Shown here: piece after piece, positions 1 through 41,439 of the stretch
Numbering within the stretch: position 1 is the stretch's first letter
Layout: each line of letters begins with the position of its first letter
Assembly: GCA_003170115.1 (NCBI GenBank)
Contig: PMZS01000372.1
Location: forward strand, 1 to 41,439
Source of the DNA: Spirochaetaceae bacterium
Lineage (GTDB): Bacteria > Spirochaetota > Spirochaetia > SZUA-6 > Fen-1364
DNA length: 41,439 bases
Direction: 5' to 3'
Translations under genes and position numbers: made by a program
Notes under the pieces: generated by a model
The model's input: only the letters and a program-made list of their open reading frames with translations
What the model was told of the DNA's origin: nothing
Databases searched by the model: none

Positions 1-127
1 GTGAAGGGGCTTGTGATTTTCGCCGCGATTACCCTTGACATCTTAAGAGCGGGAAAGCAGCGACGTACGACGTAGAAAAGGACCATGCCCGTAGCGGCGT
101 GGCCTAAGTATTTCACAGGGGGTGGGT

Positions 128-1201
128 ATGAAAAGGTTCAGAGGGAAGGTTGGGATGGCGCTGGCGTGCGTCTTGCTCGTCCTCTCGAGCACCGCATTCG
201 CGCAGGCAGCGAAGATCGCCGGTCTCGCTGTGAAGAAGGATGGCAGCCCTTACATGCTTGGGGTTGTCGCGAATGAGATGCGAAGCGGATGGATGACGGC
301 ATGGATCGGGTACTCGAAGAACCTCTGGGAACGCATGGGGGGAAGGTTCAACTTTTTCGTCTCAGAGTATAACATGGACGTCGAGCTCGCACAGATGACC
401 GATCTCATGCAGCTCAAGCCGGATTGCATCTTCGTCCATCCAAGCGACAGCCACGCTATCGTGCCGGCGGTAGACAAGGCGCGGGCCGCCGGGTATCCCG
501 TCATCGCCGTTGATGTCGGCGTGACCGGCACACCGGTGGATGGGTTCGTCCACATCAACCAGCAAGACATGGGCAAAGGGGACGCTCAGTACGTTGAGAA
601 GGCGTTTTCCGCTTCGAACCCCGCGGTTGTCCTTGAGCTGTGCGGAGGATTGGAGCAGGATATCGCCATCGAGAGGAGAGACGGTTTCGACAACGAAGTG
701 AAGAACGTTCCCTACATCAAGATCGTCCAGGAGATCGACACGAAATGGTCGGCCGATACAGCGATGCAGTCCGTCCAGGACGCTCTGGAACGCGATCCGA
801 CCATCAACTGCATCTACGGCCATTCGGACTTCTTTGTTCAGGGAATCCTTCAAGGGTTGAAGTTGAAGAACAAGCTTATCCCTGCCGGCCAAAAGGGGCA
901 TATCGTCGTCTTGTCCATTGACGGTGATCCGACGGGATTGAAAGGCATCCGGGATGGCTTTATCGACGCGGACGCCGAGAATAACCCCGTCCTTTTCGCG
1001 GCGGTGGCAGTCAACATGGCCATCGCCAAAGTTCATGGACTGGATATACCCTCCGAGATTGTCCTGAGCCCAGCGGTGATCACCAAGGCTACTGTCAGTG
1101 CCCCGGAACGCTGGGGACTTCTGCCAAGCGGTCAGTTCGAAAAATGGCCCGTGTTGGACCAGAGTTTCTTCAAGATTCCGGCCTCGTTATTGAAGAAGTA
1201 G
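128..1201 (+). CDS. Periplasmic sugar-binding protein (type-1 periplasmic binding fold, ABC transporter substrate-binding component)
   Basis: ORF 122..1201. ATG at 128 gives the Sec-type signal peptide MKRFRGKVGMALACVLLVLSSTAFAQA. The rest resembles ribose/monosaccharide-binding proteins (PDCIFVHPSDSHAIVPAVDKARAAGYPVIAVD). No adjacent permease or ATPase. Confidence 0.8.
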   Translation: MKRFRGKVGMALACVLLVLSSTAFAQAAKIAGLAVKKDGSPYMLGVVANEMRSGWMTAWIGYSKNLWERMGGRFNFFVSEYNMDVELAQMTDLMQLKPDCIFVHPSDSHAIVPAVDKARAAGYPVIAVDVGVTGTPVDGFVHINQQDMGKGDAQYVEKAFSASNPAVVLELCGGLEQDIAIERRDGFDNEVKNVPYIKIVQEIDTKWSADTAMQSVQDALERDPTINCIYGHSDFFVQGILQGLKLKNKLIPAGQKGHIVVLSIDGDPTGLKGIRDGFIDADAENNPVLFAAVAVNMAIAKVHGLDIPSEIVLSPAVITKATVSAPERWGLLPSGQFEKWPVLDQSFFKIPASLLKK

Positions 1202-1222
1202 CGTAGGAAAGGGTCTCGATAT

Positions 1223-1262
1223 ATGGCATGGCATCGTGATTGCGCTGCCATGCCATTTTTTG
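1223..1262 (+). terminator. Rho-independent terminator after the first binding-protein gene
   Basis: Perfect 11-bp stem atggcatggca (1223-1233) / tgccatgccat (1246-1256), a 12-nt loop, then a run of T to 1261. Confidence 0.75.
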
Positions 1263-1296
1263 TTGAAACCCCATGAGGGGTGAATAGGAAGGTCGA

Positions 1297-2100
1297 ATGA
1301 GCCTTATCACTGACCTCAGCGAAAAAACAGCTGTGGTGACCGGAGCCAGTAGTGGCATGGGTGAGAGAATCGCACACATGCTTGGGTCTGCAGGTGCGAC
1401 GGTCTTTGCGGTCGCTCGCACCAAGGAAAAACTCGAGATGGCCTGTCACGAGGTGGTTCGAGCTGGGGGAAAGGCCTACCCGGTTGCTTTGGACGTATCC
1501 CTCCCCGAGAGTGCTGTTGCACTAAGGCAAGAGATCGGGAAAGTGTCCGATTCGCTCGACATCGTGATCAACTGCGCTGCGATTACCATCAAACGCGAAA
1601 TCGTCGACCTTGCTGATGAAGAATGGGACGAGGTCATCAATATAAACGCCAAATCCGTGTTTCTTATGGCGAAATACCTTGGACCTGTTTTGTTCCGAAG
1701 GAACGCCAATCGGGGAAACGGCAAGTTTCTTACCTTCGGATCAGTGGGATCTTTCCTCGGAATTCCGCTATCTGGAGTCTACTGCGCATCAAAAGGAGCT
1801 GTCGTACAGCTGACTAGGACTCTCGCTGTCGAATGGGCGCGACACCTGGTGAATGTAAACGCGATCTGCCCCGGGTATATCGAGACGCCGCTCTCCTCCT
1901 CGGTGCTCAAGATTGGACAGACCTACCAGAAAGTGATAGAGCGAATACCCATGCGATCGATAGGGAACGTAGACGATGTCGCTGAGCTGCTGATGTTTCT
2001 CGTCTCGCAGAGATCGAACTACATTACTGGCGCAACAATCAACATTGATGGCGGTCTGTTGTCTGCTGCCTATACCATGGAGGTTGAAAAAGGAGGGTAG
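1297..2100 (+). CDS. Short-chain dehydrogenase/reductase (SDR) family oxidoreductase
   Basis: TGASSGMGERIA cofactor motif and YCASKGAV catalytic YxxxK. AGGAAGG upstream of the ATG. Confidence 0.9.
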   Translation: MSLITDLSEKTAVVTGASSGMGERIAHMLGSAGATVFAVARTKEKLEMACHEVVRAGGKAYPVALDVSLPESAVALRQEIGKVSDSLDIVINCAAITIKREIVDLADEEWDEVININAKSVFLMAKYLGPVLFRRNANRGNGKFLTFGSVGSFLGIPLSGVYCASKGAVVQLTRTLAVEWARHLVNVNAICPGYIETPLSSSVLKIGQTYQKVIERIPMRSIGNVDDVAELLMFLVSQRSNYITGATINIDGGLLSAAYTMEVEKGG

Positions 2101-2105
2101 GTCTG

Positions 2106-2891
2106 ATGGAGTTGAAAGACAAGATCTGTGTCATCACTGGTGGCACGTCGGGTATCGGTCGCGCGACTGTCATCCGATTTGTCGAAGAAGGAGCACGGGT
2201 TGTCTTCTGCGGGACAAATCCGGGCAAGGCCAAGAAGGTGATGGGGGAGATCAAGGCATTGTCCGGACGAGGAGCGGCGAGTTTCTTTCCCTGCGACGTC
2301 AGCAATGATTCACAAGTCAGGGAAATGACCTCGTTTACAAAGAAAAAGTACGGGCCGTGCGAGGTGCTGTTTAACAACGCGGGGATCCACGTATCGGGAG
2401 CACTCCATGAGACTTCTGCTGCCGACTGGGACAGGATAATGAACATCGACCTGCGAGGGGTCTACCTCGTGTGTTACCATTTCCTCCCGCACATGCTGGA
2501 GGCCAAGTATGGAACGATCATCAATATGGCCTCTGTTTCGGGGGTGCTCGCGGACACGAGCATGGCGGCATACAACGCCGCAAAGGGAGCAATCGTAAAT
2601 CTCACAAGATCGATGGCACTTGACTATGCCCCCATGAACATCCGCGTCAATGCGGTCTGCCCGGGCGCAATCAGGACGGACATACTCGAAAACACTTTCG
2701 CTCGCGTGCCCGGCAGCGAGAAGAAATTTATTTCCGCCTATCCAACGCACTCGATCGCTGATCCGATTGAAGTGGCGAACGTCTGCGTCTTTCTGGCGTC
2801 GCGGAAAGCCGATTTCATCAATGGTGCGATGATCATGATCGACGGCGGAATAACCGCCCATACCGGCCAGCCATTTATGGGGAAATACTGA
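2106..2891 (+). CDS. SDR family oxidoreductase
   Basis: TGGTSGIGRAT motif, NNAGI, YNAAKGAI catalytic motif. Starts 5 nt after the previous stop. Confidence 0.9.
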   Translation: MELKDKICVITGGTSGIGRATVIRFVEEGARVVFCGTNPGKAKKVMGEIKALSGRGAASFFPCDVSNDSQVREMTSFTKKKYGPCEVLFNNAGIHVSGALHETSAADWDRIMNIDLRGVYLVCYHFLPHMLEAKYGTIINMASVSGVLADTSMAAYNAAKGAIVNLTRSMALDYAPMNIRVNAVCPGAIRTDILENTFARVPGSEKKFISAYPTHSIADPIEVANVCVFLASRKADFINGAMIMIDGGITAHTGQPFMGKY

Positions 2892-2920
2892 CGCTGCTCA
2901 AGTGGCAGGAGAATCGCCTG

Positions 2921-3676
2921 ATGGAAAACAACTCTTTGTTCTCGAGAAAAGTCATTATTGTAACTGGGGCGGCCAGTGGCATCGGACGACAGATCGCGCG
3001 GTCATTTCATTCATGCAGCGGCACGATCATTGGTTGCGACAGGGATGCGCAAGGTCTGGAAACAGCGATGGGCGAAATGAGGGCACGCGGAGGGGAATGT
3101 CACGCACGTGTGCTGGACTTAAGAGATGCCATGGCTGTGAATGCGCTCGCCGATGAGGTCTTCAGGACCTTCGGTCGAATCGACATCCTCGTCAACTGCG
3201 CGGGTATCTGCAGCGGCACGAGTATCGCGGACATGACAGAGGATGAATGGGATACGACACTTGCAGTGAATCTCAAGGGATTGTTCTTCCTCTCGAGAGC
3301 AGTCGCGCGGGTTTTGATTCTCCAGAAAAGCGGACGGATCATCAATATCAGCTCACTCGCTGGTTTTACCGGTGGGATCATGAGCAACGCCGCCTATTCT
3401 GCATCCAAGGCCGCCGTGACTTGTACCACGAAGAACTTCGCGAAATACCTGGCCTCCTATAATGTAACGGTCAACGAGGTAGCGCCCGGCACGGCCCAGA
3501 CTTTGATGTCAGAAGCGTTTCTCGGGGACCGGCTCTACGACTTTGTGGGAAAAATCCCTTTGGGGAGACTGTGCCAACCCAGCGATGTCGCCGCTGCCGT
3601 CCTTTTTCTCGCATCTGACTCGGCCGCGTTCATCACCGGTCAAACTCTCCATGTCGATGGCGGGATGTACACGTGA
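2921..3676 (+). CDS. SDR family oxidoreductase (3-oxoacyl reductase-like)
   Basis: TGAASGIGRQIA, NCAGI and YSASKAAV motifs. AGGAGA precedes the ATG. Confidence 0.9.
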   Translation: MENNSLFSRKVIIVTGAASGIGRQIARSFHSCSGTIIGCDRDAQGLETAMGEMRARGGECHARVLDLRDAMAVNALADEVFRTFGRIDILVNCAGICSGTSIADMTEDEWDTTLAVNLKGLFFLSRAVARVLILQKSGRIINISSLAGFTGGIMSNAAYSASKAAVTCTTKNFAKYLASYNVTVNEVAPGTAQTLMSEAFLGDRLYDFVGKIPLGRLCQPSDVAAAVLFLASDSAAFITGQTLHVDGGMYT

Positions 3677-3719
3677 TAGTCATCGATGGTCCGTGCGATG
3701 AGGAATATGCACCCCCGGG

Positions 3720-4886
3720 CTATCTTGAGCGCTTATTCCAGTCTGCGTTGCGATACATATTCAAGCCAGGATCTAGAATAACACCGTCCTTCATTTGTGG
3801 CTGTTGGTGCTCCAGGCCTTCATAGTCAAGTTCGACGCCCCAACCGAAACCTGTCGGGAGCAGGAAAAAGCCGTCAACGACGTTTGGATAAGGCGTACCC
3901 AGGGCCTTGATGGACTCGTCTGTGAAATCGTTGAAGTGCTCAAGCATCTTCGCATTTCTAAGAGTGGTCATCAGGTGAATGCCCGCCGTTGTGGCGATGA
4001 TACCCCCGACATTGTGCAAGGCCACCATCATCGAATGTGTTTCGGCAAACGAGCATATCTTCTTCACCTCGAGAACTCCCCCGCACTGGGAAATATCCGG
4101 CTGAATAATGTGTGCCAGCCTGCCGGCAAACAATTCGTTGTAGGCCGATGCGCTGTAGAGGCGCTCTCCTGTGGCGATGGGGATGCTCGTGTGGTCCATA
4201 ACATAGCGTAAGGCCGCGACATCCGTCGGCCTGCACGGCTCCTCGATCCAGCCGGGCGAGAAGTGTTCAATCGCTTTGGCAATTTGAACCGCTTGATGGG
4301 GGGCAAATCGACCATGCATTTCTATGAAGAGTTCCGCTTTGCCTTGAATCGCTGCATGAACCGCTTCGATAAGCTGTATGGATTGCAGGAATTCTTCTCG
4401 GGATAATTCAAGGTTGCCATTGCCGAAGGGGTCAAATTTGAGAGCCCGGTATCCCTTGGCGATCACTGCCTTTGCCGCGGCATGAAAGGCATCCGGGATG
4501 CGCTCAACTCGATACCAGCCATTCGCGTAAGCGCGGACCCGGTGATTTACCTCGCCACCAAGGAGCTTATAGACTGGAAGGCGAGCCTTCTTGCCGATGC
4601 AGTCCCAACATGCCATCTCTATCAAGGAAAGACCGGTCATGACAACCTGGCCCGGAGCACCAAAATCGAAAAGAGTGAGCTTCTGATAAAGGCTTTCGAT
4701 ATCATAGACCTCGCAGCCAATGATATGGTGGCGAATATCTTTTAAATATTCCCGAACGGTGTGAGTCTTGCCAACTATGTGAGCCTCTCCGTACCCAAGG
4801 ATGCCCTCGCTCGTTTCGAGGATGAGATACGTCAGGTTTCTCCACCCCGTTGAGACGGTAAAGCAGCGATAATCCGTGATTTTCAT
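3720..4886 (-). CDS. Enolase-superfamily enzyme (mandelate racemase/muconate lactonizing family; probable sugar-acid dehydratase)
   Basis: Within ORF 3720..5165. The recognisable protein starts at MKITDYRCFTV (ATG 4886-4884), preceded by GGGGAG. Family hallmarks: KFDPFG, FIEMHGRF, WIEEP, IATGER, IIQPDISQCGG. The 93-codon upstream extension is Arg-rich and not protein-like. Confidence 0.85.
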   Translation of the reverse strand: MKITDYRCFTVSTGWRNLTYLILETSEGILGYGEAHIVGKTHTVREYLKDIRHHIIGCEVYDIESLYQKLTLFDFGAPGQVVMTGLSLIEMACWDCIGKKARLPVYKLLGGEVNHRVRAYANGWYRVERIPDAFHAAAKAVIAKGYRALKFDPFGNGNLELSREEFLQSIQLIEAVHAAIQGKAELFIEMHGRFAPHQAVQIAKAIEHFSPGWIEEPCRPTDVAALRYVMDHTSIPIATGERLYSASAYNELFAGRLAHIIQPDISQCGGVLEVKKICSFAETHSMMVALHNVGGIIATTAGIHLMTTLRNAKMLEHFNDFTDESIKALGTPYPNVVDGFFLLPTGFGWGVELDYEGLEHQQPQMKDGVILDPGLNMYRNADWNKRSR

Positions 4887-4969
4887 CGGAGCTCCCCTTT
4901 CATTCAATAGACAGGAGCGGCCTCCTTGAGAACGTCGTCGTCCATGATATTGCCAAGGATTCCCCGTCG

Positions 4970-5857
4970 TTAGAGGACTCCAGCCAGCTCGAGCGATTGA
5001 TGGATTGCTGACACTTCTTCTTTGGACGCGGCCAGGAATGGCTCGCGCGGGAACGCATCGACGATTCCGCGTATTCTGGCCATTGCGTAGATTGCAAGCT
5101 GAGTTGATTGGGCCAGATACATGATATCTCTGATTTTGTTGACGAGGAACTGCGTCTGCCTGCACTGTGCAAAATCGTTGTTCATACCCTCACGCCACAT
5201 CTTCACGCAAAGCTCGGGGAAAACGTTTCCGATGCCGGGGATATATGCCTGGCATCCGAGAACACAGGCAGAGAGCCACATTGATTCTGTTCCCAGGACG
5301 ACATCGAAAGAATCCGAGGCCAGCAGACGCATGTAATTTGCCAGGGTGAGGATATTGAACGTGGCATCTTTGATGCCATGTATTCCCATTTCTTTCAATT
5401 TCGACATAGTTGACAAGGTGAAATCGTAGCCCTGAAATTTGGGATTGTTATACACATACACGGGAAACTCCTGTCCAACCGCTTTGAGGATCCCCGAATA
5501 GAATGCGAGGAGAGTGTCCTGTGTATGATGGAAATAGTAAGGTCCCACCGCCGCTATCGCCGCGCAACCGACGCTCTTCGCATGCAGGGAAAGCTCGACG
5601 GTGTCGCGGTTGTTTGTCGTTCCCGTATGAACGATGATGGGGATTTTCCCGCCCACGATGCGCTTCGTGATTTCCGCGACCTTCTTTCGCTCCTCGACGG
5701 ACATCATCGGGCCACTGCCGTAGGACCCGCAGATGAACAACCCCTGGACACGGGTCGAAAGGAACTGGACGAGCTTTTCCAGCGCACGCACATCCAAATC
5801 CCCCTTTTCGTCGAAGGGGGTGATCATCGGAGGGATAACGCCCTGCAACTTGAACAC
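4970..5857 (-). CDS. DHDPS/N-acetylneuraminate-lyase family class I aldolase (probable 2-keto-3-deoxy-sugar-acid aldolase)
   Basis: VIPPMITPFDEKGDLD, ICGSYGSGPMMSVEERKKV and the GIKDAT Schiff-base lysine region. GTG start at 5857 lies 6 nt downstream of a perfect AGGAGG (complement of 5864-5869). Stop is TAA. Confidence 0.85.
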   Translation of the reverse strand: MFKLQGVIPPMITPFDEKGDLDVRALEKLVQFLSTRVQGLFICGSYGSGPMMSVEERKKVAEITKRIVGGKIPIIVHTGTTNNRDTVELSLHAKSVGCAAIAAVGPYYFHHTQDTLLAFYSGILKAVGQEFPVYVYNNPKFQGYDFTLSTMSKLKEMGIHGIKDATFNILTLANYMRLLASDSFDVVLGTESMWLSACVLGCQAYIPGIGNVFPELCVKMWREGMNNDFAQCRQTQFLVNKIRDIMYLAQSTQLAIYAMARIRGIVDAFPREPFLAASKEEVSAIHQSLELAGVL

Positions 5858-5958
5858 CTGCTACCTCCTTCTGCTACGCTCTGGGATACCTGGTGTCTTT
5901 GAGCATGCCCTTCTCTGCGATCCTTTCCGCATGCGTGCAGTTGATTCCAGACGACCGC

Positions 5959-6831
5959 TCATGTCTTGTACTGGAAAAGTGCCTGCCGGGTCTTCTTGAG
6001 GTGCTCCAGTGCGCGATCGCCCATGGCCAGGATCAGGACGCTGAACAGAGAGTCAACAATCGTCAGTTGCACGATGCGCGAGGTCATGGCGTCGGTGCGA
6101 TAGTTGGTTTCATCCGAGAGGGTCACCAGCTTGATGTGGGCCAGTCTGCCGAGTGTGGATTGCTCATAGCCGGTGATGGCGATAATGGGCACGCTGCCGT
6201 GAAGCTTTTCCAGCGGAAGCGTGATGTCTTTTGTCTCACCCGAATGCGAAATCGCGAAGATGATGTCGCCCGGCTGCAGTTGCGCCAGAAGGGTCGCATT
6301 CACATGGGAATCAGAGGAGAAGTGGCAGTTGAACCCCAGATCTGTGAAGCGAAAAAAGGCATACGAAGCGATGGACGCTGAGGTGGCATATCCAAGGAAG
6401 ACGATTCTCTTTGCGGAGAGCACCAGGTCACGGGCCTTTGTGTATCGTTCGGTGGAGCTAGTCTTCAGATTGGCCTGCAGGGTGAGGGCGGCACCATGGA
6501 AGATCTTGTAAATCACGGTTTCCACGCTGTCATCAACGGTCACATCCTCGTAGGTATGGTAGAAAGCACGGCCCGCAGTCTCCTGAGCAAGGGTCACCTT
6601 GAAATCGTGATAACCGGATAATCCAAGCATTCTGTAGAAGCGAACGATCGAGGCTTCACTCTTCACCCCGATTTCCAGCGCCAATTGGCTGATGGATTTG
6701 CGGATAGGGGCCTCTGGGGACTTCAGGAGGAATTCCGCAATTTTCCTCTGCTGCGGCGTCATTTCACCCATTTTGGACTTTATGCGGGTTACTATCGGGA
6801 TATCTGATGGTTTGTAGGTTTGATCGTTCAT
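5959..6831 (-). CDS. RpiR/MurR family transcriptional regulator (HTH + SIS domain)
   Basis: N-terminal HTH_6-like QRKIAEFLLKSPEAPIRKSISQLALEIGVKSEASIVRFYRMLGLSGYHDFK. C-terminal SIS-like IFAISHSGETKD. Confidence 0.9.
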   Translation of the reverse strand: MNDQTYKPSDIPIVTRIKSKMGEMTPQQRKIAEFLLKSPEAPIRKSISQLALEIGVKSEASIVRFYRMLGLSGYHDFKVTLAQETAGRAFYHTYEDVTVDDSVETVIYKIFHGAALTLQANLKTSSTERYTKARDLVLSAKRIVFLGYATSASIASYAFFRFTDLGFNCHFSSDSHVNATLLAQLQPGDIIFAISHSGETKDITLPLEKLHGSVPIIAITGYEQSTLGRLAHIKLVTLSDETNYRTDAMTSRIVQLTIVDSLFSVLILAMGDRALEHLKKTRQALFQYKT

Positions 6832-6905
6832 TTCGATTGGGAGTATAGGAAATTTCCAAATACCAAGTCAAGAAAAAAATTTGCACCAATTATTCGATAT
6901 ATTGC

Positions 6906-6934
6906 TTGACAAGTTGGTATTTATGGAGATAATG
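6906..6934 (+). promoter_or_regulatory. Candidate sigma-70 promoter for the ABC transporter operon
   Basis: TTGACA (6906-6911), 16-17 nt spacer, GATAAT/ATAATG (6928-6934), inside an AT-rich 420-nt divergent intergenic region. It would give a leader of about 310 nt. Confidence 0.35.
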
Positions 6935-7253
6935 TCTGCTAAATGAAAAAATATTCCTATATTGAATGGAAGGGGAGCAAAAGAAACTTGGCCCTGTAAG
7001 AATTCGACGGTTGGAAAAAATACTTAACCCCTTCCAAGAGAAGCTGAGAAAAGGCTGAAAATGGAAGATATAAACGTTTCGCTGCTGCAGGCAATAATAA
7101 GAAGTCATCGCGGCGCCAAAGGGGGCGTGGATGAATGAATCGCGCGCAGTTTTGGGGAAATTGCGTTTTGCCCGGCGCGGAAGCGCCTTCCCCACAAATT
7201 GGCGGAAACCGTCCTCGTTGAGGGCGGAGTAAAATTCTCGGAAGGAGAAGTCT

Positions 7254-8288
7254 ATGGGCAAGAGAATCTTTCTGATCCTTATGATCCTGCTCCTGGCGGG
7301 ATCAATGGCGATGGCTTCTGGAGGCGGGGAGAAAGCCAAGAAGACCAGCGGGTTCGTGATTGGTCTGAGCGACTTCAGCCTTGGCAACTCCTGGCGGGTC
7401 CAGATGGTGGCGGAGGCCAAGTATGCCGCCTCCCAGAAAAAGGACATGGTGAAGGAGTTGATCGTCACCGAGGCGGACAACTCTGTCGAAAAACAGATCG
7501 CTGACATCGAAGATCTGATCTCCAAGAAGGTGGACGCAATCCTCGTTACCGCCGCAAACCCCAAGGCGCTTGTCCCCGTGGTGGACAAGGCGATGAAGGC
7601 GGGCATCGTCGTCGTTGACTTCGACAACCTTGTAGACACCAACAATATCACCGCCCACGTCGACGTTAATCAGAAGGAGTTCGGAAAGGTGCAGGGCGAG
7701 TGGCTGGTGAAAGCCCTGAAAGAGAAAGGCAACATAATCGCCTTCAACGGCATGAAGGGAACGACAATCTCCGCTCTGCGTTTCGAAGGCGCCAAGAGCG
7801 TTTTCGACCAATACCCCAATATCAAGATTGTCCAGGAAGTGTACGCAGACTGGGATTATGCAAAGGCGAAAAGGGCCATGGAAGACCTTCTGGCCGCTTA
7901 CCCCAAGATCGACGGCTTCTGGTCCCAGGGCGGCGCGATGTCCCAAGGGATAATCGAAGCCTACATGGAGAAGGGCATGGACCCGCCGCCCGTCACCGGC
8001 GAGGACGGCAATGGCTTCCTGAAGATCTGGAAAAAGATCAAAGATTCGGGGAAATACCCAGGCTTCGACTCCATTGCAACAAGCATGCCGACCTGGTGCA
8101 GCGCGAAGGCCATGGATGTCGCCCTCGACGCCTTGACCGGCAAGACGGTCCAGAAATACAACTTGATTCCCATCCCGACCATCACCGCGGAAACGCTGGA
8201 CAAGTACGTCAAGCCGGATCTCCCGGACAGCTACTGGTGCAACTCGCAGCTTCCCGCAGACATTGTAATGAAGATTTTCACTCGATAG
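7254..8288 (+). CDS. ABC transporter periplasmic sugar-binding protein
   Basis: Signal peptide/lipobox-like N-terminus MGKRIFLILMILLLAGSMAMASGG. Type-1 PBP-like sequence (VDAILVTAANPKALVPVVDKAMKAGIVVVDFD). GGAAGGAG before the ATG. First gene of the SBP-ATPase-permease-permease unit. Confidence 0.85.
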   Translation: MGKRIFLILMILLLAGSMAMASGGGEKAKKTSGFVIGLSDFSLGNSWRVQMVAEAKYAASQKKDMVKELIVTEADNSVEKQIADIEDLISKKVDAILVTAANPKALVPVVDKAMKAGIVVVDFDNLVDTNNITAHVDVNQKEFGKVQGEWLVKALKEKGNIIAFNGMKGTTISALRFEGAKSVFDQYPNIKIVQEVYADWDYAKAKRAMEDLLAAYPKIDGFWSQGGAMSQGIIEAYMEKGMDPPPVTGEDGNGFLKIWKKIKDSGKYPGFDSIATSMPTWCSAKAMDVALDALTGKTVQKYNLIPIPTITAETLDKYVKPDLPDSYWCNSQLPADIVMKIFTR

Positions 8289-8353
8289 ACTCATCAGAAC
8301 AGCATTTGGGGGGGAGACCGCGAATCCCCCCACTTTTTTGATTGGAGCGCGAA

Positions 8354-9886
8354 ATGGCAGACCATTCCTCCTCCATCCTGATGGAAATGCAGGGCATCGT
8401 GAAGACCTTCCACGGGACACGTGCCGTTGACGGCGTGGATTTTTCGTGTTCACGCGGGGAAATTCATGGCCTGGTCGGAGAGAATGGAGCCGGAAAAAGC
8501 ACTCTCATGAAGGTTCTGGCCGGCATCCACTCCGCTGATGCCGGGAAAATCTTCCTGCACGGCATCGAACGCAGATTTGGGGGCTATTCCGACGCGAGGA
8601 AAGCTGGGATTGGCATCGTCTACCAAGAGCTCTCGCTGCTTCCCGAGTTGACTGTTGCCGAGAACATCGTCATGGGCGCATGGCCACGCAATCCGGGTGG
8701 ATTGCTGAATTGGGATAAAACCCGGACGCTCAGCGGAACCATCCTCAGGGGAATCGGCGTCGAGATCGATCCGGACACTCTGGTTGGATCTCTGCCAATG
8801 GCTCTGCGGCAGATGGTGGAGATCAGCAAGGTGCTTTCCAAGGAATCCGAGCTGATCGTCTTCGACGAGCCGACCGCTCCCCTCTCTCGAGACGAAGTCA
8901 GCATCCTGTTCAACATATTCCGCGACCTGAAACGCCGGGGCAAGGGGATCGTCTTTATCTCCCACAGGCTCGACGAGGTGCTTGCAATTTCAGACCGGAT
9001 CACCGTGATGAAAGACGGCCGCACTGTAGTTACGGATTCGGCAGCTTCTTTCAGCGAAGAGAAGCTGATCGCTTCCATGGTGGGTCGAGAGTTCTCTGAG
9101 ATCTTCCCCGCGAAAAAGGGGAGCAGCAAGGACGCGCCGGTGCTCTTCTCCTTTGACGGCATTCTTCACATGTCGAATAAGCGTGTCGCTTTTTCTGTTC
9201 AGGAAGGAGAGGTGCTCGGATTCGGCGGGCTGCAGGGGCAGGGCCAGATTGAGCTCCTCCAGTCGATTTTCGGCCTTGGGGGATGCGAGAGCCTGAGTCT
9301 GCAGATCTTGGGCACGCGGGTGGCGGTGAAGAACCCGATCCATGCCATGAGGCATGGGATCGCTCTGGTTCCCGAGAACCGCAACGAGGAGGGCGTATTT
9401 CCCATTCTTTCCGTGCTGGAGAACCTGTCCGCGCCCACGGTCGACCACCGCAAAAGGCTGGGCTTCATACGGAGGCTGGAGGAGCACAGCGTCGTGCGCG
9501 ACATGGTGGACCGCCTGTCCATCCGCATTTCCTCCCAGCGCCAGCAGGCGCAATCGCTGAGCGGTGGGAACATGCAGAAACTCGTGATTGGTAAATGGCT
9601 GATCTTTGATCCCCATGTTATCGTCCTGCTCGAACCCACGAAAGGCGTCGATGTCGCAACGAAGCAGCAAATCTACAGGCTGATCCGCGAGCTTGCCGAA
9701 CGCGGAGTGGCGGTGATCGTCAACACGAGCGACATGCTCGAATTGATCGGCGTCTGCGACCGCGTGCTCGTCATGAATCGCGGCATGCTCACGGGATGCC
9801 TGGAAGGATCGGCGATCACCGAGGAGAGCATCATGAAAGCCTCGGTCAGCGACAGGGATCTTGTGAACGCAGGGGAATGCGTATGA
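8354..9886 (+). CDS. Sugar ABC transporter ATP-binding protein (duplicated ATPase, RbsA/MglA-like)
   Basis: Walker A GENGAGKST, signature LSGGNMQK, Walker B LLEPTKGVD. The second half has the degenerate P-loop typical of this family. ATG 8354 (GGAG 6 nt upstream) preferred over TTG 8342. Confidence 0.9.
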   Translation: MADHSSSILMEMQGIVKTFHGTRAVDGVDFSCSRGEIHGLVGENGAGKSTLMKVLAGIHSADAGKIFLHGIERRFGGYSDARKAGIGIVYQELSLLPELTVAENIVMGAWPRNPGGLLNWDKTRTLSGTILRGIGVEIDPDTLVGSLPMALRQMVEISKVLSKESELIVFDEPTAPLSRDEVSILFNIFRDLKRRGKGIVFISHRLDEVLAISDRITVMKDGRTVVTDSAASFSEEKLIASMVGREFSEIFPAKKGSSKDAPVLFSFDGILHMSNKRVAFSVQEGEVLGFGGLQGQGQIELLQSIFGLGGCESLSLQILGTRVAVKNPIHAMRHGIALVPENRNEEGVFPILSVLENLSAPTVDHRKRLGFIRRLEEHSVVRDMVDRLSIRISSQRQQAQSLSGGNMQKLVIGKWLIFDPHVIVLLEPTKGVDVATKQQIYRLIRELAERGVAVIVNTSDMLELIGVCDRVLVMNRGMLTGCLEGSAITEESIMKASVSDRDLVNAGECV

Positions 9887-10869
9887 CAGAGAAGCAGAAG
9901 AATCTTCGATTGTTCGTTCCAGTCTACGCAATTTTCTTCGTCATTTACCTCGTCGCCTGCATCATCGAGCCGACATTCTTCACGTGGGAAAACAACGTCA
10001 ACCTCTTCACCCGGATCACACCCCTGATCATCGTGGGCATTGCCCAGACACTCGTCATCCTCACCGGGGGGATCGACCTCTCTTTGGGTGCCAGCATCGG
10101 CCTGGCGAACGTCATCGCGGCAAGCCTTCCCTTCGTCAATTCGCCCGCGAATATCGCATTGTGGCTCCTTGTGCCCCCGCTCGTCGGACTGGGCGTGGGC
10201 CTTGTGAACGGGCTCATCATCACACGTGGCGGGTTCCCTCCGCTTATTGTCACACTCGCCGCTGGCGCAATCTGGAAGGGAGTGAGCCTGTTCGTCCTTC
10301 CCGAGCCAGGCGGAGAGGTCTCGCGGGGTGTGGCAGGTGCGCTCACGGGAACGCTTTTCAACTTCGTGCCGGTGCCGCTCGTTATTCTTCTCGTCGTGGT
10401 TTTTCTCTTCCAGATCGTTCTGAGACGAACCCAGTTCGGGCGCTCAGTCTACGCTGTTGGCGGGAACGAAACGATCGCAATCGAATCGGGGATTGCCGTG
10501 GACCGGGTCAAGATAGGCGTGTACGCCCTGAGCGGGATGCTGGGAGGAGTGGCGGGCATGTTCCTTTCGGGCTGGATGAACTCCGGAGACCCTCTCGTCG
10601 GTGAGCCCTATATCCTCAATTCCATTGCGGTTGCCGTTATCGGCGGCACGAGCCTTTCCGGCGGGACGGGCGGAGTCGTCGGTATAATCGGAGGGGCGTA
10701 CATTTTCCACCTTCTGAACAATATTCTGAACCTGCTTGCCGTCTCTACTTTCTATCAGTACGTCGCAAAGGGGCTTATCCTGATCGCCGCGCTCGCCGTC
10801 ACCTCAACGGGCGCGGGGATCAGGCTCGGCAGCATTTTCCGTAAGCGGCGAGAAGCGGAATCGGGGTGA
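9883..10869 (+). CDS. ABC transporter permease (BPD type 2, ribose/xylose-like)
   Basis: Multi-TM protein with GGIDLSLGA and AVGGNE motifs. ATG 9883 overlaps the ATPase stop (ATGA), with AGGGGAA upstream. ATG 9877 is also possible. The longer ORF from 9796 overlaps the ATPase. Confidence 0.85.
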   Translation: MTEKQKNLRLFVPVYAIFFVIYLVACIIEPTFFTWENNVNLFTRITPLIIVGIAQTLVILTGGIDLSLGASIGLANVIAASLPFVNSPANIALWLLVPPLVGLGVGLVNGLIITRGGFPPLIVTLAAGAIWKGVSLFVLPEPGGEVSRGVAGALTGTLFNFVPVPLVILLVVVFLFQIVLRRTQFGRSVYAVGGNETIAIESGIAVDRVKIGVYALSGMLGGVAGMFLSGWMNSGDPLVGEPYILNSIAVAVIGGTSLSGGTGGVVGIIGGAYIFHLLNNILNLLAVSTFYQYVAKGLILIAALAVTSTGAGIRLGSIFRKRREAESG

Positions 10870-10873
10870 AGGA

Positions 10874-11854
10874 ATGGAAAAGGCGAAGACACTCGCACCG
10901 CGGCATGAACTGGCGGACATGCTGTCGCGCAACGCAATCTTTTTTCTCCTGTTCCTCCTCGTTGTTGCCATGTTCGTCCTTGGGGAGATTGTTGCGCATG
11001 GATTCCTCTCCCTTTCTCACATCGGGGCGATCCTGCGCACCGCCTCGTTCCTCGGCATTGTCGCAATCGGGCAAACGCTTGTCGTGTTGTCGGGGGGTAT
11101 AGATCTGTCGGTGGGACCCATCATCACGATGGGAAACGTGTTCATCTGTATGTTCATGAACGGTCTCGATGCAAACAATGTCTGGTCCTTGTCCGCCATC
11201 ATTCTGCTCGGGCTGGCTTTCGGATCGATCAACGGCCTGGGAGTCACGTATCTGAGGATATCGCCGCTCGTGATGACCCTGGCCGTCGGGTCGCTCGTCA
11301 CGGGGCTTACCCTCATTTTCAGTCAGGGAGCGCCAAAAGGACTTGCGTCGCCTCTCCTGCGGGAGATCGGCGTGGGCAATCTCTTCAACCTGATCCCCGC
11401 CATCGTTGTAACCTGGGCGGTGTTGAGCGCCCTGGTCATTGCCCTTCTCGGTCGGTCCGTCTATGGAAGGAAGCTCTATTATGCGGGTGCAAACCTGAAA
11501 GCGGCGGCACTTTCGGGAATACGGGTCCGGCTGGTGAAGATCATTGCCTATGCCCTGGGCGGCGCATGTGCGGTTCTCTCCGGCACGCTCATGGCCGGTT
11601 ACACACGAGATGCTTTCCTGGGGATCGGAAACGAATACACAATGTGGTCAATCGCGGCCGTGGTAATCGGCGGAACCTCGCTCACAGGAGGGAAGGGTGG
11701 ATATGTCGGAACCATTGCCGGGGCCATCATTCTTGTGCTTCTCGAGAGTCTCCTCACGGTCATGAACATGCCCGAAGCAGGACGGAGAATTGCCAACGGC
11801 CTGATCATACTCATCATGATCAGCATCTATTTCAGGAAACGCAACCGGGGCTGA
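10874..11854 (+). CDS. ABC transporter permease (second membrane subunit)
   Basis: GGIDLSVGP, YAGANLKAAALSGI and IGGTSLTGGKG motifs. Starts 4 nt after the previous stop. Confidence 0.85.
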   Translation: MEKAKTLAPRHELADMLSRNAIFFLLFLLVVAMFVLGEIVAHGFLSLSHIGAILRTASFLGIVAIGQTLVVLSGGIDLSVGPIITMGNVFICMFMNGLDANNVWSLSAIILLGLAFGSINGLGVTYLRISPLVMTLAVGSLVTGLTLIFSQGAPKGLASPLLREIGVGNLFNLIPAIVVTWAVLSALVIALLGRSVYGRKLYYAGANLKAAALSGIRVRLVKIIAYALGGACAVLSGTLMAGYTRDAFLGIGNEYTMWSIAAVVIGGTSLTGGKGGYVGTIAGAIILVLLESLLTVMNMPEAGRRIANGLIILIMISIYFRKRNRG

Positions 11855-11864
11855 GAGGAATACC

Positions 11865-12842
11865 ATGGCACACAACAAGATCGTTTTCACTGACTATTAT
11901 TATCCCGATATCGAGCAGGAGAAGAAGATTCTGAGTGCGCTGGATGGGGCCGAGCTGGTGGATTGTACAAAGCTCGTTTCCGGGGGCGTAAAGGATGAAG
12001 ACCGCGTTCTCGAATACGCGGCGGACGCGGATGCGCTCATCGTGCAATTCGCGAAGATTACTGGAAAAGTGATCAAAGGGCTGAAGAAATGCCGGATCAT
12101 CAGCCGTTATGCCATCGGAGTGGACACGATCGACGTAGAAGCAGCCCGGGAGAAAGGGATCATTGTATCGAACGTCCCCGACTATTGTGTCGAGGAAGTC
12201 TCAGACACGGCGATGGCCCACATACTGAATTGTGTCAGAAAAGTGACGCGCGCGCATGACCTGCTTCACGAGGGAGCGTGGGCGTACGCAAAGATCAAGC
12301 CCATTCGCCGGTTCGCGGACCTCACCATTGGCCTTGTCGCATTCGGGCACATAGCGAGACGTGTCGCGGAAAAGCTCAGGCCTTTCGGCAACCAGATCCT
12401 TGCCTGCGATCCATACTTCTCTGACAAGGCCAGGTATCCCTGGGTGGACTTCCTTTCCATGGATGAAGTTCTCCGGCGCTCGGATGTCATTTCCATCCAC
12501 GCTCCGTTGACGAAAGATACCTACCACCTTATTGACCGGACCCGGCTCTCAATGGTACGGAAAGGGACTATAGTCGTGAACACCAGTCGCGGTGGGCTTA
12601 TCGACGAGGCCGCGCTGGCTGAAGCGATCGATGAGGGAAGGGTCCTGGCGGCGGGGCTTGATGTCCTTGAGTTCGCGGATGAGGACTACGGGAAATCAAT
12701 TCTTACAAAGTACCCCGATCGGGTGTTCATTACGCCGCACATGGGCTGGTATTCGGAGGAGGCAATCCTGGATCTCCAGCGAAAGACTGCCATGAACGTT
12801 TTTGAAATGTTGACGAACGGCAAGCCTGTCTACCAGGTGTGA
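11865..12842 (+). CDS. D-isomer-specific 2-hydroxyacid dehydrogenase family protein
   Basis: NAD-binding segment GLVAFGHIARRVAEKL, SIHAPLT, NTSRGGLIDE, and ITPHMGWYSEEA catalytic His region. Confidence 0.85.
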   Translation: MAHNKIVFTDYYYPDIEQEKKILSALDGAELVDCTKLVSGGVKDEDRVLEYAADADALIVQFAKITGKVIKGLKKCRIISRYAIGVDTIDVEAAREKGIIVSNVPDYCVEEVSDTAMAHILNCVRKVTRAHDLLHEGAWAYAKIKPIRRFADLTIGLVAFGHIARRVAEKLRPFGNQILACDPYFSDKARYPWVDFLSMDEVLRRSDVISIHAPLTKDTYHLIDRTRLSMVRKGTIVVNTSRGGLIDEAALAEAIDEGRVLAAGLDVLEFADEDYGKSILTKYPDRVFITPHMGWYSEEAILDLQRKTAMNVFEMLTNGKPVYQV

Positions 12843-12855
12843 GAGGAAAATAAAA

Positions 12856-13707
12856 ATGGCTTTGCTGGATGGAAAGACTGCCGTCATCACCGGCGCGACC
12901 AAAGGCATAGGCCGCGGGATCGCCATCGAACTGGCTCGTGAAGGCGCCAGGGTGCTCATCAATCATCGGGGGGGCAGCGTTGATTCCCGAGCAACCGAGA
13001 ACGAGCAGGAGACGTTGAAGCTGATACGGGAGGCGGGAGGCCAGCGGCCCCTTGTCTGTGAGGGGGACCTGACTCGGGAGCAGGACGCAATCCATCTTGC
13101 AGATGTCGCGCGGGAGGCATTTCGCAGGGTGGATATCTGGGTCAATAACGTCGGCAGGCACAACGTGACCCCCGCGCTCCACCAATCGATGGAGGAGTGG
13201 GAATACCTCTTTCGCCTCAATACCACAAGTACCTTCGTTGGCTGCCGAGAGGCCGCGAGGATCATGCTGTCTGCGGGCGGCGGAGCCATTATCAACATCG
13301 CCTCCAAGATGGGAACGGTGGGGTCGGCTGATAACGCCTGCTATTGCGCGGCCAAAGCCGCGGTGATCATGATGACACGATGCCTGGCCGCAGAATGGGC
13401 TTCGAGCGGGATTCGCGTGAACGCGATCGCCCCGGGTGTTACTCTTACCGATCCGACCTATGCCGTCATCGAGGGGAAGCCCGCCTTGGAAGCGGCCCTT
13501 CACTATCGAACGCCGCTCGGCCGCTTCGCCGAGCCCTCGGAAATCGGGAAGACAGCGGTCTTTCTGGCCTCCGGATTGTCGAGCTACATCACTGGTGCGG
13601 TCATCGCCTGCGATGGCGGATGGACAGGGCATGGTGACTTTGCAGGCATTCCCCCGGAAAAGATCGAGGATTGGAAAAAAGATTTCCCGCGCGTCCGAGG
13701 GAAATGA
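12856..13707 (+). CDS. SDR family oxidoreductase
   Basis: TGATKGIGRGIA, NNVG and YCAAKAAV motifs. Confidence 0.9.
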   Translation: MALLDGKTAVITGATKGIGRGIAIELAREGARVLINHRGGSVDSRATENEQETLKLIREAGGQRPLVCEGDLTREQDAIHLADVAREAFRRVDIWVNNVGRHNVTPALHQSMEEWEYLFRLNTTSTFVGCREAARIMLSAGGGAIINIASKMGTVGSADNACYCAAKAAVIMMTRCLAAEWASSGIRVNAIAPGVTLTDPTYAVIEGKPALEAALHYRTPLGRFAEPSEIGKTAVFLASGLSSYITGAVIACDGGWTGHGDFAGIPPEKIEDWKKDFPRVRGK

Positions 13708-13726
13708 AAGGGGCGAAGGAGACGAG

Positions 13727-14689
13727 ATGTCAGTACTGATTACCGGCGGGTGCGGGCTGATAGGATCTACACTGGCCAGGATGCTCGTCGATCGGGGGGA
13801 GCAGGTCTGGGTCTTCGATCGACAGATATCTTCGAGCAGACTGTCCGGCATCGAGGGCCGAGTGAAAACAATCCGGGGCGATTTGGGAAATTTCTCTCAT
13901 GTGCTGGAAGCTGTAAAGGACAGCGCGCCAACCGTCATCTTTCATCTGGGCGCGATGCTTTCCATTCCCGCGAACGCCGACCCGCCCGGCGCGTTCTCGA
14001 CGAACGTTGACGGCACCTTCCATGTTCTGGAAGCAGCGCGCCTTTTCGGCTCAGCCAGGGTTGTCTTCACGAGCACCACCGCCACATACGGCTTGGATAT
14101 CACGGGAAAGGTGATCGACGACTGCACTCTGCAAAGGCCGACGACGCTCTATGGTACCACCAAGGTGTTCGGCGAGCTGCTCGGCCGGTTTTACCGGACC
14201 CGCTACGGCGTCGATTTCAGGGCCGTGCGGTTTCCTTCGATTGTCGGCCCGGGTGCCACGGTTGAGCATGTTTCGATCTACAACTCCTGGGCCGTTGAAA
14301 AGGCGGTTCTTGGCGAGCCTTACGACATTTTCGTCGAACCGAACATCAAGTGCCCCGTGCTCTACTTCAAGGACGCGGCACGATCGCTCCTCGTCCTTGC
14401 GGCTGCCCAGAAGGAAACCGTGCAGGCTGTGTGCTACACGCTCGCCGGCATCGATCCGATGCCCTCTGCCGGCGAGCTTGCCGCCGCCATCAATGAACGA
14501 TTCCCTCAGGCTGCCCTCGGATTTTCGCCGAAGGCTTTTCCCATGGAGTACCATTCCAAGCTCCAAGGCCTGACCTTCGACGACCGCAGCGCACGGCGCG
14601 AGTGGGGTTGGAAGCCGGAATACACGCTCAAGAGCATGATTGCGGACTTCGCAACGGAATTCACGGCCCACCCTGAAAGATACCGGTAG
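13727..14689 (+). CDS. NAD-dependent epimerase/dehydratase (extended SDR)
   Basis: Starts at MSVLITGGCGLIGSTLARML (ATG 13727, AAGGAG at 13714-13719). YGTTK catalytic motif. The upstream part of ORF 13436..14689 overlaps the preceding SDR and is rejected. Confidence 0.85.
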   Translation: MSVLITGGCGLIGSTLARMLVDRGEQVWVFDRQISSSRLSGIEGRVKTIRGDLGNFSHVLEAVKDSAPTVIFHLGAMLSIPANADPPGAFSTNVDGTFHVLEAARLFGSARVVFTSTTATYGLDITGKVIDDCTLQRPTTLYGTTKVFGELLGRFYRTRYGVDFRAVRFPSIVGPGATVEHVSIYNSWAVEKAVLGEPYDIFVEPNIKCPVLYFKDAARSLLVLAAAQKETVQAVCYTLAGIDPMPSAGELAAAINERFPQAALGFSPKAFPMEYHSKLQGLTFDDRSARREWGWKPEYTLKSMIADFATEFTAHPERYR

Positions 14690-14778
14690 GGAATACCCTG
14701 AAGGTCACCGTACGAACGCTCGCTCGCCTCGACCTCGCTTACAGCATTGCACGCCTGCCGGCCGCGGAGAGCGCTGAT

Positions 14779-15753
14779 TTGCCGGCCATTGCCGCCGGAA
14801 GCGAAGGTGACGGGCCGTTGCTCCTGTTCAGACCCCCTGAATACAGGCCGGAGACAATTGCTGAAGGACCGGGGGGCTTCATCAGCCTGTGCCAGCTGCA
14901 GTGGGCCGGGCGGCTCTTCCTCGCGGCTTCGACTGGCTTCAAGCCGGTGTTCCAGGCCGAGGAGTGCAGGTTGGCGGCGTATCCGCTGGATCGAGGAGAA
15001 ATGCCCGGTCCACTCGACATCTGCCCCCTTCCATACACCCACCGGATAGCCTCGTTCCACTTCGGCGGGAAAGCGCATCTGCTCGCCTCCACGCTCTGCG
15101 CCGGGAAGGCTTCCCAGGATGACTGGAGCAAGCCTGGCGGAGTCCACCTTGCAGATGTGCCGGCTTCCCCTGCCCAGGGGGAAGCGGCTTGGAGGTTCCA
15201 ACTCATCTGCAAGGGGCTGAGCAAGAACCACGGCATGGATGAGGCCGTGCTCCATCGCGGCAGGAGAGGCTTCCTGCTTTCGGCGCACGAGGGACTGTTC
15301 TTCCTCGGCGCGCCCGGCGGGAAGGCTGGCAGTTGGACACGTGAAACTATCTCTCCAGGAGAGCATAGTGACGCTTTTTCCTTCCCATGGGATGACCCCG
15401 CCGACCCCCAGGTCTTCTCTCTGAGTCCATTCCACGGAAACGTCCTGAGCCGGCACCGACGTACCGCGGACGGGTGGTCGCGCGAAACCCTGGACGATAC
15501 AATCGACTTCGGCCACGTGCTATGGGCGGGCATGGTTCTCGGCAGACAAGGCCTTCTAGTGGGAGGGCGTCGGGGCCGGAAGCAACTCGCGATCTACCGT
15601 CGCGGCGATGGAAACCGTTTCGAGAAAGAGCTCATTGATGAGGGCGTGGGCCCTACTCAGGTCACCGTGATTGAGCGGGGAAGAGGGGAAGCGCTCATCT
15701 TTGTTGCCGCGCACGCGAGGGGCGAGGTCGTTGAGTACACGCTGGGCGAGTAA
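14779..15753 (+). CDS. Hypothetical protein (no family recognised; start uncertain)
   Basis: 324-codon ORF with GC-rich third positions, co-directional and tightly packed with neighbours. Its stop overlaps the next ORF. The only canonical start is TTG 14779, but the frame is open and protein-like from 14677. Confidence 0.5.
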   Translation: MPAIAAGSEGDGPLLLFRPPEYRPETIAEGPGGFISLCQLQWAGRLFLAASTGFKPVFQAEECRLAAYPLDRGEMPGPLDICPLPYTHRIASFHFGGKAHLLASTLCAGKASQDDWSKPGGVHLADVPASPAQGEAAWRFQLICKGLSKNHGMDEAVLHRGRRGFLLSAHEGLFFLGAPGGKAGSWTRETISPGEHSDAFSFPWDDPADPQVFSLSPFHGNVLSRHRRTADGWSRETLDDTIDFGHVLWAGMVLGRQGLLVGGRRGRKQLAIYRRGDGNRFEKELIDEGVGPTQVTVIERGRGEALIFVAAHARGEVVEYTLGE

Positions 15754-15818
15754 TGGCCTTCCCGCGTGGATCGATTATACTCTTCAATAGGTCACCGACC
15801 AATCGGAGGAAATGCTCC

Positions 15819-16307
15819 ATGCCAAGAACAATCGTTGTGTTCGTCACAAGGGACGGTCATTCCAGGGTGCTTGCAGCCGAAATTGGAAAGCGGCTCAGCG
15901 CTCCTGTGTACGAGATCGGTGATCTCGTCAAGAGGAAAGGGTTTGTCGGATACATGCGAAGCGGTGCCCAGGCCTGGAAAAAGATGGCCACACCAATCGA
16001 GGATCCGGGCGTCAAGCTTGAAGGCGTGAAGTTTGTCGTGCTCGTGCAGCCCATCTGGGCCTCGGCGATCTGCCCTCCGATCCGAACCTGGCTCTCCATC
16101 CATCGGGGTGAGCTCGGCGGGGTGAGACTCGCGCTGCTCGCCTCGAACTTCGGTTCGCCACCTGCCCGGCTCCGGGCCAACTACGACGCTGAGTTCAGCG
16201 AAGTCTTCGGACCTCTCGCGGCCTTCGCAGTCCTGGCCCAGAGACTCGGTGAGCGCGAGCGCTCGAAGATCATCAGCGATTTTGCAGCCGCCCTCGAACG
16301 AGCGTGA
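15819..16307 (+). CDS. Flavodoxin-like fold protein
   Basis: MPRTIVVFVTRDGHSRVLAAEIGKRL N-terminus is typical of flavodoxin-like proteins. ATG 15819 is preceded by GGAGGA (15804-15809). Confidence 0.55.
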   Translation: MPRTIVVFVTRDGHSRVLAAEIGKRLSAPVYEIGDLVKRKGFVGYMRSGAQAWKKMATPIEDPGVKLEGVKFVVLVQPIWASAICPPIRTWLSIHRGELGGVRLALLASNFGSPPARLRANYDAEFSEVFGPLAAFAVLAQRLGERERSKIISDFAAALERA

Positions 16308-16719
16308 GGGAGATTAAGCCCTTCCGGGCCCATGCTGTCGGTCGGAGCTGCGGACCGTTTCTTCTTCACCACAGCCTCGCTTCGGGCGCTCTGACGGAGG
16401 ATCTCTACTTCAATGCCTGGGACCTCCGATTTAGGGCTAGTGTCGCTTAACGCGCTGTGGTTACAGGAATCGAAGGCACCGCCGAAAGAGCAAGAGGGCG
16501 TACCTATCATTGTGAGGCCGCTGCAATACTGATTCTTGAGCAAGCTTTTATGGGAGGGGCATCGATGGCACGCAGTCCTTCGAGGACGCCAGAATGCAAG
16601 TTACCGGCGTGCTCAGTGGCTTCCGCGAAGGCACGAGACAACACGCGACTTGTGCCGCCGCGGCTTTGCGGAGTACAGTGCGGATTGTGTCAAATCGATC
16701 CTTGAGAACTGCCTCGTCG

Positions 16720-18063
16720 ATGCCGGATGAGATCCAAACGATCATCCTCGACTCGATCACGGAAGGCGTATTCACTGTCGACAAGAGTTTCCGGATCACC
16801 TCCTTCAACAACGCAGCAGAAAAAATCACCGGCACTCCGCGGGCGCGAGCCATCGGCATGCCCTGCAGGGAGATTCTCCGGGCCAGTATTTGCGAGGGGC
16901 GCTGCGCCTTGCACCAGACCATGCGGTCCGGAAAGCCAGTGCTTGGGAAGAACGTGGTGATACTCGATGCTGCAGGGACCCGGAGATCCATCAGCATCAC
17001 CACCGCAATCCTGCGCGGATGCGAAGGAGAGATCGTGGGTGGGGTGGAGACCTTCCGTGACCTTACGATGATCGACACCTTGCGCAAGGAGATCGAGCGG
17101 GAGTACAGCTTCGAGGATATCATCAGCCGCAGCCATCGCATGCGAACGCTTTTCGATATCCTTCCCGACGTGGCCCGCTCAGGAAGTACCGTCCTCCTGG
17201 AAGGTGAGAGTGGGACCGGGAAGGAGTTGTTCGCCCGCGCGCTGCATTCCCTCAGCCCGCGGAAGAGGAAGCCATTTGTGGCCGTCAATTGTGCGGCGCT
17301 TCCTGACACCCTGCTCGAGTCGGAATTGTTCGGTCACACGGCGGGTGCCTTTACGGATGCTCGAAAGGACACCCCCGGGCGCTTTGCCCGCGCGGAGGGG
17401 GGCACGTTGTTCCTTGACGAGATCGGCGACATTTCACCGGCCTTGCAGGTCCGCCTGCTGCGCGTCCTGCAGGAAAGATCCTACGAACCACTGGGGTCCG
17501 TGGCGCCCGTCAGCGCCGACGTAAGAATAGTCGCCGCGACGAACAAGAGCCTCGAGGGGCTGGTTCGGGCGGGCACTTTCCGAGAGGACCTTTACTACAG
17601 AATCAATGTCGTGTGCCTGTCCCTCCCTCCGCTGCGCGACCGCATGGAAAATATCCCGCTTCTCGTGGAGCATTTCATCGCGAAGCTGAACCGGATCCAG
17701 GACCGAGACATTGCAGGCATGACCGACGAAGCGTTAACGTGCCTCATGGAGTACCGGTTTCCCGGAAATGTGCGGGAGCTTGAGAATATCATTGAACGTG
17801 CTTTCATCCTCTGCAGGGGCGGGGAGATCGACAGGCACCATTTGCCGGCGCCGCTATGCGGAGATAAACAGGAGCACCACCTCACTGAGCAGGGCAGCCA
17901 CCGCAGTTTCAGTCACATGGAAGCGTCGTTCGTCATTAACGCGCTCAGGCGCAACAACTGGAGCAGGAGCCGGACAGCGATGGAACTAGGCATCCACAAG
18001 ACGACGCTGTTTCGCAAGATGAAAGCACTCGGAATCTCGGAGGAGAGTCGATCGGGCGAATGA
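16720..18063 (+). CDS. Sigma-54-dependent transcriptional activator (PAS sensor - AAA+ - Fis-type HTH)
   Basis: PAS-like N-terminus with Cys/His cluster [20 protein letters not shown]+ core GESGTGKE, a GAFTDA variant of GAFTGA, and LFLDEIGD. C-terminal [23 protein letters not shown]. Alternative start ATG 16594 (GAGGA 7 nt upstream) adds 42 low-complexity residues. Confidence 0.9.
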
Positions 18064-18084
18064 TCTGATTGCATGGCAACCGTA

Positions 18085-18131
18085 GCATTTTTGCAATTTT
18101 CTCACGGCAAATAGAGTGCAAAAATGCACTC
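18085..18131 (+). promoter_or_regulatory. Pair of inverted GCA-T4/A4-TGC sites: candidate upstream activator sequences
   Basis: agcatttttgca (18084-18095). Perfect inverted repeat gagtgca-aaaa-tgcactc (18114-18131). The two sites are reverse complements of each other, about 32 bp apart and about 90-140 bp upstream of the sigma-54 promoter. Confidence 0.4.
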
Positions 18132-18213
18132 CTAAGTATTCCATTTTTGAAATAGGCGTGATCTAATGTTTTATGAAGTAAGAAATTAGTCTTATTTCCA
18201 ATTCTCCGAACTC

Positions 18214-18229
18214 TGGCATGCTTCATGCA
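18214..18229 (+). promoter_or_regulatory. Sigma-54 (-24/-12) promoter
   Basis: TGGCAT-gcttc-ATGCA matches TGGCAC-N5-TTGCA, with GG (18215-18216) and GC (18227-18228) at the canonical spacing. It lies immediately downstream of a sigma-54 activator gene. Confidence 0.55.
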
Positions 18230-18243
18230 TCAATATATGAAGG

Positions 18244-18639
18244 ATGAGCCGAACAGCGATCGCGGCCTGGCAAGGATTCGTTGCAACGACCCTCGACTTT
18301 GCCCGGACTTTTTTCCTTGTTGATGTCGTCCACGGGCAGGTAAAGGCAAAAAGAGAAATCAGGCTTACAAACGCTTCTCTGCAGGCGATCGCCCACACCC
18401 TGGAGATCGCCGGCGCCCAGGCTGTCGTCTGCGGCGCAATCTCAGCGCCCCTTTGGAATGCCGTGGAAGCGCGCGGCATCAGGATCATCCCGTTCGTCCA
18501 CGGCGATGTCAACGAAGTCATCCAGGGATGCCTGGAAGGCACGCTCAGGGAGGAGAGGTTTCATATGGCAGGCTGCCGTCCGGGAGGGCACGGGTCAGGG
18601 AGATGCCGTCGCAGAAAATCCGGACCGTGCTGCGGATGA
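18244..18639 (+). CDS. NifB/NifX-family (dinitrogenase iron-molybdenum cofactor biosynthesis domain) protein with Cys-rich tail
   Basis: Domain-like core FFLVDVVHGQV...GAQAVVCGAISAPLWNAVEARGIRIIPFVHGDVNEVIQGCLEGTL. C-terminal GCRPGGHGSGRCRRRKSGPCCG. Confidence 0.7.
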   Translation: MSRTAIAAWQGFVATTLDFARTFFLVDVVHGQVKAKREIRLTNASLQAIAHTLEIAGAQAVVCGAISAPLWNAVEARGIRIIPFVHGDVNEVIQGCLEGTLREERFHMAGCRPGGHGSGRCRRRKSGPCCG

Positions 18640-18676
18640 CCACATCAGCGCCGGAAAAAGAGCGAGGAGGTTCCAT

Positions 18677-18952
18677 ATGTCGCGAGGTAATGGAATGGGT
18701 CCGAATGGAATGGGGCCGATGAGTGGAAGGGCTGGCGGGAATTGCATGGGCTTTTTCGGCCGCAATCGAGGCCGTGGCAACGGGAATATGTTCTTCGCGA
18801 CCGGACGTACCGGCTGGCAGCGGTGGGCTCCCGAGCAGGAGCTTGCCTTCCTGCGCAATCAAAGCAAGGACCTGGAGGAACGTCTTCAGAAGACCCGCGA
18901 GCGGATCGCGAAGTTGGAAATGGATCCGCCTGGCTCGTGTCGGCCATCCTGA
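18677..18952 (+). CDS. DUF5320-family small protein
   Basis: MSRGNGMGPNGMGPMSGRAGGNCMGF N-terminus plus a coiled-coil tail (EQELAFLRNQSKDLEERLQKTRERIAKLE) is typical of DUF5320. GAGGAGG lies 6 nt upstream of ATG 18677. Confidence 0.7.
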   Translation: MSRGNGMGPNGMGPMSGRAGGNCMGFFGRNRGRGNGNMFFATGRTGWQRWAPEQELAFLRNQSKDLEERLQKTRERIAKLEMDPPGSCRPS

Positions 18953-18980
18953 CAGGAACCCTTCGCACAGGAGACAATCA

Positions 18981-19844
18981 ATGCGACCATTGAACACGAT
19001 TCACAGACTGCGCTTCACGATCCTTGTTGATGATTCTCCGGGCGCCGAGGGCCTGCAGTCCGAGCACGGTCTTTCAGTCTGGATCGAGGCGGATCATTTC
19101 CGTGTACTCTTCGACACTGGCCAGGGAATGACCGCGATGGAAAACGCCCGACGGCTCGGCCTCGAACCGGCGGAGATCGACGCGGTGGCGATCAGCCACG
19201 GCCACAACGACCACACCGGTGGGCTGCCGGGGACTCTTGCGGCATGTCAGAAAGCGCATCTCTTCCTGCACCCGGCCGCGTTAAGGGAGCGCTACTCGCG
19301 GTCGGCGGATGGCATGGTGCGGGCCGCGGGATTCCCGCTGGGCGCGGGGGATCTGTTCGCAACCCGCAAGGAATACGTGCACTGGACGAATGCCATGACC
19401 CACCTGCAGCCTGCGGTCTTCATGACTGGGGAAATCCCGAGAGCTCTGCCGCCTGAGGCTCCCGCAGGCACGTTCTTTCTCGACGAGGAATGCGGCACGC
19501 CTGACACTCTTCTCGACGACCAGGCGCTTGCGTTCGAAACGGCCGACGGCGTGGTGATCTTTCTCGGCTGCGGCCACGCAGGGGTGCACAACACGCTGTC
19601 CGCCACCCTCCGTGCCTCCCGGACCGGACGGCTGCGCGCGATTGTCGGCGGCATGCATCTTGCGGAAGCTCCGCCCGAAGCGGTCGCCCTGCTCGCTGAT
19701 GAAATCAAGAAGCTCAATCCGCAACTCGTGTGTCCATGCCACTGCACCGGTGATCGGGCACGGGAATACCTGAAGGGGCGATTCCCCGATGCATTCTTTG
19801 AGCTGCGCACCGGCTCCACTCTCACGCTGAACGGAGTCTCGTAG
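18981..19844 (+). CDS. MBL-fold metallo-hydrolase (COG1237-like)
   Basis: HGHNDHTGG metal motif and later GCGHAG and CPCHCTG. ATG 18981 is preceded by AGGAG. Confidence 0.8.
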   Translation: MRPLNTIHRLRFTILVDDSPGAEGLQSEHGLSVWIEADHFRVLFDTGQGMTAMENARRLGLEPAEIDAVAISHGHNDHTGGLPGTLAACQKAHLFLHPAALRERYSRSADGMVRAAGFPLGAGDLFATRKEYVHWTNAMTHLQPAVFMTGEIPRALPPEAPAGTFFLDEECGTPDTLLDDQALAFETADGVVIFLGCGHAGVHNTLSATLRASRTGRLRAIVGGMHLAEAPPEAVALLADEIKKLNPQLVCPCHCTGDRAREYLKGRFPDAFFELRTGSTLTLNGVS

Positions 19845-19971
19845 AGCTTTCCGACCGGGCCCGATCCATACACGTCTTGAGGTGAATGTCGCGTAAGGAG
19901 ACGCGGCGAAGCAGGAGGACATGGCGGTCATGTCGGGTAGAATGGAGCAAACCGTTTCGAGGAGGAACCAG

Positions 19972-20600
19972 ATGGAAAACATGTCTCAGGCAACGGGCCT
20001 GCCGATGCCTCGCATCGGCGACAGGGCGCACGCCTTCAAGGCGGTCACCACCCAGGGGGAGATCGTCTTCCCCGAACAGTACTCGGGAAGCTGGGTCATT
20101 CTGTTCCGCCATCCGGCTGACTTCACCCCGGTCTGTACAGCCACATCGCGTGGCTGAGGACGATCAAGGAAAAGATTGAATACAAGGGCATGAAAAACGT
20201 CGAGGTGAAGTTTCCGCTGATCGAAGACATCACGATGGAGGCGGCGAAGAAATACGGGATGATTCAACCGGGAGAGAGCTCGACAAAAGCGGGGCGGGCG
20301 GTATTCGTCATCGATCCGAAGGGGATCATTCGAACGATCATCTATTGCCCACTCAGCCTTGGGCGGAACTTCGACGAGTTGCACCGGGTGGTGATCGCTC
20401 TGCAAACGGCGGACGCTTTTTCGGTCGCTACCCCAGCCGACTGGCGGCCCGGTGACGACGTGATCGTGCCGACCGCTGGCTCGTGCGGGGTTGCCAAGGA
20501 TCGTATGGAGAATCAGAGAGACATGACGTGTTATGATTGGTTCTTCTGCACGAGAAAAATCGCGAAGGAGAAGGTACTGAGCACGGTTCTAAAAAAATAG
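19972..20600 (+). pseudogene. Peroxiredoxin (Prx6/archaeal-type) disrupted by an internal frameshifting deletion
   Basis: The N-part ...MPRIGDRAHAFKAVTTQGEIVFPEQYSGSWVILFRHPADFTPVCT runs into TGA at 20155-20157. The C-part reads YSHIAWLRTIKEKIEYKGMKNVEVKFPLIEDI...DWFFC in a different frame from 20136 to 20600. The roughly 30 residues normally between PVCTTEF and SHIxW are absent. Confidence 0.75.
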
Positions 20601-20643
20601 GTGGATGTGCCTCTGGCGGTGTGTTCACTGAAGGGAGAAAGAG

Positions 20644-21027
20644 ATGAAGGTAGCGGTTCCCGTACGGGATGGGCTTGTGGACGAGCATTTTGGCCACTGC
20701 GAGCATTTCATGGTGTACTCGCTCGACGAGGAGAACACCGTCGTCGGAGAGCAGAAGGTCGATTCGTCCGAGGGCTGTGGATGTAAATCGAACATCGCCA
20801 GCATTCTCGCTCAGATGGGAGTCACCACGATGGTGGCGGGCAACATGGGGCAAGGCGCGGTCCAGGTCTTGCAGGCTCGCGGAATCAGAGTGATTCGGGG
20901 CGCCTCTGGAAGGGCGAGGGAGGTCGCGGAGCGGTTCGCTGCTGGCGAGGTGGCCGATTCGAGTGTGGCATGTGCGGGCCATGGGCACGGCCATGCGCAG
21001 GGTGAGGACTGCGGGCACTCGGGCTGA
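20644..21027 (+). CDS. NifB/NifX-family (iron-molybdenum cofactor biosynthesis domain) protein with His/Cys-rich tail
   Basis: MKVAVPVRDGLVDEHFGHCEHFMVYSLDEEN...VTTMVAGNMGQGAVQVLQARGIRVIRG is a typical family core. Tail is CAGHGHGHAQGEDCGHSG. Confidence 0.85.
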   Translation: MKVAVPVRDGLVDEHFGHCEHFMVYSLDEENTVVGEQKVDSSEGCGCKSNIASILAQMGVTTMVAGNMGQGAVQVLQARGIRVIRGASGRAREVAERFAAGEVADSSVACAGHGHGHAQGEDCGHSG

Positions 21028-21129
21028 TCCACACAATCGGCGAAGACGGCCGCGCCTTTTTCGAAGCAGTCAGGATCGGACGGTTTTTCCGAGCCCCGCC
21101 AGGGCCGAACTGACGGCGGAGGATTTCGT

Positions 21130-21420
21130 TGTCCGCGTGCGAGGTTTTTCAGCGCTTCCGTGATGTTGATTTCTCCCGCGACCCGGCACGACATACGTGT
21201 TTCCTCATGCCAACCGCGAAGAGCTCGCTGGCCCTGAGATCGCGCGACGCCAGGAGTCGTTTCCCCAAATCGCTCGAAGAGGGGAGTCCCGCAATGCTTT
21301 TCCAGCTCGTGCACGGCCTGGGCTCACCGAGGGCTGACTGATCGCGAGGCGCTCAGCGGCGTTGGTCATGCCTTCTGCTTCTCACACCGTGACGAGGATC
21401 GTGAAGTGTCTGAAGGTCAT
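21130..21420 (-). pseudogene. LysR-family regulator remnant (N-terminal HTH only; in-frame TGA plus frameshift)
   Basis: Minus strand reads MTFRHFTILVTV-TGA(21384-21382)-EAEGMTNAAERLAISQPSVS. A frame change near 21321 follows, then QAVHELEKHCGTPLFERFG. No effector-binding domain follows, and the frame runs into the nifX-like gene. Confidence 0.55.
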
Positions 21421-21439
21421 GAGGGATCCACAGGCATGA

Positions 21440-21943
21440 ATACATGATAAACATCTTGCCCGCTCGTCCGGCTTCTTACTTACCCTTGCGCCTGCAATTT
21501 CCGCATGGAGGCGTGGGAGCCTTGTTCCCATCATCGGAAAACCGGTTCTCGCGATTCTTGCGGGGATGTTGCTCTCCTTCTTCAAGTGTCCCGCGTTCCT
21601 CGAAGAGAGCATTCGGTTTTCCGGCAAGAAAGTGCCTAAACATGCGATCATCCTCATTTGCGTCGGGACTTCCATCTGCGGCGGTTCCGCAAAAGCCGCG
21701 ACCGCGCCCGTGATCGAAGCGAATGACGAGGATGTCACATTTGCCATTTCAACGATTTTTCTCTTCAATATCATCGCTGTATTCCTGTTCCCTGCCCTGG
21801 GGCATCTCATAAGAATGTCCGAGGGCGATTTCGGGCTGTGGGCGAGTATGGCAATCAATGATTCCTCCTTGGTCGTTTCAGCGGCCTTTTCCTGCAGCGA
21901 CGCTGTCGGGGGCTTTGCGACGGTCGTCAAGCTCTCCCGCACG
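21440..21943 (+). pseudogene. YeiH/UPF0324-family membrane transporter remnant (no start, internal deletion, truncated)
   Basis: Open frame ...SLVPIIGKPVLAILAGMLLSFF...IRFSGKKVPKHAIIL-ICVGTSICGGSAKAATAPVIEANDEDVTFAISTIFLFNIIAVFLFP...GLWASMAINDSSLVVSAAF...ATVVKLSRT matches family blocks. It lacks the first TM and start codon, about 50 residues between the KK..AI and GTSICG blocks, and the C-terminal half. A possible further fragment lies near 22035-22125 in another frame. Confidence 0.6.
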
Positions 21944-22231
21944 CAGCCAGTGCAGCCCTCAACGAAATGGGGAAATTCGGCACCTGCGCCGCGATGGCCG
22001 CCATGGGGGGGTGTCCAGCGTCAACGCCCATCCGGTGAAATATCTTCGCAACGGCGTGCTCCCGATCCTCCTCGGTCTGGCATGCTGGGCGGCCGTTGCC
22101 CTCGTTTCCCTCGGCGTGCAGAGGGCGGGGCTCCCGCCGCTCTCACGGGACAGACATCGGATTGCGGCATGAGGGCGGACATACCCGAGCAGGACCACCG
22201 CGCGCTATATTCTCCATGGGAGAAAAAAACC

Positions 22232-24685
22232 ATGAGAAAAGGTCCCCCAATCGAGCCGGAAGTCGGCCGGAAAGCTGCAAAAGGAACCATCGACTACAAG
22301 ACGATGTCCACCGAAGACGCCCTTCGAGAGCTGGAATCAGCTCCCGATGGTCTCAACTCGGTTGAGGCAGAGAGGAGGCTGAAAACATACGGCAGGAATG
22401 AAGTCACCTCCAGGAAGAGAAATCCGGTCCTCGAGTTCCTGTCCCGGTTCTGGGGACCGATGCCGTGGTTGCTTGAGCTGGCGATCGTGCTATCGGTGTT
22501 CCTGGGGCATGTCCTGGAAGCCATCATCATCGCTCTCCTGATCGTGACGAACGCCATCATCGGTTGCCTGCATTCCCGGAGCTCCCAGAGAGCACTGGAG
22601 CTTCTCAAGGAAAAGCTGGCCGTGAATGCCGCGGTGCGTCGCGAGGGCAAGTGGGTAACCATAAATGCATCCCAGATCGTGCCGGGTGATATCGCGGTGG
22701 TCCAGATGGGAGACATCGTTCCGGCGGATGCCAAGGTCCTGAGCGGCACGCTGTCCGTGGATCAATCCGCATTGACGGGCGAATCACTTTCCGTGGAGGT
22801 CAGCTTGTCGGACATCCTCTACTCAAGCTCGGTCGTAAAGCGCGGAGGGGCTCAATGCCTCGTGGTCAACACGGGGAGCAGTACCTACTTCGGCAGGACG
22901 GCGGAGCTTGTGCAGATTGCGCGACCGAAGTCCCACCAGGAACAGATCATGCTGTCCATCGTGAGGTACATGATGTACCTCGGAATCGCGGCGCTTGCGG
23001 CGGTTGCCGTGGGCGCTCTGCTGATGAAGATAGGAATTCTGTCGGTCGTTGCCTTTGCGGTGATTTTTCTCATGGGCGCCGTGCCGGTGGCTCTGCCCGC
23101 GGTTCTCACCATTGTGCAAGCGGTTGGGGCAATGGAACTTGTCAGGAAAGGAGTACTGGTCACCCGCCTCGATTCCATGGAAGACGCGGCATCTCTCGAT
23201 GTGCTTTGCCTGGACAAGACCGGCACGCTTACCATGAACCAGCTTTCAGTGACCGAGGTCATTCCGTACGCGGGGCATGAGGTAAACGATGTCCTTGCGA
23301 TGGCAGCCCTCACTGCACAGCCGGAGAGCAAGGACGGCCTCGACATCGCGGTTCGTGAGCGTGCGGAAGCTGCCGGCATCAACAACTCGAAATACCGCCA
23401 GATATCGGTCACGCCCTTCGAACCGGCCACCAAGCGCTCCGAAGCGCTCATCCAGGAGGACATGAACCGATTCCGGGCGCTGAAGGGTGCCCCCCAGGTG
23501 GTGCTCTCCCTCTCCCGCCTCACGAATAGCGCTGTGGTGAAGGCGGCCGGCGAGATGGTGGAAACGCTTTCTCGCAAAGGGTCCAGAACCTTGGCGGTGG
23601 CGAAATCCCGATCGGCGGACGGGGATGACTTCGACCTTGTGGGTCTTCTGGCCCTGGCTGATCCACCCCGCCCCGAGGCGAAGGGGATGATCGCGGAGGC
23701 CAGGAATCTGGGAGTGAAGCCCATCATGGTCACCGGCGACAACATCGCAATTGCCCGGCAGATGGCTCTTGAACTGGGCATCGGCGAGAGCGTCATGCGC
23801 ATGGGCGAGCTCGCGGCCTTCAGCGAGACGGAGCAGATGCGGATTATCCAGGGATGCGACGTGCTGGCGGAAGTCTATCCGGAGGACAAGTACAGGGTCG
23901 TGAAGCTCCTGCAGGCTCACGGGCACATGTCAGGGATGACCGGTGACGGTGTCAACGATGCCCCCGCTCTGAAGCAGGCTGAGGTCGGCATCGCGGTCAA
24001 AGGCGCCACCAATGTGGCGAAGGCATCGGCGAGCATGGTTCTCACCGAGCCGGGCATCAGGGTCATCGTCGACGCGCTGAAGACGAGCAGGCAGATCTAT
24101 CAACGGATGCTCACGTGGGTCATCAACAAAGTCACGAAGACGATCCAGCTCGTTGGCATCCTGACCCTGGGCTTTTTCTGGTTGCACGACCTTGTGGTTT
24201 CTCTCCTCGGCATGGCGCTCCTGGTATTCGCCAACGACTTTGTGACGATGACGCTTTCTACGGACAACGTGAAGTACACTAGAAATCCCAACAACTGGAA
24301 CGTGAGGAATGTCACCCTCGCCTCCGCGGGAATCGGGATCTTCTTTGTCCTGGAAGGGTGGCTCACCATCCTGTTTGGCAGGCACCTCTTCCAGCTGACC
24401 GGTGACGGGCTGCGCAGCTTTGTTCTTTTGATGCTCGTTTTCACGAGCCAGTTCAGGATTTACCTCGTGCGCGAGAGGCGTCACTTCTGGGATTCCCGGC
24501 CGGGCCGGGGCATCCTCATCTCCTCTACAGTGGCCATTGTTGTCTTTTCCTTTTTGGGCATCTTTGGAGGAATCATCCAGGGGCTTGGCCTCCTCCCCGT
24601 GCTGTTCGTGCTGACATTCTCGGGGCTCTTCACCCTCGCCGTGGAGCTTCCCAAGTACCATTTTTTCAAGAGACTCGGGCTTTGA
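22232..24685 (+). CDS. P-type ATPase, plasma-membrane proton-pump-like (P3A subfamily)
   Basis: Starts at MRKGPPIEPEV (GGGAGA upstream). Motifs: GLNSVEAERRLKTYGRNEV, TGES, DKTGTLT, MVTGDN, GDGVNDAPALK. The upstream 222 codons of ORF 21566..24685 are the YeiH remnant plus non-coding-like sequence. Confidence 0.9.
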   Translation: MRKGPPIEPEVGRKAAKGTIDYKTMSTEDALRELESAPDGLNSVEAERRLKTYGRNEVTSRKRNPVLEFLSRFWGPMPWLLELAIVLSVFLGHVLEAIIIALLIVTNAIIGCLHSRSSQRALELLKEKLAVNAAVRREGKWVTINASQIVPGDIAVVQMGDIVPADAKVLSGTLSVDQSALTGESLSVEVSLSDILYSSSVVKRGGAQCLVVNTGSSTYFGRTAELVQIARPKSHQEQIMLSIVRYMMYLGIAALAAVAVGALLMKIGILSVVAFAVIFLMGAVPVALPAVLTIVQAVGAMELVRKGVLVTRLDSMEDAASLDVLCLDKTGTLTMNQLSVTEVIPYAGHEVNDVLAMAALTAQPESKDGLDIAVRERAEAAGINNSKYRQISVTPFEPATKRSEALIQEDMNRFRALKGAPQVVLSLSRLTNSAVVKAAGEMVETLSRKGSRTLAVAKSRSADGDDFDLVGLLALADPPRPEAKGMIAEARNLGVKPIMVTGDNIAIARQMALELGIGESVMRMGELAAFSETEQMRIIQGCDVLAEVYPEDKYRVVKLLQAHGHMSGMTGDGVNDAPALKQAEVGIAVKGATNVAKASASMVLTEPGIRVIVDALKTSRQIYQRMLTWVINKVTKTIQLVGILTLGFFWLHDLVVSLLGMALLVFANDFVTMTLSTDNVKYTRNPNNWNVRNVTLASAGIGIFFVLEGWLTILFGRHLFQLTGDGLRSFVLLMLVFTSQFRIYLVRERRHFWDSRPGRGILISSTVAIVVFSFLGIFGGIIQGLGLLPVLFVLTFSGLFTLAVELPKYHFFKRLGL

Positions 24686-24751
24686 ATCAGTGAATGAGGG
24701 TCCAGTCGATGTCTCGGCTGGGCCCGGGGCAGCGACCGGGCACGCCGCGCG

Positions 24752-25300
24752 CTATCGCGATGGATACTTCGTGAAGATGAAGTCCTGGTCCTTCACGATG
24801 GTGTGGCATGCATAGCATTCCTGGCTGAAACTCGTATCCTTTCCGTAGGGCGTGAAGATCCCTTTCAAAGGGTCGTATAGAAACCGCGCGTAACCCCAAC
24901 CGCTCGTGGCCGGGAAACGTGTGGAATCCTTTATTATGAACTCCACTCGTTTGAGGACGCCGGGAACGAGTGCAGCGGCAAAGCTCTGGCTTTTCACCGC
25001 TGAGTAGCCGATCTTCACGATCATCGATCCTTCCGGGAAACTGCCGACGGCCCCGGGGGCACCCTGCCGATAGGAATCGATCATCACTTTGTTGGCCAGG
25101 ATCACCCTCACCTCGTTATTGTCCGTGCGAAAGCTTGGAGCAACGACACTCCAGTCCTCATAGCCTCGGATCTCGGAGAATGCGATGCCGTTCGGCGCGA
25201 CGAGGGCGAAGCGGTCCTGGGCTCGGAGGCTGGCCGGGGAAACAAGGATCAAAAGGGCTACCAGGGCATGAAACAGGTGTTGTCTTGTGGATTTCATCAT
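24752..25300 (-). CDS. Cytochrome P460 family protein (periplasmic, mono-haem c)
   Basis: Signal peptide MMKSTRQHLFHALVALLILVSPASLRAQ. Single CYACH haem-binding motif near the C-terminus, followed by D..FIFTKY, as in the P460 family. Confidence 0.7.
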   Translation of the reverse strand: MMKSTRQHLFHALVALLILVSPASLRAQDRFALVAPNGIAFSEIRGYEDWSVVAPSFRTDNNEVRVILANKVMIDSYRQGAPGAVGSFPEGSMIVKIGYSAVKSQSFAAALVPGVLKRVEFIIKDSTRFPATSGWGYARFLYDPLKGIFTPYGKDTSFSQECYACHTIVKDQDFIFTKYPSR

Positions 25301-25457
25301 TCATCCTTCATCTTGTACTGGCACTTTCCTGAAAAGATACCGACTCGTCCCGCGGAGAGTCAAGATTGGAAGCCTGCGCGCTGTGTGACGAAAGTCACCG
25401 ATGATTGCGCGTGCTTTATTTACGTTCTTGCTCGATCCATATGACAAGGAGTGACTC

Positions 25458-26126
25458 ATGGCGGTGATCAACGACAGGGATGCGAAGGTTGTTCGGGAAA
25501 GGCTGGCGAAGCTACCGGGCTCGGTGATTCTTGCCATTTTCACCCAGGAATTCGAATGCGAATACTGCCGGCAGACCCGCGAGCTTGCAGAGGAAGTGGC
25601 GGGCTTGTCTGATGGCAAGGTCACGACGAAACTCTACGACCTGGTCAGAGACAAAGCAGAGGCAGACCGGATGGGAGTTGACAAAATACCTGCCCTCGCG
25701 GTGCTCGGCGGCAAGGGTGAGGATTACGGGATCAGGTTTTTCGGCATTCCCGCGGGGTACGAGTTCTCCTCCCTCCTTGAATCCCTGGAAATGGTGGCCT
25801 GGGGGGATTCGGGGCTCTCTCCTGCCACGAGAGAAAAGCTCAAGGGGCTGACATCGCCCCTGAATCTGCAGGTATTTGTGACGCCCACGTGCCCGTACTG
25901 CCCCCGGGCGGTCCTCACGGCGTTCCGTTTCGCCATGGAATCGGAGAAGGTGCGCGCATCGATGGTGGAGGCTTCAGAGTTTCCCCATCTTGCGAACAAG
26001 TACCAGGTTTCCGGTGTTCCACACACCGTTATTGGGGACAGCCCGCAGGCGATGATCGGCGCCTACCCCGAAGCCGCGGCGGCAGACATGGTGGTTGCAG
26101 TGGCTGAGGGCATGAAGGGGGTATAA
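25458..26126 (+). CDS. Protein disulfide oxidoreductase / glutaredoxin-like protein with two thioredoxin-fold units
   Basis: Two redox motifs, CEYC (FECEYCRQ) and CPYC (TPTCPYCP), as in thermophile PDO-type proteins. AAGGAG before the ATG. Confidence 0.8.
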   Translation: MAVINDRDAKVVRERLAKLPGSVILAIFTQEFECEYCRQTRELAEEVAGLSDGKVTTKLYDLVRDKAEADRMGVDKIPALAVLGGKGEDYGIRFFGIPAGYEFSSLLESLEMVAWGDSGLSPATREKLKGLTSPLNLQVFVTPTCPYCPRAVLTAFRFAMESEKVRASMVEASEFPHLANKYQVSGVPHTVIGDSPQAMIGAYPEAAAADMVVAVAEGMKGV

Positions 26127-26163
26127 GAGGCTTCTTGTCGTTGCGCGCCCAGGTGCCCTCCGT

Positions 26164-27408
26164 CTATTTCATCAGGGCATCCGCGACGAGTTTCGAGAGG
26201 AACTCGACCTTCATCCCCAGGCCGTAGTGCTCATTCAGGTCCGTGAGCTGCGAATGGCAATTCTCGCAGGCGGTGCTGATGATCGCGGCTTGCGAGGCTT
26301 TCATCTGCTCGGCCTTCACCCTGGCGGACTTCATCCGGAAATCGCTCTCACCGAGCGCCACCAGGCCGCCTCCGCCCCCGCAGCACCAATTGTCGGCGCG
26401 GTTGGGCCGAAGCTCGACGAAGTCCGCGGTGAGATGCCGGATCACGTGGCGCGGCTCCTCGAGGACGCCGCCGTTCCGCGCAATCTGGCAGGGATCGTGG
26501 TACGTGAGGGTTCCCTTCAGGGTTCCCTTGCTGAGCTGGATCCGTCCTTCCCTCAGGTAGCGGGAGATGAGCTGCACGAAGGCGACGACCTTGAAGGGGT
26601 GAACGCCCGTCATGTACTTCATCGCCCTGAAGGCGGTGCCGCATTCCACGATTGCTACTTCCTTCACCTTCAGCCTCACCGCCTCGTCGTGGATGCGCCG
26701 GGCGATGAGCTGCATCTTCTTCGAGTCTCCAAGAAAGGCGGCAAAGTTCACCGCCTCGTACACGCTGAGGGTCCAGCGCTCGCCCGCCGCGTTCATGATG
26801 GCCGCCGCGGGAATGATGGAGTGCTTGCCGGCAAGCGCCACGTACAGAACGTCGGCTCCCTCCGCTTCCACCGTCACAACGGGGTCTTTCGAGTGTGGCC
26901 ACAGAGCGCGGATCTCCGGCGCAAGGTCCTCAACGGCTCTCGTGAAGCCGGGCTTCGTCTCCTCGATGCCCTCTGATTTGGCGATGGACATGTCGGCGAG
27001 CATGGTCAGGAGCTTTGGCTCCTTGTCGGCGCCGATGAGGAGAGCCTTGGCGATGGACATGATGAGCTGGGTGTCGATGCCGAACGGACAGAAGGTCATG
27101 CAGCGCCGGCAGCCCGTGCATGACCACGCGGCGTCCGAAACCTGGTCCATGGTCGCGTCATCCAGGGTGAGTACCTCTCCGAGCCACGGGGCGATCTTCC
27201 CTTCAAGCTTGAAGTACCGCTTGAAAATCTTGCGAATCACCTCGGCCCTGCCCACCGCGGTGTACCGGGCCTGCGGCATCGACGCATAGACATGGCAGGC
27301 CTCCACGCAGACACCGCACCGGGCGCAGGTGTCCAGGTACAGCCTCATGGCGGAGTGCAGCCTGGTCTCGAAAAGCTGTTTCAGTGTGCCGGATATCGCC
27401 GCTTCCAT
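26164..27408 (-). CDS. HdrD/DsrK-like iron-sulfur oxidoreductase (two 4Fe-4S ferredoxin motifs + CCG domain)
   Basis: CARCGVCVEACHVY and CTGCRRCMTFCP motifs. C-terminal cysteine-rich CCG-type domain (YHDPCQ ... NWCCGGGGG ... ACENCHSQL). Starts 4 nt after the stop of the upstream membrane subunit. Confidence 0.85.
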   Translation of the reverse strand: MEAAISGTLKQLFETRLHSAMRLYLDTCARCGVCVEACHVYASMPQARYTAVGRAEVIRKIFKRYFKLEGKIAPWLGEVLTLDDATMDQVSDAAWSCTGCRRCMTFCPFGIDTQLIMSIAKALLIGADKEPKLLTMLADMSIAKSEGIEETKPGFTRAVEDLAPEIRALWPHSKDPVVTVEAEGADVLYVALAGKHSIIPAAAIMNAAGERWTLSVYEAVNFAAFLGDSKKMQLIARRIHDEAVRLKVKEVAIVECGTAFRAMKYMTGVHPFKVVAFVQLISRYLREGRIQLSKGTLKGTLTYHDPCQIARNGGVLEEPRHVIRHLTADFVELRPNRADNWCCGGGGGLVALGESDFRMKSARVKAEQMKASQAAIISTACENCHSQLTDLNEHYGLGMKVEFLSKLVADALMK

Positions 27409-27412
27409 TCCC

Positions 27413-28246
27413 CTATCTCCGCCTGAGCAGGTTGATGGGCATGCTGAAAAACGTGTGCATGATCTTGGAGAATGGCAGGAGCACGAAGAACGACTCCGCC
27501 AGGAGCACGTGGATCACCGCGAAATGGTAATGCGATCCCGGCAGGACCGCGCGCGGGTCCGCAAATGTGAGGCGCGACAGGCCGTCGAAATACTTCGAGA
27601 AGGCCTGCTTCGTCATTACGAATCCGTTCGGGCTCCACGAGTTGCCCCAGCTCATCATGTCCCCGAAGAGGAACAGGAAGAGCAGAAGCAGGAGCAGAAG
27701 GTAGTCGGAAGGGACCGAGATCTCCCTGAGTGGGCTGCGCAGACGCCTGAGCAGGAAGAAAAGGAGCGGAAGAGTCACCGCGACCCCGACTGCGCCCGCG
27801 CCCAGCATGTGCCGGGACCCGGCCGGAAGCAGCCGGAGCTGAGGAATGATATCGAGGTGCCCGAGGATCAGAAGGATGAACGCCGCATGGTAGAGCATGA
27901 GAAACACCCAGAACACGGGGCGATGCCGCCGCACCTGCGGCATGGCGAAAGTGTCCCCGAGTGCGGCGAGGCCGGCGTTGCGGGCCGCCGGGTACAGCCG
28001 GAGGGGGTACGGAGGGGGCGCCGACCGCATTATGGTCACGACCCGCCACACGATCCCGACGAGGAGCGCCAGGATCGAGACGTACACGAGCGGCACCATG
28101 ATGATGTAGTCGATGTGATCGACGACGAGCGCAAACCCGGTATGCGCGACAGCCGACGATGCTGCCGAGGTGGCATCCGTTGTCGTGGCCGCGGCCGCGG
28201 CCGCGGAGGCCGCCGACACCGCATCCGCCCCTGCCTGGGCTGACAT
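27413..28246 (-). CDS. NarI/DsrM/HdrE-like integral membrane di-haem b-type subunit
   Basis: Five predicted TM helices. Conserved His in helix 2 (MLYHAAFILLILGH) and helix 5 (SHYHFAVIHVLL). ATG 28246 is preceded by GGGGAG. The N-terminus has an Ala/Thr/Ser-rich low-complexity segment. Confidence 0.75.
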   Translation of the reverse strand: MSAQAGADAVSAASAAAAAATTTDATSAASSAVAHTGFALVVDHIDYIIMVPLVYVSILALLVGIVWRVVTIMRSAPPPYPLRLYPAARNAGLAALGDTFAMPQVRRHRPVFWVFLMLYHAAFILLILGHLDIIPQLRLLPAGSRHMLGAGAVGVAVTLPLLFFLLRRLRSPLREISVPSDYLLLLLLLFLFLFGDMMSWGNSWSPNGFVMTKQAFSKYFDGLSRLTFADPRAVLPGSHYHFAVIHVLLAESFFVLLPFSKIMHTFFSMPINLLRRR

Positions 28247-28257
28247 GGGTTTCTCCC

Positions 28258-28497
28258 CTATTTCTGCCGTTTCACGTAGATTTTGATGAGGCCCGGCTCC
28301 TGCTTCGTCTCCACGATCGCGTGCCCCATGGTCTTTGCCCACGCGGGAAAGTCCGAAAGCGACCCCGGATCCGTGGTGTACACCTCGATCACTTCCCCGA
28401 TCGCCACCGTCCCGATCTGCTGGCTGATCTTCACGACGGGCATCGGGCAGGCCAGCCCCTTGTAGTCGAGGGTCTTCACAACAGCGTAGTCTGCCAT
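28258..28497 (-). CDS. tusA: TusA-family sulfur carrier protein
   Basis: MADYAVVKTLDYKGLACPMPVVKISQQI contains the diagnostic CP(M)P active-site cysteine motif. 79 aa. GGAGAAGGAG upstream of ATG 28497. Confidence 0.85.
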   Translation of the reverse strand: MADYAVVKTLDYKGLACPMPVVKISQQIGTVAIGEVIEVYTTDPGSLSDFPAWAKTMGHAIVETKQEPGLIKIYVKRQK

Positions 28498-28517
28498 GTC
28501 TCTCTCCTTCTCCCTGT

Positions 28518-29060
28518 CTAGATGAAGAACTGGATTGCGGATTCCTTGGCGTGCGCGAGCATGGTGGCCACCCCGCACACCTCCAGCCCGGGATAGTCGA
28601 TCAGCTCTTCCTTCTTGAACCCCATCAGGTCCATGGACATCTGGCAGGCGTAGATCTTTACCGCGAGTTGTGCCGCCACGTCGTACATCTCGTCGAGACC
28701 GGCCACGTTCTTTTTCTTCATCAGGCCCTTCATCATCGCGGTTCCCATGCCCGCCATGTGCATCTGCGAAAGCTTCAGCTTGTTGCGGCCTTTCGGCAGC
28801 ATCATTGCGAACATCTTCCCCATGAAGTTCTTCCCGCCCACCTTCTTCTGCGGCGCTCTCAAGGCCGGAGTCCCCCAGTAAGTGAAGAACATCACCACTT
28901 TCATCCCCATGGCCGCCGCCCCCGTGGCGATGATCATGGCCGCAAGGTGTTTGTCCAGGTCTCCCGACATCACGATCATGGTGAGCTTGTTCTCGGCCCC
29001 CGGCATGCCCTCCACTTTCAATTTGAGCTCCGCGATTGCTTTGTCGACATCGACGCTCAT
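28518..29060 (-). CDS. DsrE2-type DsrE/DsrF/DrsH-like family protein
   Basis: KLTMIVMSGDLDKHLAAMIIATGAAAMGMKVVMFFTYWG and the Met/Lys-rich insert plus YACQMSMD and EVCGVAT cysteines are typical of the DrsE_2 / DsrE2 group. Overlaps arsR by 4 nt. Confidence 0.8.
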   Translation of the reverse strand: MSVDVDKAIAELKLKVEGMPGAENKLTMIVMSGDLDKHLAAMIIATGAAAMGMKVVMFFTYWGTPALRAPQKKVGGKNFMGKMFAMMLPKGRNKLKLSQMHMAGMGTAMMKGLMKKKNVAGLDEMYDVAAQLAVKIYACQMSMDLMGFKKEELIDYPGLEVCGVATMLAHAKESAIQFFI

Positions 29061-29395
29061 CTTCTCTCTCCTTCCTTACGGATGCTTCGAGCGCCCGCGG
29101 TTTCCGCGTGGCATCCTTCGAGACAGGTGACCAGGTCGCGCAGGCGCGGCTGAGCGAGGCTGTACCGGGCGAATCCGGCTTTTCTCTCCGCGCCTACGAG
29201 ACCGCTCATGCGGAGGATCCGGAGCTGCTGGGACACGATGGCCTGCTGTATGTTGAGCCGCTTCGAAAGGCCGATGACGCTCTCATCCCCTTCGCACAGT
29301 GCGGCGACGATGCGCAGGCGTGCCGGATGGGCAAGCGCCTTGAGGATGTCCGCGAGATATGCTGCCCGCGGGCGCGCCTCTGCCAGGCTTCCCAT
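29057..29395 (-). CDS. ArsR/SmtB-family transcriptional regulator (Cys pattern reminiscent of persulfide sensors)
   Basis: ILKALAHPARLRIVAALCEGDESVIGLSKRLNIQQAIVSQQLRILRMSGLV is a winged-HTH of the ArsR type. Cys34 lies in helix alpha-2, with Cys91/Cys95 near the C-terminus. Confidence 0.85.
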   Translation of the reverse strand: MGSLAEARPRAAYLADILKALAHPARLRIVAALCEGDESVIGLSKRLNIQQAIVSQQLRILRMSGLVGAERKAGFARYSLAQPRLRDLVTCLEGCHAETAGARSIRKEGERR

Positions 29396-29423
29396 GATTG
29401 AACTCCGTCTCTAGAGGGTTGTA

Positions 29424-29446
29424 ACGATATTACTATATCACGATAT
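29424..29446 (-). promoter_or_regulatory. Candidate operator/promoter region of the arsR-dsrE2-tusA operon
   Basis: Direct repeat ACGATAT (29424-29430, 29440-29446) enclosing the inverted repeat GATAT-tact-ATATC (29426-29439). It lies 29-51 nt upstream of the arsR start. The AT-rich minus strand reads GTGATATAGTAATATCG, with -10-like hexamers. Confidence 0.35.
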
Positions 29447-29448
29447 GG

Positions 29449-29502
29449 GGAGGAATGCAAGCACTCTTGCAGGAAGCTCTTGCAGGAAGCGAGCATTCCT
29501 CC
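29449..29502. repeat. 10-bp inverted repeat enclosing a perfect 13-nt tandem duplication
   Basis: ggaggaatgc (29449-29458) / gcattcctcc (29493-29502) flank CTCTTGCAGGAAG CTCTTGCAGGAAG (29464-29476, 29477-29489). Located between the NagB-like stop and the arsR promoter region. Confidence 0.8.
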
Positions 29503-29535
29503 GAAGCGCCTGGTGGCGTCGGTCGTCGCCCGCTT

Positions 29536-30465
29536 TCAGTGCATCTCCGCATCGCACGTGCCAATGCCGCTGCTGAGGTAGTTGAACTGCACGTTCGGAT
29601 GATCGGCAAGAAGTGACATCGGGACCGAGGAGTCGGGGATCTTCCGTGAGATCATGAGCGCGGTGAGCCGGATCCCGAAGGGATTGTCGTGCCACCCCGG
29701 GTGCCAGATCGAAACCTTCTCCGTTTTCCAGGTTTCCAAGGGGCCCACCGACAACGCCTGGGAGGGCACCGCGGAGACCATGCCGCCGCCGGATGTGCGG
29801 GCGTTCTGGATGATCGTCATGGGATGCAGGTCCACAACGCGCGCGGAGAGCGAGCGGTATTCCGCGGGGCTCGGCGGCGCGTCACGGTACATCCCCTCGC
29901 GGCGGACAGGGTCATTGAACGCCCAATGTTTCACCTCGCCCTGGCCGCCCTGCATGATGAGGCACTTTGCCGCGCCGTAGGAGGCCGTGTACTCCTTGAT
30001 GTTGTCGGCACGCAGGAAGTGCAGGTTCTCATCCGGCATCCGCAGCTTCCTGTCGATCCTGTTGAAGCACATCTCCAGGTCAGCCCGTGCAAAACTCAAT
30101 GGGTGGGTGACAGGCACCTCTTTGCCTTCGACGTACCACTCGTCCATCGCCCAGAAGTGGCCATGGCTCACGTCGATGCCGAGGCCGTTTACGATTTGCG
30201 CCACGAGGGGCAGCTGCTCCGTAGGCCCGATGGGGCCGCAGATACCGGCCGGCGTGCCTGCCGTGGCCTGGCGCCAGGCCCAGACGTATTCCAGCGCTTC
30301 CGCGGTGAAGAAGGAGTCCCGTGTGTCGTAGAACTTCACGGTGAAACCGGGGCGCTGGAGCCCGAGAAGGTCCTCCGGCGTGAGGCGTGCCGCCTCCGCC
30401 AGGATCCTGGGGTCGAGGGTCGTGTAATCCCAGTATTCCTTTGCCACCTTGCTCATGTTGCGCAT
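29536..30465 (-). CDS. Glucosamine-6-phosphate deaminase/isomerase (NagB)-like protein
   Basis: [26 protein letters not shown] (compare GIGxxGHIAFNEP) and VPSQALSVG blocks. Longer than classical NagB. Start is ATG 30465 or 30456. Confidence 0.7.
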
Positions 30466-30491
30466 TTCTGTCCCCCTTGTGCTTCCGTCAC

Positions 30492-31715
30492 CTATGCCGG
30501 ACCCAGCACCTCGGCAGCAGCCAGGATGCCGCAGCCCAGCGCCGAGCCGTCGATGCCGAGTCTCGAGACCCGAAGCTCGAGGTCTTTAAATATCCCTTTC
30601 ATGCAATGCGTGGCAAGCGCCCGGGCCACGCACTCTTCCATGGTCCTGTTCGTCCCGATGAGGCCTCCCCCCAGGATGAGGAGCGATGGATTGATGATGT
30701 TCACGGCGTTGGCAAGCGCGAGCCCCGCGAGGTTCCCCGCGGCGCGCAGGAGCTCCGTGGAGAAGACATCTCCCATGCTGGCGGCGATGGCGACATCCTG
30801 CGCGGTGACGCTCTCCGCCCTGCCGTGAGTGAGCCCCTTGAGCAGCCCCGATCGCCCCGCATGAATCCCCGCGGCGGCATCCCGCGCGATGGCCCGGCCC
30901 GATGCAACAGCCTCGAGACAGCCGTGATTGCCGCAGCTGCACAGCGGGCCATCGGGGGCGACGATGGTATGGCCGATCTCTCCCGACTTGTTTCCCGCTC
31001 CTCGCAGGAGAAGCCCGTTCACGATGATCGCCATCCCGATGCCGTAGCCCAGGTCCGTCAGCAGGAAATCCTCGCGGCCCCGTCCATCGCCGAGCCATTT
31101 CTCCGCCAGGGCGTACGCGCGCGAGGAGTCTTCCGCGTGTACGGGGCGGTTGAACTCTTTCTGGAAAATGTCGCGCAGGTGCACGTCCTGCCAGCCGGGG
31201 ATATTCTCCGCGACGATTGACGTTCCCGTCGCCGAATCGATGAACCCCGGCGCACAGATGCCGATGGCCCGCACGGGCGCGCTTGCCTGCTTCGACTCCA
31301 TGAGCTTCCTGCAGATTGTCTTCATCTGGTCCAGGATGATCTCCACGGCAAGTCCCGGGCGGATCTCGAAGAACACCCGGTCCAGCGAACGGCCGTTGAG
31401 ATCGGCAAGGATTCCGATTATGTGTGTCCCCCCGAGATCGATACCGATGAAGTTGCTGTGGCTTCCGTTGAGCGTGAGAAGCTCCTGCCTGCGCCCTGCA
31501 ATTGAGTCCCTGAACCCTGCCGAAGCGATGAGTGATTCCGCGAACAACTCTTCCACGAGGTTGGACACCGTCTTCTTGTCCAGGGAGAGCTCGGCCGCCA
31601 GATCACCCCTTGAGATTTCCCCCTTCTGGCGGATGAAGGTGAGCGCTTTCGGTCGCTTCTCTGCCACGCGGCCCATTTTTTGCATCGCAATCGTTATTAT
31701 AGAAGGTTTTCGCAT
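30492..31715 (-). CDS. ROK-family transcriptional regulator (N-terminal HTH + ROK sugar-kinase fold)
   Basis: [43 protein letters not shown], and the zinc motif [26 protein letters not shown]. The start is ambiguous (TTG 31724, ATG 31715, 31685 or 31676), with no clear SD. Confidence 0.85.
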
Positions 31716-31785
31716 TTCGATCAATTACCAGCAGAGGAGCCTGTTACCTCTGAAAGTTGGATATAATAGTCATTAAAATACATAC

Positions 31786-31814
31786 TTGACAATTAGACGG
31801 AATACATTTATGAA
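31786..31814 (+). promoter_or_regulatory. Candidate sigma-70 promoter for the aminotransferase gene
   Basis: TTGACA (31786-31791), 17 nt spacer, TATGAA (31809-31814), in a 149-nt AT-rich divergent region. AATTAG/CTAATTAG motifs nearby could be ROK operators. Confidence 0.3.
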
Positions 31815-31873
31815 AATGGGAATTAATAGACGTTGCACTTCTAATTAGTGGTGATAATATCAGGGAGACCAGC

Positions 31874-33205
31874 ATGAGCGAAAAACTGGCCATTGACGGC
31901 GGCAAGCCGCTTCTCACACGGAAAGATTTCAAAAACTGGCCTGTCATAGGCGCGGATGAGCGCCGGCTTGTGAACGAGGTGCTCGACCGCGGCATCGTCG
32001 CGGGCGGTACCGCGCCACAAGTGAAGGCCCTCGAAAAGGAATGGGCCGCGTACACCGGCTCGAAGCACTGCCTGACAACCTGCAGCGGCACCGCCGCCCT
32101 GCACATGGCGCTCGCCGCCGTCGGCGTGGGGCCCGGCGATGAGGTGATCACCTCCGCCTTCACATTCCTCGCATCGGCGTCCTGCGCCATCCACCAGAAC
32201 GCGATCCCGATCTTTGTCGACATCGACCCTCGCACCTGCTGCATGGATCCGGCAAAGCTGGAGGCCGCGATCACGCCCCGCACCAAGGCCATCATTCCCG
32301 TGCACATCCAGGGCTGTCCCGCGGACATGGATTCGATCCTCGCTATCGCAAAAAAGCACAAGCTCTTCGTCATCGAGGATGCCTGCCAGGCTCACGGCGC
32401 CCTGTACAAGGGAAGGAAGGTGGGGACCCTGGGCGACATCGGCACCTTCTCCCTGAACAACTTCAAGAATCTTTGCGGCGGGGAAGGGGGCTTGTTCATC
32501 ACGGACAAGGAAGAGTACCTGGACAAGGGCGTCCTCATTCGCTGTTTCGGGGACGAGGTTGACGAGGTGAGCAAGCGTCGCGTGTACAACGCCTCCATCC
32601 TCGGCTACATGTACCGAAACCAGGAGTTGCCCGCCGCCCTCACTCGTGCCCAGTTGCTCCACCTGGATGAATACAACCGCGTACGCATCGACAATGCCAA
32701 CTACCTCACGGCGGCCCTTGCGAAGATCCCCGGTGTCATCCCGCCCTTCTGCCCGCCGGAGGGGACGCACGTATACTTCATGTATAACGTGTGCTTTGAC
32801 CCGAAGAAGGCAGGGGTGAACGCGGAGCCGAGAAAGTTCCGCATTGCCGTGGAGAAGGCGCTTTACGCCGAGGGCATGCTCATCGGGCAGTGGCAGACCA
32901 TGCCGGTCCCCGCGCAGGACCTCTTTCAGAGCAAGCTTGGCTATGGCGGGACGGGGTTCCCCTGGTCCATCAATGAGGCCAAGGGCGTGCGCTACAACTA
33001 CGATCCGCGCCAGTTTCCCGTTTCGCTGGAGCTGTGCAACACCTACACCATTGTCCATGGCATTCACGCGCCCAACGGCCGCAGCCAGATGGACGGGATG
33101 ATCGCTGCTTTCACGAAGGTGTTTTCCAACCTCGATGCCGCGATGAAACATGTCGACGATCCGATCTATCCCGGCGCGGACGGCGCCCTCTATGGCGCGG
33201 GCTGA
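31874..33205 (+). CDS. DegT/DnrJ/EryC1/StrS-family PLP-dependent aminotransferase
   Basis: CSGTAALHMALAAVGVGPGDEVITSAFTF, IPVHIQGCPADMD, VIEDACQAHGA and the FSLNNFKNL lysine region. Confidence 0.9.
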   Translation: MSEKLAIDGGKPLLTRKDFKNWPVIGADERRLVNEVLDRGIVAGGTAPQVKALEKEWAAYTGSKHCLTTCSGTAALHMALAAVGVGPGDEVITSAFTFLASASCAIHQNAIPIFVDIDPRTCCMDPAKLEAAITPRTKAIIPVHIQGCPADMDSILAIAKKHKLFVIEDACQAHGALYKGRKVGTLGDIGTFSLNNFKNLCGGEGGLFITDKEEYLDKGVLIRCFGDEVDEVSKRRVYNASILGYMYRNQELPAALTRAQLLHLDEYNRVRIDNANYLTAALAKIPGVIPPFCPPEGTHVYFMYNVCFDPKKAGVNAEPRKFRIAVEKALYAEGMLIGQWQTMPVPAQDLFQSKLGYGGTGFPWSINEAKGVRYNYDPRQFPVSLELCNTYTIVHGIHAPNGRSQMDGMIAAFTKVFSNLDAAMKHVDDPIYPGADGALYGAG

Positions 33206-33209
33206 GGCA

Positions 33210-33380
33210 ATGAAAAGCAGGGAGCTGTTCGGCAAGAAACTTCTCGACATCCAGGAGCGCGAGAGGCAGATCGGGACGCCGGATGAGGAGCAGGTGCTGG
33301 TGAAGGTGCGTGCCTGCGGCGTGTGCGGGACGGACGTGAACTTCGTGTACGGCGGCACGGGACTGTCGGGGCACTATTCC
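33210..33380 (+). pseudogene. N-terminal fragment of a zinc-dependent (MDR) alcohol/polyol dehydrogenase
   Basis: MKSRELFGKKLLDIQERERQIGTPDEEQVLVKVRACGVCGTDVNFVYGG matches the GroES-like N-terminus including the CGxCGTD zinc motif. The remainder of ORF 33150..33626 has no GHE motif or Rossmann fold. Confidence 0.4.
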
Positions 33381-33585
33381 TTCTGGGACCCGCACCTCGC
33401 CCGGGAATACGGGATGAGCCACGAGGAGTGGCGGAAGGCGAATCCTCGCCTTATCTCCTTCCGCCCCATCTCCACCGTGCAGATGGCCATCACGGACATG
33501 AGCGGCGCGCTGCCCTTCGTTCCGCCCAAGGCGTACACCACCGCCTCCACGACGACAATGAACGCGGACTTCCGATCATTGTGGA

Positions 33586-34439
33586 ATGACGGCCGCGGGC
33601 TTCCTCGCCTTGAAGTGCCTTCATGAGCTTGGCATCGAGCTCCGAGGCGACGTGTACGCGGAAAGCGTCGTCGATGAGGAAAACGGCGGCGTAAACGGGA
33701 CCTTGGCTGCTCGCCTGCGCAACCCGGACATCGATTTTGCCTTGCTCGCGGAGAACAGCGGGCTTGCGGTCGGCGTGGAGACAATCGGCGGGAGCGACTG
33801 GAAGGCAACAGTGATGGAGGCAGGTTCCGGCGGAATCGGGGCTGGAATCGGCCAGGCGAACCCGATCTACACTCTTTCGAAGATCGCTCTCGCCCTGGAG
33901 AAGTACGACAAGCACCTCGCAGGGATAGCGCCTCCGCCGGCATATCCAAATGACATGCGCATCCGGCTTCTTACCTATCAGCTTGCCAGCGGCGGATCAA
34001 CCTACGCTGATTCAGGCGGCGTCCCGACCACGGGGCATCTCATCTTCTGGCAGGAGGTTTTCGCGGACACAACCGAGGAGGCGGGGCGGAAGGAGCTTCT
34101 GGATTTCATCGAGCGGCAGCTCAACGTCGATGGCGGAATTGCAGGAGCCAGGCCGAGGATAGAAACGACGATCCGGTTTCTCGAAGGGCATCGGACCGCA
34201 CCGCGGCATCCCGCCCTTGCTTCGATCGCCAGGGCATATGGAAGGCTCGGACTTCCCTGTGAGAGGCGCGGGATTCCTTTCGCCACGGATGCCTATGCCT
34301 TCAGGAAGGCGTCGAAAACGGACGTGGCGGTGATCCCACGGGGTACAACCCGCACGGGATCGACGAGTGTGTTGAGGTGGAGAGCATCTTCTCCCTGATC
34401 AGGATCATGGTGATGTCGGCGATCGAGCACTGCGGCTGA
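33586..34439 (+). pseudogene. M20-family (ArgE/DapE/ACY1-like) metallopeptidase/deacylase, N-terminus unrecognisable and C-terminus frameshifted
   Basis: LKCLHELGIELRGDVYAESVVDEENGGVNGTLAARL, LLAENSGLAVGVETIGG and GIPFATDAYAF blocks. The frame changes at about 34336-34340 (..DVAVIP / HGYNPHGIDECVEVESIFSLIRIMVMSAIEHCG-stop at 34437-34439). The first ~100 residues, including the metal-ligand region, were not found in any frame. Confidence 0.65.
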
Positions 34440-34453
34440 GCACGGCCGCCGTT

Positions 34454-35968
34454 TCAGCTGTCTCGAGCGCCCGCGAGCGCCTGTTCCGCATGATCAAGCA
34501 CCTCGAGGGCCGATGGAGAGCCAAGGAGGAGGCCGCTGAAATCAAGCCTCGCCTCGATTGCGGTCTTGACGGCGGCGCCCCGCGAGGCATCGCCGAAAAG
34601 GATCGCGCCGACAAGGACTCCGTCCTGGAACACGAAGTGCAGGTAGTGATCGTCAGTCTGCTCGTCGACCACGACGAAGCTTCCATCCGCTGGTTCGAAT
34701 GTCCCGATGCTCATGAGATCCAGCCCGAGGACCTTGAGGGTGTTTGACCGCGGCTGTCCGCCGTAGACGGTCGCAATGCCCGCGGCGTTCATCCCGGCGA
34801 TGGCCCCCTGGTACTGAGACGCTGCCCACGTACCGTAGAGCACCCCGTTGTGCTCCGCGACGTCACCGGCCGCGAATACCCCGGCCGCGGAGGTCATCAG
34901 GTGGTTGTTGACCACGATGCCCTGGTTGACATCGAGCCCGGCCCGGCGCGCGAGGTGCGTGTTCGGACGCACTCCTGCCGCCAGAATCACGAGCAGGGCA
35001 GCAATGACGCGGCCATCGTCGAGGACGACCTTCTCTGCGTGGACGGATCCTGCAATCTCCCTGCTCTTGGCGCTGTTCACGACACGAATCCCCATGCCGG
35101 CGACGTGCCGCTCCAGGAGCTCGCCCGCCGTGCGGTCGAGCTGCCGAGGCATGAGCCACTCGTGTCCTTCCAGGACCGTGACGTCGGCCCCGCGCCGGGC
35201 CAGTGCGCCGGCCGTCTCCAGGCCGAGCACGCCGCCGCCAATGATACACACGGGATCACCCCGCAGAGCGCTGGCAAGGATGCGATCCGCATCCTGCGTC
35301 GTGCGGAGTGTGATGACTCCCTCGGCATCGGCACCCTGGATCGGAGGAGTGAAGGGATGGGCCCCCATGGCGAGCACCAGTCGGTCGAAAGGGAGGTCGA
35401 CATGTCCTTCCACGACCACGCGCCGGTTGGCAAGCTCGAGGGCCGGTGAATGGGCACCGGCCAGCAGCTGGATGCGATGCTCCGCATACCACTCGACAGG
35501 GTGGATCGGCAGCGCCTCCGTTTGGATTTCCCCGGCGAGGTATCGGGTGAGATTCAGCCGGTAGTAGGGCGGAGGAGCTTCATTCGCGATCAGTGTGACC
35601 TCCGCCTGGGGAGAGGCGTTTCGGATTGCCTCGGCTGCCGACACACCGGCGATTCCGGCCCCCACCACGACGGCCTTGAACGGCCCGCCCGTACCGGCGC
35701 CCGGCATGCTGACAGCGGCGATCGGCTCGAATTGCTCGGCCCGCACCTGGCAGACGGGGCACAGTTCCGGCGGACGCGCTCCGGCGTGCACGAAGTTGCA
35801 GTTGAGGCAGCGCCACTGCCGGGTCTCGGCCTGCGGGGTTGCCGCCGACTCGGTGAATGCATGAAACTCCGCGGCAGGGGCGCCGCACACGGGACAACTG
35901 TCCGGGGGCGTCGGCCCTCGATGGACGTATCCACAGTTATCGCACCGCCATGCTCCAGATTCCGTCAT
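34454..35968 (-). CDS. Tandem rubredoxin-type domains fused to an FAD/NAD(P)H pyridine-nucleotide-disulfide-family oxidoreductase
   Basis: WRCDNCGYVH...CPVCGAP and WRCLNCNFVH...CPVCQV motifs, then VVVGAGIAGVSAAEA (FAD), CIIGGGVLGLETAGAL (NAD), and VFAAGDVAE. Confidence 0.85.
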   Translation of the reverse strand: MTESGAWRCDNCGYVHRGPTPPDSCPVCGAPAAEFHAFTESAATPQAETRQWRCLNCNFVHAGARPPELCPVCQVRAEQFEPIAAVSMPGAGTGGPFKAVVVGAGIAGVSAAEAIRNASPQAEVTLIANEAPPPYYRLNLTRYLAGEIQTEALPIHPVEWYAEHRIQLLAGAHSPALELANRRVVVEGHVDLPFDRLVLAMGAHPFTPPIQGADAEGVITLRTTQDADRILASALRGDPVCIIGGGVLGLETAGALARRGADVTVLEGHEWLMPRQLDRTAGELLERHVAGMGIRVVNSAKSREIAGSVHAEKVVLDDGRVIAALLVILAAGVRPNTHLARRAGLDVNQGIVVNNHLMTSAAGVFAAGDVAEHNGVLYGTWAASQYQGAIAGMNAAGIATVYGGQPRSNTLKVLGLDLMSIGTFEPADGSFVVVDEQTDDHYLHFVFQDGVLVGAILFGDASRGAAVKTAIEARLDFSGLLLGSPSALEVLDHAEQALAGARDS

Positions 35969-36040
35969 GGGATCCTGCCTTTCGAAAAGGGGCTCTCGCC
36001 TGCAATTATCAACTATTGATGTGATCTGTCCACCTGGAGT

Positions 36041-37210
36041 CTATACTGTGGAACTTGCTTTTTGCTTCCTTTTCTTTCCCAGGAGCTTTCTGATAAATGG
36101 GACCCTGAGTTCGACCGCGCCTTCGGGACACAGCTCCTGGCAGCAATAGCAACGGATGCAGCGTTCGTAACGATAGGACGGAGGGACTTTCTTGTCTCCG
36201 TCATGCCAGTCCACGGCTTTCGGATTGACCGGGCAAGCTTTCACGCATGTCCCGCACTTCGTGCATTTCCCAGCGAGGATGTAAGGTTTCGGAACAATGG
36301 CATTCCGGAGAAGAGTGCCGCCCTTACCTCGTGAATAGGGTTGGACCGGCTCCCGCTTGACATCGAATTCCTTATCAACAAAACTTTCAAACGGATCGCC
36401 CACGAGTTCGATTTCGTCTTTCTTCCAAGTTCCTGTCTTTGCCTGCATCCCAAGGGTAATCGTGGGAACGAATTCAGGGTTGATGTCGATCATTCTGCAG
36501 ACCGTTGCGTCCAAAGCGACAGGATCTGCTGAGAATAATAGAACCTTCATCGGTCTTGCCTTGCCGCCTCTAGGCCCATTGCCTTCCATGGCGATGATGC
36601 CGTCCATGACGTACAATCTCGGTTTGAGGAACGCGTTGAGGTCCACGAGCATTCTGGCAAAATCGATGGCGCTGGCGAGCTTGACGTGGAATTCGCCCTT
36701 CAGAGCTCCTGGCACGCATCCAAACTGGTTCTTGACACAGCCCGTCACGCGCTCAAGTCCATGGGTCTTCAGCTTGGGCAGGCTGATGATGCCGTCACAA
36801 TCAAGTGCGCCATTTGCAATAACGAATTTCTTGTTCTGAAGGCCTTCGGCAAAAACAATCTCTTTTCCCAGCTTGAAATCCGCCAAACTGACCCCTTCGG
36901 CATTGGCTATCGGCAGGAAGCCGGCCATCCTGGCCGCATGTTCCGGACTCTGGATGGAAGGTGAATCCCCGTAGAACAACGTCGCGCCTGTGGTCTTGAA
37001 GATCTCGACCATGGCTTTGAAGACCATCGGATGCGTGACGGTGAGCTTTTCCGGAGGGTCTGCCACGAGCCAATTCGGCTTGAAAAGGATTTTTTCACCT
37101 GATCTGGCGAACATGCCAGGACCTCCCAGCAGGTCGATGCCCTTCTGGACAGCAGGTCTGACGTTTTCATATTCGTAGTTTTCACATCTGGCGAGCGCGA
37201 CCGTTGACAT
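36041..37210 (-). CDS. DUF362 domain protein with C-terminal 2x[4Fe-4S] ferredoxin domain
   Basis: ILFKPNWLVADPPEKLTVTHP, LPKLKTHGLERVTGCVKNQFGC and MDGIIAMEGNGP are DUF362 hallmarks. C-terminal CTKCGTCVKACP and CIRCYCCQELCP. ATG 37210 has GGAGG 6 nt upstream (preferred over GTG 37243). Confidence 0.85.
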   Translation of the reverse strand: MSTVALARCENYEYENVRPAVQKGIDLLGGPGMFARSGEKILFKPNWLVADPPEKLTVTHPMVFKAMVEIFKTTGATLFYGDSPSIQSPEHAARMAGFLPIANAEGVSLADFKLGKEIVFAEGLQNKKFVIANGALDCDGIISLPKLKTHGLERVTGCVKNQFGCVPGALKGEFHVKLASAIDFARMLVDLNAFLKPRLYVMDGIIAMEGNGPRGGKARPMKVLLFSADPVALDATVCRMIDINPEFVPTITLGMQAKTGTWKKDEIELVGDPFESFVDKEFDVKREPVQPYSRGKGGTLLRNAIVPKPYILAGKCTKCGTCVKACPVNPKAVDWHDGDKKVPPSYRYERCIRCYCCQELCPEGAVELRVPFIRKLLGKKRKQKASSTV

Positions 37211-37605
37211 AGCAGCCTCCATCTCGAAAGATTGAGCAGCCACGGAGTTTGAATTGATGCGAGGCTTAATGACGATTTCTGATATTCCGCGTGCGCCCCA
37301 AACCCGACTGGACGGCGCTTGCGGTCTTTGCGTGAGCGCACAGCCTTGCTATGACGTTATTCTTCAGACTATCGAAATTTCCTAATCCCCGCAATCCCTT
37401 GACAAGTCGGCAGATTCACGCCGCGCTGTTGAGCGTGGAGAAAGCGGGAACATGCAGGATTTGCCGGGCCAGAAATAGAGCCTGATACGGACTGCCTGAT
37501 GGGAGCCCTCGCCACCGGCAGAGACCAACTGAATATCCCCTCGCCTTATGAAAATTTCCAGGCCCAGGGCCCGAATCAGTTCGTGGAACCATGATTCACC
37601 AATGG

Positions 37606-37646
37606 GGCATGAGACAAAGCACTTGGGTGCACCCAAGGCACATGCC
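37606..37646. other. Nested palindrome / stem-loop downstream of the nitroreductase-family gene
   Basis: Perfect 16-bp palindrome cttgggtgcacccaag (37622-37637), nested between ggcatg (37606-37611) and catgcc (37641-37646). No U-tract, so terminator function is uncertain. Confidence 0.4.
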
Positions 37647-37680
37647 GAAATATGTCCACCGAAACGGCGTAACCCCAGGC

Positions 37681-38334
37681 TTACTGCGTGTAGCCCAGCT
37701 GCATGATGAACAGAGGCATTTCTTCCTTGGGAAGCTTTGCCGCTTCAACTACAGCGGCCGGATTCAGGTTGTACATGACGATCGAAGCGAGCTTGAGGCC
37801 GGCGGCCACCAGCCCGATGTTTTCGGCTCCGTAGCTTGCCGTTCCCATGGCCATTTCCCTGCCCGCGGCGGGGTTGCCCTTGACGAACACGGGAAGCCTG
37901 GTGGAGTCGTAGGTGAAGAGCACCATGAACGCCGAGGTGGCAATGTTTTCACTTGTGACGCTTCCACGAGCATCCTTCGTGGAAACCTGCTTCAAGAGGT
38001 TGATCTCCGGGAGATAGCGATACACCCCCTTGGCGGTCATCACAAAGAGGTTGACATAATTCACATCTCCCGAGACAGGGTAGGTCCCACCCGCTTTGGA
38101 AGCCGCGGAGACCGCATCGGTGGTTGCCTTCAGACCGTTCCCTGCCCAGACGATAGTTGAAAGATCCGCGACCGGCACATCACGCTTTACGAAAGCTCGC
38201 GCGGCAACCCGCGCCCTGACAGCATCGAGGACGTCGAGGCCCAGCTTTGCCGGCGGCTTGCTCAAGCCGATGTCCTGGCTGAAGAGAACCGTCGCGCTCA
38301 TCGTCAATACCAGGGCCAGGAAACTCTTCTTCAT
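37681..38334 (-). CDS. Nitroreductase-family protein with N-terminal signal peptide
   Basis: MKKSFLALVLTMSATVLFSQ signal-like N-terminus. RVAARAFVKRDVPVADLSTIVWAGNG and AMGTASYGAENIGLVAAGLKLASI resemble the nitroreductase/SagB-like fold. AGGAGGA before the ATG. Confidence 0.7.
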   Translation of the reverse strand: MKKSFLALVLTMSATVLFSQDIGLSKPPAKLGLDVLDAVRARVAARAFVKRDVPVADLSTIVWAGNGLKATTDAVSAASKAGGTYPVSGDVNYVNLFVMTAKGVYRYLPEINLLKQVSTKDARGSVTSENIATSAFMVLFTYDSTRLPVFVKGNPAAGREMAMGTASYGAENIGLVAAGLKLASIVMYNLNPAAVVEAAKLPKEEMPLFIMQLGYTQ

Positions 38335-38490
38335 GAAATCCTCCTTCGGGTAACCCGTATATTGAAGATAGTGCGCCCCTCATCAAGTTCCAAGCGCTTC
38401 CGGGAGAGTGTCAATGTTCGCAAGAGGTACCCCTCTTCAGAAGATGGCGTTTTCATTGAAAATGCTGTCGGGGGGAGCGTACGCTCATCG

Positions 38491-38787
38491 TCAGGCATGA
38501 GGGTCGACGCAACGGCCCTTCATCCGGGCCGCACGCCGACCTTTCGAGGTCAAGGTCCAGAGATGCTGCGGGGCTCCCACATGGCATCCGTTCCTCGCGG
38601 CACAGCCGCTGCATCCCGCGGCCTTATTGGCATCGCCCTTGCACGCGAGATCTTGCAGATACCCCAGCTCGGTCAATTGCCTGAGCATCGCCTCCACCTC
38701 GCGTGGACGTACTTCCAGCGCCTGTGCGAGCTCCGTGAGGGCCACCGGCGCGCCGCCTGCCATGAGCGCGAGGAGCTTGCGTATCAT
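38491..38787 (-). CDS. FeoC-like winged-helix protein with Cys-rich tail
   Basis: Sits immediately downstream of feoB (TGAcATG junction). GGAPVALTELAQALEVRPREVEAMLRQLTELGYL is a FeoC-like wHTH, followed by CKGDANKAAGCSGCAARNGCH. Confidence 0.6.
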   Translation of the reverse strand: MIRKLLALMAGGAPVALTELAQALEVRPREVEAMLRQLTELGYLQDLACKGDANKAAGCSGCAARNGCHVGAPQHLWTLTSKGRRAARMKGRCVDPHA

Positions 38788-38788
38788 G

Positions 38789-38890
38789 TCAGAGCAGCCT
38801 CCCCACCTGGTAGATAGAGATGCTGACTGCGAACGACAGTATCGTCATGAGGGCCACGCTGAAGACGGTCCATTTGATGGAGCGCGTTTC
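38789..38890 (-). other. Orphaned 33-codon feoB C-terminal segment, in frame after the TAA stop
   Basis: Continues the feoB frame past TAA (38893-38891) and reads ETRSIKWTVFSVALMTILSFAVSISIYQVGRLL-TGA(38791-38789). This is the conserved last helix and YQ(V/I)G motif of FeoB proteins. Confidence 0.7.
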
Positions 38891-41005
38891 TTAACGGATT
38901 GCGGCGATGGTTCCGACACAGGGCACAAAGAGCATCTGGAAGGCCAGCAATCCGAGTCCGGCAGCCGCGGAGACCACCAAGGGCAGCGCGGTCGAAACAT
39001 TCCCATAGAGAACGGAAAGGGTCGCGACAGTGTTTTCCTTTGCCGCAAAGCTTGCAAGCAGTCCGACAAAAACCTGCCAGGGCAGTCCCATGAGCCGGCT
39101 GACGGGCTGCAGCCATTTTCCGAAAATCCCGAGATAGCTCGTGGTGATATGTCCCGTGGGGAAGTATGAGAGGGCCCAGACGATGAGTGAAGCGATCAGT
39201 ATGATTGATCCCGCTTTGCGCAAGAAACCTACCAGGTTCTGCCATACGTAGATCCCGATGGTTTTCACGTTCGGCAGATGGTACAGAGGAAGCTCCATGA
39301 TGAAGGCGACATGCTCATCCTCGAAGGCGAAGCGATGGAGGAGGAGTCCGAGGACAACCAGGATTGCGAGGTTGCCTCCCACGAGCCCCCAGGTAACCAG
39401 GAAGGCCGAGGAACCAAAGAAGATGGGCGCCAGTATCGCCACTACTGCCATGCGGGCACTACAGGGAACGAAAGGCACCAAAAGAATCGTTTGAATGCGG
39501 GCCTTCTTCGACTCCACGATGCGCGTACCGAGAACAGCGGGCACATTACAGCCGAATCCCAGCAGTATCGGCAGGAAGCTTTTCCCATGAAGGCCCATCA
39601 TGTGCATGATCCTGTCGGTCAGATAGGCGGCGCGCGCCATGTAGCCTGTGTCTTCCAGAAGACCAAGCGCCACATAGAAGACCGCCAGGATAGGGAGGAA
39701 GGTCAGCACCATTCCCAAACCGCCCAATACGCCTCCTGCCAGCAGCTCGACTATCCACGATGGGGAGCCGCCCATCCAGACGCGCACAGCGTCTCCCAGG
39801 CGATGGACGAGATTGCTCAGAAGGGCCTGTATCGGCCCGCCAATCGAAAAGGTCAAGAAGAAAACCCCGCCAAGCAGAAGTACCAGCGCCAGAGTGCCCC
39901 ACGGTGGATGGGTCAGGAAGTGGTCCAGACGCGAAGTACGGCCCATGCGTGATAGGGGAGGTTCCACCACGGCGGCTCGTATCATCCGCCCTATCCACTG
40001 GTAGCGGGCTCCGGCGATATCGAGAACGGCATCCTCGTGCTGATACAACAATGCTCCCACGGCCTTCCAGTTCTCGGCCGGCATGCGCTTCTGCATCAGC
40101 GCGGAAAGCTCTTCGTCTCCTTCCAGGAGCTTCAGCGCGACCCAGTCGGTCGGGTACACTTCCGGAACGTACTCGGCCACCATCTGCTGCAGATTCTCCA
40201 GTTCCGCTTTGTGAACGGGAAGGATCGCCGGCGATTTCGGGTGGTAGTCCGCCGTGTGATTGATCATGCTTTCAATGGCTGCCTTCAGCTCCTCGATTCC
40301 CCTTCCGTGGGAAGCGGCCATGGGAACTACAGGGATGCCCAGGGCTGTCTCGAGCACCTTATATTCGACCTTGATCCTTTCCTTCTCCGCCACGTCCATC
40401 ATGTTGAGTGCCAACAGAACCGGCGTCCGCAGCAGAAGCAGCTCGGCGACAAGATAGAGATTACGCTCGAGGGTCGCCGCATCCACGACGGCGACGACCA
40501 GGCTCGGTTTGGTGCGGAGGATGAAATCCCGGGCAATCAGCTCTTCCTCTGAGTTCGCCGAGAGGGAATACGTGCCGGGAAGGTCGATGACCGTATAGGG
40601 GGTCTGCTTATACGAAAAGGTTCCGCTCTTCTGTTCGACGGTCTTGCCCATCCAGTTGCCAACGTGCTGGCTCATGCCCGTGAGCAGATTGAATACCGTC
40701 GATTTCCCGACGTTTGGTTGGCCCGTAAGCGCGATAGTACAACCGCTTGTCTGGAGAGGCACGATTCTTTCTTCCGCTGTCATGTGGCCGATAGAAATCC
40801 GCGCCGCTTCTCCATACCCCAGGGCGATCTGAGTGCCTCTCAGGCCTACCAACAGGGGTCCGCGGGCGTTCCTTCTCACGACCTTCACCGGCGCTCCGAT
40901 CGTGAAGCCAAGGGCTGCGAGGCGAGCAATCAGATTGCGACCACCTTCCAGTCCTCGCACCCGGCCGGTTTCCCCCGGCCTTAAATCGACGAGTGACTTT
41001 CCCAT
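38891..41005 (-). CDS. feoB: FeoA-FeoB fusion ferrous iron transporter (prematurely terminated relative to family)
   Basis: N-terminal FeoA-like SH3 domain (LVDLRPGETGRVRGLEGG...VKVVRR). G domain GQPNVGKSTVFNLLTG, DLPGTYS, NMMD. Polytopic membrane domain ending ...FVPCVGTIAAIR-TAA. Confidence 0.85.
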   Translation of the reverse strand: MGKSLVDLRPGETGRVRGLEGGRNLIARLAALGFTIGAPVKVVRRNARGPLLVGLRGTQIALGYGEAARISIGHMTAEERIVPLQTSGCTIALTGQPNVGKSTVFNLLTGMSQHVGNWMGKTVEQKSGTFSYKQTPYTVIDLPGTYSLSANSEEELIARDFILRTKPSLVVAVVDAATLERNLYLVAELLLLRTPVLLALNMMDVAEKERIKVEYKVLETALGIPVVPMAASHGRGIEELKAAIESMINHTADYHPKSPAILPVHKAELENLQQMVAEYVPEVYPTDWVALKLLEGDEELSALMQKRMPAENWKAVGALLYQHEDAVLDIAGARYQWIGRMIRAAVVEPPLSRMGRTSRLDHFLTHPPWGTLALVLLLGGVFFLTFSIGGPIQALLSNLVHRLGDAVRVWMGGSPSWIVELLAGGVLGGLGMVLTFLPILAVFYVALGLLEDTGYMARAAYLTDRIMHMMGLHGKSFLPILLGFGCNVPAVLGTRIVESKKARIQTILLVPFVPCSARMAVVAILAPIFFGSSAFLVTWGLVGGNLAILVVLGLLLHRFAFEDEHVAFIMELPLYHLPNVKTIGIYVWQNLVGFLRKAGSIILIASLIVWALSYFPTGHITTSYLGIFGKWLQPVSRLMGLPWQVFVGLLASFAAKENTVATLSVLYGNVSTALPLVVSAAAGLGLLAFQMLFVPCVGTIAAIR

Positions 41006-41091
41006 GAGAAATCCTTATCGCATGCGACCCGCTGCCCGCGGAGGGCATCCTCGGAATAAAAGGCGAGGAATCCTTACAGGTAGTACAGGAA

Positions 41092-41325
41092 TTGGGGTTT
41101 GCAAATATCGCGATAGCTACCATAGCCACCGTCAGCATATTCAGCGTTACCTGGATAATGCCTTCGGCGATCGCAGGATGGGTGTTCTACGGATGTGCTG
41201 GAGTCAGTCATCTGGCCCGGGGCAAGAGGAACGCACTGGAGAACACAGCCTTGGTGTCGGACCTGTTCCTGTTCGCGGTCTTGTCGGTGTACATCATCGT
41301 GGAGGGTGTATCCCTGTCCCGGTGA
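41092..41325 (+). CDS. Possible small membrane protein (hypothetical)
   Basis: 77-codon ORF with hydrophobic segments (IAIATIATVSIFSVTWIM, LVSDLFLFAVLSVYIIV) and GC-rich third positions. TTG start with poor SD. An overlapping antisense ORF also exists. Confidence 0.25.
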   Translation: MGFANIAIATIATVSIFSVTWIMPSAIAGWVFYGCAGVSHLARGKRNALENTALVSDLFLFAVLSVYIIVEGVSLSR

Positions 41326-41439
41326 GAGGAGCGCGATCAATATTCCGGCAATCGGACAGAATACGGAGAATGGGACCGACGCCGGCGGCAACGTCGATTA
41401 ATGGGAAGCGATCCTGTAGGTTGGGTCAAGGAGCGTGAA

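Follow-up and report, generated by a model that had tools for sequence, protein, structure and literature searches.

What kind of gene system does a sigma-54 activator with a cysteine-bearing PAS domain control at positions 16,720 to 21,027 of this 41,439-nt stretch of Spirochaetaceae DNA (the window)? The initial annotation listed the activator, two NifX-like genes, a DUF5320 gene, an MBL-fold gene and a disrupted peroxiredoxin, all of which were recovered with Pfam, and it took such NifX-like/DUF5320 clusters to be uncharacterised. That last statement did not hold, as the gene set is that of the OrpR/orp (orange protein) system, which has been studied in Desulfovibrio vulgaris, with publications since 2011 (PMC8359166, PMC6345978, PMC3897727). 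Judged from its sequence, the window locus is a reduced copy of this known orange protein (ORP) gene system together with its sigma-54 activator OrpR, a decayed variant of OrpR/orp as known from anaerobes and not a novel system. The activator gene has the following features.

16720..18063, + strand: OrpR-family sigma-54 enhancer-binding protein, 447 aa (Pfam, identity to relatives), with PAS at residues ~9-117, AAA+ at 134-300 and HTH_8 at 401-436
16864..16905, + strand: predicted [4Fe-4S]-binding motif C49-R-E51-X6-C58-X3-C62 in the PAS domain (conservation, OrpR spacing)
17203-17226, + strand: Walker A
17344-17361, + strand: GAFTDA, residues 209-214

Pfam matches to PAS_4 (44.7 bits)/PAS_9, Sigma54_activat (225 bits), AAA_lid_14 and HTH_8 (33.6 bits) describe a PAS sensor, an AAA+ sigma-54 interaction domain and a Fis-type HTH without a receiver domain, and the AAA+ module with its GAFTDA variant was present as first annotated. 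Membership of the OrpR family was scored against the NCBI-named OrpR (47% identity) and against the activator adjoining the published OrpR palindrome GGGCGCGTTTTGCGCCC and a complete orp operon (54% identity, E=3e-151), and DVU2106, the OrpR of D. vulgaris, was likened by its published features. DVU2106 has been listed as GAFTDA (PMC4641369), and the same motif was found in 77 of the 85 triad-bearing relatives. The dN/dS of the activator against relatives was 0.07-0.11.

The PAS motif had been written as C-X9-C-X3-C-X2-H; its actual spacing is C49-X8-C58-X3-C62, and the histidine is not conserved, being present in only 4 of 85 relatives. The three cysteines were invariant in 26/26 aligned PAS domains, in agreement with the expectation that they are conserved among relatives, and an Asp or Glu stood at C+2 of the triad in 81/85. 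C49/E51/C58/C62 have the spacing of C52/E54/C61/C65 in D. vulgaris OrpR, where the three cysteines are required for redox sensing, E54 stands at C+2 and the triad holds a redox-sensitive [4Fe-4S] cluster (PMC8359166). By analogy with that protein, the PAS domain would hold a [4Fe-4S] cluster on Cys49/58/62, with Glu51 probably a further ligand, and the earlier suggestion of Fe-S or redox sensing is thus consistent with the match to the OrpR triad. Between the activator and its downstream genes, the following elements were found.

18083..18096, + strand: upstream activator site A, TAGCATTTTTGCAA, which departs from TTGCA-N4-TGCAA at one position and lies ~151 bp ahead of the predicted transcription start
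18116..18129, + strand: upstream activator site B, perfect palindrome GTGCAAAAATGCAC, 33 bp from site A
18130..18213, + strand: AT-rich spacer (69% A+T) that separates the promoter from the activator sites
18214..18229, + strand: sigma-54 promoter TGGCATGCTTCATGCA (-24 GG, -12 GC), its -12 C 16 nt before the first ATG

The promoter is one of only two such sigma-54 matches in the 41-kb window, and no paired TGCA-N4-TGCA site other than sites A and B occurs anywhere in the assembly. Site A is conserved in the related loci L005, L008 and L044, and the sigma-54 element lies at an equal distance from the ATG in L005, L008 and many other loci. Across the family, the sigma-54 element was observed at 27 of 44 loci (0.15 expected) and TTGCA-N3/4-TGCAA at 29 of 39 (0.37 expected), 15 of these 39 having two sites ~33 nt apart. 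The layout of paired sites and sigma-54 promoter was repeated across phyla and occurred once in the window genome, in whose assembly rpoN is present. As in the OrpR family, palindromic sites and a sigma-54 promoter precede the adjacent orp genes, with a site sequence unlike that of D. vulgaris. Together with the promoter, the paired sites suggest sigma-54 transcription of the downstream genes under this activator, as had been proposed. The AT-rich spacer may be a DNA bend; a search of it for the IHF consensus, allowing up to one mismatch, gave no site. A sigma-54 promoter just 16 nt ahead of an ATG is unusual, the transcription start being assumed; the position of the -12 C leads to a predicted 5' UTR of ~4 nt without a Shine-Dalgarno sequence, and this near-leaderless arrangement of the NifX1 transcript was predicted at 20 of 34 loci from many phyla. 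Behind the promoter lie the following genes and gene remnants.

18244..18639, + strand: NifX1-class protein (NifX-like #1), 131 aa (Pfam, tree, tails)
18677..18952, + strand: DUF5320 protein, 91 aa (Pfam 37.8 bits; junction)
18934..18993, + strand: 3' remnant of MrpORP (orp9), its final ~19 codons, which end in ..GTLRTGDNQCDH-stop and overlap the start codon of MBL
18981..19844, + strand: MBL-fold metallohydrolase, 287 aa, HGHNDH motif, TM1679 / 2p4z type (Pfam, PDB)
19972..20600, + strand: 1-Cys peroxiredoxin pseudogene in two frames, 19972-20157 and 20190-20600 (compared with the intact L008 gene)
20644..21027, + strand: NifX-like #2 (NifX2), 127 aa, with a His/Gly/Cys tail (Pfam 83 bits, NF041136 C-terminal match, tree, PDB)

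NifX1 belongs to the class that forms the conserved first gene behind OrpR-type activators, and combines a Nitro_FeMo-Co domain (35 bits, Pfam cut-off 26.3) with a cationic Gly/Arg/Cys tail (dN/dS 0.18-0.38 against relatives). Its last 40 residues hold 8 Arg/Lys and 9 Gly, and the tails of all 31 NifX1-class members examined carry 5-13 Arg/Lys. The tail had been called Cys-rich; cysteines are indeed present, but their number varies from 0 to 5 in relatives, and it is the Arg/Gly cationic character after a PGC-type motif that is conserved. NifX2 grouped in the tree with the terminal NifX / MrpORP C-terminal domain type and not with the orange protein itself. These are the only two Nitro_FeMo-Co genes in the window genome, neither groups with the 120-aa ORP type in the tree, and no orange protein (Orp8) orthologue was found; against 2wfb, the ORP type scored 64.6 bits and NifX2 37.5 bits. 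A role as a NifX/NafY carrier of nitrogenase cofactor was considered and rejected, since the genome lacks nifHDK/EN-type genes: the 405-contig metagenome-assembled genome (MAG; 4.08 Mb, 91.7% complete) contains no nitrogenase, with no Oxidored_nitro match and no NifH over cut-off. The initial reading of NifX-like proteins that work without a nif context was thereby extended from the window to the whole assembly.

The history of the locus became visible by comparison with its relatives. Gene order in the same clade is NifX1, DUF5320, ORP, Orp3/4, MrpORP, MBL and peroxiredoxin, and four same-clade contigs carry ORP, Orp3/4, MrpORP, MBL and peroxiredoxin behind the same activator; in relatives, the MBL gene follows MrpORP with a 13-nt overlap. 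In the window, the true start of DUF5320 is the ATG at 18677, and its last ~10 codons run out of frame into a remnant of MrpORP that lies between DUF5320 and MBL and that, translated in frame 2, agrees with the MrpORP C-termini of L008, L005 and G401. The position of this 3' remnant points to one deletion of ~3 kb that took ORP, Orp3/4 and MrpORP. Consistent with this, tblastn gave no match in the assembly to Orp3 or Orp4 (MinD-type ATPases with two [4Fe-4S] ferredoxin motifs), and beyond the remnant no match to MrpORP (Mrp/NBP35 plus Nitro_FeMo-Co) exceeded the NF041136 cut-off in the window genome. The full set on same-clade contigs and the deletion scar support both descent from and synteny with the canonical orp operon. 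Given this internal deletion, the NifX / DUF5320 / MBL / NifX set is, as the comparison suggests, a leftover of a full orp operon and not a designed minimal module. The peroxiredoxin appears to have been broken by a second deletion: it is 93% identical to the intact L008 gene on both sides of a gap but lacks residues 58-82 of an intact relative, a loss of ~25 codons directly behind the PVCT active-site motif (junction ~20130-20142) that caused the frameshift.

Reductions of this operon were also found elsewhere. L005 is without DUF5320, ORP and Orp3/4, L008 bears an ORP-Orp3/4 fusion scar, G401 has kept only the C-terminal domain of MrpORP, and ATPase-free clusters occur in other phyla too (e.g., L058 and L079). 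Among 53 loci, each representing a species and having no less than 6 kb of downstream sequence, NifX-like genes were present at 39, DUF5320 at 24 and the ATPases at 24. The remaining window genes are under purifying selection among relatives (MBL dN/dS, for example, 0.11-0.18), by pairwise dN/dS values that do not measure need in the window lineage after the deletion.

Taken as a whole, the locus is very probably best explained by an OrpR-family activator and a deletion-derived orp operon whose small proteins would handle metal sulfide under a redox switch. The alternative taken from the initial annotation, an uncharacterised sigma-54-controlled metallocluster or metal-chaperone system unlike any described, is encouraged by our finding no published biochemistry for DUF5320, the NifX1 class or the MBL enzyme; however, the regulator and the set of gene families are those of the published OrpR/orp system, and the operon appears derived by deletion from the canonical one, so that we give this view very little credence. 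Even less credible is that the activator senses peroxide as PexR does, with the peroxiredoxin as its true target. PexR is a sigma-54 activator of ahpC, and a 1-Cys peroxiredoxin, accompanied by OsmC in one relative, ends the cluster in the clade; yet PexR senses through a metal-binding GAF domain (PMC12754779), whereas the sensor here is a PAS domain with no GAF match in Pfam. Moreover, the promoter and activator sites precede NifX1, 1.7 kb from a peroxiredoxin gene that follows a 127-nt gap (up to 528 nt in relatives) and that is broken while the activator is conserved.

Both deletions might instead be assembly artefacts, or the contig chimeric; in the organism itself, the orp operon would then be complete and the peroxiredoxin intact. 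The many contigs of the MAG speak for this, as does the closeness of the 5' part (activator, NifX1) to L005/L044 and of MBL and peroxiredoxin to L008. An assembler jump would, however, require words common to the 3' ends of DUF5320 and MrpORP, of which none is visible; relatives from other samples show different real reductions of the same operon, and no fragments of Orp3/4, ORP or MrpORP lie on other contigs of the bin. We therefore consider an artefact improbable. More probable, though still rather unlikely, is a functionless relic, with genes drifting to loss after the ORP complex was lost and an activator that regulates nothing useful. Two deletions within one operon and the independent reductions in L005, L008 and G401 would fit such decay. 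Against it, open frames are kept in the activator, NifX1, DUF5320, MBL and NifX2, the promoter is intact, as are both activator sites, every reduced relative retains OrpR, NifX1 and MBL (dN/dS 0.07-0.38), and clusters free of ATPases are known from other phyla. Only tentatively do we suggest that what is left without the ATPases still works as a unit under redox control and that OrpR, NifX1 and MBL are then the functional core of the ORP system; since these three outlast every independent reduction in the clade, they, and not the orange-protein/ATPase complex, would be that core if the remnant works.

For the deletion-derived OrpR/orp locus, the following mechanism can be proposed, in which Fe-S binding, redox response and co-transcription are carried over from D. 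vulgaris. At low redox potential the [4Fe-4S] cluster would be intact and the PAS domain would not block the AAA+ domain. The activator would occupy both TGCA-N4-TGCA sites, which lie ~118 and ~151 bp upstream at a spacing of 33 bp, reach over the AT-rich spacer and open the promoter at 18214-18229; as the potential rises, the cluster would decay and the PAS domain would turn the ATPase off. The transcript would start ~4 nt before the first ATG, encode NifX1, DUF5320 and the MBL enzyme, and perhaps continue into the broken peroxiredoxin and NifX2. The ancestor would have had a full orp operon, the ~3-kb deletion costing it the orange protein and all three P-loop ATPases and the second one inactivating the peroxiredoxin. 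Most likely, the small proteins still encoded serve to bind or carry anionic metal-sulfide species, and NifX1 would do this through its Nitro_FeMo-Co domain and IssA-like cationic tail.

Alone, the window locus matters little, being one more, damaged copy of a system described for over a decade. Its relatives, however, extend OrpR-type activators and their target clusters well past deltaproteobacteria, to which they had tentatively been restricted in a 2021 paper: such clusters were found in MAGs that carry the labels Planctomycetota, Zixibacteria, Ignavibacteria or Acidobacteriota, among others, as well as in a spirochaete-like lineage. The binding site outside Desulfovibrio would be TTGCA-N3/4-TGCAA, paired three helical turns apart; of the targets, a NifX-like protein whose Arg/Gly tail is like that of IssA is the most constant. 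In addition, the natural deletion variants indicate that ORP, Orp3/4 and MrpORP can be lost while OrpR, NifX1 and MBL are kept, a division that could guide knock-out work on the function of the ORP system.

Compared with known proteins, the MBL enzyme shares full-length similarity and the HxHxDH metal motif with TM1679 (PDB 3h3e, E=2e-33) and 2p4z (8.5e-30); these structures have no assigned function and so do not explain its role. The NifX1 class resembles IssA, the thioferrate storage protein of Pyrococcus furiosus with a globular domain and a cationic tail (PMC5524996), in its IPR003731/Nitro_FeMo-Co domain and unstructured glycine-rich cationic tail, a likeness in the layout of the sequence. 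The NifX1 tail is ~25 residues long and rich in Arg and Cys, whereas that of IssA has 70 residues and is rich in aromatic ones, and regulation differs. With the orp operons of D. vulgaris and D. alaskensis (Orp3, Orp4, Orp5, Orp8 = orange protein, Orp9 = MrpORP), the locus shares the neighbourhood seen in close relatives, small Nitro_FeMo-Co-domain proteins, the MrpORP remnant and apparent sigma-54/OrpR control; it differs in having lost the orange protein proper, both MinD-ferredoxin ATPases and MrpORP, and, relative to the D. vulgaris operons as published, only the cluster of the window clade includes an MBL-fold enzyme and a peroxiredoxin. Unlike OrpR (DVU2106) of D. vulgaris Hildenborough, the window activator is known from sequence alone, in a host that is not a deltaproteobacterium; its sites are TGCA-N4-TGCA and those of OrpR GGGCGYRTTTTGCGCCC, with a 4-nt spacer against 3 nt in the published palindrome; it faces a single co-linear operon, whereas OrpR has two divergent ones, the window yielded no IHF consensus, and the promoter abuts the start codon. 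The two nevertheless share a single-component PAS/AAA+/HTH architecture, a C-X8-C-X3-C triad with an acidic residue at C+2, GAFTDA, palindromic activator sites ~90-150 bp before a sigma-54 promoter, and a gene that adjoins its only target, the regulon appearing to be one locus.

According to the ORF list and a Pfam scan, every gene named in the initial annotation was present in the window. Judged from their sequences, the sigma-54 activator is an OrpR, the genes 3' of it are what remains of an orp operon, and the cluster is thus classed as a reduced variant of the known OrpR/orp system, so that the earlier description of it as an uncharacterised kind was not borne out.

Features of the cluster in the window (forward-strand coordinates; proteins assigned by Pfam)
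16720-18063: sigma-54 activator with PAS, AAA+ and HTH_8 domains
18083-18096: predicted upstream activator site TAGCATTTTTGCAA, in the intergenic region
18116-18129: predicted upstream activator site GTGCAAAAATGCAC, a perfect palindrome 33 bp beyond the TAGCATTTTTGCAA site
Between the palindrome and the sigma-54 promoter: spacer, 69% A+T
18214-18229: predicted sigma-54 promoter TGGCATGCTTCATGCA, in the intergenic region
18244-18639: first NifX-like protein (NifX1), Nitro_FeMo-Co, weak but significant match
18677 (true ATG) to 18952: DUF5320 protein
18981-19844: MBL-fold protein (MBL)
19972-20600: peroxiredoxin (Prx), in two frames (19972-20157 and 20190-20600)
20644-21027: second NifX-like protein (NifX2), Nitro_FeMo-Co, strong match

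The OrpR of Desulfovibrio vulgaris (DVU2106) is a PAS/AAA+/HTH protein that activates two orp operons; its sensing requires the PAS cysteines C52, C61 and C65, with Asp/Glu conserved at position 54; a redox-sensitive [4Fe-4S]2+ cluster is bound in the PAS domain, which plays a negative role, and OrpR is active when the redox potential is low (PMC8359166). DVU2106 was also entered with an unusual GAFTDA loop in a study of the sigma-54 regulome (PMC4641369). The window activator has GAFTDA at residues 209-214, and its cysteine spacing and acidic residue are identical to those described for DVU2106. The initial annotation had recognized the cysteines but misread their spacing, which is C49-X8-C58-X3-C62 and not X9, and the histidine that it counted as part of the motif is present in only 4 of 85 relatives. 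Conservation of the cysteines, which it had proposed as a test, was found to be complete, all three being invariant across 26 aligned PAS domains. Of the triad-bearing activators in the fetched loci (85), GAFTDA is found in 77 and D/E at C+2 in 81. Over its full length the window activator shares 47% identity with an NCBI-named OrpR; no OrpR model was among the NCBIfam matches listed for it. NifA, AtoC, PrdR and other NCBIfam families were rejected, as the activator fell below the cut-off for each, and a PexR-like peroxide sensor was ruled out by a sensor domain of a different type. By analogy with D. vulgaris, the PAS domain would bind Fe-S, and the activator would be active in reducing conditions and switched off by oxidation. 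In addition, many sigma-54 activators of ~700 aa (P0002-P0020, P0108) carry at least two tandem PAS domains; in P0108, the one examined, both contain the C-X8-C-X3-C triad, which suggests that such tandem domains may be multi-cluster redox sensors.

Both activator sites and the promoter are conserved in L005, a related locus, despite only ~80% overall identity. A sigma-54 element (score at least 5, at most 120 nt from the NifX1 start) was detected in 27/44 loci from many phyla, against 0.15 expected from shuffles, and TTGCA-N3/4-TGCAA with at most one mismatch in 29/39 intergenic regions, against 0.37 expected; 15 intergenic regions contain two copies ~32-33 nt apart. Paired activator sites occur in the 4.08-Mb assembly only at the window locus, which also has the promoter, and this fits the regulon of OrpR determined by ChIP-seq, a single locus (PMC8359166). 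No IHF consensus (at most one mismatch) was found in the spacer, and scans for sigma-70 promoters and terminators performed no better than on shuffles. TGGCAY-N6-TGCW matches the window at just one further place, TGGCATCGCCCTTGCA at 38628-38643 (+), which is close to the 3' end of a minus-strand 704-aa frame and is probably due to chance.

The promoter lies very close to the NifX1 gene. The -12 C precedes the ATG by 16 nt in the window; in L005, and in L008 (another related locus), it does so by 15 nt. The intervening sequence is unrelated, and none of the three has a Shine-Dalgarno sequence between the -12 element and the ATG. The distance from the -12 element to the NifX1 start is 14-20 nt in 20/34 loci from many phyla (window 18214-18246, L005:7493-7524, L008 and 17 more), which implies a 5' UTR of ~2-8 nt; these 20 loci lack a Shine-Dalgarno sequence, and their sigma-54 transcripts are predicted to be almost leaderless. 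In the other 14 loci the distance is 23-33 nt, and a Shine-Dalgarno sequence can be seen in several of them.

For the operon itself, the relatives compared were the contigs of the closest activators, with PAS-domain identity of 74-94%. Orp3/4 denotes MinD-type ATPases with ferredoxin motifs, ORP the orange protein (Orp8) and MrpORP is Orp9.

Gene order in relatives of the window cluster
One relative contig: NifX1, DUF5320, NifX (119 aa), two CbiA+ferredoxin ATPases, NifX, MBL, 1-Cys Prx
Contig of activator P0036: NifX1, DUF5320, NifX, fused ATPases, Mrp+NifX (MrpORP type), MBL, OsmC, Prx
L008: NifX1, DUF5320, ORP-Orp3/4 fusion scar, MrpORP, MBL, Prx
L005: NifX1, MrpORP, MBL
Genome G401: NifX1, C-terminal NifX domain only of MrpORP, MBL

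The third frame of the window at ~18934-18993 reads ..LTGTLRTGDNQCDH followed by a stop, which is the conserved C-terminus of MrpORP. The relatives have precisely the same overlap between this stop and the MBL start codon. The out-of-frame MrpORP C-terminus before MBL therefore points to a single deletion, which starts at the final codons of DUF5320 and leaves ~60 nt of MrpORP up to its stop. Measured against the P0036 contig, the deletion is estimated at ~3.2 kb and took out ORP, Orp3/4 and almost the whole of MrpORP; these genes were not found elsewhere in the 4.08-Mb assembly. Compared with an intact relative, Prx is missing residues 58-82, and its two frames meet directly after the PVCT active-site motif.

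Two deletions in one operon are what a functionless relic would present, a reading we consider unlikely; dN/dS values, calculated pairwise among four relatives, were 0.07-0.11 (activator), 0.18-0.38 (NifX1) and 0.11-0.18 (MBL), and such low values therefore indicate that these genes, which every reduction has spared, are under purifying selection in the clade. The deletions might also be an assembly artefact or the product of a chimeric contig, which seems quite improbable to us; it would agree with the divided kinship of the locus, in which the activator and NifX1 (16720-18639; 89 and 76% amino-acid identity) are nearest to L005/L044, L044 being the locus of G401, and MBL and Prx (18981-20600; 85 and ~93%) are nearest to L008. 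Either lineages have recombined to give this mosaic or the contig is chimeric. We retain the reading of a reduced orp operon.

Other rearrangements were observed in the relatives. A 343-aa frame at L008:9272-10303 consists of an ORP-type N-terminus, a stretch of out-of-frame sequence and the C-terminal portion of an Orp3/4 ATPase, and is taken from this structure as an independent deletion scar. In G401, the closest species-representative genome, ~8 kb of unrelated genes (L044:11345-19540) lie between NifX1 and the activator gene; the promoter and the activator site remain with NifX1, and a divergent CGGC-domain gene adjoins, as in the P0036 contig. The MBL start and the MrpORP stop share a 13-nt overlap of constant form (L005:9220-9232, L008:11498-11510 and the P0036 contig), suggesting translational coupling and a functional link of the two proteins.

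The source assembly is a MAG of 405 contigs and 4.08 Mb (91.7% complete) that encodes rpoN. It contains only two Nitro_FeMo-Co domains, both in this cluster, and neither a NifDK/EN-type protein nor a NifH above cut-off; a nitrogenase role was rejected on this gene content, in agreement with the earlier view that the NifX-like proteins stand outside a nif context. Two frames immediately 5' of the activator (14779-15753, 324 aa; 15753-16307, 184 aa) match no Pfam or NCBIfam family.

Family memberships, deletion scars and the conserved regulatory layout are all sequence-based, and the folds of the cluster proteins were fixed by sequence matches to PDB. NifX2 clusters with the terminal NifX/MrpORP C-domain type and not with the 120-aa ORP type matching D. 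gigas ORP, and was rejected as an orange protein on this grouping. In the NifX1 class, a tail rich in Arg and Gly comes after a conserved (M/L)PGC motif, and the final 40 residues of 31 members contain 5-13 Arg/Lys. In IssA, a Nitro_FeMo-Co domain and a cationic tail hold anionic thioferrate (PMC5524996); because the NifX1 class shares this layout, NifX1 probably binds anionic metal-sulfide material, as perhaps does the Gly/Arg-rich DUF5320 protein. MBL resembles TM1679 (3h3e) and 2p4z, structures without assigned function, and a literature search on its family (COG1237, TM1679, 7DCK, MJ0301) found nothing useful.

As a stand-in for a comparison with DVU2106, 400 Desulfobacterota genomes were searched for the published OrpR binding site GGGCGYRTTTTGCGCCC. 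The site read backwards, used as a control, matched about equally often, so a palindrome match alone means little and gene context decides. One bona fide orp locus was found among the matches, its palindrome lying between a triad/GAFTDA activator, 54% identical to that of the window (E=3e-151), and a co-linear NifX / Mrp+NifX / Orp3/4 / Orp3/4 / NifX operon with a sigma-54 promoter of its own. This locus (L130:9700-9990, Desulfobacterota genome G444) has the exact OrpR palindrome together with TGGCACGCTTCCTGCG and an IHF-like AATCACAACTCTT ahead of the orp genes, and so presents the D. vulgaris arrangement in a version with one operon. Four features are worth keeping: the wide phyletic spread of OrpR, the binding-site consensus outside Desulfovibrio (TTGCA-N3/4-TGCAA), the near-leaderless promoter arrangement and the constant core of OrpR, NifX1 and MBL. 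OrpR-type PAS domains (Cys triad, GAFTDA) are accompanied by orp-like clusters in MAGs assigned to Planctomycetota, Phycisphaerae, Zixibacteria, Ignavibacteria, Acidobacteriota, KSB1, Krumholzibacteriota, Hydrogenedentota, Nitrospirales and others (loci L044-L123), and ~70 of 400 genomes from the phylum to which the window belongs have them too. This wide spread runs against the restriction of OrpR to deltaproteobacteria suggested in 2021 (PMC8359166).

Follow-up and report, generated by a model that had tools for sequence, protein, structure and literature searches.

A conserved DsrE2-TusA-NarI-CCG gene cassette of anaerobic bacteria, possibly encoding a quinone-linked sulfane-sulfur oxidoreductase

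A cassette of four genes, encoding a DsrE2-like protein, a TusA-family protein, a NarI-like di-haem cytochrome b and a DsrK/HdrD-like CCG protein, is shared among many phyla of anaerobes, and its membrane haem/iron-sulfur enzyme is related to, yet distinct from, the DsrMK of sulfate reducers. We give about even weight to the reading that the four genes form one unit, a membrane-bound, quinone-linked thiol/sulfane-sulfur reductase for which Cys17 of TusA and Cys139 of the DsrE2-like protein would be the substrate carriers. The cassette is seemingly undescribed: a full-text literature search found no description of the DsrE2-TusA-NarI-CCG unit, and NCBIfam holds no equivalog or curated family name for it.

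Anatomy and conservation of the cassette

The example analysed here lies in 41,439 nt of DNA (the window) from a spirochaete-like bacterium, in which five co-directional genes are tightly packed, with an ArsR gene ahead of the four others (Table 1). The ArsR and DsrE2-like genes share a 4-nt ATGA overlap, the gaps that follow are 20, 11 and 4 nt, and a purine-rich ribosome-binding site can be read 5′ of each downstream gene. The anatomy described in the first-pass annotation is borne out: all five open reading frames and all of the motifs named are present with that spacing, the JGI and ENA gene callers give identical products, of the lengths in Table 1, on four independent contigs, and each protein matches its Pfam family above the cut-off.

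Table 1. Features of the operon and its upstream region, in positions of the window
Feature	Position	Strand	Length	Details
ArsR/SmtB-family repressor	29057..29395	-	112 aa	Cys34 (helix alpha-2); C-terminal C91-X3-C95 pair
DsrE2-like sulfur carrier, DrsE_2 family	28518..29060	-	180 aa	near-invariant Cys139 (YACQ)
TusA-family sulfur carrier	28258..28497	-	79 aa	ACPMP; CPxP cysteine is Cys17
NarI/DsrM-like membrane cytochrome b	27413..28246	-	277 aa	five helices; four invariant haem-ligand histidines
DsrK/HdrD-like CCG subunit, predicted cytoplasmic catalytic	26164..27408	-	414 aa	two [4Fe-4S] ferredoxin motifs
Promoter-like region and candidate ArsR operator	29425..29460	-		read directly from sequence

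Such an arrangement is far from what chance would produce. In a neighbourhood survey that had been set beforehand as a refuting test of the linkage, the DsrE2-TusA-NarI genes lie directly 5′ of the CCG gene in 72/72 related loci for which 1.9 kb or more of DNA 5′ of that gene is available. These loci span at least ten lineages (Spirochaetota, Eisenbacteria, Clostridia/Oscillospiraceae, Nitrospirota, Hyphomicrobiales, Cytophagia, Desulfomonile, Desulfarculales, Syntrophaceae and Syntrophobacteraceae, the last including Desulfacinum infernum DSM 9756), and a sister clade at 44% identity, from Actinobacteria, Humimicrobiaceae and Chloroflexota, has the identical layout. Co-inheritance of the four genes is strict, the identities of the partner proteins track that of the CCG protein (r = 0.78-0.88), and the genes flanking the cassette vary from locus to locus. 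The regulator behaves differently, being ArsR in 28 of the 72 loci and a MarR-type protein with conserved cysteines in another 13. The earlier proposal of an ArsR-DsrE2-TusA operon hard-wired to a DsrMK/HdrDE-like module thus stands for DsrE2-TusA-NarI-CCG, which is the conserved core, and falls for ArsR, which is outside it.

A Pfam scan of every sizeable open reading frame in the window found no dsrAB, dsrC, dsrJOP, hdrABC, sqr, sox or rhodanese gene, in agreement with what had been noted, and dsr genes are absent from the flanks of all loci. Four loci have a rhodanese gene no more than a few kb away, a point in favour of the sulfane-sulfur reductase.

A membrane enzyme related to DsrMK

The membrane subunit matches Nitrate_red_gam (PF02665) at 41.1 bits (cut-off 22.9) and has five hydrophobic segments, with H120 and H130 in helix 2 and H246 and H264 in helix 5; both pairs, H120-X9-H130 and H246-X17-H264, are 100% conserved among 68 NarI-like orthologues. 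All four have NarI-type spacing, and the second pair lines up with histidines of the E. coli NarI chain, which are His187 and His205 provided that chain numbering equals protein numbering. Assignment as DsrM or TmcC is rejected by the NCBIfam models, with scores of 16.6 (cut-off 300) and 33 (cut-off 240).

Likewise, the CCG protein carries the cofactor ligands of its relatives. It matches Pfam CCG (50.4 bits, cut-off 20.6) and Fer4_8 (47.6 bits), with ferredoxin motifs C28xxC31xxC34xxxC38 and C97xxC100xxC103xxxC107, one complete CCG motif, C307-X34-C342C343-X37-C381xxC384, and Cys256. All 14 of its 14 cysteines are invariant across 80 orthologues and share columns with labelled DsrK, every cysteine of bona fide DsrK being kept, and the C-terminal half of its AlphaFold model fits the HdrB and LutA folds. 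Identity to DsrK is nonetheless 33-34%, and the protein falls short of the NCBIfam cut-offs for DsrK (242, cut-off 400), TmcB (239, cut-off 735) and HmcF (211, cut-off 750). A tree sets it apart in a clade of its own (100% bootstrap), and this, together with the lack of adjacent dsr genes, places the CCG/NarI pair outside canonical DsrMK, in line with the first-pass annotation. One paralogue within the CCG superfamily, P0128, has a DsrC domain fused to it, and such enzymes can therefore travel with a carrier-protein substrate; we count this as a point for the reductase reading.

Carrier proteins and regulators

Each putative carrier has a single near-invariant cysteine. The TusA protein (PF01206, 79.2 bits, cut-off 28.6) keeps Cys17 in 99% of 79 orthologues and also in the sister clade. 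Among 75 orthologues of the DsrE2-like protein, Cys139 is present in 99% and C162 in just 51%. The label "DsrE2-type" given earlier to the latter holds at the Pfam level (DrsE_2, PF13686, 169.4 bits, cut-off 25) and not at that of NCBIfam DsrE2 (84.8, cut-off 210), and no convincing membrane helix was found in it. Its best PDB match is 3pnx_A, a "putative sulfurtransferase DsrE" (105.8 bits), and in its match to 2qs7 (DsrE2B SSO1126), of 57 bits, the cysteine is aligned too. TusA and DsrE-family proteins are described as bearing persulfide or thiosulfonate at these cysteines (PMC4175335, PMC11094781). A relative of the DsrE2-like protein, M. cuprina DsrE2B, is described in PMC4175335 as unreactive with all sulfur compounds tried and as not binding TusA in vitro, and this inertness is a point against the reductase reading.

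The ArsR protein matches HTH_5 (45.8 bits, cut-off 22) and NCBIfam HTH_metalloreg (72.6, cut-off 55), and is SqrR/BigR-like without being a member of that family. Its best solved relatives are SqrR (6o8l, 57.7 bits) and BigR (3pqj, 50.2 bits), ahead of NmtR, CzrA, SmtB and CadC, whereas its NCBIfam BigR score, 61.8 bits, is below the cut-off of 155. The resemblance to persulfide sensors proposed earlier is therefore partial: all three cysteines are present (C34 in 81% and C91/C95 in 90% of 31 orthologues), but Cys34 lies three residues past the position of SqrR C41 and BigR C42, and the C-terminus has a CX3C pair in place of a single cysteine. In the sister clade, the cysteine patterns of the regulators differ. 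That regulators akin to persulfide sensors, or cysteine-bearing MarR-type proteins, precede the cassette is a further point for the reductase, as is a palindrome at the promoter-like region.

Upstream of arsR, a candidate -35 element, TTGCAT (29460-29455), is followed after a 17-nt spacer by TATAGT (29437-29432), and a palindrome, GATAT-N4-ATATC (29439-29426), overlaps this -10 element; the window has a single copy of it, where 0.01 would be expected, and the half-palindrome ATATCGTGATAT adjoins it at 29446-29435. A generic sigma-70 scan did not call a promoter at 29425..29460, because the -35 element fits just 3/6 positions. The same pattern, TTGC..-N17-TATA(G/A) with GATAT/ATATC repeats, also lies 5′ of arsR in other spirochaete loci (L003, L004, L006, L012, L064 and others), and the region may act as the promoter and ArsR operator.

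Possible substrate and direction of the enzyme

The proposed unit would follow the plan of DsrMK and HdrDE, with its own partners TusA and DsrE2 as cysteine substrates instead of DsrC or CoM/CoB. Sulfane sulfur from polysulfide, S0 or persulfide would be bound by TusA and/or DsrE2 in persulfide form. The two carriers, each with a single cysteine, would then be linked in a mixed di- or trisulfide, TusA-S-(S)-S-DsrE2, which would correspond to the DsrC trisulfide or CoM-S-S-CoB. Menaquinol would donate electrons, which would travel by way of both b haems in the NarI-like protein and the two cubane clusters to the CCG subunit, and the latter would split the carrier di/trisulfide at a DsrK-type special iron-sulfur cluster, releasing H2S and regenerating the carriers. 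For comparison, DsrK uses menaquinol to reduce the DsrC trisulfide (Barbosa et al. 2024, as cited in PMC13293266).

The same anatomy would serve an enzyme working in the opposite, SQR-like direction, in which sulfide and a carrier thiol would yield TusA/DsrE2 persulfide, with electrons passing via the CCG protein and cytochrome b to menaquinone, and the protein-bound sulfane sulfur would feed thio-cofactor synthesis, tRNA thiolation or further dissimilation. This direction is thermodynamically easier, because the potentials, about -270 mV for sulfane sulfur and about -74 mV for menaquinol, make the reductive reaction uphill in the standard state, and formation of carrier persulfide from sulfide with menaquinone reduction is downhill. 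It can also draw on related NarI-CCG fusion proteins such as P0126, fusions of the EMO type passing electrons from a cytoplasmic donor to (methyl)menaquinone. PMC11094781 mentions EMO by name, and PMC4175335 describes TusA as the established source of sulfur for thiolating tRNA and for making molybdenum cofactor. However, a persulfide-released repressor would then exert positive feedback on a persulfide-making enzyme, hosts that ferment would require a terminal acceptor for quinol re-oxidation, and neither the window nor the DNA flanking related loci yielded dsrAB, sHdr, sox or PDO; we consider this direction unlikely.

The carriers might instead hold Cys-S-SO3- derived from thiosulfate or tetrathionate, which the CCG enzyme would cleave reductively to sulfite and sulfide or persulfide, making the cassette a cytoplasmic module for processing these compounds. 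Consistent with this, PMC4175335 describes M. cuprina TusA and DsrE3A as binding thiosulfonate after reaction with tetrathionate, and YeeD/TusA-type proteins of Spirochaeta thermophila bind thiosulfate (as cited in PMC13047784). Yet genes for a YeeE/YedE transporter, tetrathionate reductase and sulfite reductase are unlinked in all loci examined, NCBIfam YeeD scores just 17 bits, and the DsrE2-like protein is nearest to DsrE2B/3pnx types, not DsrE3A, so that we allow this scheme only a small chance.

An accessory DsrMK paralogue, acting on a DsrC encoded elsewhere that TusA and DsrE2 merely supply with sulfur, has a slighter chance still. The cysteine set is that of DsrK, the top NCBIfam match is DsrK, and several hosts (Desulfacinum, Desulfomonile, Desulfarculales) are sulfate reducers, but the separate clade, DsrK and DsrM scores short of their cut-offs and the dsr-free flanks all argue against it. 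Moreover, the cassette occurs equally in Spirochaetota, Oscillospiraceae, Humimicrobiaceae, Actinobacteria and Chloroflexota, which to our knowledge are generally without dsrAB/dsrC. Least probable of all is a role with metals, metalloids or selenium, in which As(III)/Sb(III), Cd or Se would be the signal for the three-cysteine regulator, and thio-arsenic or seleno-sulfur species the substrates of the carriers and reductase. In its favour are the ArsR/SmtB family and three conserved cysteines of the regulator, a weak match of TusA to YedF (selenium, 35 bits), and arsenic genes beside two loci (arsM-like, acr3 and arsC directly 3′ of the cassette in L083, an arsM-like gene ~4 kb away in L045). 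Against it, those two are all among ~85 loci, most loci lack ArsR, its nearest structures are persulfide sensors, and no metal transporter was found conserved with the cassette.

Returning to the quinone-linked reductase, its direction can be argued from regulation, although the argument is weak because the regulator is not family-wide and its cysteines are off the SqrR/BigR positions. Because the cassette lies behind genes for cysteine-bearing repressors that would be released by thiol oxidation or persulfidation, we favour the reductive direction, in which the cassette may provide these bacteria with an anaerobic sink for sulfane sulfur, whether for detoxification, as an electron sink or for respiration.

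Conservation and setting of the cassette

Genes for a DsrE2-like protein, TusA, a NarI-like di-haem cytochrome b and a DsrK/HdrD-like iron-sulfur protein (hereafter the CCG protein) stand together well beyond the spirochaete contig on which the arrangement was first remarked. Specifically, when the five window proteins were searched by tblastn against all related loci, homologues of DsrE2, TusA and NarI lay directly upstream of the CCG gene, within 2.6 kb, in 72 of the 72 non-redundant loci that offer at least 1.9 kb upstream of it; the linkage on which the first-pass annotation had made its proposal depend is conserved in related genomes. The identities of the three partners follow that of the CCG protein (r = 0.82-0.88), and the genes have therefore been inherited, and evidently transferred, as a unit. 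The flanking genes vary between loci: all-against-all clustering of flanking reading frames from 80 loci (L003-L082) recovered no further family in more than about 16 loci, and several large clusters proved to be antisense artefacts of high-GC DNA. Among the loci examined, L077 is the sole exception to the usual gene order.

These relatives were found by scanning GTDB with a single genome for each species, and the best 80 of at least 314 confirmed relatives were kept. Among the matches listed, the closest named relatives of the CCG protein belong to metagenome-assembled genomes of Spirochaetia, Treponemataceae and Rectinema. The best 80 of the at least 314 span Spirochaetota, Candidatus Eisenbacteria, Clostridia, Oscillospiraceae, Saccharofermentanales, Nitrospirota, Desulfomonile, Desulfarculales, Syntrophaceae, Syntrophobacteraceae (including the isolate Desulfacinum infernum DSM 9756), Hyphomicrobiales and Cytophagia. 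A sister clade, named here for its library representative P0122, is found in Actinobacteria, Humimicrobiaceae, Chloroflexota and Elusimicrobia; its layout, (HTH_5)-DrsE_2-TusA-Nitrate_red_gam-CCG, is that of the window, and it keeps the same carrier cysteines and haem histidines.

In the window itself, the five minus-strand reading frames of the first-pass annotation were all recovered exactly where it had placed them, and each product exceeds the Pfam gathering score of its family. The arsR and DsrE2 genes overlap by ATGA, the remaining intergenic gaps are 20, 11 and 4 nt, and a GGAG-rich ribosome-binding site precedes every downstream start. An identical CCG protein occurs on four independent metagenome contigs, where the public gene calls are 112, 180, 79, 277 and 414 aa. 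A generic promoter and terminator scan returned no arsR promoter and no clear terminator 3' of the CCG gene. The earlier statement that the window lacks dsr, sox, sqr, hdrABC and rhodanese genes also stands, with no dsrAB, dsrC or dsrJOP anywhere in the 41 kb; likewise, no dsr genes appear in the gene tables of the related loci L001, L002 and L083-L086. The other genes of the window encode sugar transport and metabolism, a sigma-54 activator, a P-type ATPase, FeoB, a rubredoxin-fused oxidoreductase, a cytochrome P460 and a thioredoxin-fold protein.

Some of these neighbors deserve separate mention. The cytochrome P460 gene (117.6 bits to its Pfam family) lies downstream of the cassette at a distance of two genes and suggests haem-protein synthesis in this organism. 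The two-domain thioredoxin-fold gene, convergent with the CCG gene, is kept in near-identical contigs and absent from other related loci; its product may be a local thiol-disulfide partner, or unrelated. The true start of the P-type ATPase is probably near 22223, the first ~220 codons of its reading frame looking like a spurious extension. In the related loci, a FadL/TodX-family outer-membrane channel lies downstream of the CCG gene in L074 and seven others (including L062 and L038); such channels carry hydrophobic compounds, so that this one could conceivably bring in hydrophobic sulfur (S8) or an organosulfur compound. A Flavodoxin_5 protein, of the HemG family, is encoded downstream on the opposite strand in L008 and eight other spirochaete loci, and might relate to haem supply or quinone-linked electron transfer. 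In four loci (L086, and ~2-3 kb downstream in L047, L048 and L063) rhodanese-domain genes stand no more than a few kb from the cassette and lend sporadic support to a sulfur-transfer context.

Positions of the cassette genes and of associated features in the window and in related loci
Feature	Locus	Position	Strand	Family or motif
ArsR	window	29395-29057	-	Pfam HTH_5
DsrE2-like protein (DrsE_2 family)	window	29060-28518	-	Pfam DrsE_2
TusA	window	28497-28258	-	Pfam TusA
NarI-like membrane protein	window	28246-27413	-	Pfam Nitrate_red_gam
CCG iron-sulfur protein	window	27408-26164	-	Pfam CCG + Fer4_8
Palindrome over the -10 element	window	29426-29439		GATAT-N4-ATATC
Perfect 10-nt inverted repeat with 34-nt loop	window	29449-29502		GGAGGAATGC/GCATTCCTCC
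Two-domain thioredoxin-fold protein	window	25458-26126	+	CEYC and CPYC
Cytochrome P460	window	24752-25300	-	PF16694
P-type cation ATPase (1039-aa reading frame)	window	21566-24685	+	
Cassette in the order DsrE2-NarI-TusA-CCG	L077	5391-8215		
FadL/TodX-family channel	L074	8424-9725		PF03349
Flavodoxin_5 protein	L008	8276-8764		PF12724
Rhodanese-domain gene	L086	3481-3939		
arsM-like methyltransferase, acr3 (SBF) and arsC (LMWPc)	L083	7573-10272		
MarR-type regulator in place of ArsR	L038, L047, L048, L062, L072-L076, L079-L082			HTH_27

Conserved residues and family position

Each of the two carriers has exactly one near-invariant cysteine. In TusA this is Cys17 of the CPxP motif (ACPMP in the window, as first reported), kept in 99% of 79 orthologues; in the DsrE2-like protein it is C139 (99%; C162 is kept in only 51%), and this active-site cysteine aligns with the cysteine of the solved structures 3pnx and 2qs7. 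Both proteins are secure members of their broad families but fall short of the narrower ones: TusA scores 79.2 bits against a cut-off of 28.6 for Pfam PF01206 and 46.3 against 78 for the NCBIfam TusA equivalog, and the DsrE2-like protein scores 169.4 bits against 25 for Pfam DrsE_2 and 84.8 against 210 for NCBIfam DsrE2 NF047629, the Allochromatium vinosum type. The membrane protein has the five hydrophobic helices and the two histidine pairs that had been read from its sequence; H120, H130, H246 and H264 are kept in 100% of orthologues, with the spacing of NarI (HX9H in helix 2, HX17H in helix 5). In the alignment, histidines of the Escherichia coli NarI chain stand opposite H246 and H264; they are His187 and His205 if that chain is numbered as the protein. 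The subunit belongs to Pfam PF02665 (41.1 bits against 22.9) and lies far below the cut-offs for DsrM (NF038037, 16.6 against 300), TmcC (NF045723, 33.1 against 240) and HmcE (NF045716, 16.9 against 275).

The CCG protein has the motif set of DsrK: two CX2CX2CX3C motifs and one complete CCG motif (C307-X34-CC-X37-CXXC), which agree with the first-pass annotation, and an extra conserved cysteine. All 14 of its cysteines (eight of the cubane clusters, C256 and five of the CCG domain) are 100% kept in 80 orthologues, and every one of these columns is also conserved in the DsrK-labelled proteins when it is aligned with NCBIfam-labelled representatives. In contrast, DsrK, TmcB and HmcF lack His196, which is invariant in the window family and in both of its outgroups. 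DsrK is also its best NCBIfam match, although at 242 bits (259 for the family representative P0121) it stays well under the NF045796 cut-off of 400, which the true DsrK representatives P0135 and P0140 exceed at 451 and 413; nor does it reach TmcB (NF045724, 238.7 against 735) or HmcF (NF045711, 211 against 750).

When 1.84 billion representatives at 50% identity were searched exhaustively, the window family was represented by one full-length protein, P0121 (534 bits), followed by P0122 at 44% identity, then P0126 (661 aa), and then a continuum at 30-36%. Twenty of the CCG representatives were labelled with NCBIfam, which identified P0135 and P0140 as DsrK, P0164 as essentially TmcB and P0153 as HmcF-like. 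In the neighbour-joining tree, all 200 bootstraps recover the window family as monophyletic and 97.5% of them recover it as monophyletic together with P0122 and P0126; the DsrK and Tmc/Hmc groups branch elsewhere. Placement inside the canonical DsrK clade, beside dsr genes, had been named as an outcome at odds with the original proposal; the protein instead forms its own clade with 100% bootstrap and has no dsr neighbors in the loci examined. Among the relatives, the second outgroup P0126 is a fusion in which a NarI-like (Nitrate_red_gam) domain stands N-terminal to the CCG protein, and P0128 is a CCG protein with a C-terminal DsrC domain, which shows that enzymes of this superfamily can be fused to the carrier protein that is their substrate. 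A further paralogue, P0129, is fused to a response-regulator receiver.

Among solved structures, no DsrK or HdrD entry was matched by sequence, the only match being the CCG region of 9ojn_A. The AlphaFold model of the CCG protein was built from a shallow 13-sequence alignment and its N-terminal ferredoxin half is poor (mean pLDDT 63.5); in the confident C-terminal half the predicted fold resembles HdrB and LutA. Matches of the model to glutamate-racemase structures were set aside as fold-level noise.

The regulator and its promoter

The first-pass annotation described an ArsR-DsrE2-TusA operon hard-wired to the redox module, and the place of ArsR in this picture has to be given up: an ArsR homologue stands ahead of DsrE2 in only 28 of 72 loci, so that the core is one of four genes. 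In its place, a MarR-type winged-helix regulator of ~160 aa, with conserved cysteines in a QCC and an ELRC motif, is encoded just upstream of DsrE2 in 13 loci (deltaproteobacteria, Nitrospirota, Hyphomicrobiales and Cytophagia); the regulators of the sister clade have different cysteine patterns again.

A likeness of the window ArsR to the persulfide sensors BigR and SqrR had also been suggested, and it holds in part. The protein passes the generic ArsR/SmtB model, and among solved structures it is nearest to SqrR (57.7 bits) and BigR (50.2 bits), followed by the metal sensors NmtR, CzrA, SmtB and CadC. However, it scores only 61.8 bits against the BigR cut-off of 155 (NF040642), and its cysteines, although C34, C91 and C95 are real, appear to be placed differently. 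The sensing pairs are C41/C107 in SqrR and C42/C108 in BigR (PMC9774590). In the phmmer alignment the alpha-2 sensing cysteine falls on Ala31, with Cys34 one helical turn later, and C91-X3-C95 lies about where C107 would fall, the alignment ending before that point; this C-terminal CX3C pair is conserved and most often reads CLEGC. The regulator is therefore SqrR/BigR-like and not a member of that group, and a three-cysteine metalloid site is possible. Identity with TsoR was rejected (47 against 115 bits), the match being at the generic ArsR level.

Upstream of arsR lies a promoter-like TTGCAT-N17-TATAGT, with a palindrome over its -10 element that occurs once in the window against 0.01 copies expected; related spirochaete loci show the same promoter-palindrome layout. 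Such an arrangement would suit an autoregulated repressor with a candidate operator at its own promoter. Between the upstream gene and this promoter there is also an inverted repeat whose loop holds a tandem 13-nt direct repeat (CTTCCTGCAAGAG twice); no such inverted repeat was seen in the related loci.

Relation to known systems and proposed function

It is informative to set the cassette beside the systems it resembles. DsrMK, the DsrC-trisulfide reductase of sulfate and sulfite reducers and of rDsr sulfur oxidizers, likewise pairs (as the core of DsrMKJOP) a NarI-type di-haem cytochrome b with a cytoplasmic protein of two [4Fe-4S] motifs and one CCG motif, and both systems have a small cysteine-carrier protein as presumed substrate. 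Unlike DsrMK, the cassette has a CCG protein only 33-34% identical to DsrK, has as neighbors TusA and a DsrE2-like protein with one invariant cysteine each where DsrC has two, stands without dsrAB, dsrC or dsrJOP beside it, and is found in many lineages for which no Dsr metabolism is known. In cytochrome-containing methanogens, the membrane-bound heterodisulfide reductase HdrDE receives electrons from a quinone-like carrier and cleaves the heterodisulfide CoM-S-S-CoB at a special Fe-S cluster. The cassette shares its pairing of cytochrome b and CCG subunit, a likeness of architecture, and in the model its HdrB-type C-terminal fold; a TusA-S-S-DsrE2 species would be a protein "heterodisulfide" parallel to the HdrDE substrate, in hosts that are bacteria and, to our knowledge, without CoM or CoB. 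The TmcBC and HmcEF pairs of the Desulfovibrio transmembrane complexes have the same two types of subunit, but no gene for a periplasmic multihaem cytochrome c adjoins the cassette, and the clade differs. Likewise, ETF:menaquinone oxidoreductase (EMO) is one fused NarI-CCG polypeptide encoded next to etfAB, whereas in the window the two subunits have a gene each and etf genes are absent.

The carriers have their own parallels. In the TusA/DsrE sets described so far, the link is with sulfur oxidation by rDsr or sHdr, or with the YTD cluster (PMC13293266, PMC12998232, PMC11094781, PMC4175335). The rhd-tusA-dsrE2/sHdr sets of the sulfur oxidizers Allochromatium, Hyphomicrobium, Aquifex and Metallosphaera (PMC4175335, PMC11094781) also place tusA beside a DrsE_2-family gene, with conserved carrier cysteines and a linked CCG-type redox enzyme; their partner, however, is a soluble sHdrABC-type complex with lipoate-binding proteins, or rDsrAB/DsrEFH/DsrC, where that of the cassette is a membrane NarI/DsrK-like pair in anaerobes. 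The YTD cluster of sulfur disproportionators and cable bacteria (yedE-tusA-dsrE-like-chp-chp, DsrEFH type II; PMC13293266, PMC12998232) is again a TusA and DsrE-family relay in anaerobic Desulfobacterota and Nitrospirota, but it has no membrane redox module, and the cassette has no YedE/YeeE transporter and no chp or DsrFH-like genes. Finally, the SqrR/BigR/CstR operons (sqr, pdo, rhodanese, tauE) resemble the window in having an ArsR-family repressor upstream of sulfur-handling genes, with an operator (here a candidate) overlapping the promoter. These operons remove sulfane sulfur oxidatively and need O2 for the persulfide dioxygenase (PDO); the window operon, which has neither PDO nor SQR, would offer anaerobes a membrane redox route. 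SqrR and BigR come off their DNA when persulfidated, through a di- to tetrasulfide bridge.

The best-supported reading is a DsrMK/HdrDE-type machine with its own substrate proteins, given the single near-invariant cysteine of each carrier, the full DsrK cysteine set and the NarI di-haem chain. Sulfane sulfur would be captured on TusA and/or DsrE2, which would form a mixed TusA-S-(S)-S-DsrE2 species; the CCG subunit would reduce this with release of H2S, the electrons passing from menaquinol through two haems and two cubane clusters. That the cassette is a TusA/DsrE2-coupled, quinone-linked sulfur oxidoreductase, in whichever direction, we consider reasonably probable. The direction is a weaker matter. 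Only the thiol/persulfide-type repressors before the operon and the fermentative or sulfidogenic lifestyles of the hosts speak for reduction, and thermodynamics favor the same machine running in the oxidative, SQR-like direction; we therefore propose reduction no more than tentatively and regard oxidation as unlikely. A more specific and more speculative version of the reductive reading is a Dsr-independent terminal reductase, in which the TusA-DsrE2 mixed di- or trisulfide accepts quinol electrons in S0/polysulfide respiration or anaerobic persulfide detoxification.

Lesser alternatives are that the carriers process thiosulfonate, or that the pair is an accessory DsrMK working on a distantly encoded DsrC. 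A metalloid or selenium role is a further lesser alternative: arsM-like, acr3 and arsC genes lie directly downstream of the sister-clade cassette in L083, and an arsM-like gene lies ~4 kb downstream in L045. Nonetheless, ars genes are found near these two loci and no others, and an arsenic link as a general feature is rejected.

We found no description of the cassette in the full-text papers searched; there is a minor but real chance that the arrangement has been mentioned somewhere in passing. NCBI curated families give only generic names for the five proteins, and no functional study is known to us. What DsrE2 does in the sulfur relay is still called unclear (PMC11094781), and it is this question, together with the strict conservation and wide phyletic spread of the cassette, that makes it of interest.

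DsrMK, HdrDE and TmcBC couple cytoplasmic thiol/disulfide chemistry to the membrane quinone pool, and in every case known to us the thiol substrate is DsrC or CoM/CoB. The cassette, strictly conserved and spread over many anaerobic phyla not regarded as sulfur metabolizers, suggests that the TusA/DsrE2 sulfur relay is a third class of substrate. Were the terminal-reductase reading true, the route would be cytoplasmic, would serve fermenters and syntrophs in at least 10 lineages (Spirochaetota, Clostridia, Atribacterota-like Humimicrobiaceae, Chloroflexota, Actinobacteria, Nitrospirota, Desulfobacterota and others), and would give DsrE2-type proteins their first concrete role. More broadly, if the proposed function is correct, it may account for cryptic reduction of sulfur, or for tolerance of sulfane sulfur, by fermenters living in sediments, peat, groundwater and digesters, and the cassette would be an anaerobic counterpart of the oxygen-dependent SQR/PDO detoxification operons.
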